64,000 bases of DNA from an uncultured Chloroflexia bacterium. GTDB taxonomy: Bacteria; Chloroflexota; Limnocylindria; Limnocylindrales; CSP1-4. The DNA lies in assembly GCA_963809045.1 (NCBI GenBank), contig CAWEHW010000001.1:473141-537140 (forward strand). The letters run 5' to 3'. Of the stretch, positions 1-64,000 are shown piece after piece; positions within the stretch are counted from its first letter, which is position 1; each line of letters starts with the position of its first letter. The notes below the pieces were generated by a model. That model saw only the letters and a list, made by a program, of their open reading frames with translations. It was not told where the DNA came from and searched no databases. The translations under genes and the position numbers were made by a program.

Positions 1-168
1 CTGTTCGAGCTCCGCCGCCATTCCGGTACCCAGTTCGACCCCGAGCTCGTCGACGTCTTCATCCGCCTGTTCTCCGCCAAGCCACCGGTCGCCGATCACC
101 GCCTGGTGGGACGGGCCGTCGAGCGTGGAGCCCGCCCTCGTGTCGCGACGCGCCGCGTGTCGGCCTAG
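1..168 (+). CDS. C-terminal fragment of an HD/HD-GYP-type domain protein (5' end lies outside the window)
   Basis: Frame-1 ORF open from position 1, reading ...GTQFDPELVDVFIRLF..., and ending at TAG 166-168. The QFDP-ElV-F motif resembles the HD-GYP C-terminus. Fragment only. Confidence 0.35.
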   Translation: MFELRRHSGTQFDPELVDVFIRLFSAKPPVADHRLVGRAVERGARPRVATRRVSA

Positions 169-201
169 ACGTCCTGCGGCAGATCGCGGCATGATGGCCG
201 C

Positions 202-660
202 GTGATCGATGCCCGGTTCGGCCACGTCAACATCATCGCCCTCGACTGGCGCCGTCTGGCCGATTTCTACGAACGTGTACTCGGGTGCGTCCCGGTGCCG
301 CCGGAGCGCAACCTTCGCGGTCCGGAGGTCTCGGCGGCCGTCGGTGTGCCAAACGCCGCGTTCCAGGGCGCGCACCTCCGCCTGCCCGGTGGCGGCCCAA
401 CCGGCCCCACCCTCGAGATCTTCGAGTACGCGCCCTCGCTCGCAGGCCAGCCTCCCCTCGCCAATCGCCCGGGCTTCGGGCACGTCGCATTCGCCGTTCC
501 CGACGTGCCGGCAGCGCTAGAGGCGTTCGTCGCCAACGGCGGCGGGACCGTGGGGGACGTGATCACGACTCATACGAGCGACGGCCGCGCGGTGACCTGG
601 GTCTACGCCACCGATCCCGAGGGCAACATCGTCGAGCTGCAGGCCTGGTCGAGCGGCTGA
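202..660 (+). CDS. VOC/glyoxalase-bleomycin resistance family protein
   Basis: 152-aa ORF. The GHVNIIALD...FGHVAFAVPD...GNIVEL pattern is typical of the vicinal-oxygen-chelate fold. Confidence 0.75.
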   Translation: MIDARFGHVNIIALDWRRLADFYERVLGCVPVPPERNLRGPEVSAAVGVPNAAFQGAHLRLPGGGPTGPTLEIFEYAPSLAGQPPLANRPGFGHVAFAVPDVPAALEAFVANGGGTVGDVITTHTSDGRAVTWVYATDPEGNIVELQAWSSG

Positions 661-751
661 TCGGCAAACGAAACGCCGCCCGGTTGGGCGACGCCTTCGT
701 GCGCGTGGTTCGGCGCTGGAGCGGCGATGCCGCGTCTCACATCCACACCGG

Positions 752-1579
752 GTGGCCCTCTTCGCGAGTTTGCCCGGGAGGACGTACAGTCCCGCGATGG
801 ACCCCATCGACCCGCCCTTGCCGGACTCGTTGACGCCGCATTCCACGTTCAACCGCGCCGCGTGGAACGACTACTCGGACGAGTACCAACAGAAGCACGG
901 TCCGCAACTGGCCGCGAGCAGCGGCCTCGCGTGGGGCACATGGCAGATCCCCGAAGCCGAGCTGCAGGTCCTGGGCGACGTCCGTGGCAAGGACATCCTC
1001 GAATTCGGCTGTGGCGCCGCGCAGTGGTCGATCGCCCTGGCGAAGGCGGGTGCCCGGCCGGTTGGCCTCGACCTCTCCGATCGGCAGCTGGAGCACGCTC
1101 GGACGCTCATGGCGGAGGCTGGGGTGACATTCCCGCTGGTCCACGCGAGCGCGGAAGACGTTCCGCTACCGGACGCCAGCTTCGACATCGTGTTCTGCGA
1201 CCACGGTGCGATGACCTTCGCCGATCCGTACCGAACGGTCCCGGAGGCTTCGCGCCTCCTCCGCCCGGGCGGGCTGTTCGCCTTCAACCACGGGTCCCCG
1301 ATCAAGTCGATCGCCTGGGCGGCGGACGAGGAGCATGCCGGCGACCGGCTCGTCTACGACTACTTCGGGATGCACCGGTTCGACTACGGCGATTCGATCG
1401 ACTTCAACCTGCCGTATGGCGAATGGATCCGTCTCTTCCGCGCCAACGGGTTCGTGATCGAGGACTTGATCGAGCCGCGACCCGAAGCCGATGCGACGAG
1501 CACCTATCGAGACGAGATCGATCGCGAATGGGAGCGTCGCTGGCCGGCAGAATCAATCTGGCGATTGCGCCGGAGCTGA
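752..1579 (+). CDS. class I SAM-dependent methyltransferase
   Basis: Motif I DILEFGCGAAQWS and motif post-I VGLDLSDRQL, then LLRPGGLFAF. The start may instead be the internal Met at ~797. Confidence 0.8.
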   Translation: MALFASLPGRTYSPAMDPIDPPLPDSLTPHSTFNRAAWNDYSDEYQQKHGPQLAASSGLAWGTWQIPEAELQVLGDVRGKDILEFGCGAAQWSIALAKAGARPVGLDLSDRQLEHARTLMAEAGVTFPLVHASAEDVPLPDASFDIVFCDHGAMTFADPYRTVPEASRLLRPGGLFAFNHGSPIKSIAWAADEEHAGDRLVYDYFGMHRFDYGDSIDFNLPYGEWIRLFRANGFVIEDLIEPRPEADATSTYRDEIDREWERRWPAESIWRLRRS

Positions 1580-1618
1580 CGCTCAGCGGCTCAATCGCCA
1601 GAGGTATCGCTTCACGGG

Positions 1619-1858
1619 TTACTCCGCGTGAGCGAAAGTCCGTCCCAGGTCGTCGGCGACTCGGCTGTCGAGCCGTCGGACGGCGTGCGCTGCACCGCGA
1701 CTGACCGCGGCCAGGCCGGATGCCGCCAGGCGGCGGACGGCGGACCGTCGCACCGGCGCTGCGCCACGGATCGACGCGGCGAGCCAGTGGCGCTCGGCCT
1801 CGAGCGATCGCTCACGCGCGATGTCGAGGGCAATCAGTGAATAGAAGTTGGCGTTCAT
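1619..1858 (-). CDS. hypothetical small protein (79 aa)
   Basis: Minus-strand ORF MNANFYSLIALDIARERSLEAERHW... with an AGGAGA Shine-Dalgarno 8 nt upstream. It sits directly downstream of a 38-aa membrane peptide gene. Confidence 0.4.
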   Translation of the reverse strand: MNANFYSLIALDIARERSLEAERHWLAASIRGAAPVRRSAVRRLAASGLAAVSRGAAHAVRRLDSRVADDLGRTFAHAE

Positions 1859-1901
1859 GGGATTGATCTCCTGAGGGTGGCTGGATCGGTTGCCGCCGGG
1901 A

Positions 1902-2018
1902 TCAGCGGGCGTGGTCGTCGCGATACGTTTCGCGACTGTCGGCACCCCAGGTGAGCGATGCCCCGCCGAGGACGACGAGACCGATCACCGAGATGAGGAA
2001 CAGCATCGTCGCTTCCAT
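1902..2018 (-). CDS. small hydrophobic membrane peptide (38 aa)
   Basis: ATG at 2018 is preceded by a strong AAGGAGA SD. Translation MEATMLFLISVIGLVVLGGASLTWGADSRETYRDDHAR has a single TM helix. Too short to appear in the ORF track. Confidence 0.4.
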   Translation of the reverse strand: MEATMLFLISVIGLVVLGGASLTWGADSRETYRDDHAR

Positions 2019-2104
2019 GGTCGGTCTCCTTGCTGCTAACCGGTTCCACCGTGTTTAATGGTTACACTGTACCTACTTGCGCGTAACCTGTCAAGCGTTG
2101 TAGA

Positions 2105-2773
2105 GTGGTTAGCACGATGTTGACAAACAACCCGATCGGCATTGATCTGAGCCACGCTCACGGCGTCGATCTGGAAGCGACCTTTGACTTCCTGAACACC
2201 AATGACACGGAGAATGGTTTCCCCGTCGAGAAGCTCCCCAGCCTCGACGAGGCGCTCGCCTGGTTCGTCAACCGCGGCGTGATCCACCGGGAGGGCGCGG
2301 ACCGCGCGCGCGCCAGGGTGGCGACGCAGCCCGTGGCCGCCGAAAAGGACCTCGATCACGTCCACACGGTGCGCGACGCGCTGCGCGAAGTGGCCGAGGC
2401 CATCGCCGACAAGCGGGCGCCACGGGCTGGTGCCCTGCAGACGGTGAACCGCGCGCTCCACGCCCGCCAGGTCATCGAGTTGATCCCCGCGCCGGATGGC
2501 GTCAGCGTTGACCACCGGCACATCGGCGATCCGATCGATGACGCCCTGGCGCGCCTCGCCGAGCCGCTGGTGACCGAGCTCACGGCCGGCCACCCGGAGC
2601 GCATCCGGGTATGCGCCAGCGACACCTGCCAGTGGGTCTTCTACGACGCGTCCCGCACGAGCCGTCGCCGATGGTGCGACATGGCAACCTGCGGGAACCG
2701 GGCCAAGGCGGCGCGCCATCGGGCCCGGGCACGCGAGGAGAGCGAGGCCGCGACGGGCACCGGCCCCAACTAG
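2105..2773 (+). CDS. ABATE/CGNR zinc-finger domain protein
   Basis: C-terminal CQWVFYDASRTSRRRWCDMATCGNRAKAARHRAR is the CGNR zinc-finger signature. A possible TAGAGT -10 element lies upstream. Confidence 0.8.
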   Translation: MVSTMLTNNPIGIDLSHAHGVDLEATFDFLNTNDTENGFPVEKLPSLDEALAWFVNRGVIHREGADRARARVATQPVAAEKDLDHVHTVRDALREVAEAIADKRAPRAGALQTVNRALHARQVIELIPAPDGVSVDHRHIGDPIDDALARLAEPLVTELTAGHPERIRVCASDTCQWVFYDASRTSRRRWCDMATCGNRAKAARHRARAREESEAATGTGPN

Positions 2774-2845
2774 ACGGGATTTGCCGGCCGGGCCGGCTCG
2801 CTGCCCCGTTTGCGTGACAAGGTGGCGCCGTCCTAGGGTAGGAAC

Positions 2846-3556
2846 ATGACGACCCCACCGATCATCCTGGTTCCTGGATTCTGGCTTGGCGCATGGGCAT
2901 GGGACGAGGTCGCCGCGGCGTTGCGTGCCGACGGCCACGACGTCACGGCGCTGACGTTGCCCGGTCTCGAGTCAGCCGACACGGACCGATCGACCGTCAG
3001 CCTGGCCGACCACGTCGACGCCATCGTGGATGCGGTTCGAGCGGCCGGCGCACCGGTCGTCCTGGCCGTGCACAGCGGGACCGGCTTCTCCGGCTATGCC
3101 GCGAGCGACCGTGTGCCGGATCGCATCGCGGCGATGGTCTATGTCGACTCGGCGCCGGGCAAGGGCGCCATGGACGCCGAGTTCGACGCCGACGACAGGC
3201 CGCTCAACTGGGCGGAGTTGTCTGCGGAGGAAAATCTCGATGGCCTGAGCGAGGAACAGCTCGCCACCTTTCGCGCCCGGGCAGTGCCGGAGCCTGGAGC
3301 CGTTTTCCGTGAGGGTGTCGAGCTGACCAATGACGCTCGTCGCGACATCCCGACGACGATGATCTGCACCGGCTTCTCCTCCGAGAAGTACAAGGAAGCG
3401 GTCAAGGATGGGTATGCGTGGCTAAGCGGCGTGCCCGAGCTGCGCGACATCACGTGGGTCGACCTGCCCACGAGTCACTGGCCGATGTGGTCACGCCCGG
3501 TGGAGCTCGCCGCGATCATCGGGGACGTCGCGAAGGCGCATAGCGCCCGGATCTGA
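2846..3556 (+). CDS. alpha/beta hydrolase fold protein
   Basis: PIILVPGFWLGAWAW...VLAVHSGTG nucleophile-elbow-like motif (HSGTG), ~235 aa. Confidence 0.75.
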   Translation: MTTPPIILVPGFWLGAWAWDEVAAALRADGHDVTALTLPGLESADTDRSTVSLADHVDAIVDAVRAAGAPVVLAVHSGTGFSGYAASDRVPDRIAAMVYVDSAPGKGAMDAEFDADDRPLNWAELSAEENLDGLSEEQLATFRARAVPEPGAVFREGVELTNDARRDIPTTMICTGFSSEKYKEAVKDGYAWLSGVPELRDITWVDLPTSHWPMWSRPVELAAIIGDVAKAHSARI

Positions 3557-3567
3557 ATCCGGCCTGG

Positions 3568-4737
3568 TCAGCGGGACCGGCGGGTGACGTCGAGGACGAT
3601 GGCTTCGACCGCTGCGCGGAATGCCGGATCCTCCCACTTGCCCGGCGGCTCGGGCGCGGTCGGCTTGAAGCGGCGGTCGACCGCCGACTGGATCCCGTTC
3701 CGGATCGGCGTGAACACGCTGGCCAGCGCCAGCGCGCTGATCACCGCGGCGGCGTCCGATGTATTCCCCGTGGCCGCGACGAACAACCGCTGCAGCAGCG
3801 CCACCATTCCGGCGTAGATTCCCGCGACGATGCCCACCAACGGCACGTAGACCAGCGTCCGGTTGATGAGGGTGTCGATCTCGTAGAGCCGATAGCGGAG
3901 CACCGCGATGACCACGGCCAGGGGTACGAGCCCGAGGGTCAGGAGCGAGAGCACCGCCGTCCATGACTCCCCCACAAGGAGGCCGATCGGGAGCACGATG
4001 GCCAACAGGACGCCCGCGCAAAGGAACCACTTGAGCTGGTGTCGGATCTCGGTCGACGACGCCAGGTAGCGCACGATGAGGGAAGCCACGGCGACAAGCG
4101 TTCCGGTGGCGAGCGCAATGTTCGTCACTGCCGCCCCGACGAATCGCAGGTTGGCCGGCAGGACACCGATCCCGAGTGGGTTGACGGCCGCGACGGTCTC
4201 CTCCAGCGGGCCGGGAGCAATCGCGGTGAGCACGGATCCGGCGGCGATGGCGACGACACCCAGCCTGAATGCCGATGTCCACCACCCAGGCAACGGCTTC
4301 CCGGTCGGGAACACCGAGGCCAGGCCCGGCCCGACCGAGAAGAGGGCTGGGCCGAACAGGACGGCCCCAGCGAGGAAGAACCAGCCGCCGATCGCCTCGT
4401 TGCCTTGGATGAGCAACACGCCTACGAGGTATCCGAGAAAGACGGCGCCGAGCGAGGGGCCGCCGACGAGCACCAGCCACCCGACGGAGTTACGCGACTG
4501 CTGGAGCAAGATGAGCAGTCCTGCGGTGGCGAACACGACCACGTCGACGGCAATCGTGACGAGGAACACCGCGAGGTCGACGGTTTCCTCGGCGGGGTCG
4601 GACGCGAATGTCTGCGGAAAGAGGACGAGAGCAAAGGCGAGCACGCCTGCCTCGACGACCGCGAGGGCCCACAGAATCCACGGCAATGCCCTGGACACGC
4701 GGGTGTGGGAAGGCAGCGCCACGGCCTCGCTCGACAT
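3568..4737 (-). CDS. polytopic integral membrane protein, function unknown
   Basis: 389-aa ORF with ~10 hydrophobic segments and a soluble C-terminal tail. No recognisable catalytic motif. Confidence 0.6.
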   Translation of the reverse strand: MSSEAVALPSHTRVSRALPWILWALAVVEAGVLAFALVLFPQTFASDPAEETVDLAVFLVTIAVDVVVFATAGLLILLQQSRNSVGWLVLVGGPSLGAVFLGYLVGVLLIQGNEAIGGWFFLAGAVLFGPALFSVGPGLASVFPTGKPLPGWWTSAFRLGVVAIAAGSVLTAIAPGPLEETVAAVNPLGIGVLPANLRFVGAAVTNIALATGTLVAVASLIVRYLASSTEIRHQLKWFLCAGVLLAIVLPIGLLVGESWTAVLSLLTLGLVPLAVVIAVLRYRLYEIDTLINRTLVYVPLVGIVAGIYAGMVALLQRLFVAATGNTSDAAAVISALALASVFTPIRNGIQSAVDRRFKPTAPEPPGKWEDPAFRAAVEAIVLDVTRRSR

Positions 4738-4761
4738 CGGTCTGCGGAGCGTAGCGGTCTG

Positions 4762-5148
4762 CTACCGGCTCGCGGAGCGGTGAGCGACCTGCGCGGCGAT
4801 CGCATCCATCACCCACGGCGCAGCGACGTCACCGGACCTTCGAACCTTGACGTGACGGGCGCGCTTCCCGGTGCCTTCGATCCTGCCGTGGGGGTTCGGA
4901 AGGTCGACGCCGTCAACGAGCTGCAGGTTGACGTGCGACTTGTGCGGGACGATCGCGAGGCAGAGATCGCGGATCGTTCTCCCGGAACCGAACCCCAGCA
5001 CGCCGTCGCTCGGGTCGAACCATTCGACGGCGTCCGGGAACGCCTCGAGAACGGCAAGGCGGAGGGCGCGTGCGATCTCGGCCACCTCTGGCGTCGAGCC
5101 CCCGAGGAAGCGGTCGAACGTGACGGCATCCTCGCTCGGTTCGGTCAC
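4762..5148 (-). CDS. DUF1801 (YdhG-like) domain protein
   Basis: C-terminal part of the over-long track ORF 4762..6204: ...AEIARALRLAVLEAFPDAVEWFD...LAIVPHKSHVNLQLVDG... matches the DUF1801/YdhG pattern. Proposed GTG start overlaps the leuS stop (GTGA). First of three paralogs in the window. Confidence 0.55.
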   Translation of the reverse strand: MTEPSEDAVTFDRFLGGSTPEVAEIARALRLAVLEAFPDAVEWFDPSDGVLGFGSGRTIRDLCLAIVPHKSHVNLQLVDGVDLPNPHGRIEGTGKRARHVKVRRSGDVAAPWVMDAIAAQVAHRSASR

Positions 5149-7749
5149 CGAACGACCAGGTTCACCAAGCGTCCGCCTCCGGCCACGACGACGCGGTCCG
5201 GCGTCCGCCCGTCGAGGATCGCCACGATCTTCTCGCGCGCCAGCACGGCGGATTCGATCTCCGCATCCGATGCGCCGGAGGGCACGACCACGCGATCCCG
5301 CAGCTTGCCGTTGACCTGGACCGGGATCTCGCGGGTCGCTTCGACGATGGCGCTCGGATCGAGCTCCGGCCAGCGCTGCGTGTGGATCGATGCCCATGCC
5401 TCGCTGCTCGCCACCAGCCGCCGGCTCCACAACTCCTCGCTGATGTGTGGCGCCGCGGGGGCGAGCATCAGGAGCAGCAGGCGGATCGCCTCGTCCCATT
5501 CCGCTCCGCCCGCGATCTCCGTTCCGCGGTACCGGAACAGCGTGTTGGACAGCTCCATCAGCTTGGCGATCATCGTGTTGAAGCGGAAGCCGTCGTAGTC
5601 CTCGGTCACATCGCGCAACGTCCGATGCGCCGCGGTGCGGATCGCCAGACGGGCATCTGGCGCCGACTCGCCGGCTGGCAGCGATCCCGCGGCGGGATCG
5701 CCTGGCTCGCGGCCGTGCGCATCCAGGACGAGCGTCCAGACCCGGGTCAGGAACCGATGGACTCCGCCAATGCCCGTCGGGCTCCACGGGCCACCCTGAT
5801 CCCAGGGACCCATGAACATCAGGAACAGGCGAACAGTGTCGGCGCCATACCGACGCACCAGCTCGTCGGGGTCCTGCACGTTGCCCCGCGACTTGCTCAT
5901 CCGCTCGCCATCGGCGCCCAGGATCTGGCCCTGGTTGAACATGCGCAGGAACGGCTCGCGGTGCTCGATCAGGCCGCTGTCGGCCATCGCCTTCGTGAAG
6001 AAGCGGCTGTACAGCAGGTGCATGACGGCGTGCTCGGCGCCACCGGTGTACTGCTCGACCGGCGTCCACTTCCGCGCCAACTCGGGGTCGATCGGGGCGA
6101 CCTCGTCCTCGGGCGACAGGTAGCGATACCAGTACCAGGACGAATCCATGAAGGTGTCCATCGTGTCCGTCTCGCGACGAGCTGGCTGTCCGCAGCGCGG
6201 GCATTCGACGCGCAGGAACGCTTCGTCGTGGTTCAGGGGGTTGTCACCGCTGCCGGCGTAGTCGACGGTCTCGGGTAGCAGGACGGGGAGCTGGTCATAG
6301 GGGACCGGCACGATGCCGTCGCGTTCGCAGTAGATGACCGGGATCGGGGTGCCCCAGTAGCGCTGGCGGCTGATCAACCAGTCCCGCAGGCGATAGGTGA
6401 CTTTTGGTTCCGCCCGCCCTTGAGCGGCCAGCGATTCGACGATGGCCTTGCCGCCCGCATCCGCGAGCATCCCGTCAAACCGATCGCTGTTGACCAGGCG
6501 CTCGTCAGCCGAGTGCGCCACGTAGGCGTCCGCCATCGGCGCATCCGCTTCGGTGCCGGGCGCGGCCACGACCCGGCGGATGGTCAGCCCAAAGTTGCGC
6601 GCGAATTCGAAGTCGCGCTCGTCGTGGGCCGGGACGGCCATGATCGCGCCCGTGCCGTAACCGGACAGGACGTAGTCCGCGATGAAGATCGGGATCCGCT
6701 CCCCGTTGACGGGATTGATGGCGTGTGCGCCAAGGGCGATGCCGGTCTTCGGTCGGTCGGTCGATAGCCGCTCGATCTCGGTCTCGCGGCGCGCCTGGCT
6801 CACGTAGGCATCGACGTCCGCCTGGCGGTCCGGATGGGTCAGCTTCGCGACCAACGCGTGCTCGGGCGCCAGGACCATGAAGGTCGCCCCGAACAACGTG
6901 TCGGGTCGCGTGGTGAACACGCGAATTCGATCGCCCTCGGGCTGACCGTCAGGTCCGTCGCCTGGCGCCTCGTCCTGGCGCGACGTCGAAGTCGATCTCG
7001 GCGCCTTCGGATCGGCCGATCCAGTTCGTCTGCATGATCCGGACGGGTTCTGGCCAATCGATGCCCGTGAAGTCGAGCAGCTCGTCGGCATACTTCGTCG
7101 TTCGCAGGAACCACTGCTCCAGGTCGCGCTTCTCGACGAGCGCGTGGCAGCGCCAGCAGCGTCGCTCCGTGCCCTCGACCTGTTCGCGGGCGAGCGTGCC
7201 GTCGTTGGGACACCAATCGACCGCGGACAGCGCCCGGTAGGCCAGCCCGGCTTCCAGGAACTTCAGGAACAGCCACTGGTTCCAGCGGTAGTAGCTGGGA
7301 TCGGCCGTGACGACCTCGTTGTCCCACGCGAACGTCGCGCCCATCGTCCGGAACTGCCGTCGCATCGTTTCGATGTTCGACATCGTCCAGGTAAACGGAT
7401 GGCCACCGTTCTTGATCGCGGCGTTCTCCGCCGGCAGCCCGAAGGCATCGAACCCGATCGGAAAGAACACGTTGTACCCGTGCATCCGGCGGTAGCGGGC
7501 CAGGGCGTCGCTCGGCGTGACGATGTACCAGTGGCCGATGTGCAGGTCGCCCGAGGGATACGGGTACATGGTCAGGAGGTAGTACTTGGGCTTCGAATCG
7601 TCGTCCAGGTTCGTGTCGTGCAGGCCGAGCTCCGCCCAGCGAGCCTGCCAGTGCGGCTCGATGGTCGTCGGGTCGTAGCGTTCGACCCTGGTTCGGCTCT
7701 GGGTGGTCTCGGTCACGATCGTCCTCGGAGACGGTTCACCCCCCGCCAC
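5145..7749 (-). CDS. leuS: leucine--tRNA ligase, with an apparent single-nucleotide frameshift near 6.96-6.99 kb
   Basis: N-terminal ORF (6949..7749) has the HIGH motif ([13 protein letters not shown]) and [14 protein letters not shown]-terminal ORF (5145..7091) has [15 protein letters not shown], the KMSKS motif and VVNLVV. The two overlap in different frames at 6949..7091. Confidence 0.85.
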
Positions 7750-7786
7750 GCCGGCGAGGGGTGAGGATTCGCGGTCTCGTCGCGGG

Positions 7787-7862
7787 TGGTGGAGCTACGG
7801 GGACTCGAACCCCGGACCCCCTGCATGCCATGCAGGTGCTCTTCCAGCTGAGCTATAGCCCC
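7787..7862 (-). tRNA. tRNA-Ala (anticodon GGC)
   Basis: Reverse complement GGGGCTATAGCTCAGCTGGAAGAGCACCTGCATGGCATGCAGGGGGTCCGGGGTTCGAGTCCCCGTAGCTCCACCA. Cloverleaf with G3:U70, anticodon loop AT-GGC-AT, encoded CCA. Confidence 0.9.
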
Positions 7863-7920
7863 ACGGAACGCGGAGTTTACCAGAGGGTCCGGCTCGGTCC
7901 GGCCGTGCGGCCCGTTGCGA

Positions 7921-9522
7921 CTACGGCGCCACAGTCAGTTGCACGTCGTAGGTCGCGCCGAACGTGTCGCCCTCTCGGCTGCCGTTGAGGGAGAGCCGCA
8001 CGATCCAGGCTCCGGGGTCGAGCTCGATCGGGACGACGAGGACGTTGCCGACGTCCTCCTGGAATGAGACGGCGTACTCCGGTGCGAACTGCCCGGCGGC
8101 GACAAGTGCGGCATCGACGGCGGTGACGCGCACCTCGTCGATCGCCCACCCCTCGGTCAGCTGAAATCGAAGCGGGATCGAGGGCGAACCCTCGAGCGGC
8201 TCGCGGCCCTCCATGAGCCCGTACCCGGCGGGGCATGCGTCGTCACCACTTGCCCCCGAGGTGAGGCGGTACGTCGTGCATCGAGCTTCTGCCCAGATCT
8301 CGAAGTACTCCGGTCCGATGGTCAGGCCTGGTGCGGCGAATCTCGACTCGACGCGGAAGACGGTTTCCGACCATCCCGGCGTACCGTCAGCCGTCAGGAA
8401 TGACGACCGAATTCGGAGTGCCCAACTGCCGACGGGTGGCGGATGGATCGCAACCACCTTGGTCCCGCTGCCCCGAACGATGGGCAAGTCCATCGGGGAC
8501 GCGCCAGCTTCGGGTTCGCCGGCCGCATCGATGCGGATTCCCTCCACGGTGGCATCGAGCAAGCAAGCGGCCGATGCGAATTCGAGGGGCTGCGTGCCTG
8601 GACGGACAACGATGGCACCCGGGCCGGCTAGCGCTGCTGCCCAGGAGCCGAGCGTGCCGAGGCGCCGGCCACCCCATTCGGATGCCGCGATCACGCCGTC
8701 GTACCGAATGGTGTCGTCAGACGCCACCGCGGCATCGACCGGTGGCGGGGCCGGCATCGCCGTTGTGTCGATCGGCGTGCAATCGGCGACCTCGACTACG
8801 AAAAAGGCCTCGGCCCAGGCGGTAGCGCCGGGGATCGTCGCGAAGTCCGCATGCACTCGAACGAACCAGTCGCCGGCAGGCGGCCTCGCCGGGAGCTGCA
8901 TCCCTCGACTTGGCCCGGTTGACATGCCAGGGATCCACGTCGTTTCGGTGTCCGGGTCCTGCAACGGACGGGCATCGACACGCATGCCAGTCAGGCACGT
9001 GTCCGGGTTGCCGGCCCGCACCTCGAGGCTCTCGACCGGGTGCCCGACCAGGAGCGATTCCATGCCGATCGTGTCGTGGTCCCAGGTCCCTTCCTCGCCG
9101 ACTTGCCGGTCCCCGAGGCGATACGCGCTTCGCTGACCGCCCACAGTCGCGGCGTTACCGGGGATCGTGCTCATGAGCAGGCTCGGAGCCTCGTTCACGG
9201 TGGAGGGATCAATGATCTCGCATGCTTCGCTCGCCGCCGAGGGAACAGGCGACATGGGCGATCCCGAGCCGGGGGCCGATGCCGACGACGAACCCGGACC
9301 GCCGTATGGCATCCGAAGCCATCCGCTCGAGGCCAGGAAAGTCGAGCCAAGGGCGATGGCGCCGATCCCCGCGGCGATGAGGCTGAACCGTCGGTTCCTC
9401 CGCTCTCGGCGCCGCATCGACAGACGCCGCTCGAGCTCCTCGGCTGTGATGGTGAGGGGCAGGGCGGCGCCCTCCCCGCGAAGCACGGCCCGGACGCGGT
9501 CCTCGACCTGATGGTCAGGCAT
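7921..9522 (-). CDS. putative anti-sigma factor (single-pass membrane protein with large extracytoplasmic domain)
   Basis: Overlaps the downstream end of the ECF sigma gene by 8 nt. Short cytoplasmic N-terminus, one TM (FSLIAAGIGAIALGSTFLA), ~460-aa periplasmic region. Confidence 0.55.
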   Translation of the reverse strand: MPDHQVEDRVRAVLRGEGAALPLTITAEELERRLSMRRRERRNRRFSLIAAGIGAIALGSTFLASSGWLRMPYGGPGSSSASAPGSGSPMSPVPSAASEACEIIDPSTVNEAPSLLMSTIPGNAATVGGQRSAYRLGDRQVGEEGTWDHDTIGMESLLVGHPVESLEVRAGNPDTCLTGMRVDARPLQDPDTETTWIPGMSTGPSRGMQLPARPPAGDWFVRVHADFATIPGATAWAEAFFVVEVADCTPIDTTAMPAPPPVDAAVASDDTIRYDGVIAASEWGGRRLGTLGSWAAALAGPGAIVVRPGTQPLEFASAACLLDATVEGIRIDAAGEPEAGASPMDLPIVRGSGTKVVAIHPPPVGSWALRIRSSFLTADGTPGWSETVFRVESRFAAPGLTIGPEYFEIWAEARCTTYRLTSGASGDDACPAGYGLMEGREPLEGSPSIPLRFQLTEGWAIDEVRVTAVDAALVAAGQFAPEYAVSFQEDVGNVLVVPIELDPGAWIVRLSLNGSREGDTFGATYDVQLTVAP

Positions 9523-10051
9523 GGTGCGCTTCCCCGAGACCGCCGCTCACCGGTTCGGCAAGGTGGGTGCGGAGACGATCGAGCGCGGTCTGGAGCTGCG
9601 CCTTGATCGTGTTCGGGCTCTTGCCCAGCGCAGCGGCGACCTCGTCGACCGATAGGTCCGCGTAGTAGCGCAACACGACCGCCGCGCGCATCTGGAGCGG
9701 CAGCTCGGCGACCCCGTCCAGGAGGGCGATGCGCGTCGACGAGTCCGAGGCGAGGTCTCCGGCGACGGCCGACTCGGGAGTCACGTCGAGCCGGATCAGC
9801 CGCGCGGACTTCCGCCGGCGGCCGAGCGAGTCGTTCGAAGCCACTCTCAGGAGCCAGGCACGGAGAGCACGCTCTTCGCGGATCTCACCGCCTCGTTCGA
9901 AGGCGGTCAGCAGCGTCTCGATCACGACGTCCTCGGCTTCAGCGCGGTCGCGCAAGATCAGGTAGGCGACGGCCTGCAGTTCGCGTCCGTACGTGGCTAG
10001 CAGGTCCGCCAGCGTCTCCGGGCGGCGCCTTCGCAGGGCCTCGACGGTCAT
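9515..10051 (-). CDS. RNA polymerase ECF (sigma-70 family) sigma factor
   Basis: Region 2 (...YLILRDRAEAEDVVIETLL...) and region 4 (LSVDEVAAALGKSPNTIKAQLQTALDRLR). 178 aa. Confidence 0.85.
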   Translation of the reverse strand: MTVEALRRRRPETLADLLATYGRELQAVAYLILRDRAEAEDVVIETLLTAFERGGEIREERALRAWLLRVASNDSLGRRRKSARLIRLDVTPESAVAGDLASDSSTRIALLDGVAELPLQMRAAVVLRYYADLSVDEVAAALGKSPNTIKAQLQTALDRLRTHLAEPVSGGLGEAHHA

Positions 10052-10075
10052 CGATGCTCCTTTCCAGGGGCGATC

Positions 10076-11764
10076 TTGACCGCCATCCGAGAAGGAGATG
10101 CACGGGCGAACCCATTCGGGCTAGTCGGCATGCGAACATCTTGTGAAGTGGACAAGTTCGACCTGCTCCTGCGCGGTGGCACGGTCATCGATGGCACTGG
10201 TGCTCCTGCGAGGTTGGCCGACGTTGCCGTCACCGGCGACCGGATCACCGCCGTCGGCGACCTGTCGGCGGTAGATGCAAGCGGGGTCGAACTCGTCATC
10301 GACGTGACCGGCCGAGCTGTGACTCCTGGGTTCATCGATCCTCACGGCCATTCAGACGGCTCGCTGTTCGTGGATGGAGCGCTGGCGAGCCACCTGCACC
10401 AGGGATTCACGACGCAGCTGTCCGGGAATTGCGGCGACACGCTGGCTCCCTTGACCGAGACCGGGCGGGACCTCGTCGACCTGTCGCTTCGCGCCAACGG
10501 CATCGAAGCGACGTGGCGATCGTTCGCGGAGTTCCTCGGTCGCGTCGAGGAACAGTCGCTTGGCCCGAATGTCGCGTTCCTGGTGGGCCACGGGACGGTT
10601 CGCGGGTCGGTGCTCGGCGCTGCGGCCCGGGCGGCGACGACCTCGGAGCTCGCCTCGATGGTGGCCGAAGTCGAAGCCGCCCTCGATGCCGGTGCCATCG
10701 GCCTGTCATCGGGGTTGATCTACGCCCCGGGCGTGCACGCGCCGCCCGACGAGGTCGAGACGCTCGTGGCAACCACCACGCGACGTGGCGGGCTGTACGC
10801 GACGCACATGCGAAACGAGGCCGGCGGGTTGTTCGATTCGCTCGACGAGTCGATCGCGGCGGTGCGCCGCGCCGGGTCGGGCGCCCGGTTGCAGGTCTCG
10901 CACCTCAAGTGCGGCTCGACGACGGTCTGGGGCCGCGCCGGAGAGGCCATTGCGAAGCTGGAGAAGGCTCGCGCCGAGGGACTCGATGTCGCCGCCGACC
11001 AGTACCCCTACACGGCCGCGGCAACGACGCTGGCCATCGTCCTGCCACCGTCGTTGCTCGGCCTGGGCGTCGATGAGTGCGTGCAGGCGCTGGCAGATCG
11101 GGACGTCCGCGACCGGATCCGGTCCGAGATGGAGCGAGGGATCTCGGGATGGGAGAACGTCGCGTTCGATCCAGGATGGGACGGCATCCGGATCTCGAAC
11201 GCGCCGAGCCATCCCGATTGGGCGGGACGCTCGCTTGCCGATCTCGCGGACGAGCTGGACCGGGATGCGGCGGATCTCGCGTTCGATGCCCTGATCGACG
11301 ACCGGCTCGACGTTTCGATCGTCCTCGACTGCATGCGTGACGATGACGTTGCCACGATCATGGCCGTGCCGTGGATCGCGGTCTGCACCGATGCCGAGGG
11401 CCGCCGCCCGGGCCATCCGATCCTCGACGCCGGGCGGCCGCATCCCCGGACGTACGGCAGCACGGCCCGGGTGCTTGGCTCGTTCGTTCGCGAGCGGGCC
11501 GTGGTCTCGCTGGAGGTCGCCGTCGCGAAGCTGACGTCGGTCCCGGCTGGACGGCTAGGTGTTCGCGGTCGCGGCGTCCTTCGCGAGGGTGCGTTCGCCG
11601 ACCTGGTGGTATTCGACCCCGAGACGGTCGCCGACGATGCGACGTATGTCGAGCCCGCCCGCTACCCGTCCGGGATCGACCACGTGGTCGTCAACGGGCG
11701 CGTCGCGATCCGCGATGGCGCCGAGACCGGCGAACGACCCGGGCGGCTGCTCCGCCGCGGTTGA
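10076..11764 (+). CDS. N-acyl-D-amino-acid deacylase (D-aminoacylase), amidohydrolase superfamily
   Basis: LLRGGTVIDGTG...GFIDPHGHSD metal-binding motif. ~560 aa, typical D-aminoacylase length. The start may be the internal Met near 10130. Confidence 0.8.
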   Translation: MTAIREGDARANPFGLVGMRTSCEVDKFDLLLRGGTVIDGTGAPARLADVAVTGDRITAVGDLSAVDASGVELVIDVTGRAVTPGFIDPHGHSDGSLFVDGALASHLHQGFTTQLSGNCGDTLAPLTETGRDLVDLSLRANGIEATWRSFAEFLGRVEEQSLGPNVAFLVGHGTVRGSVLGAAARAATTSELASMVAEVEAALDAGAIGLSSGLIYAPGVHAPPDEVETLVATTTRRGGLYATHMRNEAGGLFDSLDESIAAVRRAGSGARLQVSHLKCGSTTVWGRAGEAIAKLEKARAEGLDVAADQYPYTAAATTLAIVLPPSLLGLGVDECVQALADRDVRDRIRSEMERGISGWENVAFDPGWDGIRISNAPSHPDWAGRSLADLADELDRDAADLAFDALIDDRLDVSIVLDCMRDDDVATIMAVPWIAVCTDAEGRRPGHPILDAGRPHPRTYGSTARVLGSFVRERAVVSLEVAVAKLTSVPAGRLGVRGRGVLREGAFADLVVFDPETVADDATYVEPARYPSGIDHVVVNGRVAIRDGAETGERPGRLLRRG

Positions 11765-11815
11765 GCCGAGGCGGACGCGACACGACGCGACCCGCCGCGA
11801 TCGTGGCACCATCGA

Positions 11816-12598
11816 GTGGTGATCGTCACCGAGACTCCCGCCAGGCTGCACCTCCCGGGCGGTCCGCTCGACTACACGCTCCGTCGCTCCCCTCGCTCCC
11901 GCGGGCTCCGCGTCGTGATCCATCCCGATCGTGGCGTGGTCGTCACGGTCCCGCCTTCCGGGCGTCGCGGGTGGGCGGATCCAGAGCGGCACGTCCGCCC
12001 GTTCCTCGTGGAACGCGAGCCGTGGCTGCGGCGCCACCTCGACCGGCATGCCCGCGACCGCGCCGAGTTAGTCGCCCGCGGTGGCCTGCGCGATGGCGCG
12101 CTTGTCCGATTCCGTGGCGAGCTCCATCGGCTCCGCGTCCGGCCCGCCGACCCGGGTCGACGGCGGTCGAGCGTGGAGCGCATCGGCGGGAGTGACGAGG
12201 ACGAAATCGTCGTGCGCATGGCCGCGGTCGATCGACGTCCCGTCGGGACCGTCCTGGAAGCGTGGCTCAAACCGCGGGCCCGTCGCGAGATCGAGCGCGA
12301 GATCCTCCGGCACGCTGTGGACATGAACGTGACGACGACCGCGATCAGCATCCGCGACCAGCGAAGTCGCTGGGGGAGCGCGTCGAAGCGTGGCCGCCTA
12401 GCGTTTTCATGGCGGTTGATTCTCGCGCCGCCCGAAGCGCTCGAGACCGTGGTCATCCACGAGCTCGCCCACCTCCGGGTGTTTGGCCATGGTCCCCGGT
12501 TCTGGGCGGTCGTCGCTTCGCGTCGAGCGGACCACGCCACGTGGCGGCGATGGTTGCGCGACCACGCGACCGAACTGCACGGCGCTCTGGATACCTGA
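11816..12598 (+). CDS. YgjP-like (DUF45/M48 family) metal-dependent hydrolase
   Basis: C-terminal HELAHLRVFGHGPRFW zinc-binding HExxH motif, characteristic of the YgjP/DUF45 family. Confidence 0.7.
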   Translation: MVIVTETPARLHLPGGPLDYTLRRSPRSRGLRVVIHPDRGVVVTVPPSGRRGWADPERHVRPFLVEREPWLRRHLDRHARDRAELVARGGLRDGALVRFRGELHRLRVRPADPGRRRSSVERIGGSDEDEIVVRMAAVDRRPVGTVLEAWLKPRARREIEREILRHAVDMNVTTTAISIRDQRSRWGSASKRGRLAFSWRLILAPPEALETVVIHELAHLRVFGHGPRFWAVVASRRADHATWRRWLRDHATELHGALDT

Positions 12599-12615
12599 CC
12601 GCCGGAGGGACGGCT

Positions 12616-13299
12616 CTAGGTGGCCGGTCGACGCCCCGCGAAGAGCGCGGCCGCCTGCGCACGACGCTCGAGGTTGAGCTTCGAGAGGATCACGCTCACG
12701 GTTCGCTTGATCGTCTTTTCGGAGAGGATCATCTCGACCGCGATCTCCTTGTTGGTCTTGCCGTCGGAGATCATTTCGAGCACCTGGCGTTCGCGCGGGT
12801 TCAGGCCGGCGAAGGGATCGGGTTCGGACCGTTCGCCGAGGCGTCGGATGCGCCTGACCATCCGGTCCGTCGCCACCGGATCGAGCAGCGAGCCACCCTG
12901 GGCGACGACGTCGATCGCGCGCATCACGTCCTTCACCCCGGATTGCTTCAAGAGGTAGCCATTCGCTCCGGCGATCACCGCCGTCAGCACCGAATCCTCG
13001 TCGCCCGAGCCAGTCAGGATGACGACCCGGATCTCGGGGTGACGAGCCTTGATCTCGCGACAGGTTTCGATGCCGGAGCCGTCGGGGAGGCTGATGTCGA
13101 GGATCACGAGGTCCGGCAGGAACTGGTCCGCCGCGACCAGCGCCTCCGCAGCGGTTCCCGCCTGGGCGACGACCTCGTACCCCGGCTGCCGGCCCAATAG
13201 GGCGGCCAGACCCTCACGCACGATGTCGTGGTCGTCGACCACGAGAATCCGAAGTCGTCGGTCCACCCCTTCTCGACTCATGCGCCCCATCTTGCGCAC
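12616..13299 (-). CDS. NarL/FixJ-family (LuxR-type) response regulator
   Basis: Receiver domain (LRILVVDDHDIVREG...LVILDISLPDGSG) plus LuxR HTH (LNPRERQVLEMISDGKTNKEIA). Confidence 0.85.
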   Translation of the reverse strand: MRKMGRMSREGVDRRLRILVVDDHDIVREGLAALLGRQPGYEVVAQAGTAAEALVAADQFLPDLVILDISLPDGSGIETCREIKARHPEIRVVILTGSGDEDSVLTAVIAGANGYLLKQSGVKDVMRAIDVVAQGGSLLDPVATDRMVRRIRRLGERSEPDPFAGLNPRERQVLEMISDGKTNKEIAVEMILSEKTIKRTVSVILSKLNLERRAQAAALFAGRRPAT

Positions 13300-13409
13300 G
13301 GCGTCAAGAGCGCGCCAAGTGCTGTGGCTCTCCCGCCCTGCGTTGGGCCATCAGGGCCCAGGGGAGTGGGACGTTCGCCTACTGTTTCGCGGGGTCCGGT
13401 GCCCTTAGG

Positions 13410-16241
13410 TTGCCGTATGTGGGTTTCTCGCCGGGCACGCCCGACCTGACGTCGGACGCTCGCCAGCTGCTTTCAGCCGGGTCGCATGCGCGACTGGGCC
13501 GGCTCTGGTGGTCGTTCTGGGCCGTCGCGACCCCGCGACGACTCCTGGCGGCCGGGATCCCGGCTATGGCCCTGTGCATGCTCCTGACCGCCCTGGACGT
13601 GGGTGGCCAAGTTGTGCTTTGGGAAAACGCCCATTGGACCGTAGCCGGGTTGCTGGCGACGAGCCTCGCGACGAGCTCCGCTTACCGAAGCCACGGGCCT
13701 GACCGTCGGCTGCGCAGCCTGGTCGCGATCGGCGTCGGTTCGTGGCTGGTTGGCCAGCTCTGCTGGATCGCCCAGACCGCATTCGGCTTCTTCAGCGTGC
13801 CGGCGCCATCTGATGTCGGCTTCCTGTTCCTCGTTGTCCCCATCGTCGCGGCGTTCCTGTTCTCGGTCCGAGGCCGGCTGGCACCGGCCGAGGCTTGGGC
13901 GCTCTACCTCGACGCCGCGACCGTGTTCATCGTGCTCACCGGTGCGATCGTCGCCGCGTACGGCCACCAGCTGGCCAATCTCGGGTTCCTGGCCGCCGCG
14001 CTGACGATGGCCTATCCGATCCTTCACCTTGCCACGGCAGGCGCCGGTGTCGTCAGCCTGCTAGCGACGCGCACGGCCGTCCGCCTGAGCGGCGGGTACC
14101 TGCTCCTGGTTGGCTTCGCCCTGCTGGGCGTTGCCTGGGTCGAATGGATGCGCCAGGCCCTCGTGGCACTGCCGCCCGCCGGAAGCCCGGTCAGTTTCGT
14201 GTTCTCGATCGGCATCGTCTGCGTCGGAGCGGGCGCCGTGGACTGGCGCGTCAACCAGCTGGCTGACGCGTCGACCCGGAAACTTGCGACGGTCATCCAC
14301 GGTGCGCTGCCCCTCGCCGCCGTTCTCGGCAGCGCCGTCCTGATCGTCGGCCAGCGTAACGGCACGGGTCGCGTCGGCCCGGTCGACGTCCTCGCCGTAG
14401 GCGTCCTGATGCTGACGGGGATCCGGCAGGCGCTGCTCGTCCACGAACGTGGCCGCCTGCTCGGCGACTCCAAGGTCGCCCGGCAGGAGCTCGAGATCGC
14501 GCTCGTCGAGCGCGCAGACGCGGACTCGAGGTACCGGGTCCTCGTCGAGCGCGTACCCGCGGCGGTCTACATCGACGTGGCGGACGCGGGTGTCACCGAC
14601 GGTGGGCGGCTGTCCTACATGAGCCCCCAGATCCAGACGATCCTGGGCTATTCGGCGGAGGCGTTCCTGGCCGATCCCGAGTTGTGGCCCCGTCTCATTC
14701 ACCCGGACGACCGAGCGCAGGCGCTCGCCGGCTACCACGACCACTGGGCCTCGGATCGGCCGCTCCGCGCCGACTACCGCATGTTCGCGAGGGATGGCTC
14801 CATCGTGTGGGTCCACGACGAGGCGTACTCGATGACCGAGGGTGCGGACGGCGGCCGACGAGTCTCGCAGGGCCTCCTCGTCGACACCACGGACCAGAAG
14901 CGCCTCCAGGAGCAGCTCCTGCACGACGCATTGCACGACCCGCTCACCGGTCTAGCCAATCGGGTGCTGTTCCGGGACCACGTCGAGCGGGCGATCGCGC
15001 GCAAGCGACGTCGGAAGGGCAGCGTCGCGTTGCTGTTCCTGGACCTGGACGACTTCAAGGTCGTCAACGACTCGCTCGGTCACCGCGCCGGCGATCGCCT
15101 GCTGGTCGAGGTCGCAAGCCGGCTCTCGGGCCAGATCCGGGTCACCGACGTGGCTGCTCGGCAGGGTGGCGACGAGTTCACCGTGCTTCTCGATCGTGTC
15201 CTCAGCGTCGACGAGGCCATCGAGGTCGCTGAACGGATCGCCGCCCAGATGCGTCTGCCGATCGAGCTCGAGGGCCGCTCGATCGTCATCACCCCCAGCA
15301 TCGGGATCGCACTCGCGACCGACCCGGCGATGGACGTCGACGACCTTCTCGCGCACGCGGACGCCGCGATGTACTCGGCCAAGGCGACCGGCAAGGCCCG
15401 CTGTGCCGTCTTCGACCCGTCCATGCGCGTCCGGGCGAGGAGTCGTCTCGAGATGGAAGCCGAGCTGCGCACGGCGATCGAACAGGACGCGCTCGAGCTC
15501 CACTACCAGCCGATCGTCGAGCTGGCCTCGAACCGAATCGTCGGCTTCGAGGCCCTGGTTCGATGGCCCCACGCGGAGCACGGGTTGATCCCGCCCGTGT
15601 CGTTCATTCCCCTGGCCGAGGAGTCCGGCCTCATCGTTCCCCTGGGACGCCTCGTGACGACGGCCGCTTGCGGGCAGCTCCGGCGGTGGATCGATTCCGC
15701 AGCATGCGACCCGAGGACCACGGTCAGCGTCAATGTCTCGCCTCGCCAGGCCATCGAGCCCGGTTTCGCGGCCGAAGTCGCGGCCATCCTGGCCGAGACG
15801 GGCCTCGCGCCGTCCTCGCTCATCATCGAGATCACCGAATCGCTGATGCTCCACGAATCGGTCGCCAGCGGATCGCTCCAGCAGCTTCGCGACATGGGCG
15901 TTCGCCTCGTGGTCGATGACTTCGGGACCGGCTTCTCGTCGCTCGAGTACTTCAAGCGATTCGAGGTCCAGGGCTTGAAGATCGACCGCTCGTTCATCAG
16001 CGGCCTGGGTCGATCTCGCGAGGACACGGCGATCGTCACCGCAACCCTGGCCTTCGCGACGGCGCTCAACCTCGCGGTCACCGCGGAGGGCGTCGAAACG
16101 GAGCTGCAGCTCGATCAGCTGCGGCTTCTTGGCTGCCAGCAGGCACAGGGCTACCTGTTCGCTCGGCCTGTCCCGGCGTCGGAGGTGCCGAAGCTGCTCG
16201 AGGAGGCAGCGGCCCTCGCCCGGCTATCTCGGGCGAGCTGA
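13410..16241 (+). CDS. membrane sensor diguanylate cyclase/phosphodiesterase (multi-TM N-terminus, PAS, GGDEF, EAL)
   Basis: ~9 TM helices, then a PAS segment, a GGDEF domain (RQGGDEFTVLL) and an EAL domain (EALVRW...DDFGTGFSSL). 943 aa. Confidence 0.85.
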   Translation: MPYVGFSPGTPDLTSDARQLLSAGSHARLGRLWWSFWAVATPRRLLAAGIPAMALCMLLTALDVGGQVVLWENAHWTVAGLLATSLATSSAYRSHGPDRRLRSLVAIGVGSWLVGQLCWIAQTAFGFFSVPAPSDVGFLFLVVPIVAAFLFSVRGRLAPAEAWALYLDAATVFIVLTGAIVAAYGHQLANLGFLAAALTMAYPILHLATAGAGVVSLLATRTAVRLSGGYLLLVGFALLGVAWVEWMRQALVALPPAGSPVSFVFSIGIVCVGAGAVDWRVNQLADASTRKLATVIHGALPLAAVLGSAVLIVGQRNGTGRVGPVDVLAVGVLMLTGIRQALLVHERGRLLGDSKVARQELEIALVERADADSRYRVLVERVPAAVYIDVADAGVTDGGRLSYMSPQIQTILGYSAEAFLADPELWPRLIHPDDRAQALAGYHDHWASDRPLRADYRMFARDGSIVWVHDEAYSMTEGADGGRRVSQGLLVDTTDQKRLQEQLLHDALHDPLTGLANRVLFRDHVERAIARKRRRKGSVALLFLDLDDFKVVNDSLGHRAGDRLLVEVASRLSGQIRVTDVAARQGGDEFTVLLDRVLSVDEAIEVAERIAAQMRLPIELEGRSIVITPSIGIALATDPAMDVDDLLAHADAAMYSAKATGKARCAVFDPSMRVRARSRLEMEAELRTAIEQDALELHYQPIVELASNRIVGFEALVRWPHAEHGLIPPVSFIPLAEESGLIVPLGRLVTTAACGQLRRWIDSAACDPRTTVSVNVSPRQAIEPGFAAEVAAILAETGLAPSSLIIEITESLMLHESVASGSLQQLRDMGVRLVVDDFGTGFSSLEYFKRFEVQGLKIDRSFISGLGRSREDTAIVTATLAFATALNLAVTAEGVETELQLDQLRLLGCQQAQGYLFARPVPASEVPKLLEEAAALARLSRAS

Positions 16242-16310
16242 CGCCGCCGGCGTCGCGCGGCCTCGCGCGGCCGCGACCGGCCCTCCGGCCGGGCATGGCA
16301 CCATTCCCGG

Positions 16311-17228
16311 GTGACCGACGGCCAGATCGAGCGCGATCTCCGAACCGCTGATGGTCGGCGTGTCACGTTCGGGATCAAGACGGCGCCGCAGTACGAGGCC
16401 ACGTACGCCGACATCGCGCGGATCTGGCGCCAGGCGGACGAGCTTCTCGACTTCGAGCACGCGTGGCTGTGGGACCACATGATGCCGCTGGGTCCCGACC
16501 CGTCAGGCCCGTGCCTCGAGAACTGGACACTCCTGGGCGCCCTGGCGGCGCAAACCAATCGGCTCCTCATCGGCCATCTCGTCACCAGCAACCTGTACCG
16601 CTCCCCGCCCGTGCTGGCCAAGATGGCGACGACGGTCGACATCATCTCGGGCGGCCGGCTGGTCCTTGGCATCGGGGCCGGCTGGTCGTCGCCGGAGCAG
16701 GATGCGTACGGTGCGCCGCGACTGGCCGCCGCCGAGCGCATCGACCGGCTCGACGAGGCGTGTCAGATCATCCGACGGGCGTGGACCGAGGACGTCTTCG
16801 ACTTCGACGGCGGTCACTACCAGCTGACGGCCGTTCGCTGCGAACCCAAACCCCTGCAGCAGCCGCACCCGCCGATCCTCGTCGGCGGCAAGGGGGAGCG
16901 GCGGACGCTGCGCGTGGCGGCCCGCCATGCCGACATCTGGAACGTCTCGGCGAAGGGTGAGGACGCGCCCGGCGAGTTTCGGCGGCTCAGTGCCATCCTC
17001 GACGACCACTGCCGTGCCATCGGGCGCGATCCCGCCGCGATCAGCCGTTCGGTCCAGTTGTTCGCCGAGGCCGCGGACCTCGGCCAGACTCGTCGCCAGG
17101 TTGGCGCGCTCATCGCCGCGGGTGCCGATCACATCGTCCTGAACCTGTTGCCGCCATTTGGCGACGACCTGCTACCGCGTCTGATCCGTGAGGTCATCGA
17201 GCCCGCGCGCGGAGCGTCGGCCGCGTGA
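16311..17228 (+). CDS. LLM-class (luciferase-like) F420-dependent oxidoreductase
   Basis: LGIGAGW...HPPILVGG...HADIWN signature of LLM-class F420-dependent oxidoreductases. Confidence 0.8.
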   Translation: MTDGQIERDLRTADGRRVTFGIKTAPQYEATYADIARIWRQADELLDFEHAWLWDHMMPLGPDPSGPCLENWTLLGALAAQTNRLLIGHLVTSNLYRSPPVLAKMATTVDIISGGRLVLGIGAGWSSPEQDAYGAPRLAAAERIDRLDEACQIIRRAWTEDVFDFDGGHYQLTAVRCEPKPLQQPHPPILVGGKGERRTLRVAARHADIWNVSAKGEDAPGEFRRLSAILDDHCRAIGRDPAAISRSVQLFAEAADLGQTRRQVGALIAAGADHIVLNLLPPFGDDLLPRLIREVIEPARGASAA

Positions 17229-17268
17229 CGAGCTGGCCGTCTGACGCCCGTCGATCGCGCCCGACGGA

Positions 17269-17625
17269 TCAGGTTCGCGCATAGACCTCGAAGCCGCGCT
17301 CCACGACGCCCTCGAGCTCGGCAAGGAGCGCCTCGTCGACCTCGGTGAACCTGAAGACGGAAGCCCCGGTCTTGTGCTTCCGGAGCGCCGGCGAGATCCC
17401 GTCGAGCAGGTCAGGGTGCGCGTGCATCGGCAGGAAGTTGAACTTGACGTAGCCATCGGCCACCTGCACGCCGGCGAACCAATCGTGCGCCGTGGCGCCA
17501 CGCCGACGGAGCATCGGGATCCCGTAGATCTGACCGACCTCGAGGTCGCCCCGGTATCGATCGAGGATTGCCCTGAGACGCAGCTCGACGGCTTGGAGCT
17601 GACCGGCGTCGGGTGCCGCTGTCAC
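17269..17625 (-). CDS. DUF1801 (YdhG-like) domain protein
   Basis: 118 aa, ...YGIPMLRRRGATAHDWFAGVQVADGYVKFNFLPMH.... Second DUF1801-like paralog; family assignment is from motif resemblance only. Confidence 0.5.
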   Translation of the reverse strand: MTAAPDAGQLQAVELRLRAILDRYRGDLEVGQIYGIPMLRRRGATAHDWFAGVQVADGYVKFNFLPMHAHPDLLDGISPALRKHKTGASVFRFTEVDEALLAELEGVVERGFEVYART

Positions 17626-17682
17626 CCGGCCAGTCTAAAGTCACCGGAGCAGATCAGGATCGGGCGTCGTGCCGGTGAAGCG

Positions 17683-17758
17683 TGGTGGAGATGAGGGGAC
17701 TCGAACCCCTGACCCCCGCGATGCGAACGCGGTGCTCTTCCAGCTGAGCTACATCCCC
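17683..17758 (-). tRNA. tRNA-Ala (anticodon CGC)
   Basis: Reverse complement GGGGATGTAGCTCAGCTGGAAGAGCACCGCGTTCGCATCGCGGGGGTCAGGGGTTCGAGTCCCCTCATCTCCACCA. G3:U70, anticodon loop TT-CGC-AT, encoded CCA. Confidence 0.9.
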
Positions 17759-17824
17759 ACGGGTGGCGCGCGCGAGGCGCCGGACGGTCGCAGAGTCTAG
17801 CACGAGGTCCCTTGCGAGCCGGTG

Positions 17825-18955
17825 CTAGACCTCGCAGATGGCGAGCAGATCCATGGCCCGATCGAGATCCGTGTCGGCGTACCACAGGTCGTCAACGGTG
17901 TACCGGAGGAAGGTCTCGAGGTCCATCGATGGCGGATCCGAGGCCGGTCCAACGGTTGGCGGCGGTGGCGTGCGGGCTGGCGTCGCCGCGGTCGAGCGAG
18001 CGGGCCGGTTCGGTGCCGGCTGGAGGATGGATCGGAGCCAGGCTCGCGCCGGCTCGGGCAGGACGGCGCGGGCGATACGGATCGGGAGCGGGCGCGCCGG
18101 GCGGGGCGCGGCCGTGGCGGCTCGGCGCCTGGCCGCGTCGAGGGCGACCGCCGCTCGCTTCGCCTCGGCTTCCTCCTTCCGCCTGATCCGTTGTCGAGCG
18201 GCATCGACGCGACGGATCTCGGTGTCGTACAGCTCCGGCGCCCCGAACATGCCTAGCACGCGAACGCCGCCGAACTCGCCCTCCAGCAGCTCCCGGAGCT
18301 CGTCGGCGACGTACTCGTGGACATGGAAGCGGTTCCAGGGCTGCATCCCCGGGTAGAGCCTTGTCGCTGCGTTGGGCGTGGCGAGGATGATCCGGCCGCC
18401 CGGCCTCGTGACCCGGGTGAGCTCACGGAGGAAGACACGAGGATCGGGGACGTGCTCCAGCACCTGGAAGCTCGTCACGACGTCGAACGAGTCGTCGGGA
18501 AACGGCAGCTCGAGACCGCCGCCCAGCACGAATTCCGGCCGCCCGTCGATCGCCCGGCGTTGGGCAGCCTCGATCGCCCGGGGCGATACGTCCACCCCCG
18601 CCACGCGACGAGCGACCGGCACGAACCGCATCGTGCCGTAGCCCGTGTTACAGCCCACGTCGAGGACATCGCGTCCAGCGGCATGCGATACGGCTTCGTC
18701 ATAGGCACGCAGGTGCATCAGCCTGAGACAGTGCTCGGCCGGCGTGGCCGGCGGCGCATCCTCGATGAGCGGGTGCTCCTCGGCCTGCAGGCGGATGGTC
18801 TCGGCGTCGCCGTCGGGCGGTTGGGGCCGCGGGGCGTCCATGGGTCGAGTATGGCGAGTCCAGGACGCTCGGGGCCTGGGTGAGCCGTTGCCAACGCGGG
18901 CATGACGCCCGGCTTTCTCGAACTCATCCGCCGCGACGTCCGCATGCGCCCGCAC
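17825..18955 (-). CDS. class I SAM-dependent methyltransferase with ~150-aa Arg/Ala/Pro-rich C-terminal extension
   Basis: VLDVGCNTGYG (motif I), DDSFDVVTSFQVLEHV, TRPGGRIIL. The start is probably the internal Met (MDAPRP...) near 18840. Confidence 0.75.
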   Translation of the reverse strand: MRAHADVAADEFEKAGRHARVGNGSPRPRASWTRHTRPMDAPRPQPPDGDAETIRLQAEEHPLIEDAPPATPAEHCLRLMHLRAYDEAVSHAAGRDVLDVGCNTGYGTMRFVPVARRVAGVDVSPRAIEAAQRRAIDGRPEFVLGGGLELPFPDDSFDVVTSFQVLEHVPDPRVFLRELTRVTRPGGRIILATPNAATRLYPGMQPWNRFHVHEYVADELRELLEGEFGGVRVLGMFGAPELYDTEIRRVDAARQRIRRKEEAEAKRAAVALDAARRRAATAAPRPARPLPIRIARAVLPEPARAWLRSILQPAPNRPARSTAATPARTPPPPTVGPASDPPSMDLETFLRYTVDDLWYADTDLDRAMDLLAICEV

Positions 18956-18976
18956 GTCTGCCGCTAGGCTGCGCGG

Positions 18977-20164
18977 ATGCCCTTTGGACTCCTGACCGGA
19001 CTTGGTGCCGCGCTGTCATGGGGCACGATGGACATCGCCAGCGCGTTGTCCAGCCGGCACATCGGCAGCCTTCGGGTGACGGCTGGGGTCCAGCTGATCT
19101 GCACGGGCTTCCTCATCCTCGCCGCGCTCATCGCCGGAACGTCGATTTCGCTGGAGCCGGGCACCCTGGGGATCGCCAGCCTGCTCGGGCTGATCGGCGC
19201 CGGGGCTTACTACGCGTACTTCACGGGGCTCCGGATCGGACCGATCTCCGTGGTCAGCGGCGTGGTCGCCGCGTATGGCGGCCTGACCGTGGTCCTGTCG
19301 GTCGTCTTCCGCGGCGAATCGTTGACCCTGGTCCAGGCGTTCGGGGCCGCGATCGCCACAGCCGGGGTGATCCTTACCGGGGTGGCCTTCGGTGGCAGCC
19401 TGCGCGCGACGCGGCTGGCGGGTCCGGGCGTCGCGTTCTCGGTGGTTGCGCTGGTCCTGTTCGCGCTCATGGCGATCACGATGGACATCGCCCTCGAGTC
19501 TGCCGGCTGGATCCAGGTGCTGGTCGTCTCGCGCCTGGTGATCGTGGTCGTATCGGTCCTCGCCATCGTGCTCCTCGCCGTCGCCGGTCGAACCGCGCGT
19601 GGCGAGGCGTCGGCATCGGGTCCGGTCCCCGTCGCGAAGGTCGGCGCGATGCTGGTCGTCGCCGGCGCGCTGGATGCGACCGGTCTCATCTCGTTCGCGA
19701 TCGGGCTCGAGAACGCCCCAACGTGGATGGTCGGCCTCGCGTCGTCATTTGGTCCCGCCGTCACGATCGTCGTGGCGGTCGCCTTTCTCGGGGAGCGCCT
19801 GAAGCGCATCCAGTGGATCGGGCTGGTGTGCGTGGCGATCGGCATGGTCGCGATCGGCCTGCCCGGAGCCGGGTCAGACCGGGAGGCTGAACCAGAACCT
19901 GGTCAGGCCATCGCCGGACTCGGCGCCAACCCGGCCGCCGCCGGCTTCGACAAGCTGTTTCACGATCGCGAGGCCGATCCCGGCGCCGCCACGAGCCCGG
20001 TCACGGGACTTCTCCACGCGGTAGAACCGCTCGAACACGCGCTCGAGATCATCTGGCGGGATTCCGCCGCCGGTGTTCGAGATCGTCACGAGCACGTCGC
20101 CGGGTCGTCGTTCAGCGCGCACGGTGACCATGCCGCCGCGCGGGGTGTACCGCTCGGCGTTTGA
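18977..20164 (+). CDS. EamA/DMT-family transporter (3' end uncertain: no stop codon until 20164)
   Basis: 10 TM helices over the first ~300 aa, then a non-hydrophobic tail. The ORF runs ~290 nt into the convergent histidine-kinase gene before the first in-frame stop. Confidence 0.55.
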   Translation: MPFGLLTGLGAALSWGTMDIASALSSRHIGSLRVTAGVQLICTGFLILAALIAGTSISLEPGTLGIASLLGLIGAGAYYAYFTGLRIGPISVVSGVVAAYGGLTVVLSVVFRGESLTLVQAFGAAIATAGVILTGVAFGGSLRATRLAGPGVAFSVVALVLFALMAITMDIALESAGWIQVLVVSRLVIVVVSVLAIVLLAVAGRTARGEASASGPVPVAKVGAMLVVAGALDATGLISFAIGLENAPTWMVGLASSFGPAVTIVVAVAFLGERLKRIQWIGLVCVAIGMVAIGLPGAGSDREAEPEPGQAIAGLGANPAAAGFDKLFHDREADPGAATSPVTGLLHAVEPLEHALEIIWRDSAAGVRDRHEHVAGSSFSAHGDHAAARGVPLGV

Positions 20165-20938
20165 GACGAGGTTGGCCAGCACCTGGGCCAGGTGATCCGC
20201 ATTGGCTCGAGCCGGGAGCCGGGCAGGAAGGTCGACGTCGAGAACAAGACCGGCCCGTTCGAGCGTCGGCTGCGCGAGCTCGAGGGCGGTTCGGATGGCC
20301 TCGGCAAGGTCGATGGCTTCGATCGTGGCTGGCGCGTCGGAAGCGTCGCCTTCGGCGAGCGCATCGAGAGATCGCGACAGCCGCACGAGCCGATCCGCTT
20401 CGTCGAGCAGCGATTCGTATGTCGCCTGGTCGGCGGTGATGACCCCGTCCCGTAACGCTTCGAGATAGCCCTGCAGGTTGGTCAGCGGCGTCCGCAGCTC
20501 GTGCGCGGCGTTGGCAATGAAGTCACGACGCATCTGCTCCTGGCGCTCGAGGCTCCCGGCCATCTGGTTGAACGAGTCGGCCAGGGACGCGATCTCGGCG
20601 GGTCCGTCACGGGGCACGCGTGCGGCGTAATCCCCTTCGGCGACCCGGCGCGCCGCCAGGCCGACCTCTTCCAGCGGCCGGGCCAGCATCCGGGCCATCA
20701 CGATCGCCAGGATGACGCTCGCCAATGCGGCCACCAGCACGGCGGCCGCGACGACCCCGGTGACCGACTCGTCGTACATCTGCCGGGCGTGGTCCGCGGA
20801 GTCGCCAGCCTCGACCATCAGGGCCGTGAACACGTCGGCGCCGACCACGGCGACGCCGACGGCGAGGATGATCAGGCCGACGGCCGCGGACGCCAGGGCC
20901 GCGGCCGCGATCCTGGCGGCGATCCCGCGTCCGATCAC
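19874..20938 (-). CDS. sensor histidine kinase (HAMP, HisKA, HATPase)
   Basis: Two TM helices, HAMP, H-box (NAAHELRTPL), and N/G boxes (LANLVSNAERYT, GIGLAIVKQLVE). GTG start overlaps the response-regulator stop (GTGA). Confidence 0.8.
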   Translation of the reverse strand: MIGRGIAARIAAAALASAAVGLIILAVGVAVVGADVFTALMVEAGDSADHARQMYDESVTGVVAAAVLVAALASVILAIVMARMLARPLEEVGLAARRVAEGDYAARVPRDGPAEIASLADSFNQMAGSLERQEQMRRDFIANAAHELRTPLTNLQGYLEALRDGVITADQATYESLLDEADRLVRLSRSLDALAEGDASDAPATIEAIDLAEAIRTALELAQPTLERAGLVLDVDLPARLPARANADHLAQVLANLVSNAERYTPRGGMVTVRAERRPGDVLVTISNTGGGIPPDDLERVFERFYRVEKSRDRARGGAGIGLAIVKQLVEAGGGRVGAESGDGLTRFWFSLPV

Positions 20939-21786
20939 GTCGAGTCGGCGCTGGTCGCCGGAAGCGCGTCGGTCGTGGCCGGCGGGGCCGCCCGGTAACC
21001 GAGGCCACGAACGGTCGCGACATAGCGCGGCTGATCGGCGTCGTCGCCAAGCTTGTCGCGCAGGCGGCCGACGTGCACATCCACGGTTCGATCGAGCACG
21101 TCGGCAGCCTCCGGGCCATAGACGGCGTCGAGGAGCTGGTCGCGGCTGAGCACGCGGCCGTCGGCCTCGAGGATCGACTCCAGGAGCCGGAACTCGACCC
21201 GGGTGAGGGGAACGACACGGCCCGCCTGCTGGACTTCGTGACGACCCGGGTCGACGACGAGATCGGCGCGACGAAGGGTTTGGCGGCCGCGGGGCATGCT
21301 TGATGAGCCGGCCGGCGTGGTGTCGACCGAGGCGCTCGTCGCCGTCCGTCGGAGGATCGACTTGACCCGGAGGACAAGCTCGGCCGGCGAAAACGGCTTG
21401 GGCAGGTAGTCGTCCGCACCGTCCTCGAGGCCGGCGATCCGATCGATGGTCGAGCTGCGCGCGGACAGCACGAGGATCGGCGTGTGTCCGGCCTCCTCGT
21501 CGCGGCGCACGGCGCGGATCACGGCCCGCCCGTCGAGCTCGGGCAGCATCAGGTCGAGCACGACCAGAGCCGGCTCGTGCGTCTCGATGGCCTCGAGGGC
21601 AGCCGGTCCGTCGGCAGCGGTGACGACGCTGAACCCCTCGCGTTCGAGGTAGGTCCTGACCAGCCGGACGATCTTGGCGTCGTCGTCGACGACCAGGATC
21701 GGTCGGTCGGGGATCGGCTGGGGCGGCGGGCCGGACATCGCGTGCATGGTAGGGGAGCGAGGGTAGGCGTCCGAAGTGACGGTCAC
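20935..21786 (-). CDS. OmpR-family response regulator
   Basis: Receiver (ILVVDDDAKIVRLV...LVVLDLMLPELDG) plus winged-helix trans_reg_C (RVLSRDQLLDAVYG...VDVHVGRLRDKL). The start may be an internal Met (~21741-21747). Confidence 0.85.
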   Translation of the reverse strand: MTVTSDAYPRSPTMHAMSGPPPQPIPDRPILVVDDDAKIVRLVRTYLEREGFSVVTAADGPAALEAIETHEPALVVLDLMLPELDGRAVIRAVRRDEEAGHTPILVLSARSSTIDRIAGLEDGADDYLPKPFSPAELVLRVKSILRRTATSASVDTTPAGSSSMPRGRQTLRRADLVVDPGRHEVQQAGRVVPLTRVEFRLLESILEADGRVLSRDQLLDAVYGPEAADVLDRTVDVHVGRLRDKLGDDADQPRYVATVRGLGYRAAPPATTDALPATSADST

Positions 21787-21823
21787 GTGACGATCCGCCG
21801 CGAGCCGTCGGGGTCTTGATTCG

Positions 21824-21843
21824 ATAGAACAGATGTTCTATCT
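21824..21843. promoter_or_regulatory. LexA (SOS/Cheo-type) box GATAGAACAGATGTTCTATC in the imuA' / response-regulator divergent promoter
   Basis: Perfect inverted repeat TAGAAC-N4-GTTCTA matching the GAAC-N4-GTTC LexA core. Lies 8 nt upstream of the proposed imuA' start and 38 nt upstream of the divergent RR start. Confidence 0.6.
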
Positions 21844-21850
21844 TGGATGG

Positions 21851-22948
21851 ATGACGGCACTCCCCGCGGACGTGACGGCAGCCGTGGCGAGCCTCCAGGC
21901 TCGCTGGGGTGCGGCAGCTCCGCGGATCGCCGAACGAGCCACGGATGGGGCCCTGGCCCTGGCGCCCGAATCGGCGCCAAATCCGGACCCGGGACCACTG
22001 CCCGTCCCGGTCCGGGACGCGAACGAGCGGATCGTCCGGACCGGGTTTGCCGCGCTCGACGCGATCCTGGGACCGGGCGGGCTGCCTCGTTCGGCGAGCG
22101 TCGCCATCCGTGGCGATGGCTCCAGCGGCCGGACCACGCTCGTGCTGCGGCTTGCCGCAGAGGCGCAGTCCACCGGGTCCATCGTGGCCTGGCTGGACCT
22201 CGCCAGGAGCTTTGATCCGGTCGAAGCGGTCGCCCGTGGCGTTCGGCTCGAATGGCTGGTGGTCATCACTCCCGAAACGCTCGACGAAGGGCTGGCCATC
22301 GGTGGGGCGTTGCTTGCCGGGCGTTCGGTGGACCTGCTGGTCCTGGACCTGCCCGGTGGCCGGCTGGCGGCGACGGACCGTCCCGCGGTCATCGCCGAAC
22401 GGCTCGGCCGTCTCGCCGCCCTGGCCAGGCGAGCGGAGACGTTGCTCGTCGTGCTGGAACCGCCCGGTCTCGCCGGCAGCCTGGCCGGAGCCGTGGCCGA
22501 ATCGACCAGCCTCCGCCTGGAGCTGGCCCGGCGGTCGTGGATCCGCCTCGGGCGCGACATCGTCGGCCAGCGCACCGAAGCGCTGGTCGCCCGGAACCGC
22601 TACGGCCCGCCGGGGCGCCGGGCGACGCTCCGGATCCTCTACGCGGACGGCGGGGAGCGCGACGCCTGCCTCCGCCGTGACGAGCTCCTCCTCGACCAGA
22701 TCGTCGATCCAGCCCCCGCGAGTCATCCCGAACGGACCCACCGCGATGCGACTGCTTCATCTCTACCGGCCACACCTCCCCCTCGAGCTCGCCAGGGTGC
22801 GGGCCTCCGAGCCCTTCCCGCCCGGCCCGCTCATCCTGGGCGGCCGGCCGTGGGATCCGGGCCCGGTCATCGACGCGGATCCGGAAGCGCGGGCACTGGG
22901 CGTCCGCCGGGGGATCCCGCTCGGGAGCGCCCATCGGCTCGTTCCTGA
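21851..22948 (+). CDS. imuA: ImuA' (RecA/SulA-like SOS mutagenesis protein); 3' end uncertain
   Basis: RecA-like core FAALDAILGPGGLPRSASVAIRGDGSSGRTTLVLRLAA...VDLLVLD. Start moved to the Met at 21851 because the track start at 21833 sits inside the LexA box. The first in-frame stop is at 22948, 200 nt past the imuB start. Confidence 0.65.
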   Translation: MTALPADVTAAVASLQARWGAAAPRIAERATDGALALAPESAPNPDPGPLPVPVRDANERIVRTGFAALDAILGPGGLPRSASVAIRGDGSSGRTTLVLRLAAEAQSTGSIVAWLDLARSFDPVEAVARGVRLEWLVVITPETLDEGLAIGGALLAGRSVDLLVLDLPGGRLAATDRPAVIAERLGRLAALARRAETLLVVLEPPGLAGSLAGAVAESTSLRLELARRSWIRLGRDIVGQRTEALVARNRYGPPGRRATLRILYADGGERDACLRRDELLLDQIVDPAPASHPERTHRDATASSLPATPPPRARQGAGLRALPARPAHPGRPAVGSGPGHRRGSGSAGTGRPPGDPARERPSARS

Positions 22949-24029
22949 GGCGACCTTCCTCGATCCGGATCACGACGCCGACCGGGCGGCCGTCGAGGCC
23001 GCCTTCGAGGCGCTCGCAACGTTCAGCCCGGGGATCGCCGGCAGCACGGACCCGCTCGATCCGGCGTTCGGCCTGTTCGAGGTCCAGATCGACGGTCTCG
23101 AGCGGTTGTGGGGCCCCGAACCGGTGCTCATCGACCGGCTGGCCACCGCACTGGAGCGCTCGCTTGGGGGCGGCGAGGCTCCGGCGGGGAACGGCGGGGT
23201 TCGCGCGGGGATCGCCGGGACCCGGTTCACGGCCACGATCGCCGCGATCCACGCCCGCCCGGCCGCCGCCATCGTGGTCCCCGTGGGCGGCGAGGCCGAA
23301 TTCCTCGCCCCGCATCCCTCGACGCTGCTGACCACCGACCCGGATGTTCGGGCCAGGCTCGTCCGCTTTGGGCTGCGTCGGATCGGGGCGGTTGCCGAGC
23401 TTCCCCGCTCGGCGTTGATCGCCCGGTTTGGCGTGGAAGGTGGGCGGATCCATGCCCGTGCCCGGGGGGAGGAACTGGAGCCATTCCGGCCACGCCGGAC
23501 ACCCGAGCGCCTGACCCTCGCGCTCCCGATCGAACCGGCCGCCGAAGGCATCGAACCGCTGCGCTTCGTCCTCCACCGACTCGCCTCCGCCCTGACCGAT
23601 CAGCTGGCGGCTCGGGGCCTGGCGGCGTCGAAAGCGCATCTCCACCTCGACCTGGACCTCGCGTTTGCGAGGGCAGGGACGCCATCCGAGCTGGACGTGG
23701 AACAACGGTTTCCGGAACCCACCGCGGAGGCCGAGGCGATCGAGCGACTCCTGTTCGCGAGGCTGGAGCGAACCCCGCCTCCGGCTGCCGTGGAGCGCCT
23801 GGCCCTGGAGCTGGATGGCACGGCGCCGGCGGCCGGTCAACAACTCCTGCTGTTCACTCCCCAGGCCGCCCGGGGAGCCCGGCTCGAGTGGCAGCTGGCC
23901 CGGCTCGCCCTGACGTTTGGCGAGGATCGCGTCCGGCGGGTCGACCTGGCCGATCCGGAGGCACCGTTGCCGGAGGCCCGCTGGCGTTGGCGGCCGATCC
24001 TCTCGGGTGACGGGGGCGTGGCGCGATGA
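22746..24029 (+). CDS. imuB: ImuB (catalytically inactive Y-family polymerase-like mutasome subunit)
   Basis: Located directly after the ImuA-like gene and before dnaE2. ~427 aa with Y-family-like N-terminal fold (LHLYRPHLPLELA...RRGIPLGSAHRLVPEATFL). Typical imuA'-imuB gene order. Confidence 0.75.
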   Translation: MRLLHLYRPHLPLELARVRASEPFPPGPLILGGRPWDPGPVIDADPEARALGVRRGIPLGSAHRLVPEATFLDPDHDADRAAVEAAFEALATFSPGIAGSTDPLDPAFGLFEVQIDGLERLWGPEPVLIDRLATALERSLGGGEAPAGNGGVRAGIAGTRFTATIAAIHARPAAAIVVPVGGEAEFLAPHPSTLLTTDPDVRARLVRFGLRRIGAVAELPRSALIARFGVEGGRIHARARGEELEPFRPRRTPERLTLALPIEPAAEGIEPLRFVLHRLASALTDQLAARGLAASKAHLHLDLDLAFARAGTPSELDVEQRFPEPTAEAEAIERLLFARLERTPPPAAVERLALELDGTAPAAGQQLLLFTPQAARGARLEWQLARLALTFGEDRVRRVDLADPEAPLPEARWRWRPILSGDGGVAR

Positions 24030-24274
24030 CCCGGTTGCTTCGGGAGCACCCCACGATCGAGACCGAGCTCGGCGACGACGGCCGGCTGCTGGCGATCCGG
24101 TGGAACGGCCGGCGCGAGGTGGTCGAGGTCTGCAACCGCTGGCGGGTCGAGGAGGCCTGGTGGCGAGGACCGATCGCCCGCGACTATTTCAAGGTTGCCG
24201 GCGATCGCTGGCTGGCGCTCGTCTACTTCGATCGCGTGGACGGCACATGGCACCTCGAGCGTCTCTACGACTAG
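24026..24274 (+). CDS. hypothetical Trp-rich protein (82 aa), translationally coupled to imuB
   Basis: ATG overlaps the imuB stop (ATGA). Translation MTRLLREHPTIETELGDDGRLLAIRWNGRREVVEVCNRWRVEEAWWRGPIARDYFKVAGDRWLALVYFDRVDGTWHLERLYD has a protein-like composition. Confidence 0.5.
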   Translation: MTRLLREHPTIETELGDDGRLLAIRWNGRREVVEVCNRWRVEEAWWRGPIARDYFKVAGDRWLALVYFDRVDGTWHLERLYD

Positions 24275-24282
24275 AAGGCCGC

Positions 24283-24387
24283 CTAACGCGGTGGCGTGCC
24301 CAGCATCAGGCTGACAACAAAGAGGATCAGCAAGACGCCGACAACGAGCGCGAGCGCCGCGACGTCACGCGGATGGGCGGTCTGCAC
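24283..24387 (-). CDS. possible small membrane peptide (34 aa)
   Basis: GTG-initiated ORF VQTAHPRDVAALALVVGVLLILFVVSLMLGTPPR. No good RBS. Weak call. Confidence 0.2.
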   Translation of the reverse strand: MQTAHPRDVAALALVVGVLLILFVVSLMLGTPPR

Positions 24388-24500
24388 GATGCCATCTCCC
24401 CCTTGCCGAGACCGAACCAGTAGCGCCGAACCGGTTCGCCGTCAGCATAGCCCGGGTGCTCGAACGGCGTTGCGCCGGCGCACCAACCGGCGCGCCGCGG

Positions 24501-24995
24501 TCACGGTGCCGGGCAGCCGCCTCCGTATCGCACGGTGATCGTGGTCAGGCCACCCAGCGGAGCGACGGCGACCTGGATTCGGCAGTCCGATGCGCCCTCG
24601 GAGTCGAGAACGAAGCTCCCGTCCTCGAGCGGGCCGTTGAGCGCCTCGGTGGCGTACGTCGCTCGCTCCAGCTCGGTCTGCATCCAGCCGGCCACGGTCC
24701 GGGCGTCGGCGCCCTCGAGCGCGAGGGTGGCAGACGCCACTTCGGTTGCCGCGTCGTCCGCCGGCGTAGCCCCGGGGTAGACCGGGAACGCCTCGGGCAC
24801 GCCATCCCAGATCCGACCCCAGTCCGTGTCGGTCTGTCCCGCGGGCGCAGGGTTTGAACCTGGCCCGCCCGTGGATGGCTCGACCGCCGGCGAGGGCCCG
24901 CTGGGGATCGACGCCGGTGTCGAGGGACCGCACGCCGCGACCACCAGGTATGTGGCAAAGGTGACGCCGAGCGCGCGCCTGGACGTCAGGGTCAT
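24501..24995 (-). CDS. lipoprotein, function unknown
   Basis: Signal peptide with lipobox (LVVAAC), then a Pro/Ser/Gly-rich linker and a ~100-aa domain. Confidence 0.6.
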   Translation of the reverse strand: MTLTSRRALGVTFATYLVVAACGPSTPASIPSGPSPAVEPSTGGPGSNPAPAGQTDTDWGRIWDGVPEAFPVYPGATPADDAATEVASATLALEGADARTVAGWMQTELERATYATEALNGPLEDGSFVLDSEGASDCRIQVAVAPLGGLTTITVRYGGGCPAP

Positions 24996-25164
24996 TCGAC
25001 CATCCTAGCCCTGGACGTGGCAGGACCCCGCCGCCCCCAAGCGACGGGGTCCTGCAGCCGTAGATGAGCCGCTCACCAGCTCACCTGGCGGGTCAGCACG
25101 TCAATCGTCGCGACCGCGTGCCGCCGGGTCGTCCGGAGCCCCCAGGCACCGGGACGGTAGTTGT

Positions 25165-25326
25165 TCAGTTGCGACCGGCCTGGGCCGCCAGGATCGCCGG
25201 AAAGAGGCCCAGGATCAGCAGCATCGCCATGCCGACCATGGCACCGATCCGGAGGACCGGGCCGATGAGCTGGCGCAGCGGTGCGTGCATGCCGATGAGA
25301 CGCCGGTCCGGTTGGTCTTGTTTCAT
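25165..25326 (-). CDS. small membrane protein (53 aa), divergent from dnaE2
   Basis: MKQDQPDRRLIGMHAPLRQLIGPVLRIGAMVGMAMLLILGLFPAILAAQAGRN, one TM helix. Its start lies 9 nt from the dnaE2 LexA box. Confidence 0.35.
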   Translation of the reverse strand: MKQDQPDRRLIGMHAPLRQLIGPVLRIGAMVGMAMLLILGLFPAILAAQAGRN

Positions 25327-25334
25327 TCGCAAAG

Positions 25335-25352
25335 ATAGAACATTTGTTCTAT
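25335..25352. promoter_or_regulatory. LexA (SOS/Cheo-type) box ATAGAACATTTGTTCTAT upstream of and overlapping the dnaE2 start
   Basis: Perfect TAGAAC-N4-GTTCTA palindrome, near-identical to the box at 21824. The MFY... track start of dnaE2 lies inside it. Confidence 0.6.
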
Positions 25353-27488
25353 GATGACCAGCCCCCCAGTCAGCCGCTTCGAGCGGAGCGACCCGTGGCG
25401 CAGACGCCGTACGCCGAACTCCACTGCCACACCAACTTCTCGTTCCTCGATGGGGCGTCACCGGCTGACGATCTCGTGGAGCGTGCCGTCGAGCTGGGTT
25501 TGACAGGGCTGGCCGTCACGGACCATGCCGGGCTCTATGGCGCGGTTCGGTTCGTCAGCGCGGCCGAGGCCGCCGGACTGCACCCGCTGGTCGGGCTCGA
25601 GATCGAACTGCTGGACCCGGCCGTTCCGGATCCCGACGGGCTCGTCCTGGCGCCGCGCCGGCCAGTTCGCCGGGGACGGCGTGCTCACCCGGTTGACGGC
25701 ACGTCGTCGCCCGACGCTGCCGAAGGTCTGCCGGTCCGTCCACGTCCGGTGCGGCCGCTGCTCCCGGGTCATCGCGAGCCGGTCAAGGAGGACCTGCGCG
25801 GCATCCGTGATCGGACGCGCGGGCCACATCTCGTCCTGCTGGCTCGATCGCAGGTTGGCTGGCGGAGCCTCTGCCGGCTCGTGTCGCGGGCCAACCTGGT
25901 CGGGACCAAGGGTGTCCCGCGCTTCAGCCAGGCGTTGCTCGCCGCGCACACGGAGGGCCTGGTGGCGCTGTCGGGTTGCGGCGAAGGCGAGCTGGCTCGC
26001 CGGTTGCGGGCGGGCGATCGTTCCGGCGCACAGGCGGTGGCCGAGCGCTACGCGGCCCTGTTCGGACGTGGCGATGGCCCGGCTACGGCCGGTTTCTTCG
26101 TCGAGCTGTCGCACCACCTGCTCCCCGACGACGACTGGCTCGTGTCCGAATCGGCGGCCCTCGCCGAGGAGCTCGGATTGCCGGTCGTGGTCACCAACGA
26201 CGTCCACTACGCCCGGCCGGAGGACCGCGAGCTCGCCGACGTCCTGACCGCCATTCGCCACGGCCGGTCGCTCGACACGCTCGGCGACCTGCGCCGGCCC
26301 GATGGTGAGTCGTACCTCAAGTCGGGTGACGAGATGGGCGCGCTCCCACCCGGCGATCCCGCGGTGGCGACCGGCGATCCGCGCGCCGCCCGAGCCTGGG
26401 CGGAGGGCCTGACGACGGCGGCGGAGCTCGCGGCGTCCTGCTCGATCGATCTCGGCTTCGAGCAGTACCGTTTCCCGGGCTTCCCGGTCCCCGACGGGGA
26501 GACGCCCTTTTCGTACCTGTCCGAGCTGTGCTGGGAGGGCGCCCGGAAGCGCTACCACCCCCTGACCTCGGCGGTCGTCATGCGGCTCGCCCACGAGCTC
26601 GAGGTCATCGAGCGAGCCGGCCTCGCCGAGTTCTTCCTGATCTGCTGGGACCTGATGCGCTTCGCGAAGGAGCAGAAGATCCCGGCGCAGGGCCGGGGCA
26701 GCGCGACCAGCTCGATCGTGTCGTACACCCTCGGGATCAGCCGGGTGGAGCCCATCGCCCACAACCTCCTGTTCGAGCGGTTCATCAATCCCGGCCGGAC
26801 GACCTACCCGGACGTCGACATCGACTTCAGCTCGGAACGGCGTGAGGAGGTCATCCAGTACGTCTACCGGCGCTACGGCCCAGAACACACGGGGATGGTC
26901 TGCAACCTCGTGACATACCGGGCACGGTCCGCGGTGCGCGAGGTGGGCTACGCGCTGGGGTTCCCGCGGCCGCTCGTCGATCGGGTCGCGAAGGCGCTCG
27001 AGACCTACGACAGCGTGATGGTCCGGCGCGACCTCGAGGCTGACGGTGGGTTTGCCGAGTTCTTCCGGCGGACGGGAGAGGGGCTGCCACCCGAGGCGGG
27101 CGCGGCCCAGGCCGCCCAAGCTCTCGGACTGGTCGACGGAATGGGCCAGCTGAACACGCGGATCCCGCTCATCGGAAAGGTGCCGCCCTGGCGCCAGACG
27201 CCGAAGCCGGAGGACCCGGACGCACCGCAACCGTTCGCCTGGCTCAACGAAGGGTCGGATGGGTCCGGGACGGAGGGCGGGCCGTCGGCCGCCGACGTCG
27301 CGGCCCCGGTGCCCGTGCCCGACGATTCCCACCGCCTACCAACCCCTGTGGTGCGCGACAGCACGGATGCCTCGACCGCCCACCATGCACCACCCCGATT
27401 GGTACGTGGTGTCGATCAAGTGGATTCGGCTGTCCCTGGGAGCGGACGGGCTAGGCCCACCCATGTCCCGTACTACCCCGGTTGGTAA
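25344..27488 (+). CDS. dnaE2: error-prone DNA polymerase DnaE2/ImuC, N-terminal segment (PHP and palm; frame 0)
   Basis: YAELHCHTNFSFLDGAS (PHP), then GRGSATSSIVSYTLGIS...PDVDIDF (palm catalytic Asp residues). Frame ends at TAA 27486-27488 inside a low-complexity insertion. The true start may be the GTG near 25398. Confidence 0.8.
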   Translation: MFYDDQPPSQPLRAERPVAQTPYAELHCHTNFSFLDGASPADDLVERAVELGLTGLAVTDHAGLYGAVRFVSAAEAAGLHPLVGLEIELLDPAVPDPDGLVLAPRRPVRRGRRAHPVDGTSSPDAAEGLPVRPRPVRPLLPGHREPVKEDLRGIRDRTRGPHLVLLARSQVGWRSLCRLVSRANLVGTKGVPRFSQALLAAHTEGLVALSGCGEGELARRLRAGDRSGAQAVAERYAALFGRGDGPATAGFFVELSHHLLPDDDWLVSESAALAEELGLPVVVTNDVHYARPEDRELADVLTAIRHGRSLDTLGDLRRPDGESYLKSGDEMGALPPGDPAVATGDPRAARAWAEGLTTAAELAASCSIDLGFEQYRFPGFPVPDGETPFSYLSELCWEGARKRYHPLTSAVVMRLAHELEVIERAGLAEFFLICWDLMRFAKEQKIPAQGRGSATSSIVSYTLGISRVEPIAHNLLFERFINPGRTTYPDVDIDFSSERREEVIQYVYRRYGPEHTGMVCNLVTYRARSAVREVGYALGFPRPLVDRVAKALETYDSVMVRRDLEADGGFAEFFRRTGEGLPPEAGAAQAAQALGLVDGMGQLNTRIPLIGKVPPWRQTPKPEDPDAPQPFAWLNEGSDGSGTEGGPSAADVAAPVPVPDDSHRLPTPVVRDSTDASTAHHAPPRLVRGVDQVDSAVPGSGRARPTHVPYYPGW

Positions 27489-29961
27489 GTGGCGGGATTC
27501 GGGCATGTGGGACCGGGCCCCAGAGTCGCCGCCTGGGATCCGCCCTGGCGGTCGCACGGACGATGAGGGTGGGCCGGGTGACACCGCCGCGAGCGTCGCC
27601 TGGCTCCGGGCGGGCCGTGGGACGGGGTACGAGGCGGATCGCGACCGGCTCACGGCCGACCGCGACCGGTTGCTCCCGCCCGACCGCGACCGGCTGCTCC
27701 CGCCCGACCGCGAACGGCTGCTCCCGCCCGCGTTGATCGAAGGTCGCCGGGTGGACCCCGAGAGCGGCCAGCTGGAGTCGCCGCCGCGGGCGACGGAGGG
27801 CCGGGCGACGGAGGGCCGGGTGGCGGATCGACTTGGACGCCCGAGCCGCTGGGACCCACCAGCGCCTTGGACAGCGACGATGGGGCGAGGGGGTGACCGT
27901 TCGGCGGTGGCCCGGGTCGAGCCGGAGCCTCCGCCCCAGCCCAGGGGTGGTTCGACCGTTGGCTTGTCGGACTGGGAGCGCTGGCTCGAGTTCTGCGCCC
28001 GGATCGACGGGTTCCCGCGCCATCTGTCGATCCATAGCGGCGGGATGCTGGTGACCGCGGCGCCCCTGATCGACATCGCCCCGCTGGAACGGGCGACCAT
28101 GCCCGACCGGGTGGTCGTCCAGTTCGACAAGCGCGATGTCGAGACGCTCAAGCTGATCAAGCTGGACCTGCTGGGTCTCGGGATGCTCGCGGCGATGGAC
28201 GAGACGCTCCAGCTGATCGAGCACGACTGCGCGGTCTGCCTCGACCTCGATCGGATGCCCGAGGACATCCCGGAGGTCTTCGCCATGCTCCAGGCGGCCG
28301 ACACGGTCGGGGTCTTCCAGGTCGAGAGCCGGGCCCAGATGCAGACGCTGCCCAAGTCGCGGCCACAGAAGCTGGACGACCTCGTGGTGGAGGTGGCGAT
28401 CATCCGGCCGGGTCCGATCCAGGGCAACGCCGTCCATCCCTACCTGCGTCGAAAGCAGGGACTGGAGCCGGTGACCTACCTCCACCCGAGCCTGGAACCG
28501 GTGCTCAAGGACTCGATGGGGGTGATCCTCTACCAGGAGCAGGTCATGCGGATCGCCATCGAGGTGGCCGGATTCTCGGCGGCCGACTCGGACGGGTTCC
28601 GGCGGGCGATGGGCACCTGGCGCTCCAGCCGCGAGATGGAGAAGCTCCACAGCCAGTTCTTCGAGGGCTGCATGCGCCAGCCCGGCATGACCGAGGAGGT
28701 CGCGGAGGAGCTGTTCCGCCAGGTCGCTGCGTTCGCCTCGTTCGGGTTCGCCAAGTCACACGCGGCGGCGTTCGCGCGGACGGCCTACGAGTCGTCGTTC
28801 CTCAAGCTGTTCTACCCGGCCCAGTTCCTCACCGGGCTGATCAATGCCCAGCCGATGGGGTTCTACCCGGTGGAGGTCCTGGTCAACGACGCCAAGCGCC
28901 ACGGGGTCGCCATCCTCCCGGTCGACATCAACGCCTCCACCTACAGGACGACGACCGAATGGGCGGGTCACCCCGGCTGGGTGATGGCCGGCGCAGCCGG
29001 TGATGCCGGCTCCCACGACGACGACCCCGGGGAGCCGTTGCCGGAGGGGTCGGGGATTGCCGCGCGACCGCGGCCGGTTCGGTCGCCGGCCTGCGTCATC
29101 CCGTCCACAGCGGCCCGCGAGCGCTGGATCCCCGAGACCGCCACCGGCTGGGGGGTCCGCCTGGGCCTGGGCCTGGTCAAGGGGATCGGGGAGCAGCACG
29201 AGGCGCTCCTGGATCGGGAGCTGGCCCGAGGCCGGTACGAGACCCTGGTCGACGTCGTGGAACGGACCGGGCTGCCAGAGGAGGTCATTGAGCGGCTGAT
29301 CCGGACCGGGGCGCTCGATTCGCTTGGGCGGCCGCGGCGCGAGCTGCTCTGGCAGCTGCGCGAGGTGGCCGGTGCGTCACGCGGTCGGGTCGATGGCCGA
29401 ACCCTGCGCGGTGCGGCACGGGCCGGCGGCCGGCGCTCGGTGGCTGCCGGGAGGCCGATGGACCTGCGCCTGCCCGCAACGGAGGCTCCGCCGCTCCCCG
29501 AGCTGACCGAATCGGAACGGATCGGCGATGCCTACGCGGTGATCGGGCTGGATCCCCGCCGCCAGGTCGTGACCTTGTTCCGCCCGGCGCTCGATCGGCT
29601 CGGCGCGGTCACCAACGCCTCGCTCTCGGAGCGGCGGTCAGGCCCGATCCGGATCGGTGGGCTGGTGGTGACCCGCCAGCACCCGATGACGGCCAAGGGC
29701 ACGGTCTTCCTCGCGCTCGAGGACGAAACCGGGATGGTCAACGTCACGCTCTGGCCGGATACCTGGGCGCGGCTGCGAAGCGTGGTCCGCAGGCACGCCC
29801 TGCTGCTGGTTGACGGCGACCTCCAGCGCGAGGGCGAGGTGGTCAACGTGGTGGCCCACGACATCCGGGCCCTCCCCGAGGTGGCCGCACCGGCCGGCGG
29901 CCCGGATCAGCCAGCCGGGGTTCGTCAGCTCGGGCACGCCGGGATGCGGAGACTCGGTTAG
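27259..29961 (+). CDS. dnaE2: error-prone DNA polymerase DnaE2/ImuC, C-terminal segment (fingers, HhH, OB; frame +1)
   Basis: After ~230 low-complexity residues come ERWLEFCARIDGFPRHLSIHSGGM, LIKLDLLGLG, VFQVESRAQM, IIRPGPIQG and an OB-fold tail. Overlaps the N-terminal segment (27259..27488) in a different frame. Confidence 0.8.
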   Translation: MGPGRRAGRRPPTSRPRCPCPTIPTAYQPLWCATARMPRPPTMHHPDWYVVSIKWIRLSLGADGLGPPMSRTTPVGKWRDSGMWDRAPESPPGIRPGGRTDDEGGPGDTAASVAWLRAGRGTGYEADRDRLTADRDRLLPPDRDRLLPPDRERLLPPALIEGRRVDPESGQLESPPRATEGRATEGRVADRLGRPSRWDPPAPWTATMGRGGDRSAVARVEPEPPPQPRGGSTVGLSDWERWLEFCARIDGFPRHLSIHSGGMLVTAAPLIDIAPLERATMPDRVVVQFDKRDVETLKLIKLDLLGLGMLAAMDETLQLIEHDCAVCLDLDRMPEDIPEVFAMLQAADTVGVFQVESRAQMQTLPKSRPQKLDDLVVEVAIIRPGPIQGNAVHPYLRRKQGLEPVTYLHPSLEPVLKDSMGVILYQEQVMRIAIEVAGFSAADSDGFRRAMGTWRSSREMEKLHSQFFEGCMRQPGMTEEVAEELFRQVAAFASFGFAKSHAAAFARTAYESSFLKLFYPAQFLTGLINAQPMGFYPVEVLVNDAKRHGVAILPVDINASTYRTTTEWAGHPGWVMAGAAGDAGSHDDDPGEPLPEGSGIAARPRPVRSPACVIPSTAARERWIPETATGWGVRLGLGLVKGIGEQHEALLDRELARGRYETLVDVVERTGLPEEVIERLIRTGALDSLGRPRRELLWQLREVAGASRGRVDGRTLRGAARAGGRRSVAAGRPMDLRLPATEAPPLPELTESERIGDAYAVIGLDPRRQVVTLFRPALDRLGAVTNASLSERRSGPIRIGGLVVTRQHPMTAKGTVFLALEDETGMVNVTLWPDTWARLRSVVRRHALLLVDGDLQREGEVVNVVAHDIRALPEVAAPAGGPDQPAGVRQLGHAGMRRLG
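27637..27729 (+). repeat. ~3.9 tandem copies of a 24-nt repeat (GACCGCGACCGGCTGCTCCCGCCC) inside the dnaE2 insertion
   Basis: Direct tandem units at ~27658, 27682 and 27706 plus a partial leading unit. They encode (D/E)RDRLLPP repeats. A 15-nt duplication (GCGACGGAGGGCCGG x2) follows at ~27789-27818. Confidence 0.7.
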
Positions 29962-30251
29962 CCGCCTCAAGGTGCCCTGCCGGTCCCGCCGTCGGACTCC
30001 CAGTCGAGGGCCGCGCCTGGATGGTGCGTTGCGGCAACGCCAAACAACCCGCGCACGCCAAACCCGCGCCCGGGCGATTGACACCACTGCCAGGGATCGC
30101 CAGCCTTCAGTCCGGACGACTTGCGGGATGCGCTCCTTATCCGGAGGGACGAGCGCGCTGGGCAGGGGCCGCGATGCGTATGAGGGGTGATCCCAAGCGC
30201 CGCTCCGCGCCCAGCCGCGCCGTCGAGCAGGAGTGATCGAGGCATGAAGCT

Positions 30252-32433
30252 GTGATCCGTGGCGCATTCAGTCCTGCCCGAGAACGACATCGCCTGCGGG
30301 CGCAGGCAGAGCGTCGAACCCGGCCAGGATCGACACTCACCACGCTGGTCGTCACCGCAGCACTGATCGCGACCTCGGTCGGCTCTCTCGTTGGTGCCAA
30401 GGGGACGCTCGCAGCGACGGTTCATGCCAGCGACACGTTCAGCCGCACCGTCGTCAACAGCTGGGGCAGTGCCACGACCGGTGGCGCCTGGACCCTCAGC
30501 CCGGCCGGCAACGCCGCCGACTTCGACGTCCCGGGCTCGGCGGGCACGATGACGATGCTCGCCGGTGCCAACCGCGGCGCCGTCCTCGCGTCGGTCTCGG
30601 CGCAGGACGTCGATCTCAGCTTCCGCGTCACGACCGATCGCACCGCCGTCGGCGGCAACCAGTACATCTACGGCATCGCCCGGCGGATCAACGCCAGCAC
30701 CGAGTACCGCGCCAAGCTGCGTTTCGCCACCAACGGCGCGGTCTACGTCCAGGGCACCGCAGTCGTGAACAACGTCGAGACCGGCATCGGCTCCGAGGTC
30801 CTCGTCAGTGGCCTCACCCGCAGCGCCGGCGCCTTCGTCCGCGTCCGGGCCCAGTTCCAGGGCAGCAACCCGACCACCGTCCGCATCCGCGCCTGGGCCG
30901 ACGCCGGCACCGAGCCCTCCACCTGGCAGTACACCCAGACCAACGCGGCCGCCGCCCTCCAGGTCGCCGGCGGTGTGGGTGCCCGGGCGTACCTGGCCGC
31001 AGCCACCACCAACGCGCCGGTCGTGGTGACCTTCGACGATCTCGCGGCCACGGGGATCGAGGTGCCCGCGCCTGTCGCGCAGTTCAGAGTGAACGAAGTT
31101 GAGTCGAGCGACGGCGCCAATCCGGACTGGGTGGAGCTCGTCAATGCGGGACCGACGGCAAGCAGCCTGGCCGGTTGGACCATCAAGGACGACGACGACG
31201 CTCATGCGTACACCTTTGGCCAAGGCGTCTCGCTCGGGGCGGGCGGACTCCTCGTCGTCGACGGGACGCAGTTGGGGTTCGGGCTCGGGCAGCCAGACTC
31301 CGTCCGTCTGTTCGCCCCCAACGCCTCGCTCGCGGATGCAACAAGCTGGACGACGCACGCCAGTCCCACGTGGGGCCGGTGCCCAAGCGGCTCCGGGGTG
31401 TTCGCCAACACGGCAGCATCCACGAAGGGGTCGGTCAACGTCTGCACCGGCACCGTTTCGTCCTGGCCGGGCGGGACGAGTGTCCAGACCGCGGACAGCA
31501 CGAATGCGTTTCCCTCGAATCTGAGCGGATTGACGTACGAGGGCACCGGCACCGCGTCTCCTGGCGTTCTCTGGGCCGTCCGGAACGGCCCGGAACTCGT
31601 GTACCGCCTTGTCTGGGACTCCCCCAACGCGGTGTGGACCCCCGACGTCACCAACGGCTGGACGGCGGGCAAGCAACTTCGCTATCCGGACGGGACCGGG
31701 CAGCCGGACTCGGAGGGTCTCACGCTCGCCGGACCCGACCAGTCAGGGCGCATCTTCGTGGCGGCCGAACGCAACAACCAGCCGGGCTTCAACACGGTGA
31801 GTCGCGCGAGCGTCCTTCGAGTCAGATCCGGCCAGTGCCGGCGCCGAGCTCATCGCGGAGCGGGAGTGGAACCTGACCGCCGATCTGGCTGCAGATGTCG
31901 GCGCACCGCTGGGCGCCAACACGGGTCCTGAGGCGATTGCCTGGGTCGCCGACGCCGACCTGACGGCGCAAGGGTTCATCGACGAGAGCACCGGTGCGCC
32001 GTACGACCCGACCGACTACCCAACGCATGGGTCGGGCCTGTTCCTGGTCGGGCTCGAACAGAACGGCCGGATCTATGCGTACGCGCTGAACGACGACGCG
32101 ATCAGGTCGTTCACCCGAGTCGCCACCATCGACACGGGTCTGCCCGGCGTGATGGCACTCGAGTATGACCGCGAGCTCCGTCAGCTCTGGGCCGCCTGCG
32201 ATAACACCTGCAACGGGCGCATGGCGGTCGTGACCGTCAGTGCGCAGGGGCACTTCACCGTGAATCGCTTCGTTGCGCGGCCATCCGGGTTGCCGGACGT
32301 CAACAACGAGGGCTTTGCCTTCGCCCCCCTCGCCGAGTGCAGCAACGGGACGCGACCCGCCTTCTGGGCCGACGATGCGAACACCTCCGGCCATGCGATC
32401 CGTCAGGGCACCCTGACGTGCTCGGCGTTCTGA
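30252..32433 (+). CDS. secreted lamin-tail-domain (LTD) protein with C-terminal esterase-like (phytase/SdiA-regulated-type) domain; apparent frameshift near 31.8 kb
   Basis: Signal peptide, then an LTD (FRVNEVESSDGANPDWVELVNAGPTASSLAGWTIKDDDD) and LWAVRNGPELVYRLVWD...PDSEGLTLAG. The track ORF ends at 31931, but the +1 frame continues convincingly to the stop at 32433. Confidence 0.6.
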
Positions 32434-32601
32434 GGATCGGGTCGAAACCCAGCATGCTCGGACGTCAGCCGCCTGCCCACTGCTGGTGGCGCAGCAATCA
32501 GGCTGCGACCGGCGGGACGTCGTCGAGGGACTACCTGCCGGCAGGGTCTTCGCTCTTCCCGATCGGGGGATCGTGTGCCGATCGGCGAGCTCGCCGGGCA
32601 C

Positions 32602-32880
32602 TCAGTCCAGGCGGGGCCGAGCACCGGCGGCACGAGGGTGGAAACTGGCGACGACCTGCGCCATGACTGCGGGCGCCGGATCCTGATCCGGATCCGGGTA
32701 CAGGGGTCGTTCCACGGCGACGATCGGACGGCGGCCGCAATCGATGTCCGCCGCGATGTCCGCGGCAAGCACGGGATCGAGGGCGACCGCGAACTCACGG
32801 CCGCCTTCGTCGACGCCGTAGCCGACAGCCCCGATGCCACGGAGCGCGACGAACTTGATCTCGAGGATGTGAACGCTCAT
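32602..32880 (-). CDS. hypothetical protein (92 aa)
   Basis: Internal ATG of track ORF 32602..33306: MSVHILEIKFVALRGIGAVGYGVDEGGREFAVALDPVLAADIAADID.... No family recognised. Confidence 0.35.
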   Translation of the reverse strand: MSVHILEIKFVALRGIGAVGYGVDEGGREFAVALDPVLAADIAADIDCGRRPIVAVERPLYPDPDQDPAPAVMAQVVASFHPRAAGARPRLD

Positions 32881-32944
32881 CGCACGAGCGTCGCCGATCG
32901 AGGCTCCGCCGCGCATTAGGTTGCGTGACCTATTCGAGGTCGCG

Positions 32945-33850
32945 TCAGTCCGCTCGGACGAGCTCCAGTACTGGCGCCAGCGCGTCCAGCGCCACCAGCG
33001 TCCCGGGGTGGAGCATGATCTCGAGACGCGTGAATCCAGCGTCGCGGAATGACCGGAACGCGTCGGCGATCTCCTCGGCCGAACCGGCGAGCGCGTCGGC
33101 CCGCGACGCCGTGGCGTCAAGGGGACGAACGAGGACGCCAACCGACCGCTCGAGCGTCGCCGGGTCTCGCTCCAGCTCACCGCAGACACGATCCAGGGAG
33201 GCGAGCCGAGGCTGCACCTCGTCGATGTGGGCACGCTCCTCGATGTAGCAGCTGTAGATATCGGCGTGTCGAACGGCCGCGCGCTGGCCGCGAGGGCCAT
33301 TGCCACCGATCAGGATCGGGATGCGATTCGGGCGCGGGCCGATCGGCTGCTGGAAAAGGTCGCGGGCCGCGTGCCAGGTCCCCTCGAAGTCGGCGTGGCC
33401 ACCGCGCAGGAGCGGGACGATGATCCGGAGCGCCTCCTCGAACCGTCCAAAGATGTGATCCTCGGGCAACCCGAACGCGCGCGCCTGCCCGGGCCATTCG
33501 TGACCCGCCCCCAGCCCGAAGACGAAGCGCCCGCCGCTGATCTCGTCGAGCGTCTCGGCCACCTTGGCAATGATCGCGGGATTGCGATGGAGGGCAGCCA
33601 TGACCCATGTGCCGACCTTCGTGCGTGACGTGACCGCAGCCACCGCACCGGCCATCGCGACACCTTCCCAGAACCCGCGGGGTGGACCGTCCGCGGATTG
33701 CCACAGGAGCTCGTCCGGGGTCCAGATCGTATCGAAGCCGATCGCTTCCGCCCGCTCCGCGAGCTGGCGGATCTCCGGCCAGCGGCGCGTCGCCCGCTCC
33801 GGGCCCTCCTGCATCAGCGGAAGGACTAAACCGATCTCGAACGTACGCAC
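32945..33850 (-). CDS. LLM-class (luciferase-like) F420-dependent oxidoreductase
   Basis: FGLGAGHEW...IPILIGGNGPRG...HADIYS. Second LLM paralog in the window. Confidence 0.8.
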   Translation of the reverse strand: MRTFEIGLVLPLMQEGPERATRRWPEIRQLAERAEAIGFDTIWTPDELLWQSADGPPRGFWEGVAMAGAVAAVTSRTKVGTWVMAALHRNPAIIAKVAETLDEISGGRFVFGLGAGHEWPGQARAFGLPEDHIFGRFEEALRIIVPLLRGGHADFEGTWHAARDLFQQPIGPRPNRIPILIGGNGPRGQRAAVRHADIYSCYIEERAHIDEVQPRLASLDRVCGELERDPATLERSVGVLVRPLDATASRADALAGSAEEIADAFRSFRDAGFTRLEIMLHPGTLVALDALAPVLELVRAD

Positions 33851-33863
33851 TCGGCTCTCCGGG

Positions 33864-34505
33864 TCAGCGACGGGCGGGCGCCTTCGTGTTGCTCGACCCT
33901 CGCGATCGTCCGTCGCCGGTTCGCTTCTGCGCCTGCTGCTGACGTCGACCGCGGTTGGGGTTGCTGAGGGTCAGGAACCGGCGATACCAGGCCGCGGCGG
34001 AGGCGAAGAACGCTCCCAGCATCGGCGACCAGATCAGCGTGTAGGCGATCGCATCCGACTGGCCGCTCGAGAACTGGGTCTGGAAGGGTTCGGGGAGCCG
34101 AAGGGCGAGGCCCATGGCGATGTAGCACACGGCGCCGACCAGGGAGACCAGGATCCCCAGCAGCCAGCTGGCGCGCGGGGCGAGGAAGCCGGCGAGGAAG
34201 ACGCCGCCCACCGCCGGCGTGACGATGAAGTACGTGAACAGCAACGGCGTGATCACGTCCGACCCACCGCTCACGGTGGTCGCGACCGCCGTGGCGACCG
34301 TGACAAGGACCGGGAGCCATAGCGCCTTGTGCGGGATCAGGGAGGGCAACGCCGCGAGGTCCTCGCGCACGTTGAGGGGTCGGAACGACGTCCGCAGCGC
34401 GGTCATGATCCCCATCCGCGGCACGTCCGCCGTCGCGCGAGCCGGTTCGCCGGAGCGCGCCGACTCGGATCCTTCCGATCCATCCTCGACGAGATCGGCG
34501 TCCAT
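33864..34505 (-). CDS. membrane protein, function unknown
   Basis: Met (MDADLVEDGSEG...) chosen inside track ORF 33864..34772. Acidic N-terminus, then ~5 TM helices and a basic C-tail. Confidence 0.45.
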   Translation of the reverse strand: MDADLVEDGSEGSESARSGEPARATADVPRMGIMTALRTSFRPLNVREDLAALPSLIPHKALWLPVLVTVATAVATTVSGGSDVITPLLFTYFIVTPAVGGVFLAGFLAPRASWLLGILVSLVGAVCYIAMGLALRLPEPFQTQFSSGQSDAIAYTLIWSPMLGAFFASAAAWYRRFLTLSNPNRGRRQQQAQKRTGDGRSRGSSNTKAPARR

Positions 34506-34744
34506 GGCGGCTCGGTAGCGACGCCGTGCCGCGGCGCGTTCGGATGAGGTTCGTTTGGCGCGGGCCACAGTGTCTCCTGTTGAGCGGGCTCGGCTGAGCG
34601 ATCGGACGTGGTGCATCGTAGTCGAACGCCAACGCAGTGGCCCCGATACGTCGCGATTGAGGCGCGCGTAAGCCGATGTGCAGCCTGCGCCGGTACAACC
34701 TCCCTCTGGCCCGCTGCGCATCCCGTCCATGTGGGAGAACACCG

Positions 34745-37700
34745 ATGGATCGTGCCCGGCGCGCTGGTGCAACCGCGCTCATCGTCGCCCTGCTCGTCAC
34801 AGCCAACGCTCCGGGGGCCCGGCCAGCTCTGGCGGCGGCCGTGTCGTGGCCCGTTTCGTCGCTCGTCGTGTCCGAATTTCAGACCGGCGGCGCATCGGCT
34901 TCGGATGAGTTCGTCGAGATCGCGAACCAGGGCTCGGCGCCGGTGGACATCGTCGGACTCGAAGTCGTCTATGCGACCGCGTCGGGCTCGACCGTGACGC
35001 GGAAAGCCGCGTGGGATGTCTCCACGGTCCTGCCACCCGGTCGGCGCCTCTTGCTGGCGAACAGTGGCGGCATCTTCGCAGCCGTCGCGGATATCGCGTA
35101 CTCGGGTGGGTTCGCGGCGACGGGTGGTGCGCTGGCGATCCGGGTTGTCGGCGGCTCCGTCATCGATTCGGTCGGCTGGGGCGACGCTACGAGCGGCATG
35201 GTCGAAGGCATCGTCGCCGTCGCCCCACCCGCCGGATCCAGTCTCGAACGCAAGCCGGGCGCAACGGCAGGAAACACGACCGACACGAACGACAACGCAG
35301 CGGACTGGTTCGTCCAGGGCACGCCGTCGCCGCAAGGCTTTGCCTCGCCGCCCGTCCCGAGCACGACGTCCACCCCCACGCCAACGCCGCCCTCAGGACC
35401 TACGCCGACACCGACCCCGACACCAAGCGCCACGCCGACACCCACGCCGACACCCGCGCCGACTCCAGGTCCGACTCCCACGCCCACACCAACGCCCGTG
35501 GCAACACCGACGCCCACCCCCGTGGCGACACCGACGCCCATGCCGACGCCAACACCAACGCCCGCACCCGGCGCCGTCTCAATTGCCACCGCACGGACGC
35601 TCGCGGACAACACCCAGGTGACGATCGATGGCGTCCTGACCACACATCTCGGGGTAGTCGAGTCCGGCCGCGGCGGGTTCGTCCAGGACGAGTCAGGCGG
35701 GATCGCCATCTACCTGGACGCCGCGGTCGTGGGCTCGTGGCCGGCAGGCACCGCGGTCACACTCCGGGGCGAGGTCTCGAGCCGGTTCGCCCAGCGAACC
35801 ATCCGCCTCGCCGAGAGCGATCTGGTGAAAGACGCAACGATGGACCTGCCAGTTGCCATGGCCATCGCGACCGGCTCGGCAACCGAGGCGCATGAGGGGA
35901 TCCGCGTTGCGTTGACCGGCGCGGTCGAGGGCTCGCCAAGCACCCTCAGCGACGGCATCGCGGTCAACGTGGACGACGGGACCGGCCCGGTGCGCGTCGT
36001 GATCGGAGACGAGGCGCTCGCAGGCGAGACGATCGCGTCCGGCATGATCGCCACGGTGTCGGGTCCCCTCGGTCAGCGCGACAGCTCCGGGACAGGCACG
36101 GCCGGGTACCGGGTGCACGCGACGCTGGCCGGGGAATTGCTGCTGGCCGCGCCCACACCCACCCCGACGCCCACCCCCACCCCTACGCCGACCCCGTCAC
36201 CCACCCCGACCCCGGCGCCGGGAGCGACACCGACGCCGAATGGAGATCCAACGCCCGGTCCCGGCCAGACCGTAGCCGGAGCGCGCGCCATGGACGTCGG
36301 AGCGTCGGTCAGCGTGACCGGCGTCGTCACCGCGGAGGCCGGCCGGCTCGGAACGCCGGCCCTGATCGGGCTGGCCGATGACACCGGCTGGCATCGCCGT
36401 CCGGTTGCCGAGCGGAGCCGAGGGCTTCCCGCGCGGCGCGCTCGTCGCAGGTCACGGGGACGCTCGCCGCGCCCTACGGTCAGCTCGAGATCCGCCCGGT
36501 CGCCAGTGGTCTCCGGGCCGTCGGAAGCGGCGCTGTTCCGGCACCGCTCCCGGCCGCGTCGGGTGCTCTCGATGAATCGCTCGAGGGCCGCCTCGTGTCG
36601 GTCAGCGGCACGGTTACGTCCAAGCCGAAGAAGTCGTCGGGTGGCGACCTGACCATCGTGCTCGAGCGTCCTGGATCGGCCTCGATCAAGATCGTGGCCG
36701 ACGGCTCGAGCCTGCTCGTCCGCGAGGCGTTCTCGGTGGGCGCGACGTATCGGGTCACCGGCATCGTCGGTCAACGGGCGACCAAGAAGGACGCGCCGGA
36801 TGGCTATCGCCTGTGCCCGCGTGACGCGGCGGACGTCGTGGCGATCGCGCCCGTGGCCGTTTCCGGCGCAGGAGGACCGGCGACACCAGGGTCAACCCCC
36901 ACGGTTCCGGCGAACGCGGCCGGCGCGGCCGGAATTCAGAGCATCGTCCCGATCAGCACGGCACTCGGCCGACACGACGTGGCCCTCGCCATCGAAGGGC
37001 TTGTCACCACGCCGGCGACCCTGCTCGACGCGACCGGGCGCCGGATCGTCGTCCAGGATGGTTCGGCCGCCATCGAGGTCCTCCTCCCGAGTGGCAGCGA
37101 TGCCCCGGCCGTGGGAGCGAGGATCAGGGCAAGCGGCAGCGTCGGCCTGGCCTACGGGGCACCCAGGCTTCGCGCCGAAGAGTTGACCGTGATCGGCACC
37201 GGGCGCCTGCCGGGACCGCTCGTCCTGCGTGCGGCACCCGCCCGCGCGCATGAATGGCGCCTCGTGTCGATCACGGGACGGATCGACGATGTCAAGAAGC
37301 TGGGCGAGCGATGGCGGGCCGAGCTGCTGGTCTCCGGGGCAAGGGTCGTGGTCGTCGGTCAGCCGGGTGCCGGGATCGCGGTCACGGCGCTGGCCGAGGG
37401 ACGCATGGCCACGATCGTCGGGATCGTTCGGCGGCCCTATCCGACGGCGACCGACCAACGGTTTGCCGTCACTCCGCGAACACCGGCGGACGTGCGAGTC
37501 CATGGCGGGCCGGCATCCGGCGCCGGCAATGACAGCCCGACCAGACTGCCGTCGGCGGGTTCAAATGGCGCACCGGCGTCGTCCCGCCCTGCCGCCGGGA
37601 CGGGTAGCCCCGGCGCGGTCGATGCCGACCTGATCGATCTGGCCGCGTTCAGCGGACGGCAAGTCCGCGTCGGGGGACTCGTCGTCGACCTTCGATCCGA

Positions 37701-38217
37701 TGGCCTCCTGCTCGATGACGGGACCACCATCGGCCTCATCGTCGTGCGCGGAGACGCCCTGGACCTGCTGCCCCTGCTCGAGCCCGACGATGCCATCAAC
37801 GCCATCGGCACGGTCGAGGTGGTGCCGGATGGGCTGGCCGTGGTCGTCGACGAGGCCGGCGGGATCATCCAGGCGGGTGAGCCCGTCGCGGCGCCACCGG
37901 CGTCATCGCCGCGTGCCGCGGAAGCAATGGGTGCGCCCTCAGCTCTCCCGGGCGGCCAGGCGGCGGTCCGCGATGCGGGGCTCTTCGACGGCTCCGGAGG
38001 CTTCGGCGCCGGGGTCGCAGGGATCGGCGGGCTCGTGGCCCTGACGCTGGCCTCGTTGCTGGTTACCATGGCCCGCCGCGCCCACGATCGGCGCCGGATC
38101 GTGGCTCGTGTGGCGGCTCGTGTGGCCGCGTTCGAGGCCTCGGCCGACCCGCCCGCAGGCCCGCCGTCGGGCCCACGCTCGGCTGAGCGTGGCGAGAGCA
38201 CGATCCGCGCTGCTTGA
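34745..38217 (+). CDS. large secreted LTD-domain protein with Pro/Thr-rich linkers and C-terminal TM anchor; two apparent frameshifts at ~36.39 and ~36.45 kb
   Basis: Signal peptide ([25 protein letters not shown]), LTD ([36 protein letters not shown]), (PT)n linkers, OB/Ig-like repeats, and a C-terminal TM helix plus basic tail ([26 protein letters not shown]). The protein-like reading passes through three frames: the 34676 ORF, a 36378 mini-ORF, and the 36595 ORF. Confidence 0.6.
35383..35560 (+). repeat. coding Pro-Thr-rich low-complexity repeat (PTPTP linker); a second copy lies at ~36151-36246
   Basis: Iterated CCSACGCCGACACC-type units encoding ...[39 protein letters not shown].... Confidence 0.6.
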
Positions 38218-38259
38218 CGCTCGTGAGAAGGCGGGACTATCCTCGGCCGAGTTTCGCGC

Positions 38260-39165
38260 TTGCGAAGCAGCCACCTGAGCGAGGAATTGGGCTTGCCGAA
38301 CGCGGACCACCGCGTCGAAACCCCGTTGGATCGCAGGATCGCGATCCCGTCCGGAGAACGGCAGTACCACATCGGTCTCGGTCCAGGCGAACTGGCCGAG
38401 TACATCCTCCTCCCCGGTGACCCCGACCGAACCGCCCGGATCGCCACGCGTTTCGATTCGATCGAACTCGAGCGGCAACACCGGGAGTTCGCGACGGTCA
38501 CCGGGACCTATCGGGGTCAGCGCGTGTCGGTCGTCTCCACCGGCATCGGCACCGACAACGTGGAGATCGTCGTTGCGGAGGTCCTTGCGATCACCGAACG
38601 ACCGACCTTCATCCGCGTCGGTTCCTGTGGGGCGCTGCAATCGGAGATGAGCCTGGGCGACCTGGTCATCACGACCGGGGCCGTCCGTCTCGAATCGACG
38701 ACGAGCTTCTTCGTCCACGACGGGTTCCCCGCGGTCGCCAGTTACGAGGCGGTTGCGGCGCTCGTCGAGGCCGCGGAGCGGCTCGGTCATCGGTATCACG
38801 TCGGGGTCACGGCGACCGCTCCGGGATTCTTTGGGGCGCAGGGGCGCCCCATCCCGCAGCTGCCCATCCGCTACCCTGACCTCGCGGAGGACATGGCGCG
38901 CCAGCGCGTCCTGAACTTCGAGATGGAGGCTTCGGCTCTCCTCGTCCTCGCGTCCCTTGCCAATTGTCGAGCGGGCGTCGTCTGTGCGGTGTACGCCAAC
39001 CGGACGACGGGCGACTTCGTCACCGGCGAGATCAAGGACGCGGCCGAGGCGGCTTGTGTTGAGACCGGGCTGGAAAGCCTTCTCGTCCTCGCCGACATGG
39101 ATGCGCGCAAGCGAGAGGCACAGACGGACCGCTGGCGGCCGTCACTCTGGAGACACACGGTCTAA
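38260..39165 (+). CDS. PNP/UDP-family nucleoside phosphorylase (uridine or purine nucleoside phosphorylase-like)
   Basis: ILLPGDPDRTARIA...VSTGIGTDNVEIVV...NFEMEASALLVLA matches the PNP_UDP_1 fold. Confidence 0.75.
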   Translation: MRSSHLSEELGLPNADHRVETPLDRRIAIPSGERQYHIGLGPGELAEYILLPGDPDRTARIATRFDSIELERQHREFATVTGTYRGQRVSVVSTGIGTDNVEIVVAEVLAITERPTFIRVGSCGALQSEMSLGDLVITTGAVRLESTTSFFVHDGFPAVASYEAVAALVEAAERLGHRYHVGVTATAPGFFGAQGRPIPQLPIRYPDLAEDMARQRVLNFEMEASALLVLASLANCRAGVVCAVYANRTTGDFVTGEIKDAAEAACVETGLESLLVLADMDARKREAQTDRWRPSLWRHTV

Positions 39166-39234
39166 TCAGGCAACGCTGCGCGGATGCGGGGCAAGGGATC
39201 CCGTGACGTGCCACATCGATCGAGGAGGAGCTCC

Positions 39235-39375
39235 ATGGCCCAGGCCTATTGCGTCAAGGACAAGCAGAAGGTCGAGATCAAGAATCCCCAGAACATCACC
39301 ATGAAGAACGGCAAGCCCGCGATCTCCGGGACCTGTCCGATCTGTGGTGGCAAGGTCTTCCGCATCGGCGGCTGA
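39235..39375 (+). CDS. small zinc-ribbon protein (DUF5679-like, 46 aa)
   Basis: [46 protein letters not shown] with a GAGGAGG SD. Notably lower GC than its surroundings. A hairpin with a T-rich tail follows. Confidence 0.55.
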
Positions 39376-39480
39376 TCCCGTCTTCGCGACAGGCAGGGAC
39401 CCTCGCCGAGTGGCGGGGGTCCTTCCATTTGCGCCGCGGGTTCGCAACACGGCTGCCTCACCGGGTCCGGGAGTGGCCTT

Positions 39481-39489
39481 TGTTAGAAT
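39481..39489 (+). promoter_or_regulatory. possible extended -10 promoter element (TGT-TAGAAT) for the gap-pgk-eno operon
   Basis: TGn-TAGAAT ~140 nt upstream of gap. No good -35. Weak call. Confidence 0.25.
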
Positions 39490-39628
39490 GAAGGGAACCC
39501 CGCGCATTGCCCGAGGGTCGTGCCGGCCGCCAGGTCGAGGCGGGGTCCTTGTCCCGATCACGAGTTCCGCATCCTTACGACGTCCGGCCTGTCGCTCGAC
39601 GTGTCGCCAGCCCCAGGAGGTCTCGACC

Positions 39629-40648
39629 ATGGCCACCCGCGTCGGCATCAACGGCTTCGGCCGGATCGGCCGCCAGTCACTCAAGGCGCTGCTCGAACGC
39701 GCGCCCGACGTGGAGGTGGTCGCCGTCAACGACCTCGTCGACGCGGAGATGAACGCGCACCTGTTCAAGCACGACTCGACGTACGGTGCGTTTCCGGGTG
39801 ATGTCCGGGCGGGCGATCGCTCGATCATCATCGACGGTCGCGAGATCAAGATCCTCGCCGAGCGTGATCCGGCGGCCCTCCCGTGGGGCGATCTAGGCGT
39901 CGACATCGTCCTCGAGAGCACGGGCATCTTCACGGACGCCACGAAGGCCAGGGCGCATCTCGATGCCGGCGCGAAGAAGGTGATCATCAGCGCGCCCGCC
40001 AAGAACGAGGACATCACGATCGTCCTCGGGGTCAACGAGGATCGCTACGACCCGGCCGCTCACAACATCATCAGCAACGCGAGCTGCACGACCAACTGTC
40101 TCGCCCCGGCCGCCAAGGTCGTGCACGACCTCCTGACGATCGAGCGCGGCCTGATGAACACCATCCACAGCTACACCAACGACCAGCGGATCCTCGACGT
40201 CGCCCACAGCGACCCGCGGCGCGCCCGCTCTGCCGGTCAGAACATCATCCCCACGACGACCGGCGCCGCCAAGGCGCTCGCCCTGGTGATCCCGGACCTC
40301 AAGGGCAAGTTCGACGGCTTCAGCCTGCGGGTCCCGACACCCACCGTCAGCGTCGTCGACTTCACCGCCACCGTGAGCCGGCCGACGTCCGTCGAGGAGC
40401 TGAACGACGCCTTCCGCACGGCTGCCGCTGGACCGCTCGATGGGATCCTGGGCGTGTCGGACGAACCGCTCGTGTCCATGGACTTCAAGGGCGATGCGCG
40501 CAGCTCGATCATCGACGCCGACTCGACGATGGTCCTGGGCGGCACGATGGTCAAGGTCATCGCCTGGTACGACAACGAGTGGGGCTACAGCTGCCGGGTG
40601 GCGGACCTGATCGCCTACGTCGCCGCGCGACTACCCGTCGCGGTCTGA
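39629..40648 (+). CDS. gap: type I glyceraldehyde-3-phosphate dehydrogenase
   Basis: [11 protein letters not shown] (NAD binding), [10 protein letters not shown] (catalytic Cys), WYDNEWGYS. Confidence 0.95.
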
Positions 40649-40654
40649 CCGGCC

Positions 40655-43221
<2,567 letters not shown>

Positions 43222-43243
43222 TCCGGCTGGTCGACCGCCCGCG

Positions 43244-43822
43244 ATGGCGTCGGCCATGAACCGGGTCGTCGATCGCGGCGCCATCACTGCCGCCTACGTC
43301 GGGATAGGCATGGCGGTCACGATCGTCGCCAGCTTCACGCTGATCATCCCGATCGAGGGCGTCATCTGGCTCCTGGCTCTCCCATCGGGGCTGCTGATCG
43401 GGTACTACGCCAACCAGCGATCGAACCGGCGGGCCGGGCCGTGGCACCGGATCGTGACGAACGGGTTGTTCGCCGGACTCGTCACGGGGCTGGCGACCGT
43501 GGCCCTGCTGGTGGTCATCAAGGCCCTCTTCTTCTACGCCGACAACGGCTACCGCGATCCGGGGCTGGGCGGCACGATCAGCTGTTCGGTCGGCGCCGAT
43601 TGCGTCTACCAGCGGTACCTCGATGCCGGCCACGGCCCGGCGCTAACGGCGGCCGGCGTCACCGACGCGTCCTCCTTTGCCGGGTTCTACTGGGGCGAAC
43701 AGCTGGGGAGCGCAGGGCTCGTGATCGTCCTGACCGCGGTGGGTGGCGTCGGCGGCGCGGGTCTGTACGGCGTGTTCCGCCCAAAAACGCCAGCTGCGCG
43801 TTCGGCGGTCGCAACCCGGTAG
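43244..43822 (+). CDS. membrane protein, function unknown
   Basis: Met chosen inside track ORF 42956..43822. 4 TM helices, Gly-rich C-terminus. Confidence 0.45.
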   Translation: MASAMNRVVDRGAITAAYVGIGMAVTIVASFTLIIPIEGVIWLLALPSGLLIGYYANQRSNRRAGPWHRIVTNGLFAGLVTGLATVALLVVIKALFFYADNGYRDPGLGGTISCSVGADCVYQRYLDAGHGPALTAAGVTDASSFAGFYWGEQLGSAGLVIVLTAVGGVGGAGLYGVFRPKTPAARSAVATR

Positions 43823-43843
43823 GTCATCCCGGGGAATCGAAAC

Positions 43844-43863
43844 GCCCCGGCACGAGCCGGGGC
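43844..43863. terminator. possible bidirectional stem-loop between convergent genes
   Basis: GCCCCGGC-ACGA-GCCGGGGC perfect 8-bp stem. Confidence 0.35.
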
Positions 43864-43912
43864 GATCGGAGTCTTGCGACCGGGCCTAGCCGACTGGCCG
43901 GCCCGGACTCGA

Positions 43913-44581
43913 TCAGCTCTTCGTTGCGGCCTTCTTTGGCTTGGCTGTGGTCTTCGTGGCGGCCTTGGCGGTTGCCTTCGCGGTGGTCTTCGCCGGCTTG
44001 GCCGGCGTTGAGGCCTTGCGCGCGGTGGCCGGTCGGGCGGCGGCCGGTCGGGCGGCGGACTTTGCCGGCGTGCCCTCGGACTCGGCAGCGGATGCGGCGG
44101 CGGCCTTCGCGGCGGCTGCCTCGGCCCGGGCGGTCTTGCTCAACGCGGCGCGTGCCTTTCCGGCAGCGGTCTGGGCACCCTTGGCCTTGCCGGCCTTGCC
44201 GGCCGCGATCCGGGCCTTGGCGGCCTTCGCAGCGGCGGCCTTGCCGGTCGTCTTCACGACCCGGCCACCCGCCTGCAGGCCCGATCCGCCAACGGCTGCG
44301 TTGACCTTGATGGTCAGCCGGGACTTGCGTCGTGCGGCGGCGTTGGGATGGATGGCACCGGCCTTGGCCGCCCGATCGAGCGCGCTCAGGGCCTCCGCGA
44401 GGGCGGCAACGGGATCGATTCCGTCGGTCGGCTGCTGCACGGACGCGAGGGCCTTCGCGACGTACGTCTTGGCTGCGCTGCGCCGAGGCTGGAGGACCTC
44501 GTGACGGCTCTGCGCCTGACGAACGCGCTTGAGACCCGACGGCGTGCGCGCTCCGGTCCAGGTGCGGGGCGTCTTGGCCAC
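43913..44581 (-). CDS. rpsT: 30S ribosomal protein S20 with ~135-aa Ala/Lys-rich (histone H1-like) C-terminal extension
   Basis: N-terminal ~85 aa match S20 (SGLKRVRQAQSRHE...AKAGAIHPNAAARRKSRL). The rest is an AKAAKAK/TAKATAK low-complexity tail. Confidence 0.75.
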   Translation of the reverse strand: MAKTPRTWTGARTPSGLKRVRQAQSRHEVLQPRRSAAKTYVAKALASVQQPTDGIDPVAALAEALSALDRAAKAGAIHPNAAARRKSRLTIKVNAAVGGSGLQAGGRVVKTTGKAAAAKAAKARIAAGKAGKAKGAQTAAGKARAALSKTARAEAAAAKAAAASAAESEGTPAKSAARPAAARPATARKASTPAKPAKTTAKATAKAATKTTAKPKKAATKS

Positions 44582-44720
44582 GTGGGCAAACCTCAGCTAG
44601 ATGGTGGTCTGGATGCGTCCACGGCACGAACCGGCGCCGGGCGCGAAGACGGATGGTAGCACAGGACCCGGTCGCATCCCGGAGCGGCGACACACCCGTT
44701 TGGCGGGCCACACTGACGCC

Positions 44721-45641
44721 ATGATTGCGGTCTTCGGCGGACTGGGTGCGGCCGTCCTGTGGGCGACGGCGACGCTCTGCTCGTCGCGTTCCAGCCGGAT
44801 GCTCGGCTCGAGAGTCGTTCTTGGCTGGATCATGATCGTGGGGGTCGTCGTCGGGTTGCCGCTGGCGATCGCAAGCCCGCCACCGGCGACCATCGCCGGA
44901 TCGACGTTCGGCCTGCTGGTCCTGAGTGGGTGCTGCTACGTGATCGGGCTCCAGCTCACGTACGCGGCACTTCGGATCGGCAAGGTCTCGATCGTCGCGC
45001 CGATCGTCTCGACCGAGGGCGCGGTGGCAGCGCTCATCTCGATCGCGCTCGGAGACCCAATCGGTGTCGTTGCGGGTGTGATGCTCGTCATCATCGCGGC
45101 CGGCGTGGTCCTGTCTTCGCTCGAACGTGGGCGTCGGGCGGTGCCCGCTGGCGACTTTGGCGTCACAGCCGATGCCCTGGAGGACCCCGCCGCCGACCAG
45201 GTTGCGCACGAACAGGCCCGCCTCGATACCCGGCGGGCCGTGATCCTGTCAGTCATTGGCGCGGTCGTTTTCGGTGTCGGACTCGTGGCGGCCGGCCGAG
45301 CCGCCGTTCTCGTCCCGATCGCGTGGGTTGCCCTTGCCGCGCGTCTCGTTGGGTTGGTCGGCGTCGTCCTGCCCTTGCTCCTGCAGCGACGGTTGCGCCT
45401 AACCCGTGCCGCCCTGCCCCTCGTGGTCATCGCGGGCATCGCCGAGGTCGGCGGCTCGATCCTCTCGGCCTGGGGCTCTCGCGAGAGCATCGCGGTTACG
45501 GCGGTGATGGGGAGCCAGTTCGCGGCGCTCGCCGCGGTGGCCGCGTTCGTCCTGTTCGGGGAGCGGCTGGGACGGACCCAGGTCGCCGGCGTGGCCCTGA
45601 TCGCCCTCGGCGTGACGGTCCTGGCGGCCGTGTCGGCATAG
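44721..45641 (+). CDS. EamA/DMT-family transporter
   Basis: 10 TM helices, two EamA-like halves. Start taken at the Met (MIAVFGG...) inside track ORF 44601..45641. Confidence 0.65.
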
Positions 45642-45682
45642 GCACGCGGAGCGAGGTCGACAGCAGGGTAGACTCCGCCCTC

Positions 45683-47494
45683 GTGACCATCCCCCAGGAC
45701 CGCCTGCGCAACTTCAGCATCATTGCCCATATCGATCACGGGAAATCCACGCTTGCCGATCGGCTGCTGGAGATGACCCACACGATCGATGCCCGGCAGA
45801 TGACCAGCCAGGTCCTCGATTCGATGGATCTGGAGCGTGAGAAGGGGATCACGATCAAGGCGCGGGCCGTGCGTCTCGAGTACAAGGGCCGGGACGGGCT
45901 CACCTACGGCCTCAACCTGATCGACACCCCTGGGCACGTCGACTTCGCCTACGAGGTCAGCCACAGCCTGCAGGCCTGTGAGGGCGCCATCCTCGTCGTC
46001 GACGCCAGCCAGGGCATCGAGGCGCAGACGCTGGCCAACGTCCACCTCGCCCTTCGCGAAGGGCTGACGCTGATTCCGGTGCTCAACAAGATCGACCTGC
46101 CGTCGGCCGATCCCGAGACGATCATGGGCGAGCTCGAGAACGTGCTGGCGATCCCGCGCGAGGAGGTGATCCTCGCGTCGGCGAAGGAAGGGACCGGGGT
46201 CGCCGAGATCCTCGAGGCCATCGTCGCCCGCATCCCGGCGCCAAAAGGCGACCCGGCCAAGCCGCTCCAGGGCCTCATCTTCGACAGCCACTACGACGCC
46301 TACAAGGGTGTCGTCGTGTACGTGCGCCTGGCCCAGGGGACGCTGAGACTCGGCGACCAGGTCCGGTTGATGGCCAGTGGCGCGGAGGCGGATCCGCTGG
46401 AGCTCGGCGTCTTCCGGCCGCAGCTCGTCCCCGTGCGCCAGCTCGTGGCCGGCGAGGTCGGCTACGTGGCGACGGGGCTCAAGAGCGTCCGGGATGCCCA
46501 GGTTGGCGACACGCTCACGACGGTGGCACGGCCAGCTGCGGAGCCCCTCCCCGGCTACCAGGAAGCCAAGAGCCTCGTGTTCGCGGGTATCTACCCGCTG
46601 TCGGGCGAGGATTACCCGTTGCTGCGGGACGCGCTCGAGAAGCTCCACCTCAACGACGCGTCGTTCACCTACGAGCCGGAGAGCTCCGTGGCGCTCGGGT
46701 TCGGGTTCCGTTGCGGGTTCCTGGGGCTGCTCCACATGGAGATCGTCCAGGAGCGGCTCGAGCGCGAGTTCAGCCTCGACCTCATCGCCTCGGCGCCGTC
46801 CGTCGAGTACCACGTGAACCAGACCCTGGGGCGAGGGATGGTCGCGGTCGACAACCCGGCCCTCCTCCCCAGCCCGATCGACATCGAAACCATCGAGGAG
46901 CCGTGGGTCAAGCTCAGCGTCGTCACGCCGAGCCAGTACATCGGGCCGCTCATGGAGCTGTCGACCAACCGGCGCGGCATCTTCATGACGATGGAGTACC
47001 TCGACCCGACCCGCGTCGTGCTCCATTTCGAGATGCCGCTGGCCGAGCTGATCGTCGACTACTTCGACAAGCTCAAGAGCCGCAGCCAGGGCTACGCGTC
47101 GATGGACTACGAGGAGCTTGGCTACCGCCCGGCCAACCTCGCCAAGGTCGACATCCTGGTGAACGGCGAACCGGTCGACTCGCTGTCGCTGATCGTCCAT
47201 CGCGATCGGGCGCAGGGGACCGGGCGGGCCCTGGCCGAACGCCTCAAGGAGCTGATCCCGCGCCAGATGTTCGAGATCCCGATCCAGGCGGCGATTGGTT
47301 CGAACGTCATCGCACGCGAAACCGTGCGGGCCATGCGCAAGAACGTGCTGGCCAAGTGCTACGGTGGCGACATCACCCGCAAGCGCAAGCTCCTCGAGAA
47401 GCAGAAAGAGGGCAAGCAGCGGATGAAACGGGTCGGGTCCGTCGAAATCCCGCAGGAGGCCTTCCTGGCGATGCTCCGCATGGACGAGGGCTAA
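45683..47494 (+). CDS. lepA: elongation factor 4 (LepA)
   Basis: [15 protein letters not shown] (G1), DTPGH, NKIDL, and a LepA-specific C-terminal domain. GTG start. Confidence 0.95.
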
Positions 47495-47624
47495 CCGCGC
47501 CGTGGCGGCCCATGCCCGCGTTGTCGCCTCCGCTCGCTCGCTCACGCACATGAAGTGCGCTCGCTCACGTGCTCGGCTCCGCCTTGGCCCGAGCACGCCT
47601 CGGCGCGGTTAGGTCCGGCTCGCG

Positions 47625-48395
47625 ATGGACGACCTGATCCTCACCTCACGATCGCTCATTGCTGTCGGGTTGACGCTGCTGCTGGCGATGCTGCGGATCG
47701 ACGCGGAACGGTTCGGGACCGCCGAGTACTACGAGGTCACCGGAGCCGGGGAACGACCGCGCGTCCGCCGCCGCCTCGCCTGGTACGGCCTGGGTTTCGG
47801 GATGGCGATCCTGATCCTGTCGATCTATCCGGCCGCGCGAACGGACCTGTTCCTCGGAACGGGCGATCGCCTCGGAGCGGTCCTCGGGGGGATCGCGTTC
47901 GGCGGTCTCGGCGTGCTGATCGCCGTGGGCTTTGCCAGCTATCGATACCACCGGATCCGTCTCCCGGCAGAGAGCGCCTATCCGGGCGGCCTGCTCAACT
48001 CCACTGCGACGGCGTTCATCGACGAGGTGACCTTCCGGGGAGCCTTGTTCGGGCTCCTCCTGACCGCCGGCGTCGATCCGATGCTCGCCAACCTGCTCCA
48101 GACCGTCGTCTATGCGCTGACGACTCGCCTCGGCGCCCCCGGCCGCGACCGGTACCTGCTCGGGCTGACCCTGGGGATCGGCTTCATCGGCGGCTTCCTG
48201 ACCGCGCTTACCGGGGGCATCGCGGCGGCATTCCTGGGCCACGCGGTCACCCGCTTTGCCGTCTTCCTGTGCACGGGGCATATCGGGCAGACGATGCCTC
48301 GCGGTCGCGAGGTGGAAGAGATCGAGAAGCGACGCCGGCCGCCGGACGGCTGGCGGGTCATCGGGTCGCGGGAGTCGCCCTCACGGGACCGCTGA
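47625..48395 (+). CDS. CPBP-family intramembrane metalloprotease (CAAX protease-like)
   Basis: EVTFRG (EExxxR motif 1), FxxxH and HxxxN-like motifs in a 7-TM protein. Confidence 0.7.
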   Translation: MDDLILTSRSLIAVGLTLLLAMLRIDAERFGTAEYYEVTGAGERPRVRRRLAWYGLGFGMAILILSIYPAARTDLFLGTGDRLGAVLGGIAFGGLGVLIAVGFASYRYHRIRLPAESAYPGGLLNSTATAFIDEVTFRGALFGLLLTAGVDPMLANLLQTVVYALTTRLGAPGRDRYLLGLTLGIGFIGGFLTALTGGIAAAFLGHAVTRFAVFLCTGHIGQTMPRGREVEEIEKRRRPPDGWRVIGSRESPSRDR

Positions 48396-49633
48396 ACGTC
48401 GCACCACCGGTCGCGCTCTATGTCCACATTCCGTTCTGCGTGTCGTTGTGTCCGTACTGCGATTTCGTGGTTTACGCGGGAGCGGCAGCCCGTGGACCGC
48501 GCTCGCGAGTCGAAGCCTTCCTCGATGCGCTGACAGTCGAGCTCGACTTGCGCGCCGACGCCCTCGACGAGCGGTTCGGCCAGCGCCGCCCGCCACTCGA
48601 AACGGTCTACCTGGGTGGGGGGACGCCATCGCTGCTTCCCGCGGGCGAAATCGCCGCGCTGCTCGATCAAGTGCAAGCACGGTTCGGGGTCGCGCCCGGT
48701 GCGGAGATCACGATCGAAGCCAACCCGGGGCCGGACGAGCGCGGCGATGTGCGCCGATTGCGCGCGGCAGGCGTGAACCGTGTGTCACTCGGCGCCCAGT
48801 CGATGGCCGATCCGGAGCTCCGGCGATTGGGACGCCGGCACCGAGCGTCCGACGTGGTCGAGGCCGTCGCAGCCGCCCGCGCCGCGGGATTCGGGTCGAT
48901 CAGTCTCGACCTGCTCTACGACATCCCCGACGGCTCCACCGAACGATGGGCCGCGTCACTGGAGGCTGCGCTGGCGCTCCAGCCGGATCACCTCTCGCTC
49001 TACGCCCTGACCCTCGACGATCCCGACGCCGAAGGGTTGACCGGCGCAACCGGTGACCACCTCCCGACGACCGCCGGGGCGCGGCGGTGGCGCGAGCGTG
49101 CCCGACCCCGGCAGGATGACGATCTCGCCGCAGATCAGTACTTGCTGGCCGTCGAGTGCCTTGCCACGTCCGGCTGGCGTGGCTACGAGATCAGCAACTG
49201 GGCGCGCCCGGGTCACGAAAGCCGGCACAACCTCATCTACTGGGAGCGCCGGCCATACGAAGCGGTCGGACCGGGCGCGCATGCGTTCGATGGCGCGAGC
49301 CGACGCTGGAACGCTGCCCGGCTCGATGGCTATCTCGAGGCGCTCACGCCGGCGAACGCGACGCGACCCAGCCTCCCTCCGGGTGCCTCGGAGACGCTCG
49401 ACGAGGATGGGGCGGCAGCCGAGACGATCGTGCTCGGTCTGCGAACGGACCGCGGAATCGGATCCGAGTCCGCGGAGGATCCGCGATTCGCCGACGCCAT
49501 TGCCTGGGCCGGCACGCAAGGCCTGGCTGAGTGGACGGCCGACGCACGCCTCGCACTGACGACTCGCGGCCGGCTCCTCTCGAATGAGCTGTTCGCGAGG
49601 ATCGTGTCACCGGCGGTCTCCGGCGCGGCGTGA
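48392..49633 (+). CDS. hemW: radical SAM heme chaperone HemW (HemN-like); start codon uncertain
   Basis: YVHIPFCVSLCPYCDF (CxxxCxxC radical SAM), GGGTPS, and a HemW C-terminal domain. The frame has no in-frame ATG or GTG near the N-terminus; 48392 is a CTG placeholder. Confidence 0.7.
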   Translation: MNVAPPVALYVHIPFCVSLCPYCDFVVYAGAAARGPRSRVEAFLDALTVELDLRADALDERFGQRRPPLETVYLGGGTPSLLPAGEIAALLDQVQARFGVAPGAEITIEANPGPDERGDVRRLRAAGVNRVSLGAQSMADPELRRLGRRHRASDVVEAVAAARAAGFGSISLDLLYDIPDGSTERWAASLEAALALQPDHLSLYALTLDDPDAEGLTGATGDHLPTTAGARRWRERARPRQDDDLAADQYLLAVECLATSGWRGYEISNWARPGHESRHNLIYWERRPYEAVGPGAHAFDGASRRWNAARLDGYLEALTPANATRPSLPPGASETLDEDGAAAETIVLGLRTDRGIGSESAEDPRFADAIAWAGTQGLAEWTADARLALTTRGRLLSNELFARIVSPAVSGAA

Positions 49634-49810
49634 GCCGTCCGACCGCCAGCGGTTAGTCCAGGACGGCGCGAGCGAGGTCCTGCGCGAGCATGCAGAGCCC
49701 GGGCGACACGATCACGCCGTCCGGCGACGTCTCCATGTCCGGGACCTGCTGCCTCTCCCGGACCTCGCGAGCCCTTGGCCTCGTCCCGTTCGATGGTACC
49801 GCTCGTCGCG

Positions 49811-49840
49811 TTGACACTCCCCGGTCGCGACTGCTACGAT
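49811..49840 (+). promoter_or_regulatory. sigma-70-type promoter of the hrcA-grpE-dnaK operon (TTGACA-N18-TACGAT)
   Basis: Consensus -35 hexamer and a near-consensus -10, immediately followed by CIRCE. Confidence 0.5.
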
Positions 49841-49853
49841 GCCGTCCAGACCG

Positions 49854-49880
49854 TTAGCACTCTCACCGTTAGAGTGCTAA
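49854..49880. promoter_or_regulatory. CIRCE operator (TTAGCACTC-N9-GAGTGCTAA), the HrcA binding site
   Basis: Perfect match to the CIRCE consensus, 13 nt upstream of hrcA. Confidence 0.9.
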
Positions 49881-49892
49881 CCACACGGGAGG

Positions 49893-50966
49893 ATGGCCTT
49901 GGCGCGACGACGCCGCCCCATCGGCCCCTTGGACCTTCGCGCACAGGCGATCCTTCGGGCCGTCATCGAGGAATACGTCGCCACCGCAACCCCGGTTGGC
50001 AGCCAGGCGCTCGTGGAGCGCTATGGCCTCGGCGTGTCCAGCGCCACGGTCCGCAACATCCTCGCCGAGCTCGAGGGGAACGGGCTGCTGACCCATCCGC
50101 ACACGTCTGCCGGCCGCATCCCGACGGATGCCGGCTATCGATACTTTGTCGAATCGATCGTCGATGCGGTGCCGCTCCCGGCGGTCGAGCAGCTGATGAT
50201 CCGCCACCAGTTCGGCCAGGTCGAGTTCGCCAGCGAGCACTGGTTCCGCCTTGCAGCCACGACGCTCGCGTCGGTGACTCGCGCCGCGGGTCTGGCCACG
50301 CCCGCCAAACCTCGCGATGCACACATCCGGCGGATCGACCTCGTTGCGATCAACGAGCGGATGGCCAGCCTGATCCTCGTGCTGCGCGAGGGCTCGATCA
50401 AGCAGGCCCTCGTCACGCTGGACGGGGACGATGCCATCGACCAGCCGACGCTCAACGCGGTCGCGGCCTTGCTCAACGAGCGCCTCCTGGATCTCACCAG
50501 CGCGCGTGCCGCGTCTCGCCTGGCAACGCTGCGCGCCGACGACCGGGTCGAGTCGATCGCCCGGCGAGTTGGGGAGCGGATCGTCAGGATCGTCACGGAG
50601 TACGACGCCGCAGCGATCGAGGAGGTCTTCAGCGACGGCCTCCTCAATGTCATGGAAGCCCCGGAGTTTGCCCAGAGCGACAAGCTCCGCCGGGTCTTCA
50701 GCGCCCTCGAGAACCGGGCGTATCTCGGCGAGTTGATCGGCGACGTCGCCGGTACGGGTCGGATCCGCGTCTACATCGGCCACGAGAACCGCCCGCTCGA
50801 GATGCGGGACGTCTCGCTTGTCCTCGCCCCGTACGGACGGCCGGGTCGAGCGCTCGGTGTCGTGGGCGTGCTCGGCCCGACCCGGATGTCCTATTCCCAG
50901 GCGATCGGCACGGTCCGTTTCGTGTCCGGTCTCATGAACGAATTGGTGGATCACCTGTATGCCTGA
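49893..50966 (+). CDS. hrcA: heat-inducible transcription repressor HrcA
   Basis: N-terminal winged HTH (ILRAVIEEYVATATPVGSQAL) and an HrcA C-terminal domain, just downstream of CIRCE. Confidence 0.9.
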   Translation: MALARRRRPIGPLDLRAQAILRAVIEEYVATATPVGSQALVERYGLGVSSATVRNILAELEGNGLLTHPHTSAGRIPTDAGYRYFVESIVDAVPLPAVEQLMIRHQFGQVEFASEHWFRLAATTLASVTRAAGLATPAKPRDAHIRRIDLVAINERMASLILVLREGSIKQALVTLDGDDAIDQPTLNAVAALLNERLLDLTSARAASRLATLRADDRVESIARRVGERIVRIVTEYDAAAIEEVFSDGLLNVMEAPEFAQSDKLRRVFSALENRAYLGELIGDVAGTGRIRVYIGHENRPLEMRDVSLVLAPYGRPGRALGVVGVLGPTRMSYSQAIGTVRFVSGLMNELVDHLYA

Positions 50967-51555
50967 ACGACGACGAACCCGCGCCCAGGAACGCGCGGAT
51001 GCCATTGACGTCTCTCCCACGGCCCTGGTCGCCCAGATCGAGAAGCTCGTGGGCGAGCTCGACGTCGCGCGCAAGGAGAGCGAGGAGTACCTGACCTCGT
51101 TGCAGCGCGAGCGCGCGGAGTTCCAGAACTTCCGTCGCCGGACGACCGAGGAGCGACTGCGTGAGCTGGGCCTCGCCGGCGAGGACCTGATCCGCAAGGT
51201 GCTGACCGTGGCCGACGACTTCGACCGCGCCATCGAGGCCCGACCCCAGGCGATCGCCCACGACCCCTGGTTCGATGGCATCGCCGCGATCGACCGCAAA
51301 CTCCGGCAGCTCCTCGAGAGCGAGGGCGTGACCGCCATCGACGCCGCAGCCGGCAAGCCATTCGACCCGCGCGAGCACGAAGCCATCGCCAACGTTCCCG
51401 GCACCGGTCGAGGGGAAGGCGAGATCGTGGAGGAGGTCCGGCGCGGCTATCGCCTCCGCGATCGGGTCATCCGGCCGGCTCTCGTGGCCGTGGCCGCCAA
51501 CACCGACGAATCCGCGGCGGCGGACTCCGCCTCCCCATCCCAGCACATCAACTAA
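50959..51555 (+). CDS. grpE: nucleotide exchange factor GrpE
   Basis: Coiled-coil N-terminus and GrpE signature (RLRAEFQNFRRR...DPREHEAI). Overlaps the hrcA end by 8 nt. Confidence 0.9.
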   Translation: MPERRRTRAQERADAIDVSPTALVAQIEKLVGELDVARKESEEYLTSLQRERAEFQNFRRRTTEERLRELGLAGEDLIRKVLTVADDFDRAIEARPQAIAHDPWFDGIAAIDRKLRQLLESEGVTAIDAAAGKPFDPREHEAIANVPGTGRGEGEIVEEVRRGYRLRDRVIRPALVAVAANTDESAAADSASPSQHIN

Positions 51556-51570
51556 GGAGCAGCACACGAC

Positions 51571-53505
<1,935 letters not shown>

Positions 53506-53528
53506 CCTCCGGTCATCGCCGACACGGC

Positions 53529-53570
53529 GACCCGCGGGGCCCAACCCGCGGGTCGTTCGATTCCTTCATT
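53529..53570 (+). terminator. intrinsic terminator-like hairpin after dnaK
   Basis: GACCCGCGGGG-CCCAA-CCCCGCGGGTC 10-bp GC stem followed by a T-containing tract. Confidence 0.5.
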
Positions 53571-53595
53571 CCTCTACGCGGTGCCGTTTCCGCCA

Positions 53596-53776
53596 AATGC
53601 ACTTCAGGCGAGCGTTCGTCACGGCCCTGGTGACCTACGCACTCCAGGCGCGCATTTGTCAGGAACGCGACACGGGTCGCGCCACTTCGAGTCGTGGATC
53701 CCGCCGAGTAGCGACACCTCGTGTCGAGACCCGGTGACGAGTGCTCGCCTCAAGTGCATTTGTCAGGAATGCGACG
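53596..53776. repeat. composite repeat: ~28-nt imperfect inverted repeat (53596-53623 vs 53728-53755) plus ~20-nt direct repeat GCATTTGTCAGGAAYGCGAC (53651-53672 vs 53755-53776)
   Basis: Direct sequence comparison. The inner copies lie inside the 3' end of the XRE/PD-(D/E)XK gene. The outer copies lie between that gene's stop and the dnaK terminator. Confidence 0.5.
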
Positions 53777-54438
53777 CCGTGCATCGTCCCAACGGGAGCT
53801 CGCAGCCACCGCCGGACCTCGATAGTGCGGGCCGGAAGGACGGACTGGACCGTTGCCTCATGCGATGCGAGGCGACGTCGAGCGGTTCGGTCGTCGGGCA
53901 ACACGAGGAGCCGAGTCACGGTCGAAGGGTGCCAGCCACGTTCGCTCGCCACGGCCCGACCAAGGCGGCCTTTCCGATCGAGTCCAGCGAGCATGGATTG
54001 CAGGTCCGGGACCACTGACTTGACCTCGATGACCAGCAGCGAGCCAGTCGTCGGATGAAGAGCGAGGACGTCCATCGAACCCCGTTCGCCGCGCACGTTG
54101 AAGGAAACCTCGGTCGCGGCCTCCCAGCCCAGCTTGCCAAGCAGCGTCACCACGTGATCCACGAGGCTCGCGTGCCGGGCGTCGAGCAATCGGTCCAGTC
54201 CTTCGCCATGCCACAGAAGGCGGACGTCGACTCGGGCGCCCAGGACTGCTGCGACCCGTTCCACGGTATGGACCGCAACCCGGTCCACCCGTCCGTGCTC
54301 GATCCTCCAGACGACACCTCGCGAAACATCGGCGAGGTCAGCGAGACTCGCCTGCGTCAACCGACGGCGCACCCGCAGAGCTCGCAGGGATGACCCGAAT
54401 CGTATGACATCCACCTGGGCAGCATCGCGAGCAGGCAT
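53659..54438 (-). CDS. XRE-family HTH protein fused to a PD-(D/E)XK nuclease-like domain
   Basis: N-terminal HTH (LRVRRRLTQASLADLADVSRGVVWRIEHG). The C-terminal domain has D-x13-E-x-K (SMDVLALHPTTGSLLVIEVKS), typical of the restriction-endonuclease fold. 259 aa. Confidence 0.55.
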   Translation of the reverse strand: MPARDAAQVDVIRFGSSLRALRVRRRLTQASLADLADVSRGVVWRIEHGRVDRVAVHTVERVAAVLGARVDVRLLWHGEGLDRLLDARHASLVDHVVTLLGKLGWEAATEVSFNVRGERGSMDVLALHPTTGSLLVIEVKSVVPDLQSMLAGLDRKGRLGRAVASERGWHPSTVTRLLVLPDDRTARRRLASHEATVQSVLPARTIEVRRWLRAPVGTMHGVAFLTNALEASTRHRVSTRGVATRRDPRLEVARPVSRS

Positions 54439-54482
54439 GCACGCCGGATTACCAGCCTGACCGATCGTCCAGCCGGCACGGG

Positions 54483-55868
54483 TCAGCCGAGGAAGAGATC
54501 GATTCCCGGCGCGACGGCACCGGCGATCAGCACGACGGAATAGGCGAGCAGCAGGGCGACCCCGGCCAGCAGGTGGAGCTTGATGTTGACGCCCATGACG
54601 GCCATCAGGCCGTACGGGTTGTCGTAGTTGGGTTCCAGGCCGCGCGAGACCCGCAGCGCCAGCGGGATCGTGGCGAGCATCAAGAGGGCAGGGATCGGGA
54701 GCCACCCTCCGACGACGCCGATCACGAGCGTCGCGAACGCCGCGGCGGCAGCCACCCGGTAGCCGGTGATCACGGCGCTCCTCGAGAATCGGACCGGCAG
54801 TGTGCGCTTGCCCGCTTGGGCATCGCCTCGCCGGTCCGGGATCTCGTTGACGTACAGGATCAGGGCGACCAGCAGGGCGATCGGGATCGACGCGACGAAG
54901 GGTTCCCAGGACAGCACGCCGCGGGTCTGGACCACGTAGGCGCCCGCCAGCATCAGCGGGCCGAACCCCAGGGCGACGGCGATCTCGCCAAGCCCGCGGT
55001 AGACGAACTTGAGCGGCGGCGCCGTGTAGCCAAGGCTGACGATGAACCCCACGACCCCGATCACCAGCAGTGGCGTCGAGCCCCAGCCGGCGAGCAGGAC
55101 GAGACCGATGACCCCGGCCAGCACGTAGAACACGGTCGACAGGGCGGCCATCTGGCGGAAGGTCACCAGCCCGTACTGGATGACCCGCGAGCCCCCGCTG
55201 AATTGGGTGGGCGTGACGTTGGCGTCGTCCGCGCCCTGCATGGTGTCGAAGACGTCGTTGGCCACGTTCAATCCGAGTTGCACGAACGCGGCCCCGACGA
55301 TGGTCAGGAGCGCCGCAACGAGGTCGAAGGAGCCCTGGCGGGCGGCAATCAGGATGCCGAGCACCACCGGCACGATCGTCGCGGTCAGGAACGGCAGCCG
55401 GGTTGCCCGCAGGGTGAGGAACCCGAACGACAGGCGTGGCTTGACCGGGGTCCCGCGCTCTGCCGAGAGCGCATCGAAGTACCGGCGGGCCTTGCCGACG
55501 GAACGCTCCGAGTACTCGAAGAACGGGACTTCGGCCTCGTCCCAGCCCCATGCCGAACGGGCCCGGAACGTGACCGATCCGTTGTCGCTGATCGCCGCGC
55601 CCCAGACCGTCACGTGCCGCCGCTCGTCGTAGCCGTACCCCGGCTGAGGCCGGATGTGCGATCCGGTCAGCGAGATGTCACCCACCGGTGGGATGGCGAG
55701 CCCGGCCGGTTCGCGGAAGCGCGCAACGCCGGCCGCCGGATCGATGTCGGCCTCGACTGCGACGCTGACCGGATAGCCCGACGGCTCGACCCAGGTCGCG
55801 ACCTGGTAGGGATAGGTCCTGAGCTTCTCGAGGCCCGTTCGGGCGTCCACGTCGGGTGTCGGGCGCAT
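54483..55868 (-). CDS. fusion protein: N-terminal PPOX/split-barrel-like domain plus UbiA-family (MenA-like) prenyltransferase
   Basis: Residues 1-145 are a soluble domain (YPYQVATWVEPSGYPVSVAV...). Residues 150-461 are a 9-TM UbiA fold with NVANDVFD and YVNEIPDRRGD Asp-rich motifs. Start overlaps the stop of the upstream PPOX gene (TGATG). Confidence 0.65.
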   Translation of the reverse strand: MRPTPDVDARTGLEKLRTYPYQVATWVEPSGYPVSVAVEADIDPAAGVARFREPAGLAIPPVGDISLTGSHIRPQPGYGYDERRHVTVWGAAISDNGSVTFRARSAWGWDEAEVPFFEYSERSVGKARRYFDALSAERGTPVKPRLSFGFLTLRATRLPFLTATIVPVVLGILIAARQGSFDLVAALLTIVGAAFVQLGLNVANDVFDTMQGADDANVTPTQFSGGSRVIQYGLVTFRQMAALSTVFYVLAGVIGLVLLAGWGSTPLLVIGVVGFIVSLGYTAPPLKFVYRGLGEIAVALGFGPLMLAGAYVVQTRGVLSWEPFVASIPIALLVALILYVNEIPDRRGDAQAGKRTLPVRFSRSAVITGYRVAAAAAFATLVIGVVGGWLPIPALLMLATIPLALRVSRGLEPNYDNPYGLMAVMGVNIKLHLLAGVALLLAYSVVLIAGAVAPGIDLFLG

Positions 55869-56350
55869 CACGCTGCCTCCTCGCCGAGGACCGTCGCGCT
55901 GGGCGACGTCCCCGGATCCCCGGACCCCCAGTACAGCACGCGTCGGGGCGTGATCTCGATCAGTGCCCGCTCGAAGAACAATGGCAGGGCGACCCGTGCC
56001 TTGAGGAACAGCACGATCGATGGTTCCTTGCGCTCCCAGATCGGGAGCAGTCGTTCCCAGCCGCCGTGCGGATCCTCCTCGATGATCCGGGCGTCGCCCT
56101 GGATCGTCGCCCGGTCCGTCCTGCCACCGACGGCCACCGGATCCGTGATCGACAGGGACACTCGCGGATTGGCCCGGATGTGCTCGAGCTTCCGGCTGAA
56201 GAGGGCCGACGAGGTCAGGTAGATCTTCTCGCCGTCCCAGAGCGGGATCAGCGGGTACGTGACCGGCCGGCCCTGCCGATCGATCGCGGTCAGCTCGCCG
56301 ACGAGCGCTGCTTCGAGCAGGTTGGCGACGGGATCGGGCATGGCGGCCAT
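55868..56350 (-). CDS. pyridoxamine 5'-phosphate oxidase (PPOX)-family split-barrel protein (F420/FMN-dependent class)
   Basis: LLEAALVGELTAIDRQGRPVTYPLIPLWDGEKIYLTS...RANPRVSL matches PPOX-class F420-dependent enzymes. Confidence 0.7.
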   Translation of the reverse strand: MAAMPDPVANLLEAALVGELTAIDRQGRPVTYPLIPLWDGEKIYLTSSALFSRKLEHIRANPRVSLSITDPVAVGGRTDRATIQGDARIIEEDPHGGWERLLPIWERKEPSIVLFLKARVALPLFFERALIEITPRRVLYWGSGDPGTSPSATVLGEEAA

Positions 56351-56468
56351 GGATCAACGCTCCAGGTTGCGGGCGGTCGAGACGCCTCTGCGAACCCATC
56401 CTACCATGATCTGCTACTGCCGTGTAGCACGTTTCGTTCGAAGAACCGCTGGGGTACCATGCGCCCCC

Positions 56469-57407
56469 ATGCCCGAGAGCCCGGTGTCCCCGCTCATCCA
56501 TGCCCGCGGCCTGACCAAACGGTTCGGCGACTTCACCGCGGTCGACGCCATCGATTTCGACGTCGCGGCCGGCGAGGCGTTCGGTTTCCTTGGGCCAAAC
56601 GGTGCCGGCAAGACCTCCACCATGCGGATGATCGGCTGTACCTCGCCGATCACGGAGGGGACGCTCGAGGTGATGGGCATGGACCCCGGCGTGCACGGCC
56701 CGCAGATCCGGGCACGCCTCGGCGTCGTCCCCCAACAGGACACCCTGGACACGGAGCTGACCGTCCGAGAGAACCTCGCGATCTACGGCCGGTACTTCGG
56801 CTTGAGCCGGGCAGAGGTGGGCCGTCGAGCCGACGAATTGCTCGACTTCGCGCAGCTCACCGAACGCGCCAACGACCAGGTCGAGCCGCTCTCGGGCGGG
56901 ATGAAACGACGCCTCACGATCGCCCGCTCGTTGATCAACGAGCCCACGCTCCTGCTCCTTGACGAACCGACGACGGGTCTCGACCCCCAGGCGCGTCACC
57001 TGCTCTGGGATCGGCTGTATCGCCTGAAGCAGCGCGGGGTCACGCTCGTCCTGACCACCCACTACATGGACGAGGCCGAGCAGCTCTGCGACCGCCTGGT
57101 CGTGATGGACAAAGCGAAGATCGTCGCCGAGGGCAGCCCACGCGAACTGATCGAGCAATACTCGACGCGCGAGGTGACGGAGCTGCGCTTCGCGCCCGGG
57201 ATCGCCGAGACGCTCGACGGCCAGCTCGACGGGATCGCCCAGCGGGTCGAACATCTTCCGGATCGGGTGCTGCTCTACGCCGATGACGGCGAGGCAGCCG
57301 CGGTTGCCGTCCATCAGCGCGGCCTCAAGCCGGAGACCGTGCTGGTTCGCCGGTCATCGCTCGAGGACGTATTCCTGCGGCTGACCGGCCGCTCCCTGAT
57401 CGACTAG
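56469..57407 (+). CDS. ABC transporter ATP-binding protein (DrrA/NodI-like, ABC-2 exporter ATPase)
   Basis: Walker A (GPNGAGKTS), signature LSGGMKRRL, Walker B (LLLLDEPTTGLD), H-loop. Confidence 0.85.
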   Translation: MPESPVSPLIHARGLTKRFGDFTAVDAIDFDVAAGEAFGFLGPNGAGKTSTMRMIGCTSPITEGTLEVMGMDPGVHGPQIRARLGVVPQQDTLDTELTVRENLAIYGRYFGLSRAEVGRRADELLDFAQLTERANDQVEPLSGGMKRRLTIARSLINEPTLLLLDEPTTGLDPQARHLLWDRLYRLKQRGVTLVLTTHYMDEAEQLCDRLVVMDKAKIVAEGSPRELIEQYSTREVTELRFAPGIAETLDGQLDGIAQRVEHLPDRVLLYADDGEAAAVAVHQRGLKPETVLVRRSSLEDVFLRLTGRSLID

Positions 57408-57416
57408 GCGCGGTCG

Positions 57417-58214
57417 ATGACGGCCCTGGCCAGTCCACGCGCGACCTACGGGCGGGTCTTCGAGCATCGCTGGCTCCAGTATCGACGGACGTTCCGCGCG
57501 AGCATCTTCTCGTCGTTCCTGTCGCCCGTCATGTTCCTGACGGCGATGGGTCTTGGCCTCGGTTCGTACGTGTCGGACTCGGCGCTCGACGATATCGGCG
57601 GGGTGCCGTACCTGGTCTTCCTCGCGCCGGGCTTGCTGGCGGCCACGGCCATGCAGACCGCTTCGTTCGAGGCGACGTTCCCGATCATGGGCGGACTCGT
57701 CTGGACGAAGATCTATCACGCGATGTTCGCGACGCCGATCTCGCCACGCGACATCGCGCTGGGCAACCTCCTGTGGATCGCGGCCCGCCTGCTGTTGATC
57801 TCGTCGGTGTTCACCGTCGTGATCGTGTTGTTCGGCGCGGCCGAGTCTCCCCTCGTGGTGCTGGCGATCCCCGCGGCGGTCCTGACCGGCCTGGCGTTCG
57901 CCGCCCCGATCGCCGCGTTCTCCGCGACGCAGAAGACGCCGGAGCGCTTCGCCGCGATCTTCCGGTTCGGGATCACGCCGCTGTTCCTCTTCTCCGGAAC
58001 GTTCTTTCCGGTGGAGTCCCTGCCCGCGGCCATCCAGCCGGTTGCGTGGATCACGCCGCTCTACCACGGATCCGCGCTGACCCGCAGCCTGTCGCTCGGC
58101 AACGCGCTGGAGGACCCGGTGCTCGTCCTGATCCACGTGGTGGTGCTCGGCGCCTGTGTCGCCGCCGGGACGTGGGCGATGATCCGAACCATCGAGCGCC
58201 GGCTGACTCGCTGA
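57417..58214 (+). CDS. ABC-2 family transporter permease
   Basis: 6-TM ABC-2 permease topology, directly downstream of the ATPase. Confidence 0.7.
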   Translation: MTALASPRATYGRVFEHRWLQYRRTFRASIFSSFLSPVMFLTAMGLGLGSYVSDSALDDIGGVPYLVFLAPGLLAATAMQTASFEATFPIMGGLVWTKIYHAMFATPISPRDIALGNLLWIAARLLLISSVFTVVIVLFGAAESPLVVLAIPAAVLTGLAFAAPIAAFSATQKTPERFAAIFRFGITPLFLFSGTFFPVESLPAAIQPVAWITPLYHGSALTRSLSLGNALEDPVLVLIHVVVLGACVAAGTWAMIRTIERRLTR

Positions 58215-59014
58215 TGATTGCCCTGCGCCTTACGCCACTCTACGCGTTCGGCAGCCGTCGTTCGGCTCGCCTGATCGAGCGCAACCTGTATGTCTACAAG
58301 CATGGCTGGCTCGTCATCCTGTCGGGCTTCTTCGAGCCCTTGTTCTACCTGCTGGGCATCGGGTTCGGCCTGGGCGCCCTCGTCGGCGCCGTCCCCGGGC
58401 CGGGTGGCGTGGAGATCAGCTACCAGCTGTTCCTCGCCCCGGCATTGCTCGCGAGCTCGGCCATGAACGGCGCGGTGATGGAGAGCACGTTCAACTTCTT
58501 CTTCAAGCTCAACTACAACAAGACGTTCGCCTCGATCCTCGCGACGCCGCTCTCACCGGGCGACATCGCGCTGGGCGAGCTCGGCTGGGCCCTCATCCGC
58601 GGTGGCATGTACGCCCTCGGCTTCATGGGAGTGATGGTCGCCTTCGGCCTGGTCATCTCGCCGTGGGTGGTGCTGGCGGCACCCGCGGCCCTACTCATCG
58701 GCTTTGCGTTTGGGGCGATTGGCATGGCGGCCACGTCGTTCATGAAGACGTGGCAGGACTTCGACCTGATCCAGCTGGTGATCCTGCCGATGTTCCTGTT
58801 CTCGGGCACCTTCTATCCGCTCGATGCGTACCCCGAGGCGCTCCGGATCTTCGTCCAGCTCACGCCGCTCTACCAGGGCGTGGACCTGATCCGCTCGCTG
58901 ACCGTCGGGGCGATCTCGCCGATCCTCTTGTTCCACGTCGCGTATCTCGTCGTGATGGGCGTCGTCGGCCTGGTGATCACGTCCCGCCGGCTCGACAAGC
59001 TGCTGCTCAAGTAG
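58214..59014 (+). CDS. ABC-2 family transporter permease (second subunit)
   Basis: Paralogous 6-TM permease. ATG overlaps the previous stop (TGATG). Confidence 0.7.
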   Translation: MIALRLTPLYAFGSRRSARLIERNLYVYKHGWLVILSGFFEPLFYLLGIGFGLGALVGAVPGPGGVEISYQLFLAPALLASSAMNGAVMESTFNFFFKLNYNKTFASILATPLSPGDIALGELGWALIRGGMYALGFMGVMVAFGLVISPWVVLAAPAALLIGFAFGAIGMAATSFMKTWQDFDLIQLVILPMFLFSGTFYPLDAYPEALRIFVQLTPLYQGVDLIRSLTVGAISPILLFHVAYLVVMGVVGLVITSRRLDKLLLK

Positions 59015-59032
59015 CCCGCAGCCGATCGTGGA

Positions 59033-59776
59033 TTGAAGGATCGCGAGGCCCTGCCCGACCGTCGAGCAGGTGCGGCCGTCCGTGAAGCGGCTCTTGCCGC
59101 GCTCACCGCCGAGATCGTGGCCTGCCGGCGATGTCCCCGGCTCGTGGCCTGGCGGGAACTGGTCGCCCGCGAGAAGGTGGCGCGCTTCCGGGACGAGACC
59201 TACTGGGGTCGTCCCGTGCCCGGGTTTGGCGATCCCGACGCCCGCATCCTGATCGTCGGCCTTGCCCCAGCGGCCCACGGAGGCAACCGGACCGGCCGGG
59301 TGTTCACGGGCGATGCGTCGGGCGATTTCCTGTTCGCCGCGTTGCACGACGTTGGGCTCGCCAATCAGCCGACCAGCCGACGGGTCGACGATGGGCTCAC
59401 CCTGATCGACGCGTATGTCGCTGCGGCCGTTCGATGTGCGCCACCGGGCAACAAGCCACTGCCATCCGAGCGCGACAACTGCGCACCGTTCCTGGCCAGG
59501 GAGCTCGCCCTGCTCGAGCGGGTCCGCGTCGTCGTCGCGCTCGGTGCCTACGCGTGGGAGTCGGCGTTCCGGACCATTGCCGCGGTCGCCGGCGAGGACG
59601 CCCGGCCTCGTCCCCGGTTCGGACATGGCGCGACGGCCGTGGCGGGTGGCTACGCGGTCGTGGGGTCGTACCATCCGAGTCAGCAGAACACCTTTACGGG
59701 CCGGCTGACTGAGCAGATGCTGCGCGATGTCCTGGGCCATGCCGTGCAACTCTCGGCCGGCGGTCAGGGCGCGTAG
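59033..59776 (+). CDS. uracil-DNA glycosylase, family 4 (Fe-S type)
   Basis: CRRCPRL (Fe-S Cys), GLAPAAHGGNRTGRVFTGD (family-4 motif), HPSQQN. Confidence 0.8.
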   Translation: MKDREALPDRRAGAAVREAALAALTAEIVACRRCPRLVAWRELVAREKVARFRDETYWGRPVPGFGDPDARILIVGLAPAAHGGNRTGRVFTGDASGDFLFAALHDVGLANQPTSRRVDDGLTLIDAYVAAAVRCAPPGNKPLPSERDNCAPFLARELALLERVRVVVALGAYAWESAFRTIAAVAGEDARPRPRFGHGATAVAGGYAVVGSYHPSQQNTFTGRLTEQMLRDVLGHAVQLSAGGQGA

Positions 59777-59938
59777 TCCCGCGTCCTCGGCCTAGGCGAG
59801 ACCGTCGATGACTTCCTGCCAGAAGGGAATCCGAGAGTTGGGCCCCTTCCCGCCAGGCTCCCGCCGGACATGATCCGCTCGGTGCTGCGAGGTGCCCGCC
59901 AGCTCACGGGCGCCTAGGGCCGTATCCTTTTCGTCCGA

Positions 59939-61054
59939 ATGGCCACGACCGAACGAGACTTCTACGACGTTCTTGGCGTCGAACGCGGCGCGACCGACGC
60001 CGAGATCAAGCGCGCCTATCGCAAGCTCGCCCAGCAATGGCACCCGGACGTCAACGGCGACCCTGGCGCCCACGACCAATTCACCGAGATCAACGAGGCC
60101 TACCAGGTCCTCTCCGATCCGGATCGACGCGGCCGCTACGACATGTTCGGCAGGGCCGGACTGGGAGGCGCAGGGGCCAGCGGGTTCGAGGGGTTTGGCG
60201 GGTTCAACGACATCTTCGACGCGTTCTTCGGAGGCGCGGCCGGGGGTGGTTCGGCGCGTCGTGGTCGCCCGCAGCCCGGGTCCGACCTTCGGTACGACCT
60301 GCGGATCACGTTCGAGGAGGCGGTCAAGGGAACCCAAAAGGAGATCGACTTCTCCGTCCTGCAGCGCTGCGAGACGTGCACCGGCAGCGGTGCCGCGCCC
60401 GGAACCGAGGCGATCACGTGCACCCAATGCAACGGCCGCGGCGAGGTCCGGTCGGTCCGCCAGACAATGCTCGGGCAGATGGTCAACGTCAGCGCCTGTC
60501 CCCGCTGCCGGGGCGAAGGCAAGGTCGTCGAGCTGCCGTGCGACACGTGCAACGGCGACGGACGGACCGAGCGACGCCGGACCATCCAGGTGGCGGTGCC
60601 GGCGGGCATCGACGAAGGGCACCAGATCCGGCTGTCGAACGAGGGCGAGGTCGGGCCGCGTGGCGGCGCGGCCGGCAGCCTGTATGTCGCCGTCCACGTC
60701 CAGCCGCATCCCGTGCTGAAGCGCGAAGGGACCGAGCTGTTCTACGTCGCTCCCGTGTCGATCGCGCAGGCAGCACTCGGGACGCGGATCACGGTCCCGA
60801 CGGTCGACGGCGACGAAGAGGTCGAGATCAAGCCCGGGACCCAGCCCGAAACCGAGATCCGTCTGCGCGGAAAGGGCGTTCCGCACCTGCGACGGTCGGG
60901 GGCGCGAGGAGACCTGCACGTGCTGGTCGAGGTCGTCGTCCCGACCAAGCTCTCGAAGAAGGCCCGCGAGCTCCTCGCCGCCTACGCCGAGGAGTCCGGT
61001 GAAACGGTCGGGTCGGGCAGCGGCGGCCTCCGCGAGAAGCTCGGCCTGGGTTGA
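59939..61054 (+). CDS. dnaJ: molecular chaperone DnaJ
   Basis: J domain with HPD, G/F-rich region, four CxxCxGxG zinc repeats, C-terminal domains. 371 aa. Confidence 0.95.
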   Translation: MATTERDFYDVLGVERGATDAEIKRAYRKLAQQWHPDVNGDPGAHDQFTEINEAYQVLSDPDRRGRYDMFGRAGLGGAGASGFEGFGGFNDIFDAFFGGAAGGGSARRGRPQPGSDLRYDLRITFEEAVKGTQKEIDFSVLQRCETCTGSGAAPGTEAITCTQCNGRGEVRSVRQTMLGQMVNVSACPRCRGEGKVVELPCDTCNGDGRTERRRTIQVAVPAGIDEGHQIRLSNEGEVGPRGGAAGSLYVAVHVQPHPVLKREGTELFYVAPVSIAQAALGTRITVPTVDGDEEVEIKPGTQPETEIRLRGKGVPHLRRSGARGDLHVLVEVVVPTKLSKKARELLAAYAEESGETVGSGSGGLREKLGLG

Positions 61055-62004
61055 GCGACGCCAAGCCGGCCGACCGGGCGGGCGCGTGGCTGGAGCTCGC
61101 GGTCGAGGCTGACGTCGAAGCCGTCGAGGTCGTCAGCGAGATCCTCGGGCGGGTGGCCTCCGGAGGCACGTCGGTGGAACCTGGGTTCGATCTCGTGGAC
61201 GAGGGCCTTGGCGCTCGCATCGACCCGACGCGCCCCGCGATCGTTCGGGCCTATCTGCCGGCGCGAGACCGCGCAGCAGCGAACCGGGCCGCGGCCGACG
61301 TTTCGGAGGCGCTCGGACATCTCCAGGCATTTGGCCTTCGGCCGATCGGCGAGCTCCGGACGCGATGGGTCGACGAAGCTGACTGGGCCGAGGCCTGGAA
61401 AGCCCACTTCCCGGTCCTGCGGGTGGGTCGCCGGCTGGTGATCAGGCCAACCTGGCGCCGCCACCGACGCCAGCCCGACGATGTCGTCCTTGCCATGGAC
61501 CCCGGTATGGCGTTCGGGACCGGGCTCCACCCGACGACGAGACTCTGCCTGGCTGCCGTCGAAGGCCTGGCCGACCGAGGGCCCCTGACCGATGCCCGCG
61601 TCCTCGACGTCGGGTGCGGGTCAGGGGTCCTGGCCATCGCCGCGCTGAGGCTCGGCGCATCGGCGGCAATCGGCCTGGACACGGACCCGATCGCGATCGA
61701 GGCGACCATGGCCAACGCCCGACGGAACGGCCTCGCCCGTCGGATCAGCGCCCGACAGGGCAGCCTGCCAAGCGGCGAGCCGGGGTTCGATGTCGTGCTC
61801 GCGAACCTGATCGCCGGACTCCTCGTCGTCCTGGCCGCCGGACTGTTCGACGAGCTCCGAGCGGGTGGGATCCTCCTCGCGTCCGGGATCTTCGTCGATC
61901 GCGAACCCGACGTCGTCGCGGCCTTCGAGGCGGCGGGTCTCCGCGTCACGGGACGGCATGTCGAGGGCGACTGGGTGGCGCTCGAGGCGATCCGCAAGGC
62001 CTGA
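61051..62004 (+). CDS. prmA: ribosomal protein L11 methyltransferase PrmA
   Basis: PrmA N-terminal domain plus MTase core (VLDVGCGSGVLAIAA, DTDPIAIE). The dnaJ-prmA linkage is conserved in many genomes. Confidence 0.8.
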   Translation: MSDAKPADRAGAWLELAVEADVEAVEVVSEILGRVASGGTSVEPGFDLVDEGLGARIDPTRPAIVRAYLPARDRAAANRAAADVSEALGHLQAFGLRPIGELRTRWVDEADWAEAWKAHFPVLRVGRRLVIRPTWRRHRRQPDDVVLAMDPGMAFGTGLHPTTRLCLAAVEGLADRGPLTDARVLDVGCGSGVLAIAALRLGASAAIGLDTDPIAIEATMANARRNGLARRISARQGSLPSGEPGFDVVLANLIAGLLVVLAAGLFDELRAGGILLASGIFVDREPDVVAAFEAAGLRVTGRHVEGDWVALEAIRKA

Positions 62005-62030
62005 CCCCTCGACCGACCTACAATCGGTCG

Positions 62031-62489
62031 ATGGCGTCCTTCTTCCCGATCCTGCTCGGAACCCACATCGTCCTCGCGATCGGACTGTTCCTCCCGTCGA
62101 TCCTGCTGCCGTTTGCCCTGCGGGCACGGCGGGCGACGGTCGAGTCGGGGAGTCGCCTCGTGCGGGCCCTGCTCTGGGCGCAGTCGAACGGGACGATCGT
62201 CGTCGGCCTGGGACTCGCGGTGACTGGCGCCGGGATGGTGATCACGCTGGGGGCCGACATCCTGCGCCAGCCCTGGTTGATGGTGGCTCTGGCAATCTAC
62301 TTCTCGAACCTGGCCATCGCGTTCTTCATCCAGCGGCCCAGCCTGCGGCGCCTGGTTGGCATCCGCGCAAGCGCCGATGACAAGACGTGGGCAGAACGGG
62401 CGCGGCGGCAGCGGTACGTCTCGTACCTGATGGCCGGGCTGGTCGGCACCATCGGCTTCCTGATGAGCTCGAAGCCGGTGCTCTGGTGA
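62031..62489 (+). CDS. small membrane protein (DUF2269-like, 4 TM)
   Basis: Met chosen inside track ORF 61614..62489: MASFFPILLGTHIVLAIGLFLPSILLPFAL.... Family assignment is loose. Confidence 0.45.
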   Translation: MASFFPILLGTHIVLAIGLFLPSILLPFALRARRATVESGSRLVRALLWAQSNGTIVVGLGLAVTGAGMVITLGADILRQPWLMVALAIYFSNLAIAFFIQRPSLRRLVGIRASADDKTWAERARRQRYVSYLMAGLVGTIGFLMSSKPVLW

Positions 62490-62836
62490 CTGCTTCGGCC
62501 TGCCTCTTCTGCCGGATCGTCGCGGACGAGCTCCCATCGAGTCGCGTCCACGAAGACGATCTCGTGATCGCCTTCCGCGATATCGCGCCGCGGTCACCGA
62601 CCCACATCCTGCTCATCCCGCGACGCCACATCGCATCCGCGGCGGACCTGGTGGAAGCCGACGGCCCACTTCTTGGGCGACTGTTCGCCGTCGCTGCCGA
62701 CATCGCGCGCACGGAGGGGATCGCGGACGGCGGCTACCGGATGGTGTCGAACGTCGGGACGTGGGGCGGTCAGACGGTCGACCACCTTCATTTCCACCTG
62801 ATGGGCGGGCGCGCATTCGATTGGCCACCGGGGTGA
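62486..62836 (+). CDS. HIT-family (histidine triad) nucleotide hydrolase
   Basis: CLFCRIV...VDHLHFHLMGG (HxHxHxx). GTG start overlaps the previous stop. Confidence 0.8.
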   Translation: MTASACLFCRIVADELPSSRVHEDDLVIAFRDIAPRSPTHILLIPRRHIASAADLVEADGPLLGRLFAVAADIARTEGIADGGYRMVSNVGTWGGQTVDHLHFHLMGGRAFDWPPG

Positions 62837-63393
62837 GTGCGCTTCGACGATGGTCGATCGCGCGCCTCGGGATCGTGGGCCTCGGGATCGTCGTCGCAGG
62901 AGTTCTCGCCGCCTGCGCGACACCCGGAACGCCCGCCGCGACGTTCTTGCCGGCGTCCGTTGGGCCGAGCAGGACCGTCTCACCGGCCGTCAACCAGACC
63001 AGGGCGGAGCTCGTGCGCGTGCTGGGCGAACGCAACCTGATCCTGGCCGACACGCAAGCGCCCGTGCGACCGGCGGAGGCACCACTGCTCGCCGGCGCGC
63101 CGCGGGCGGTCTACCAGGTGACACTCCCGGCTGATCCGACGCGTGGCTTCATCGTGGTCTATGAGTTCAGCGACGCAGGCCGCGCGGCGGACGCGGCCGC
63201 GGAGGAGCAGCGCTATCTCGCGAGCGGTCCTGGCCGGGTCCAGACGCCCGAGGGAACCGTGCACGTCCTCCGCCAGGTCGGGTCCACGGTCGTGTTGTAC
63301 GACTGGCTGCCCGGAGCGGCCGAGGATCCGCGTGCTCCGGACGTCCAGGCCGCGCTGGAGACCCTTGGGGTCGCGTTCCCGATCGACAGCTGA
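62833..63393 (+). CDS. lipoprotein, function unknown
   Basis: GTG start overlaps the HIT stop. Signal peptide with lipobox (VLAACA). Confidence 0.45.
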   Translation: MSALRRWSIARLGIVGLGIVVAGVLAACATPGTPAATFLPASVGPSRTVSPAVNQTRAELVRVLGERNLILADTQAPVRPAEAPLLAGAPRAVYQVTLPADPTRGFIVVYEFSDAGRAADAAAEEQRYLASGPGRVQTPEGTVHVLRQVGSTVVLYDWLPGAAEDPRAPDVQAALETLGVAFPIDS

Positions 63394-63407
63394 AGGAGGG
63401 AGATCGG

Positions 63408-63845
63408 ATGGGCGAGATGGATTCCGCGGAGAATGCGTTCCTGGACGGCATCGACCACCCAACACGTCGACGGGACGCCGAGACCCTGCTGGGCATGATG
63501 AGCCGAGTCACCGGGGAGAAGCCGCAGATCTCGGGGGCCGCCGTCGGCTTCGGGACCTATCACTACAAGTACGCGAGTGGTCGTGAAGGCGACGCGCCGG
63601 CGGCCGCATTCGCGGCAAGGAAGCCGGCCATGACCATCTACCTGATGGACGGAGTCGGAGCCCATGCCGATCTTCTGGGGCGCCTGGGGCCACACACGAC
63701 GGGGGTCGGTTGCCTCTACGTCAAGGACCTCGCCGCCCTGGACCTTGCCGTGCTCGAGACGATCCTCGCGAGGTCCTACGCGACGTTGACCGCCGGGACA
63801 TACGGGTCGCGTGCCCGCGACGGGGGTCGTCCGTCGCGGGATTGA
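63408..63845 (+). CDS. DUF1801 (YdhG-like) domain protein
   Basis: Strong SD (GAAGGAGGGAG). MGEMDSAENAFLDGIDHPTRRRDAETLLGMMSRVTGE...AMTIYLM. Third DUF1801-like paralog. Confidence 0.6.
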   Translation: MGEMDSAENAFLDGIDHPTRRRDAETLLGMMSRVTGEKPQISGAAVGFGTYHYKYASGREGDAPAAAFAARKPAMTIYLMDGVGAHADLLGRLGPHTTGVGCLYVKDLAALDLAVLETILARSYATLTAGTYGSRARDGGRPSRD

Positions 63846-63860
63846 CCCGCCGCGGTCCGG

Positions 63861-64000
63861 CTATTCCGCCTCCTGAGCGGGGAGGTTGCCGGCCGGCTGG
63901 CTGCCCGCGATTGCCCAGGCACGGACGGGAGCGCGCTTGATCTTGAGCGTGTGGGTCCTGGGGAAGTCCTCGTCGGGCCAGAGTCGCCAGCCCTGGATCC
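63861..64000 (-). CDS. C-terminal fragment of a protein (possibly AMP-binding/acyl-CoA synthetase family); 5' end beyond the window
   Basis: Minus-strand frame reads ...LWPDEDFPRTHTLKIKRAPVRAWAIAGSQPAGNLPAQEAE* to a TAG stop. The KIKR-type C-terminus is suggestive only. Confidence 0.3.
   Translation of the reverse strand, partial: IQGWRLWPDEDFPRTHTLKIKRAPVRAWAIAGSQPAGNLPAQEAE

Follow-up and report, generated by a model that had tools for sequence, protein, structure and literature searches.

A length-variable thumb insert in the dnaE2 of a soil Chloroflexota bacterium, with a frame split most likely due to a single-base assembly error

DnaE2 (ImuC) polymerases such as that of Mycobacterium tuberculosis have PHP, palm/thumb/fingers, HhH and OB parts and are without the C-terminal tau-binding domain. 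Their length varies mainly through elements added to or deleted from the PHP and thumb parts, and this variation correlates with genomic GC (Timinskas et al. 2014, PMC3919608); the thumb variation was noted there without explanation. In the Taq polymerase, the helix-loop-helix 513-552 contacts the duplex (PMC3919608). Loop 489-495 of Mycobacterium smegmatis DnaE1 enters the major groove and is missing from DnaE2 (PMC12641269). AlphaFold models of the mycobacterial mutasome assign ImuB binding to the PHP and HhH surfaces (PMC12926913).

We describe a dnaE2 locus in a 64-kb stretch of DNA from an uncultured Chloroflexia bacterium, called the window in what follows. Like known DnaE2, its product has the part order given above without the tau-binding domain, its best NCBIfam model is that of the error-prone polymerase, and imuA'-like and imuB-like genes lie upstream. 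Unlike known DnaE2, it has about 307 aa extra at the thumb tip, further extra segments in PHP and inside HHH_6, and as assembled it is not one ORF. We hold it quite probable that this is an ordinary dnaE2 of a soil Chloroflexota bacterium with a real, lineage-wide, length-variable thumb insert, and that its frame split is most likely a single-base assembly error.

One dnaE2 gene in two reading frames

Positions 25344-29961 are one dnaE2 (imuC) gene. An earlier note on this DNA, made from the sequence alone, had described a dnaE2 in two frames, and the ORF listing agrees. The first ORF (25344..27488, +, 714 aa, codon starts 0 mod 3) runs in frame 0 to a TAA at 27486-27488; its start codon, TTG at 25344, is uncertain. 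The second (27259..29961, +, 900 aa, 1 mod 3) runs in frame +1. The note had this frame opening at 27259, where its ATG indeed lies, but the open stretch begins already at 27154. The two open frames overlap by 332 nt.

Pfam domains PHP, Pol III alpha core, fingers, HhH and OB are present in this order across the two ORFs, with OB ending about 30 aa before the stop. The first ORF holds PHP and profile positions 1-182 of DNA_pol3_alpha (PF07733), and the second holds positions 193-260, the finger domain, HHH_6 and OB. Since this core domain is cut at profile positions 182/193, with its halves in different frames, one domain is divided over two frames and the two ORFs make one gene. By Pfam, NCBIfam and identity to relatives, the conserved N-terminal part (PHP, palm and the first half of the thumb) occupies 25344..27050 (+) in frame 0, and the conserved C-terminal part (the rest of thumb and palm, fingers, HhH and OB) 27973..29961 (+) in frame +1.

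The NCBIfam model NF004225, ‘error-prone DNA polymerase’, matches the first half over profile positions 3-464 (404.5 bits) and the second over 480-1033 (631.5 bits). Neither half passes the cut-off of 939 bits alone, while their sum is 1036 bits. The C half scores far above its matches to DnaE1 models (376 bits); the N half scores about as high as its match to one DnaE1 model (413.9). The first half is 62-83% identical to relatives in one frame, and the second is 65-90% identical to Limnocylindria-type relatives and 47-48% identical to three more distant Chloroflexota loci (L018, L019 and L029). GC3 is about 0.9 in both halves, and the 4.6 kb of coding sequence have no lesion besides the frame break. 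Read through, the gene would encode a product of about 1,540 aa. The 900-aa ORF, looked up as an exact match, had no record in the assembly index.

An imuA'-like gene with a RecA fold (about 21830-22885, +; partial NCBIfam RecA and ImuA_translesion matches) and an imuB-like gene (about 22746-24029, +; Pfam IMS/IMS_C and weak Pol IV-like NCBIfam matches) lie 1.3 kb upstream of dnaE2 on the same strand, with matches that are weak and below curated cut-offs. Their ORFs are collinear and separate in relatives too. An apparent frameshift in imuB was rejected on the finding of three separate genes, which are separate in relatives as well.

A clade-wide insert at the thumb tip

On the N side, conservation stops with a residue ending at 27050; on the C side it resumes with one starting at 27973. 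Between these residues lies a lineage-specific insert (27051..27972, +), recognized by ortholog comparison and composition, with the junctions ...GGFAEFF and ...GLSDWERW. It measures 922 nt, that is 307 codons plus 1 nt (922 mod 3 = 1). In phmmer searches against PDB chains, the N-side flank aligns up to residue 486 of E. coli alpha, 525 of Taq and about 487 of mycobacterial DnaE1, and the C-side flank begins at E. coli alpha 495 and Taq 558. These alignments place the insert at the tip of the thumb helix-loop-helix, at the duplex-contacting loop of DnaE1 that is short in other DnaE2s. A low-complexity insertion of about 0.9 kb in the thumb, rich in Gly/Arg/Pro/Asp, had been described in the earlier note; size and position hold, as does the composition, with 76% G/P/R/D/A/E/S/T vs 60% in the rest of the protein.

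The alignment to orthologues that the note had proposed puts an in-frame, stop-free insert at exactly the same point in 88 of 90 related Chloroflexota (Ca. Limnocylindria-type) loci. Its length in these 88 ranges over 276-1317 nt (92-439 aa; 92 aa in L014) and is always a multiple of 3; the single uninterrupted ORF usual for DnaE2, absent from the window, is found in the same 88 of 90 orthologues. About 50 non-Chloroflexota DnaE2 loci, mostly Actinomycetota, are without the insert, and there the anchors abut (-45 to +24 nt). These two sets of loci show the insert to be genuine, clade-specific and under selection for reading frame. The note had held that the same in-frame insert in orthologues would reduce its observation to an assembly artefact plus a lineage-specific linker. 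That insert is what was found, and the outcome is a lineage-specific insert with a probable assembly error.

No match to the insert was found in Pfam or Rfam, and an intein, intron or RNA element within it was rejected, being without support from either. When the insert core was searched with phmmer against 1.84 billion representatives, a library that carries no annotation, only 46 matches resulted. The insert is predicted to be mostly disordered, from its composition and from the AF2 model of a short-insert homologue (P0071, from a 46-sequence alignment), in which pLDDT is below 50 except in one helix; this model is poor overall, with a mean pLDDT of 48.7.

The insert consists of short conserved motifs in fixed order with low-complexity spacers between them. 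Conserved islands were defined by column identity of 40% or more to the 88 orthologous inserts. Island 1 (27054..27251, +; frame 0, ...GLVDGMGQLNTRIPLIGKVPPWRQTPKPEDPDAPQPFAWL) carries motifs A and B, present in 84/88 and 57/88 orthologous inserts. It is followed by a hypervariable spacer without conserved columns (27252..27516, +), in which an optional module X lies. Island 2 (27517..27648, +; frame +1, APESPPGIRPGGRTDDEGGPGDTAASVAWLRAGRGTGYEADRDR), the most conserved portion of the insert, carries motifs C1 and D; motif D, DD[EK]GGPGD[ST]PASVxWL, is found in 86/88 orthologues as nearly invariant alignment columns, and it and [LIV][LIV]DxMGxL are the two nearly universal motifs. Island 3 (27718..27789, +; LLPPALIEGRRVDPESGQLESPPR) carries motif E1, with IDPESG in 70/88, and island 4 (27826..27972, +; DRLGRPSRWDPP...SAVARVEPEPPPQPRGGSTVGLSD) carries motifs E2, F and G, in 70-74/88. 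A clamp-binding motif was considered and rejected: the ‘GQLN’ of motif A is only superficially like the UmuC QLNLF, and relatives have no conserved hydrophobics after GQLN.

Spacer length changes fast, as tandem units are duplicated in frame and longer stretches are gained or lost, likewise in frame. A 24-nt tandem repeat encoding DRDRLLPP (27648..27730, +) is called by Tandem Repeats Finder at 3.5 copies (93% matches, score 138). By eye its peptide reads DRDRLTA-DRDRLLPP-DRDRLLPP-DRERLLPP, which makes the 3.9 copies counted in the note a fair figure. The 15-nt duplication that it listed was also called (27787..27820, +; 2.3 copies, 100%, score 68; ATEGR ATEGR). Orthologues have one copy of the 24-nt unit (e.g. 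AERDRLVPP in L016 and ADRDRLLPP in L093), the repeat has no orthologous columns in the insert alignment, and the 15-nt duplication is absent from orthologues; both are in-frame expansions private to the window genome. Tandem repeats occur in 31 of 91 inserts, with 53 arrays in all, vs only 9 of 91 for the flanks, all weak. In relatives, 38 of the 53 arrays, all strong ones included, have a period that is a multiple of 3. One pair of loci, L113 and L114, has flanks 99.8% identical and differs in frame by one repeat unit (12 nt, 3.8 vs 4.8 copies). Between L088 and L134, at 97% identity, the inserts differ by 204 nt; for L131 and L138 the figures are 94% and 720 nt.

Module X (DDSHRLPTPVV...TTPVGK) is about 60 codons long and present in only 6 of 91 sequences: the window and L087, L088, L089, L096 and L131. 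Its slice is 184 nt in the window vs 180 nt in L087, L088, L089 and L131, a difference of one codon plus one base. In the comparison of L088 with L134 it is a lower-GC segment of 258 nt with direct repeats of about 41 nt at its edges; its presence or absence keeps the frame. Module X could have been acquired as an in-frame mobile insertion, a sub-variant of the docking reading given below; a deletion between direct repeats that were already there accounts for the pattern just as well. A blastn search of the window (64 kb) and of 160 loci gave no further copy of it.

Tolerated at the thumb tip, the insert would be a flexible surface appendage. Its conserved motifs probably make contact with DNA or a partner protein, or else form a short helical thumb extension. 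Its inferred location is away from the PHP and HhH surfaces given to ImuB binding in the mycobacterial models. It is conceivable, though we think it unlikely, that the insert is a fast-evolving docking or tethering module of Limnocylindria-type mutasomes, with short conserved motifs, DDEGGPGDTPASVAWL among them, binding DNA or a partner beside the nascent duplex and with spacer length tuning the polymerase.

Location and cause of the frame break

The switch of homology between frames and GC3 place a +1 frame break, by one extra base or two missing, in the interval 27369..27471 (+). Homology in frame 0 is solid up to DDSHRLPTPVVRDSTD (about 27368) and in frame +1 from TTPVGKWRDSGMWDRAPESPP (27472). 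GC3 periodicity switches near 27300-27400 and favours a break at about 27370-27400, while protein similarity favours about 27450-27471. Alignment of module X DNA with four relatives leaves a middle too divergent to name the extra base. The frame-0 TAA (27486..27488, +) is out of frame relative to the true +1 reading, which gives the conserved GKWRDSGMW. A shift in the C4 run at 27476-27479 was rejected, frame +1 being homologous already from 27472 (TTPVGK). The interval falls inside the variable spacer, and the break itself lies in module X. Contrary to the note, the insertion as such does not split the gene: the frame changes at one point inside it, by a one-base indel.

The frame change is most likely one extra base in 27369-27471, a consensus error of the assembly, and in the cell dnaE2 is probably read as one frame. 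This is the best explanation because +1 breaks of one base occur at least three more times in the same 64 kb, in genes whose counterparts in relatives are unbroken, the essential leuS included. In leuS (5148..7794, -), with a +1 shift near 6965-6990, one ORF holds tRNA-synt_1 positions 2-205 and an overlapping ORF after it holds positions 228-403 together with the editing and anticodon domains, with the peptides on either side of the shift in different frames. A large gene (34676..38217, +), a single ORF of 1155-1241 aa in L016, L004 and L001, has two +1 shifts near 36389 and 36449, with successive peptides in three successive frames. The only other out-of-frame dnaE2 orthologues, L022 and L029, come from MFD ‘contig_N’ MAGs that have other shifts too; out of frame are 2 of the 11 MFD loci vs none of the 79 from other assemblies. 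In the insert region, long-contig proteins of the clade in ENA run into wrong frames and then return. Ten other ORFs of the window (dnaJ, prmA, hrcA, grpE, an amidohydrolase, a YgjP-like gene and others) have no split Pfam domains; assembly quality is thus not low throughout. Neither protein search nor a metagenome scan found a same-species contig (flank DNA is at best about 90% identical), and we therefore infer the assembly error rather than see it. Among the readings offered in the note, the one favoured by these controls and by the 88 of 90 orthologues in frame is an indel of the assembly within a real disordered insert.

The given sequence does have the shift, with a TAA 15-117 nt downstream, the spacer that holds the break is mutation-prone, with its repeats and indels, and dnaE2 is non-essential (PMC12926913). 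The extra base could then be real, the mark of a dnaE2 just inactivated in the population as a nascent pseudogene or segregating null allele. We give this little weight, since leuS and another conserved gene are broken by the same +1 type, which points to a technical cause, and the frame is kept in 88 of 90 orthologues. Both halves are otherwise intact, conserved and high in GC3, without another lesion in 4.6 kb, so pseudogenization would have to be very recent. A contingency-like hypervariable insert was another reading of the note. Taken as a switch, its repeat copy number would turn the mutagenic polymerase on or off, and the window would show the ‘off’ state. What stands of it is that tandem duplication makes the length highly variable, also where strains are nearly identical: the insert is enriched in repeats, and L113 and L114 differ by one unit. 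The on/off switch does not stand and is very improbable, for the units in the window are 24 and 15 nt and the strong arrays of relatives are multiples of 3, leaving the frame unaffected; the break is not at a repeat but over 170 nt upstream of them, and none of the 79 non-MFD loci is out of frame. That the two-frame layout is itself functional, through a programmed +1 ribosomal frameshift or a two-polypeptide DnaE with or without an intein, we regard as close to negligible. Cyanobacterial split DnaE with a split intein exists (cited in PMC3919608), and the open frames here overlap by 332 nt. Against this, the orthologues are single-frame, so that no shift site is conserved, and the spacer with the shift is variable. 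Neither the ORFs nor the insert have a Hint/intein domain in Pfam; the insert junctions lack the Cys/Ser of an intein N junction and the His-Asn plus Cys/Ser/Thr of its C junction, and the insert varies from 92 to 439 aa at low complexity. What it holds is neither intein nor intron but coding sequence, in frame and with conserved peptides, and the cut falls within the PF07733 core domain.

Implications and relation to known systems

For annotation, the ‘split polymerase’ is one dnaE2 with a probable consensus error, and the same correction is needed for leuS and for one more gene. The insert is large and clade-wide in the core of an error-prone polymerase, with its frame selected and its length free, at the site where DnaE1 touches the duplex; it shows that the C-family thumb tip is tolerant of insertion. 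Across the clade, about 90 natural variants of insert length (92-439 aa) keep a fixed motif order, which could make a role of the DnaE2 thumb testable.

Rickettsia palindromic elements are reportedly mobile elements that enter protein genes without breaking the frame. Module X is like them in its in-frame presence or absence within a protein gene (L088 vs L134) and unlike them in having no second copy in the 64-kb window or the 160 loci. The insert also resembles the in-frame VNTR linkers and loops of high-GC bacteria in its low complexity, its tandem units, and its quick change of length with motifs kept. Unlike disordered VNTR linkers, the dnaE2 loop sits in the catalytic core of a polymerase beside the duplex, and not between domains or at a terminus.

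A literature search found no paper describing this Chloroflexota dnaE2 insert. The locus is like the length heterogeneity of Timinskas et al. 2014, and the window genome, with 70% GC, fits the GC trend. Beyond that work (PMC3919608), it adds the Chloroflexota insert, its organization into motifs and spacers, its range of 92-439 aa and its repeat-driven turnover.

One polymerase gene in two reading frames

The error-prone DNA polymerase gene dnaE2 (imuC) is assembled as two overlapping open reading frames (ORFs) whose codon phases are +1 apart. The first (25344-27488, + strand, 714 aa) is in frame 0 and ends with a TAA at 27486-27488; the second (27259-29961, + strand, 900 aa) is in frame +1, which is open already from 27154. 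Pfam assigns PHP and positions 1-182 of the 260 of DNA_pol3_alpha to the first ORF, and positions 193-260 of that model, finger, HHH_6 and OB to the second, so that a single polymerase core domain is divided over two frames. Two stretches of the NCBIfam model NF004225 ('error-prone DNA polymerase') are recognised, profile positions 3-464 in the first half (404.5 bits) and 480-1033 in the second, whose 631.5 bits exceed the score of every DnaE1 model by a wide margin. Upstream lie a RecA-like/ImuA-like gene (~21830-22885, +) and a Y-family-like imuB (~22746-24029, +), and by these matches the gene is identified as the dnaE2 of an imuA'-imuB-dnaE2 cassette. The nearest loci in GTDB genomes come from MAGs named Candidatus Limnocylindria/Limnocylindrales or 'Chloroflexia', to which the conserved parts of dnaE2 are 65-90% identical.

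Between imuB and dnaE2 lie two further conserved ORFs that match no family, one of 82 aa directly after imuB (24026-24274, +) and one of 164 aa on the opposite strand (24504-24995, -). Both are also present beside the cassette in relatives. Relative to family profiles, dnaE2 also has low-complexity additions of ~80 aa inside PHP (~25610-25840) and ~58 aa inside HHH_6 (~29000-29200).

A thumb-tip insert and its turnover

The last conserved N-side codon (ending at 27050) and the first conserved C-side codon (starting at 27973) are separated by 922 nt, a multiple of three plus one. In 160 loci, drawn from genomes as well as JGI metagenomes, we used two conserved flanks as anchors, ...DLEADGGF and WERWLEF.... 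Both anchors were present in 90 Chloroflexota loci, and in 88 of these the intervening DNA was a multiple of three and stop-free, with in-frame lengths of 276-1317 nt (92-439 aa; median ~250 aa); this orthologue comparison, proposed in the earlier note, places the insertion at the same thumb position throughout those 88. It is lacking in some 50 DnaE2 loci from outside the Chloroflexota (mostly from Actinomycetota, but also single loci of Gemmatimonadota, Proteobacteria and other groups), where the two anchors are -45 to +24 nt apart. By this distribution the insert is genuine, clade-specific and kept in frame. Relative to solved structures, the insertion point falls at 486/495 of E. coli alpha, at 525/558 of the Taq enzyme and after ~487 of mycobacterial DnaE1, which is the tip of the thumb helix-loop-helix. 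In Taq this element (513-552) touches the DNA duplex (Timinskas et al., PMC3919608), and in M. smegmatis DnaE1 it bears a loop (489-495) that reaches into the major groove and that DnaE2 lacks (PMC12641269).

Short motifs in fixed order are common to the orthologous inserts. Among the 88, motif A ([LIV][LIV]DxMGxL) occurs in 84, B (PLVGKVPPWRQ...DPxAPxPFxW) in 57, C1 (SGMWExAPESPP) or C2 (LPDALAP) in 25 each, D (DD[EK]GGPGD[ST]PASVxWL), the most conserved, in 86, E in 70 (IDPESG) and 73 (DRLGRPxxW), and F (SSVARIEP) in 70. The window insert has four conserved islands (27054-27251, 27517-27648, 27718-27789 and 27826-27972) set apart by spacers without orthologous columns. Two of these spacers hold the tandem repeats called by Tandem Repeats Finder, a 24-nt unit x3.5 (27648-27730) and a 15-nt unit x2.3 (27787-27820). 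Comparison of copy numbers, also proposed in the earlier note, finds one DRDRLVPP only and no ATEGR duplication in orthologues, so both repeats are in-frame expansions private to the window. The insert abounds in P, R, G, A and D, a composition that favours disorder, and neither its translation in Pfam nor its DNA in Rfam matched any family. For a short-insert homologue, an AF2 model that was poor overall (pLDDT 48.7) gives weak evidence on disorder, the insert part scoring <50 except for one helix from PASxxFLR of motif D. The earlier note's description of split, insert and repeats proved accurate in ORF phases, Pfam domains, the 922-nt length, repeats and composition.

Of 91 inserts, 31 contain tandem repeats (53 arrays), against just 9 of 91 equally sampled flanks, where all were weak; the period of each strong insert array is divisible by three. 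In some orthologues the in-frame arrays of the insert are much larger, such as those of loci L006 (30 nt x5.2 at insert positions 425-581, 18 nt x6.9 at 718-841), L112 (63 nt x2.3 and 30 nt x4) and L149 (54 nt x2.9). Insert length turns over fast relative to flank divergence. The metagenome contigs L113 and L114, with flanks 99.8% identical, differ by exactly one 12-nt copy (GPSA, insert positions 397-453), which is strain-level in-frame copy-number variation within dnaE2; L088 and L134 (flanks 97% identical) differ by 204 nt, and L131 and L138 (94%) by 720 nt. The insert is thus hypervariable in length yet always keeps its frame, which speaks for a polymerase that is functional at full length rather than switched on and off.

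Most of the difference between L088 and L134 comes from a 258-nt in-frame segment of lower GC (62% versus 75%), here module X, which is present in L088 (3342-3642), absent in L134 (1189-1236) and bounded by ~41-nt direct repeats encoding LPDALAPRTAIRP. The pattern fits deletion between repeats or in-frame insertion alike. Module X is confined to L087, L088, L089, L096, L131 and the window, with no further copies found in the 64 kb or in the 160 loci.

Position and origin of the frame break

Similarity to relatives is solid in frame 0 up to DDSHRLPTPVVRDSTD (~27368) and plausible up to ...VDQVDSAVPGSGRARP (~27461), and is solid in frame +1 from TTPVGKWRDSGMWDRAPESPP (27472), so the break is placed in 27369-27471, inside module X; GC3 periodicity switches at ~27300-27400. 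The corresponding slice of module X measures 184 nt in the window versus 180 nt in four relatives, a difference of one codon plus one base, and the phase direction (0 to 1) implies one base extra or two missing.

The split is most probably not biological, and the extra base would be a consensus error of the assembly. This judgment draws on two other window genes, on related assemblies, and on the polymerase halves, which, one shift aside, look fully functional. In leuS (5148-7794, -), a +1 shift near 6965-6990 gives two overlapping ORFs; the first motif runs into a stop, the contiguous motif goes on in the next frame, and the Pfam domains are split to match. The gene is single-copy, and since it is essential, an assembly error is almost certainly the cause of its break. 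The second gene (34676-38217, +), which is large and has a Pro/Thr-rich linker, uses three frames within ~70 nt, with shifts near 36389 and 36449, and is one ORF of 1155-1241 aa in the relatives L016, L004 and L001. The only other out-of-frame dnaE2 orthologues among the 90 loci, L022 (with several further shifts in that gene) and L029, are both from 'MFD...contig_N' MAGs of the Microflora Danica long-read project; the frequency is 2/11 in MFD versus 0/79 in all other assemblies (Fisher exact test, ~0.014). Six proteins of the same clade from long ENA contigs (P0010, P0024, P0080, P0096, P0115 and P0119) leave the correct frame in the insert region and regain it tens of residues later, for example RRRGRPGRHAGQRRLAAG where DDEGGPGDTPASVAWL is expected. 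Such a pattern points to multiple consensus indels that compensate one another; in this high-GC stretch (75%) stops are too rare to reveal them.

Against an assembly error, ten other window ORFs checked show no split domains, and a search for a second assembly of the same species found none. The base could therefore also stem from a genuine mutation of very recent date in dnaE2, though this seems unlikely. The earlier note had offered an assembly indel in a genuine disordered insertion, a pseudogene, or a contingency-like hypervariable insert, and had named in-frame orthologues as the finding that would reduce the case to an artefact plus a lineage-specific linker. Such orthologues favour the first option, so that its interpretation is supported in part. 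From the last, hypervariability driven by repeats is retained and the switch is dropped, since the strong repeat periods are multiples of three, the frame is kept and the break lies away from the repeats. An intein or split DnaE was rejected on the lack of a Hint domain and junction residues and on the variable low-complexity content, a programmed frameshift on its lack of conservation in 88/90 orthologues, and an RNA element or intron because Rfam gave no match and in-frame translation yields conserved peptides.

Possible function and known DnaE2 thumbs

Since it lies beside the nascent duplex and motif D is strictly conserved, the insert may lengthen the thumb by a short structural element or carry a motif that contacts DNA or a partner; its spacers would be neutral, slippage-prone linkers. 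We think it doubtful that the insert is instead a docking module that carries motifs and is tuned in length from strain to strain, or that module X is mobile in frame. AlphaFold models of the mycobacterial mutasome put ImuB contacts on the PHP and HhH regions of DnaE2, not on the thumb (PMC12926913), so the mutasome should be able to assemble with an appendage on the thumb tip.

Thumb length variation in DnaE2 is a known general phenomenon: a 2014 survey reported that DnaE2 length varies via elements in PHP and thumb, correlating with GC content (PMC3919608). The present clade-specific insert is not described in the papers searched. In itself the window gene is an ordinary DnaE2 that carries this insert at its thumb tip.
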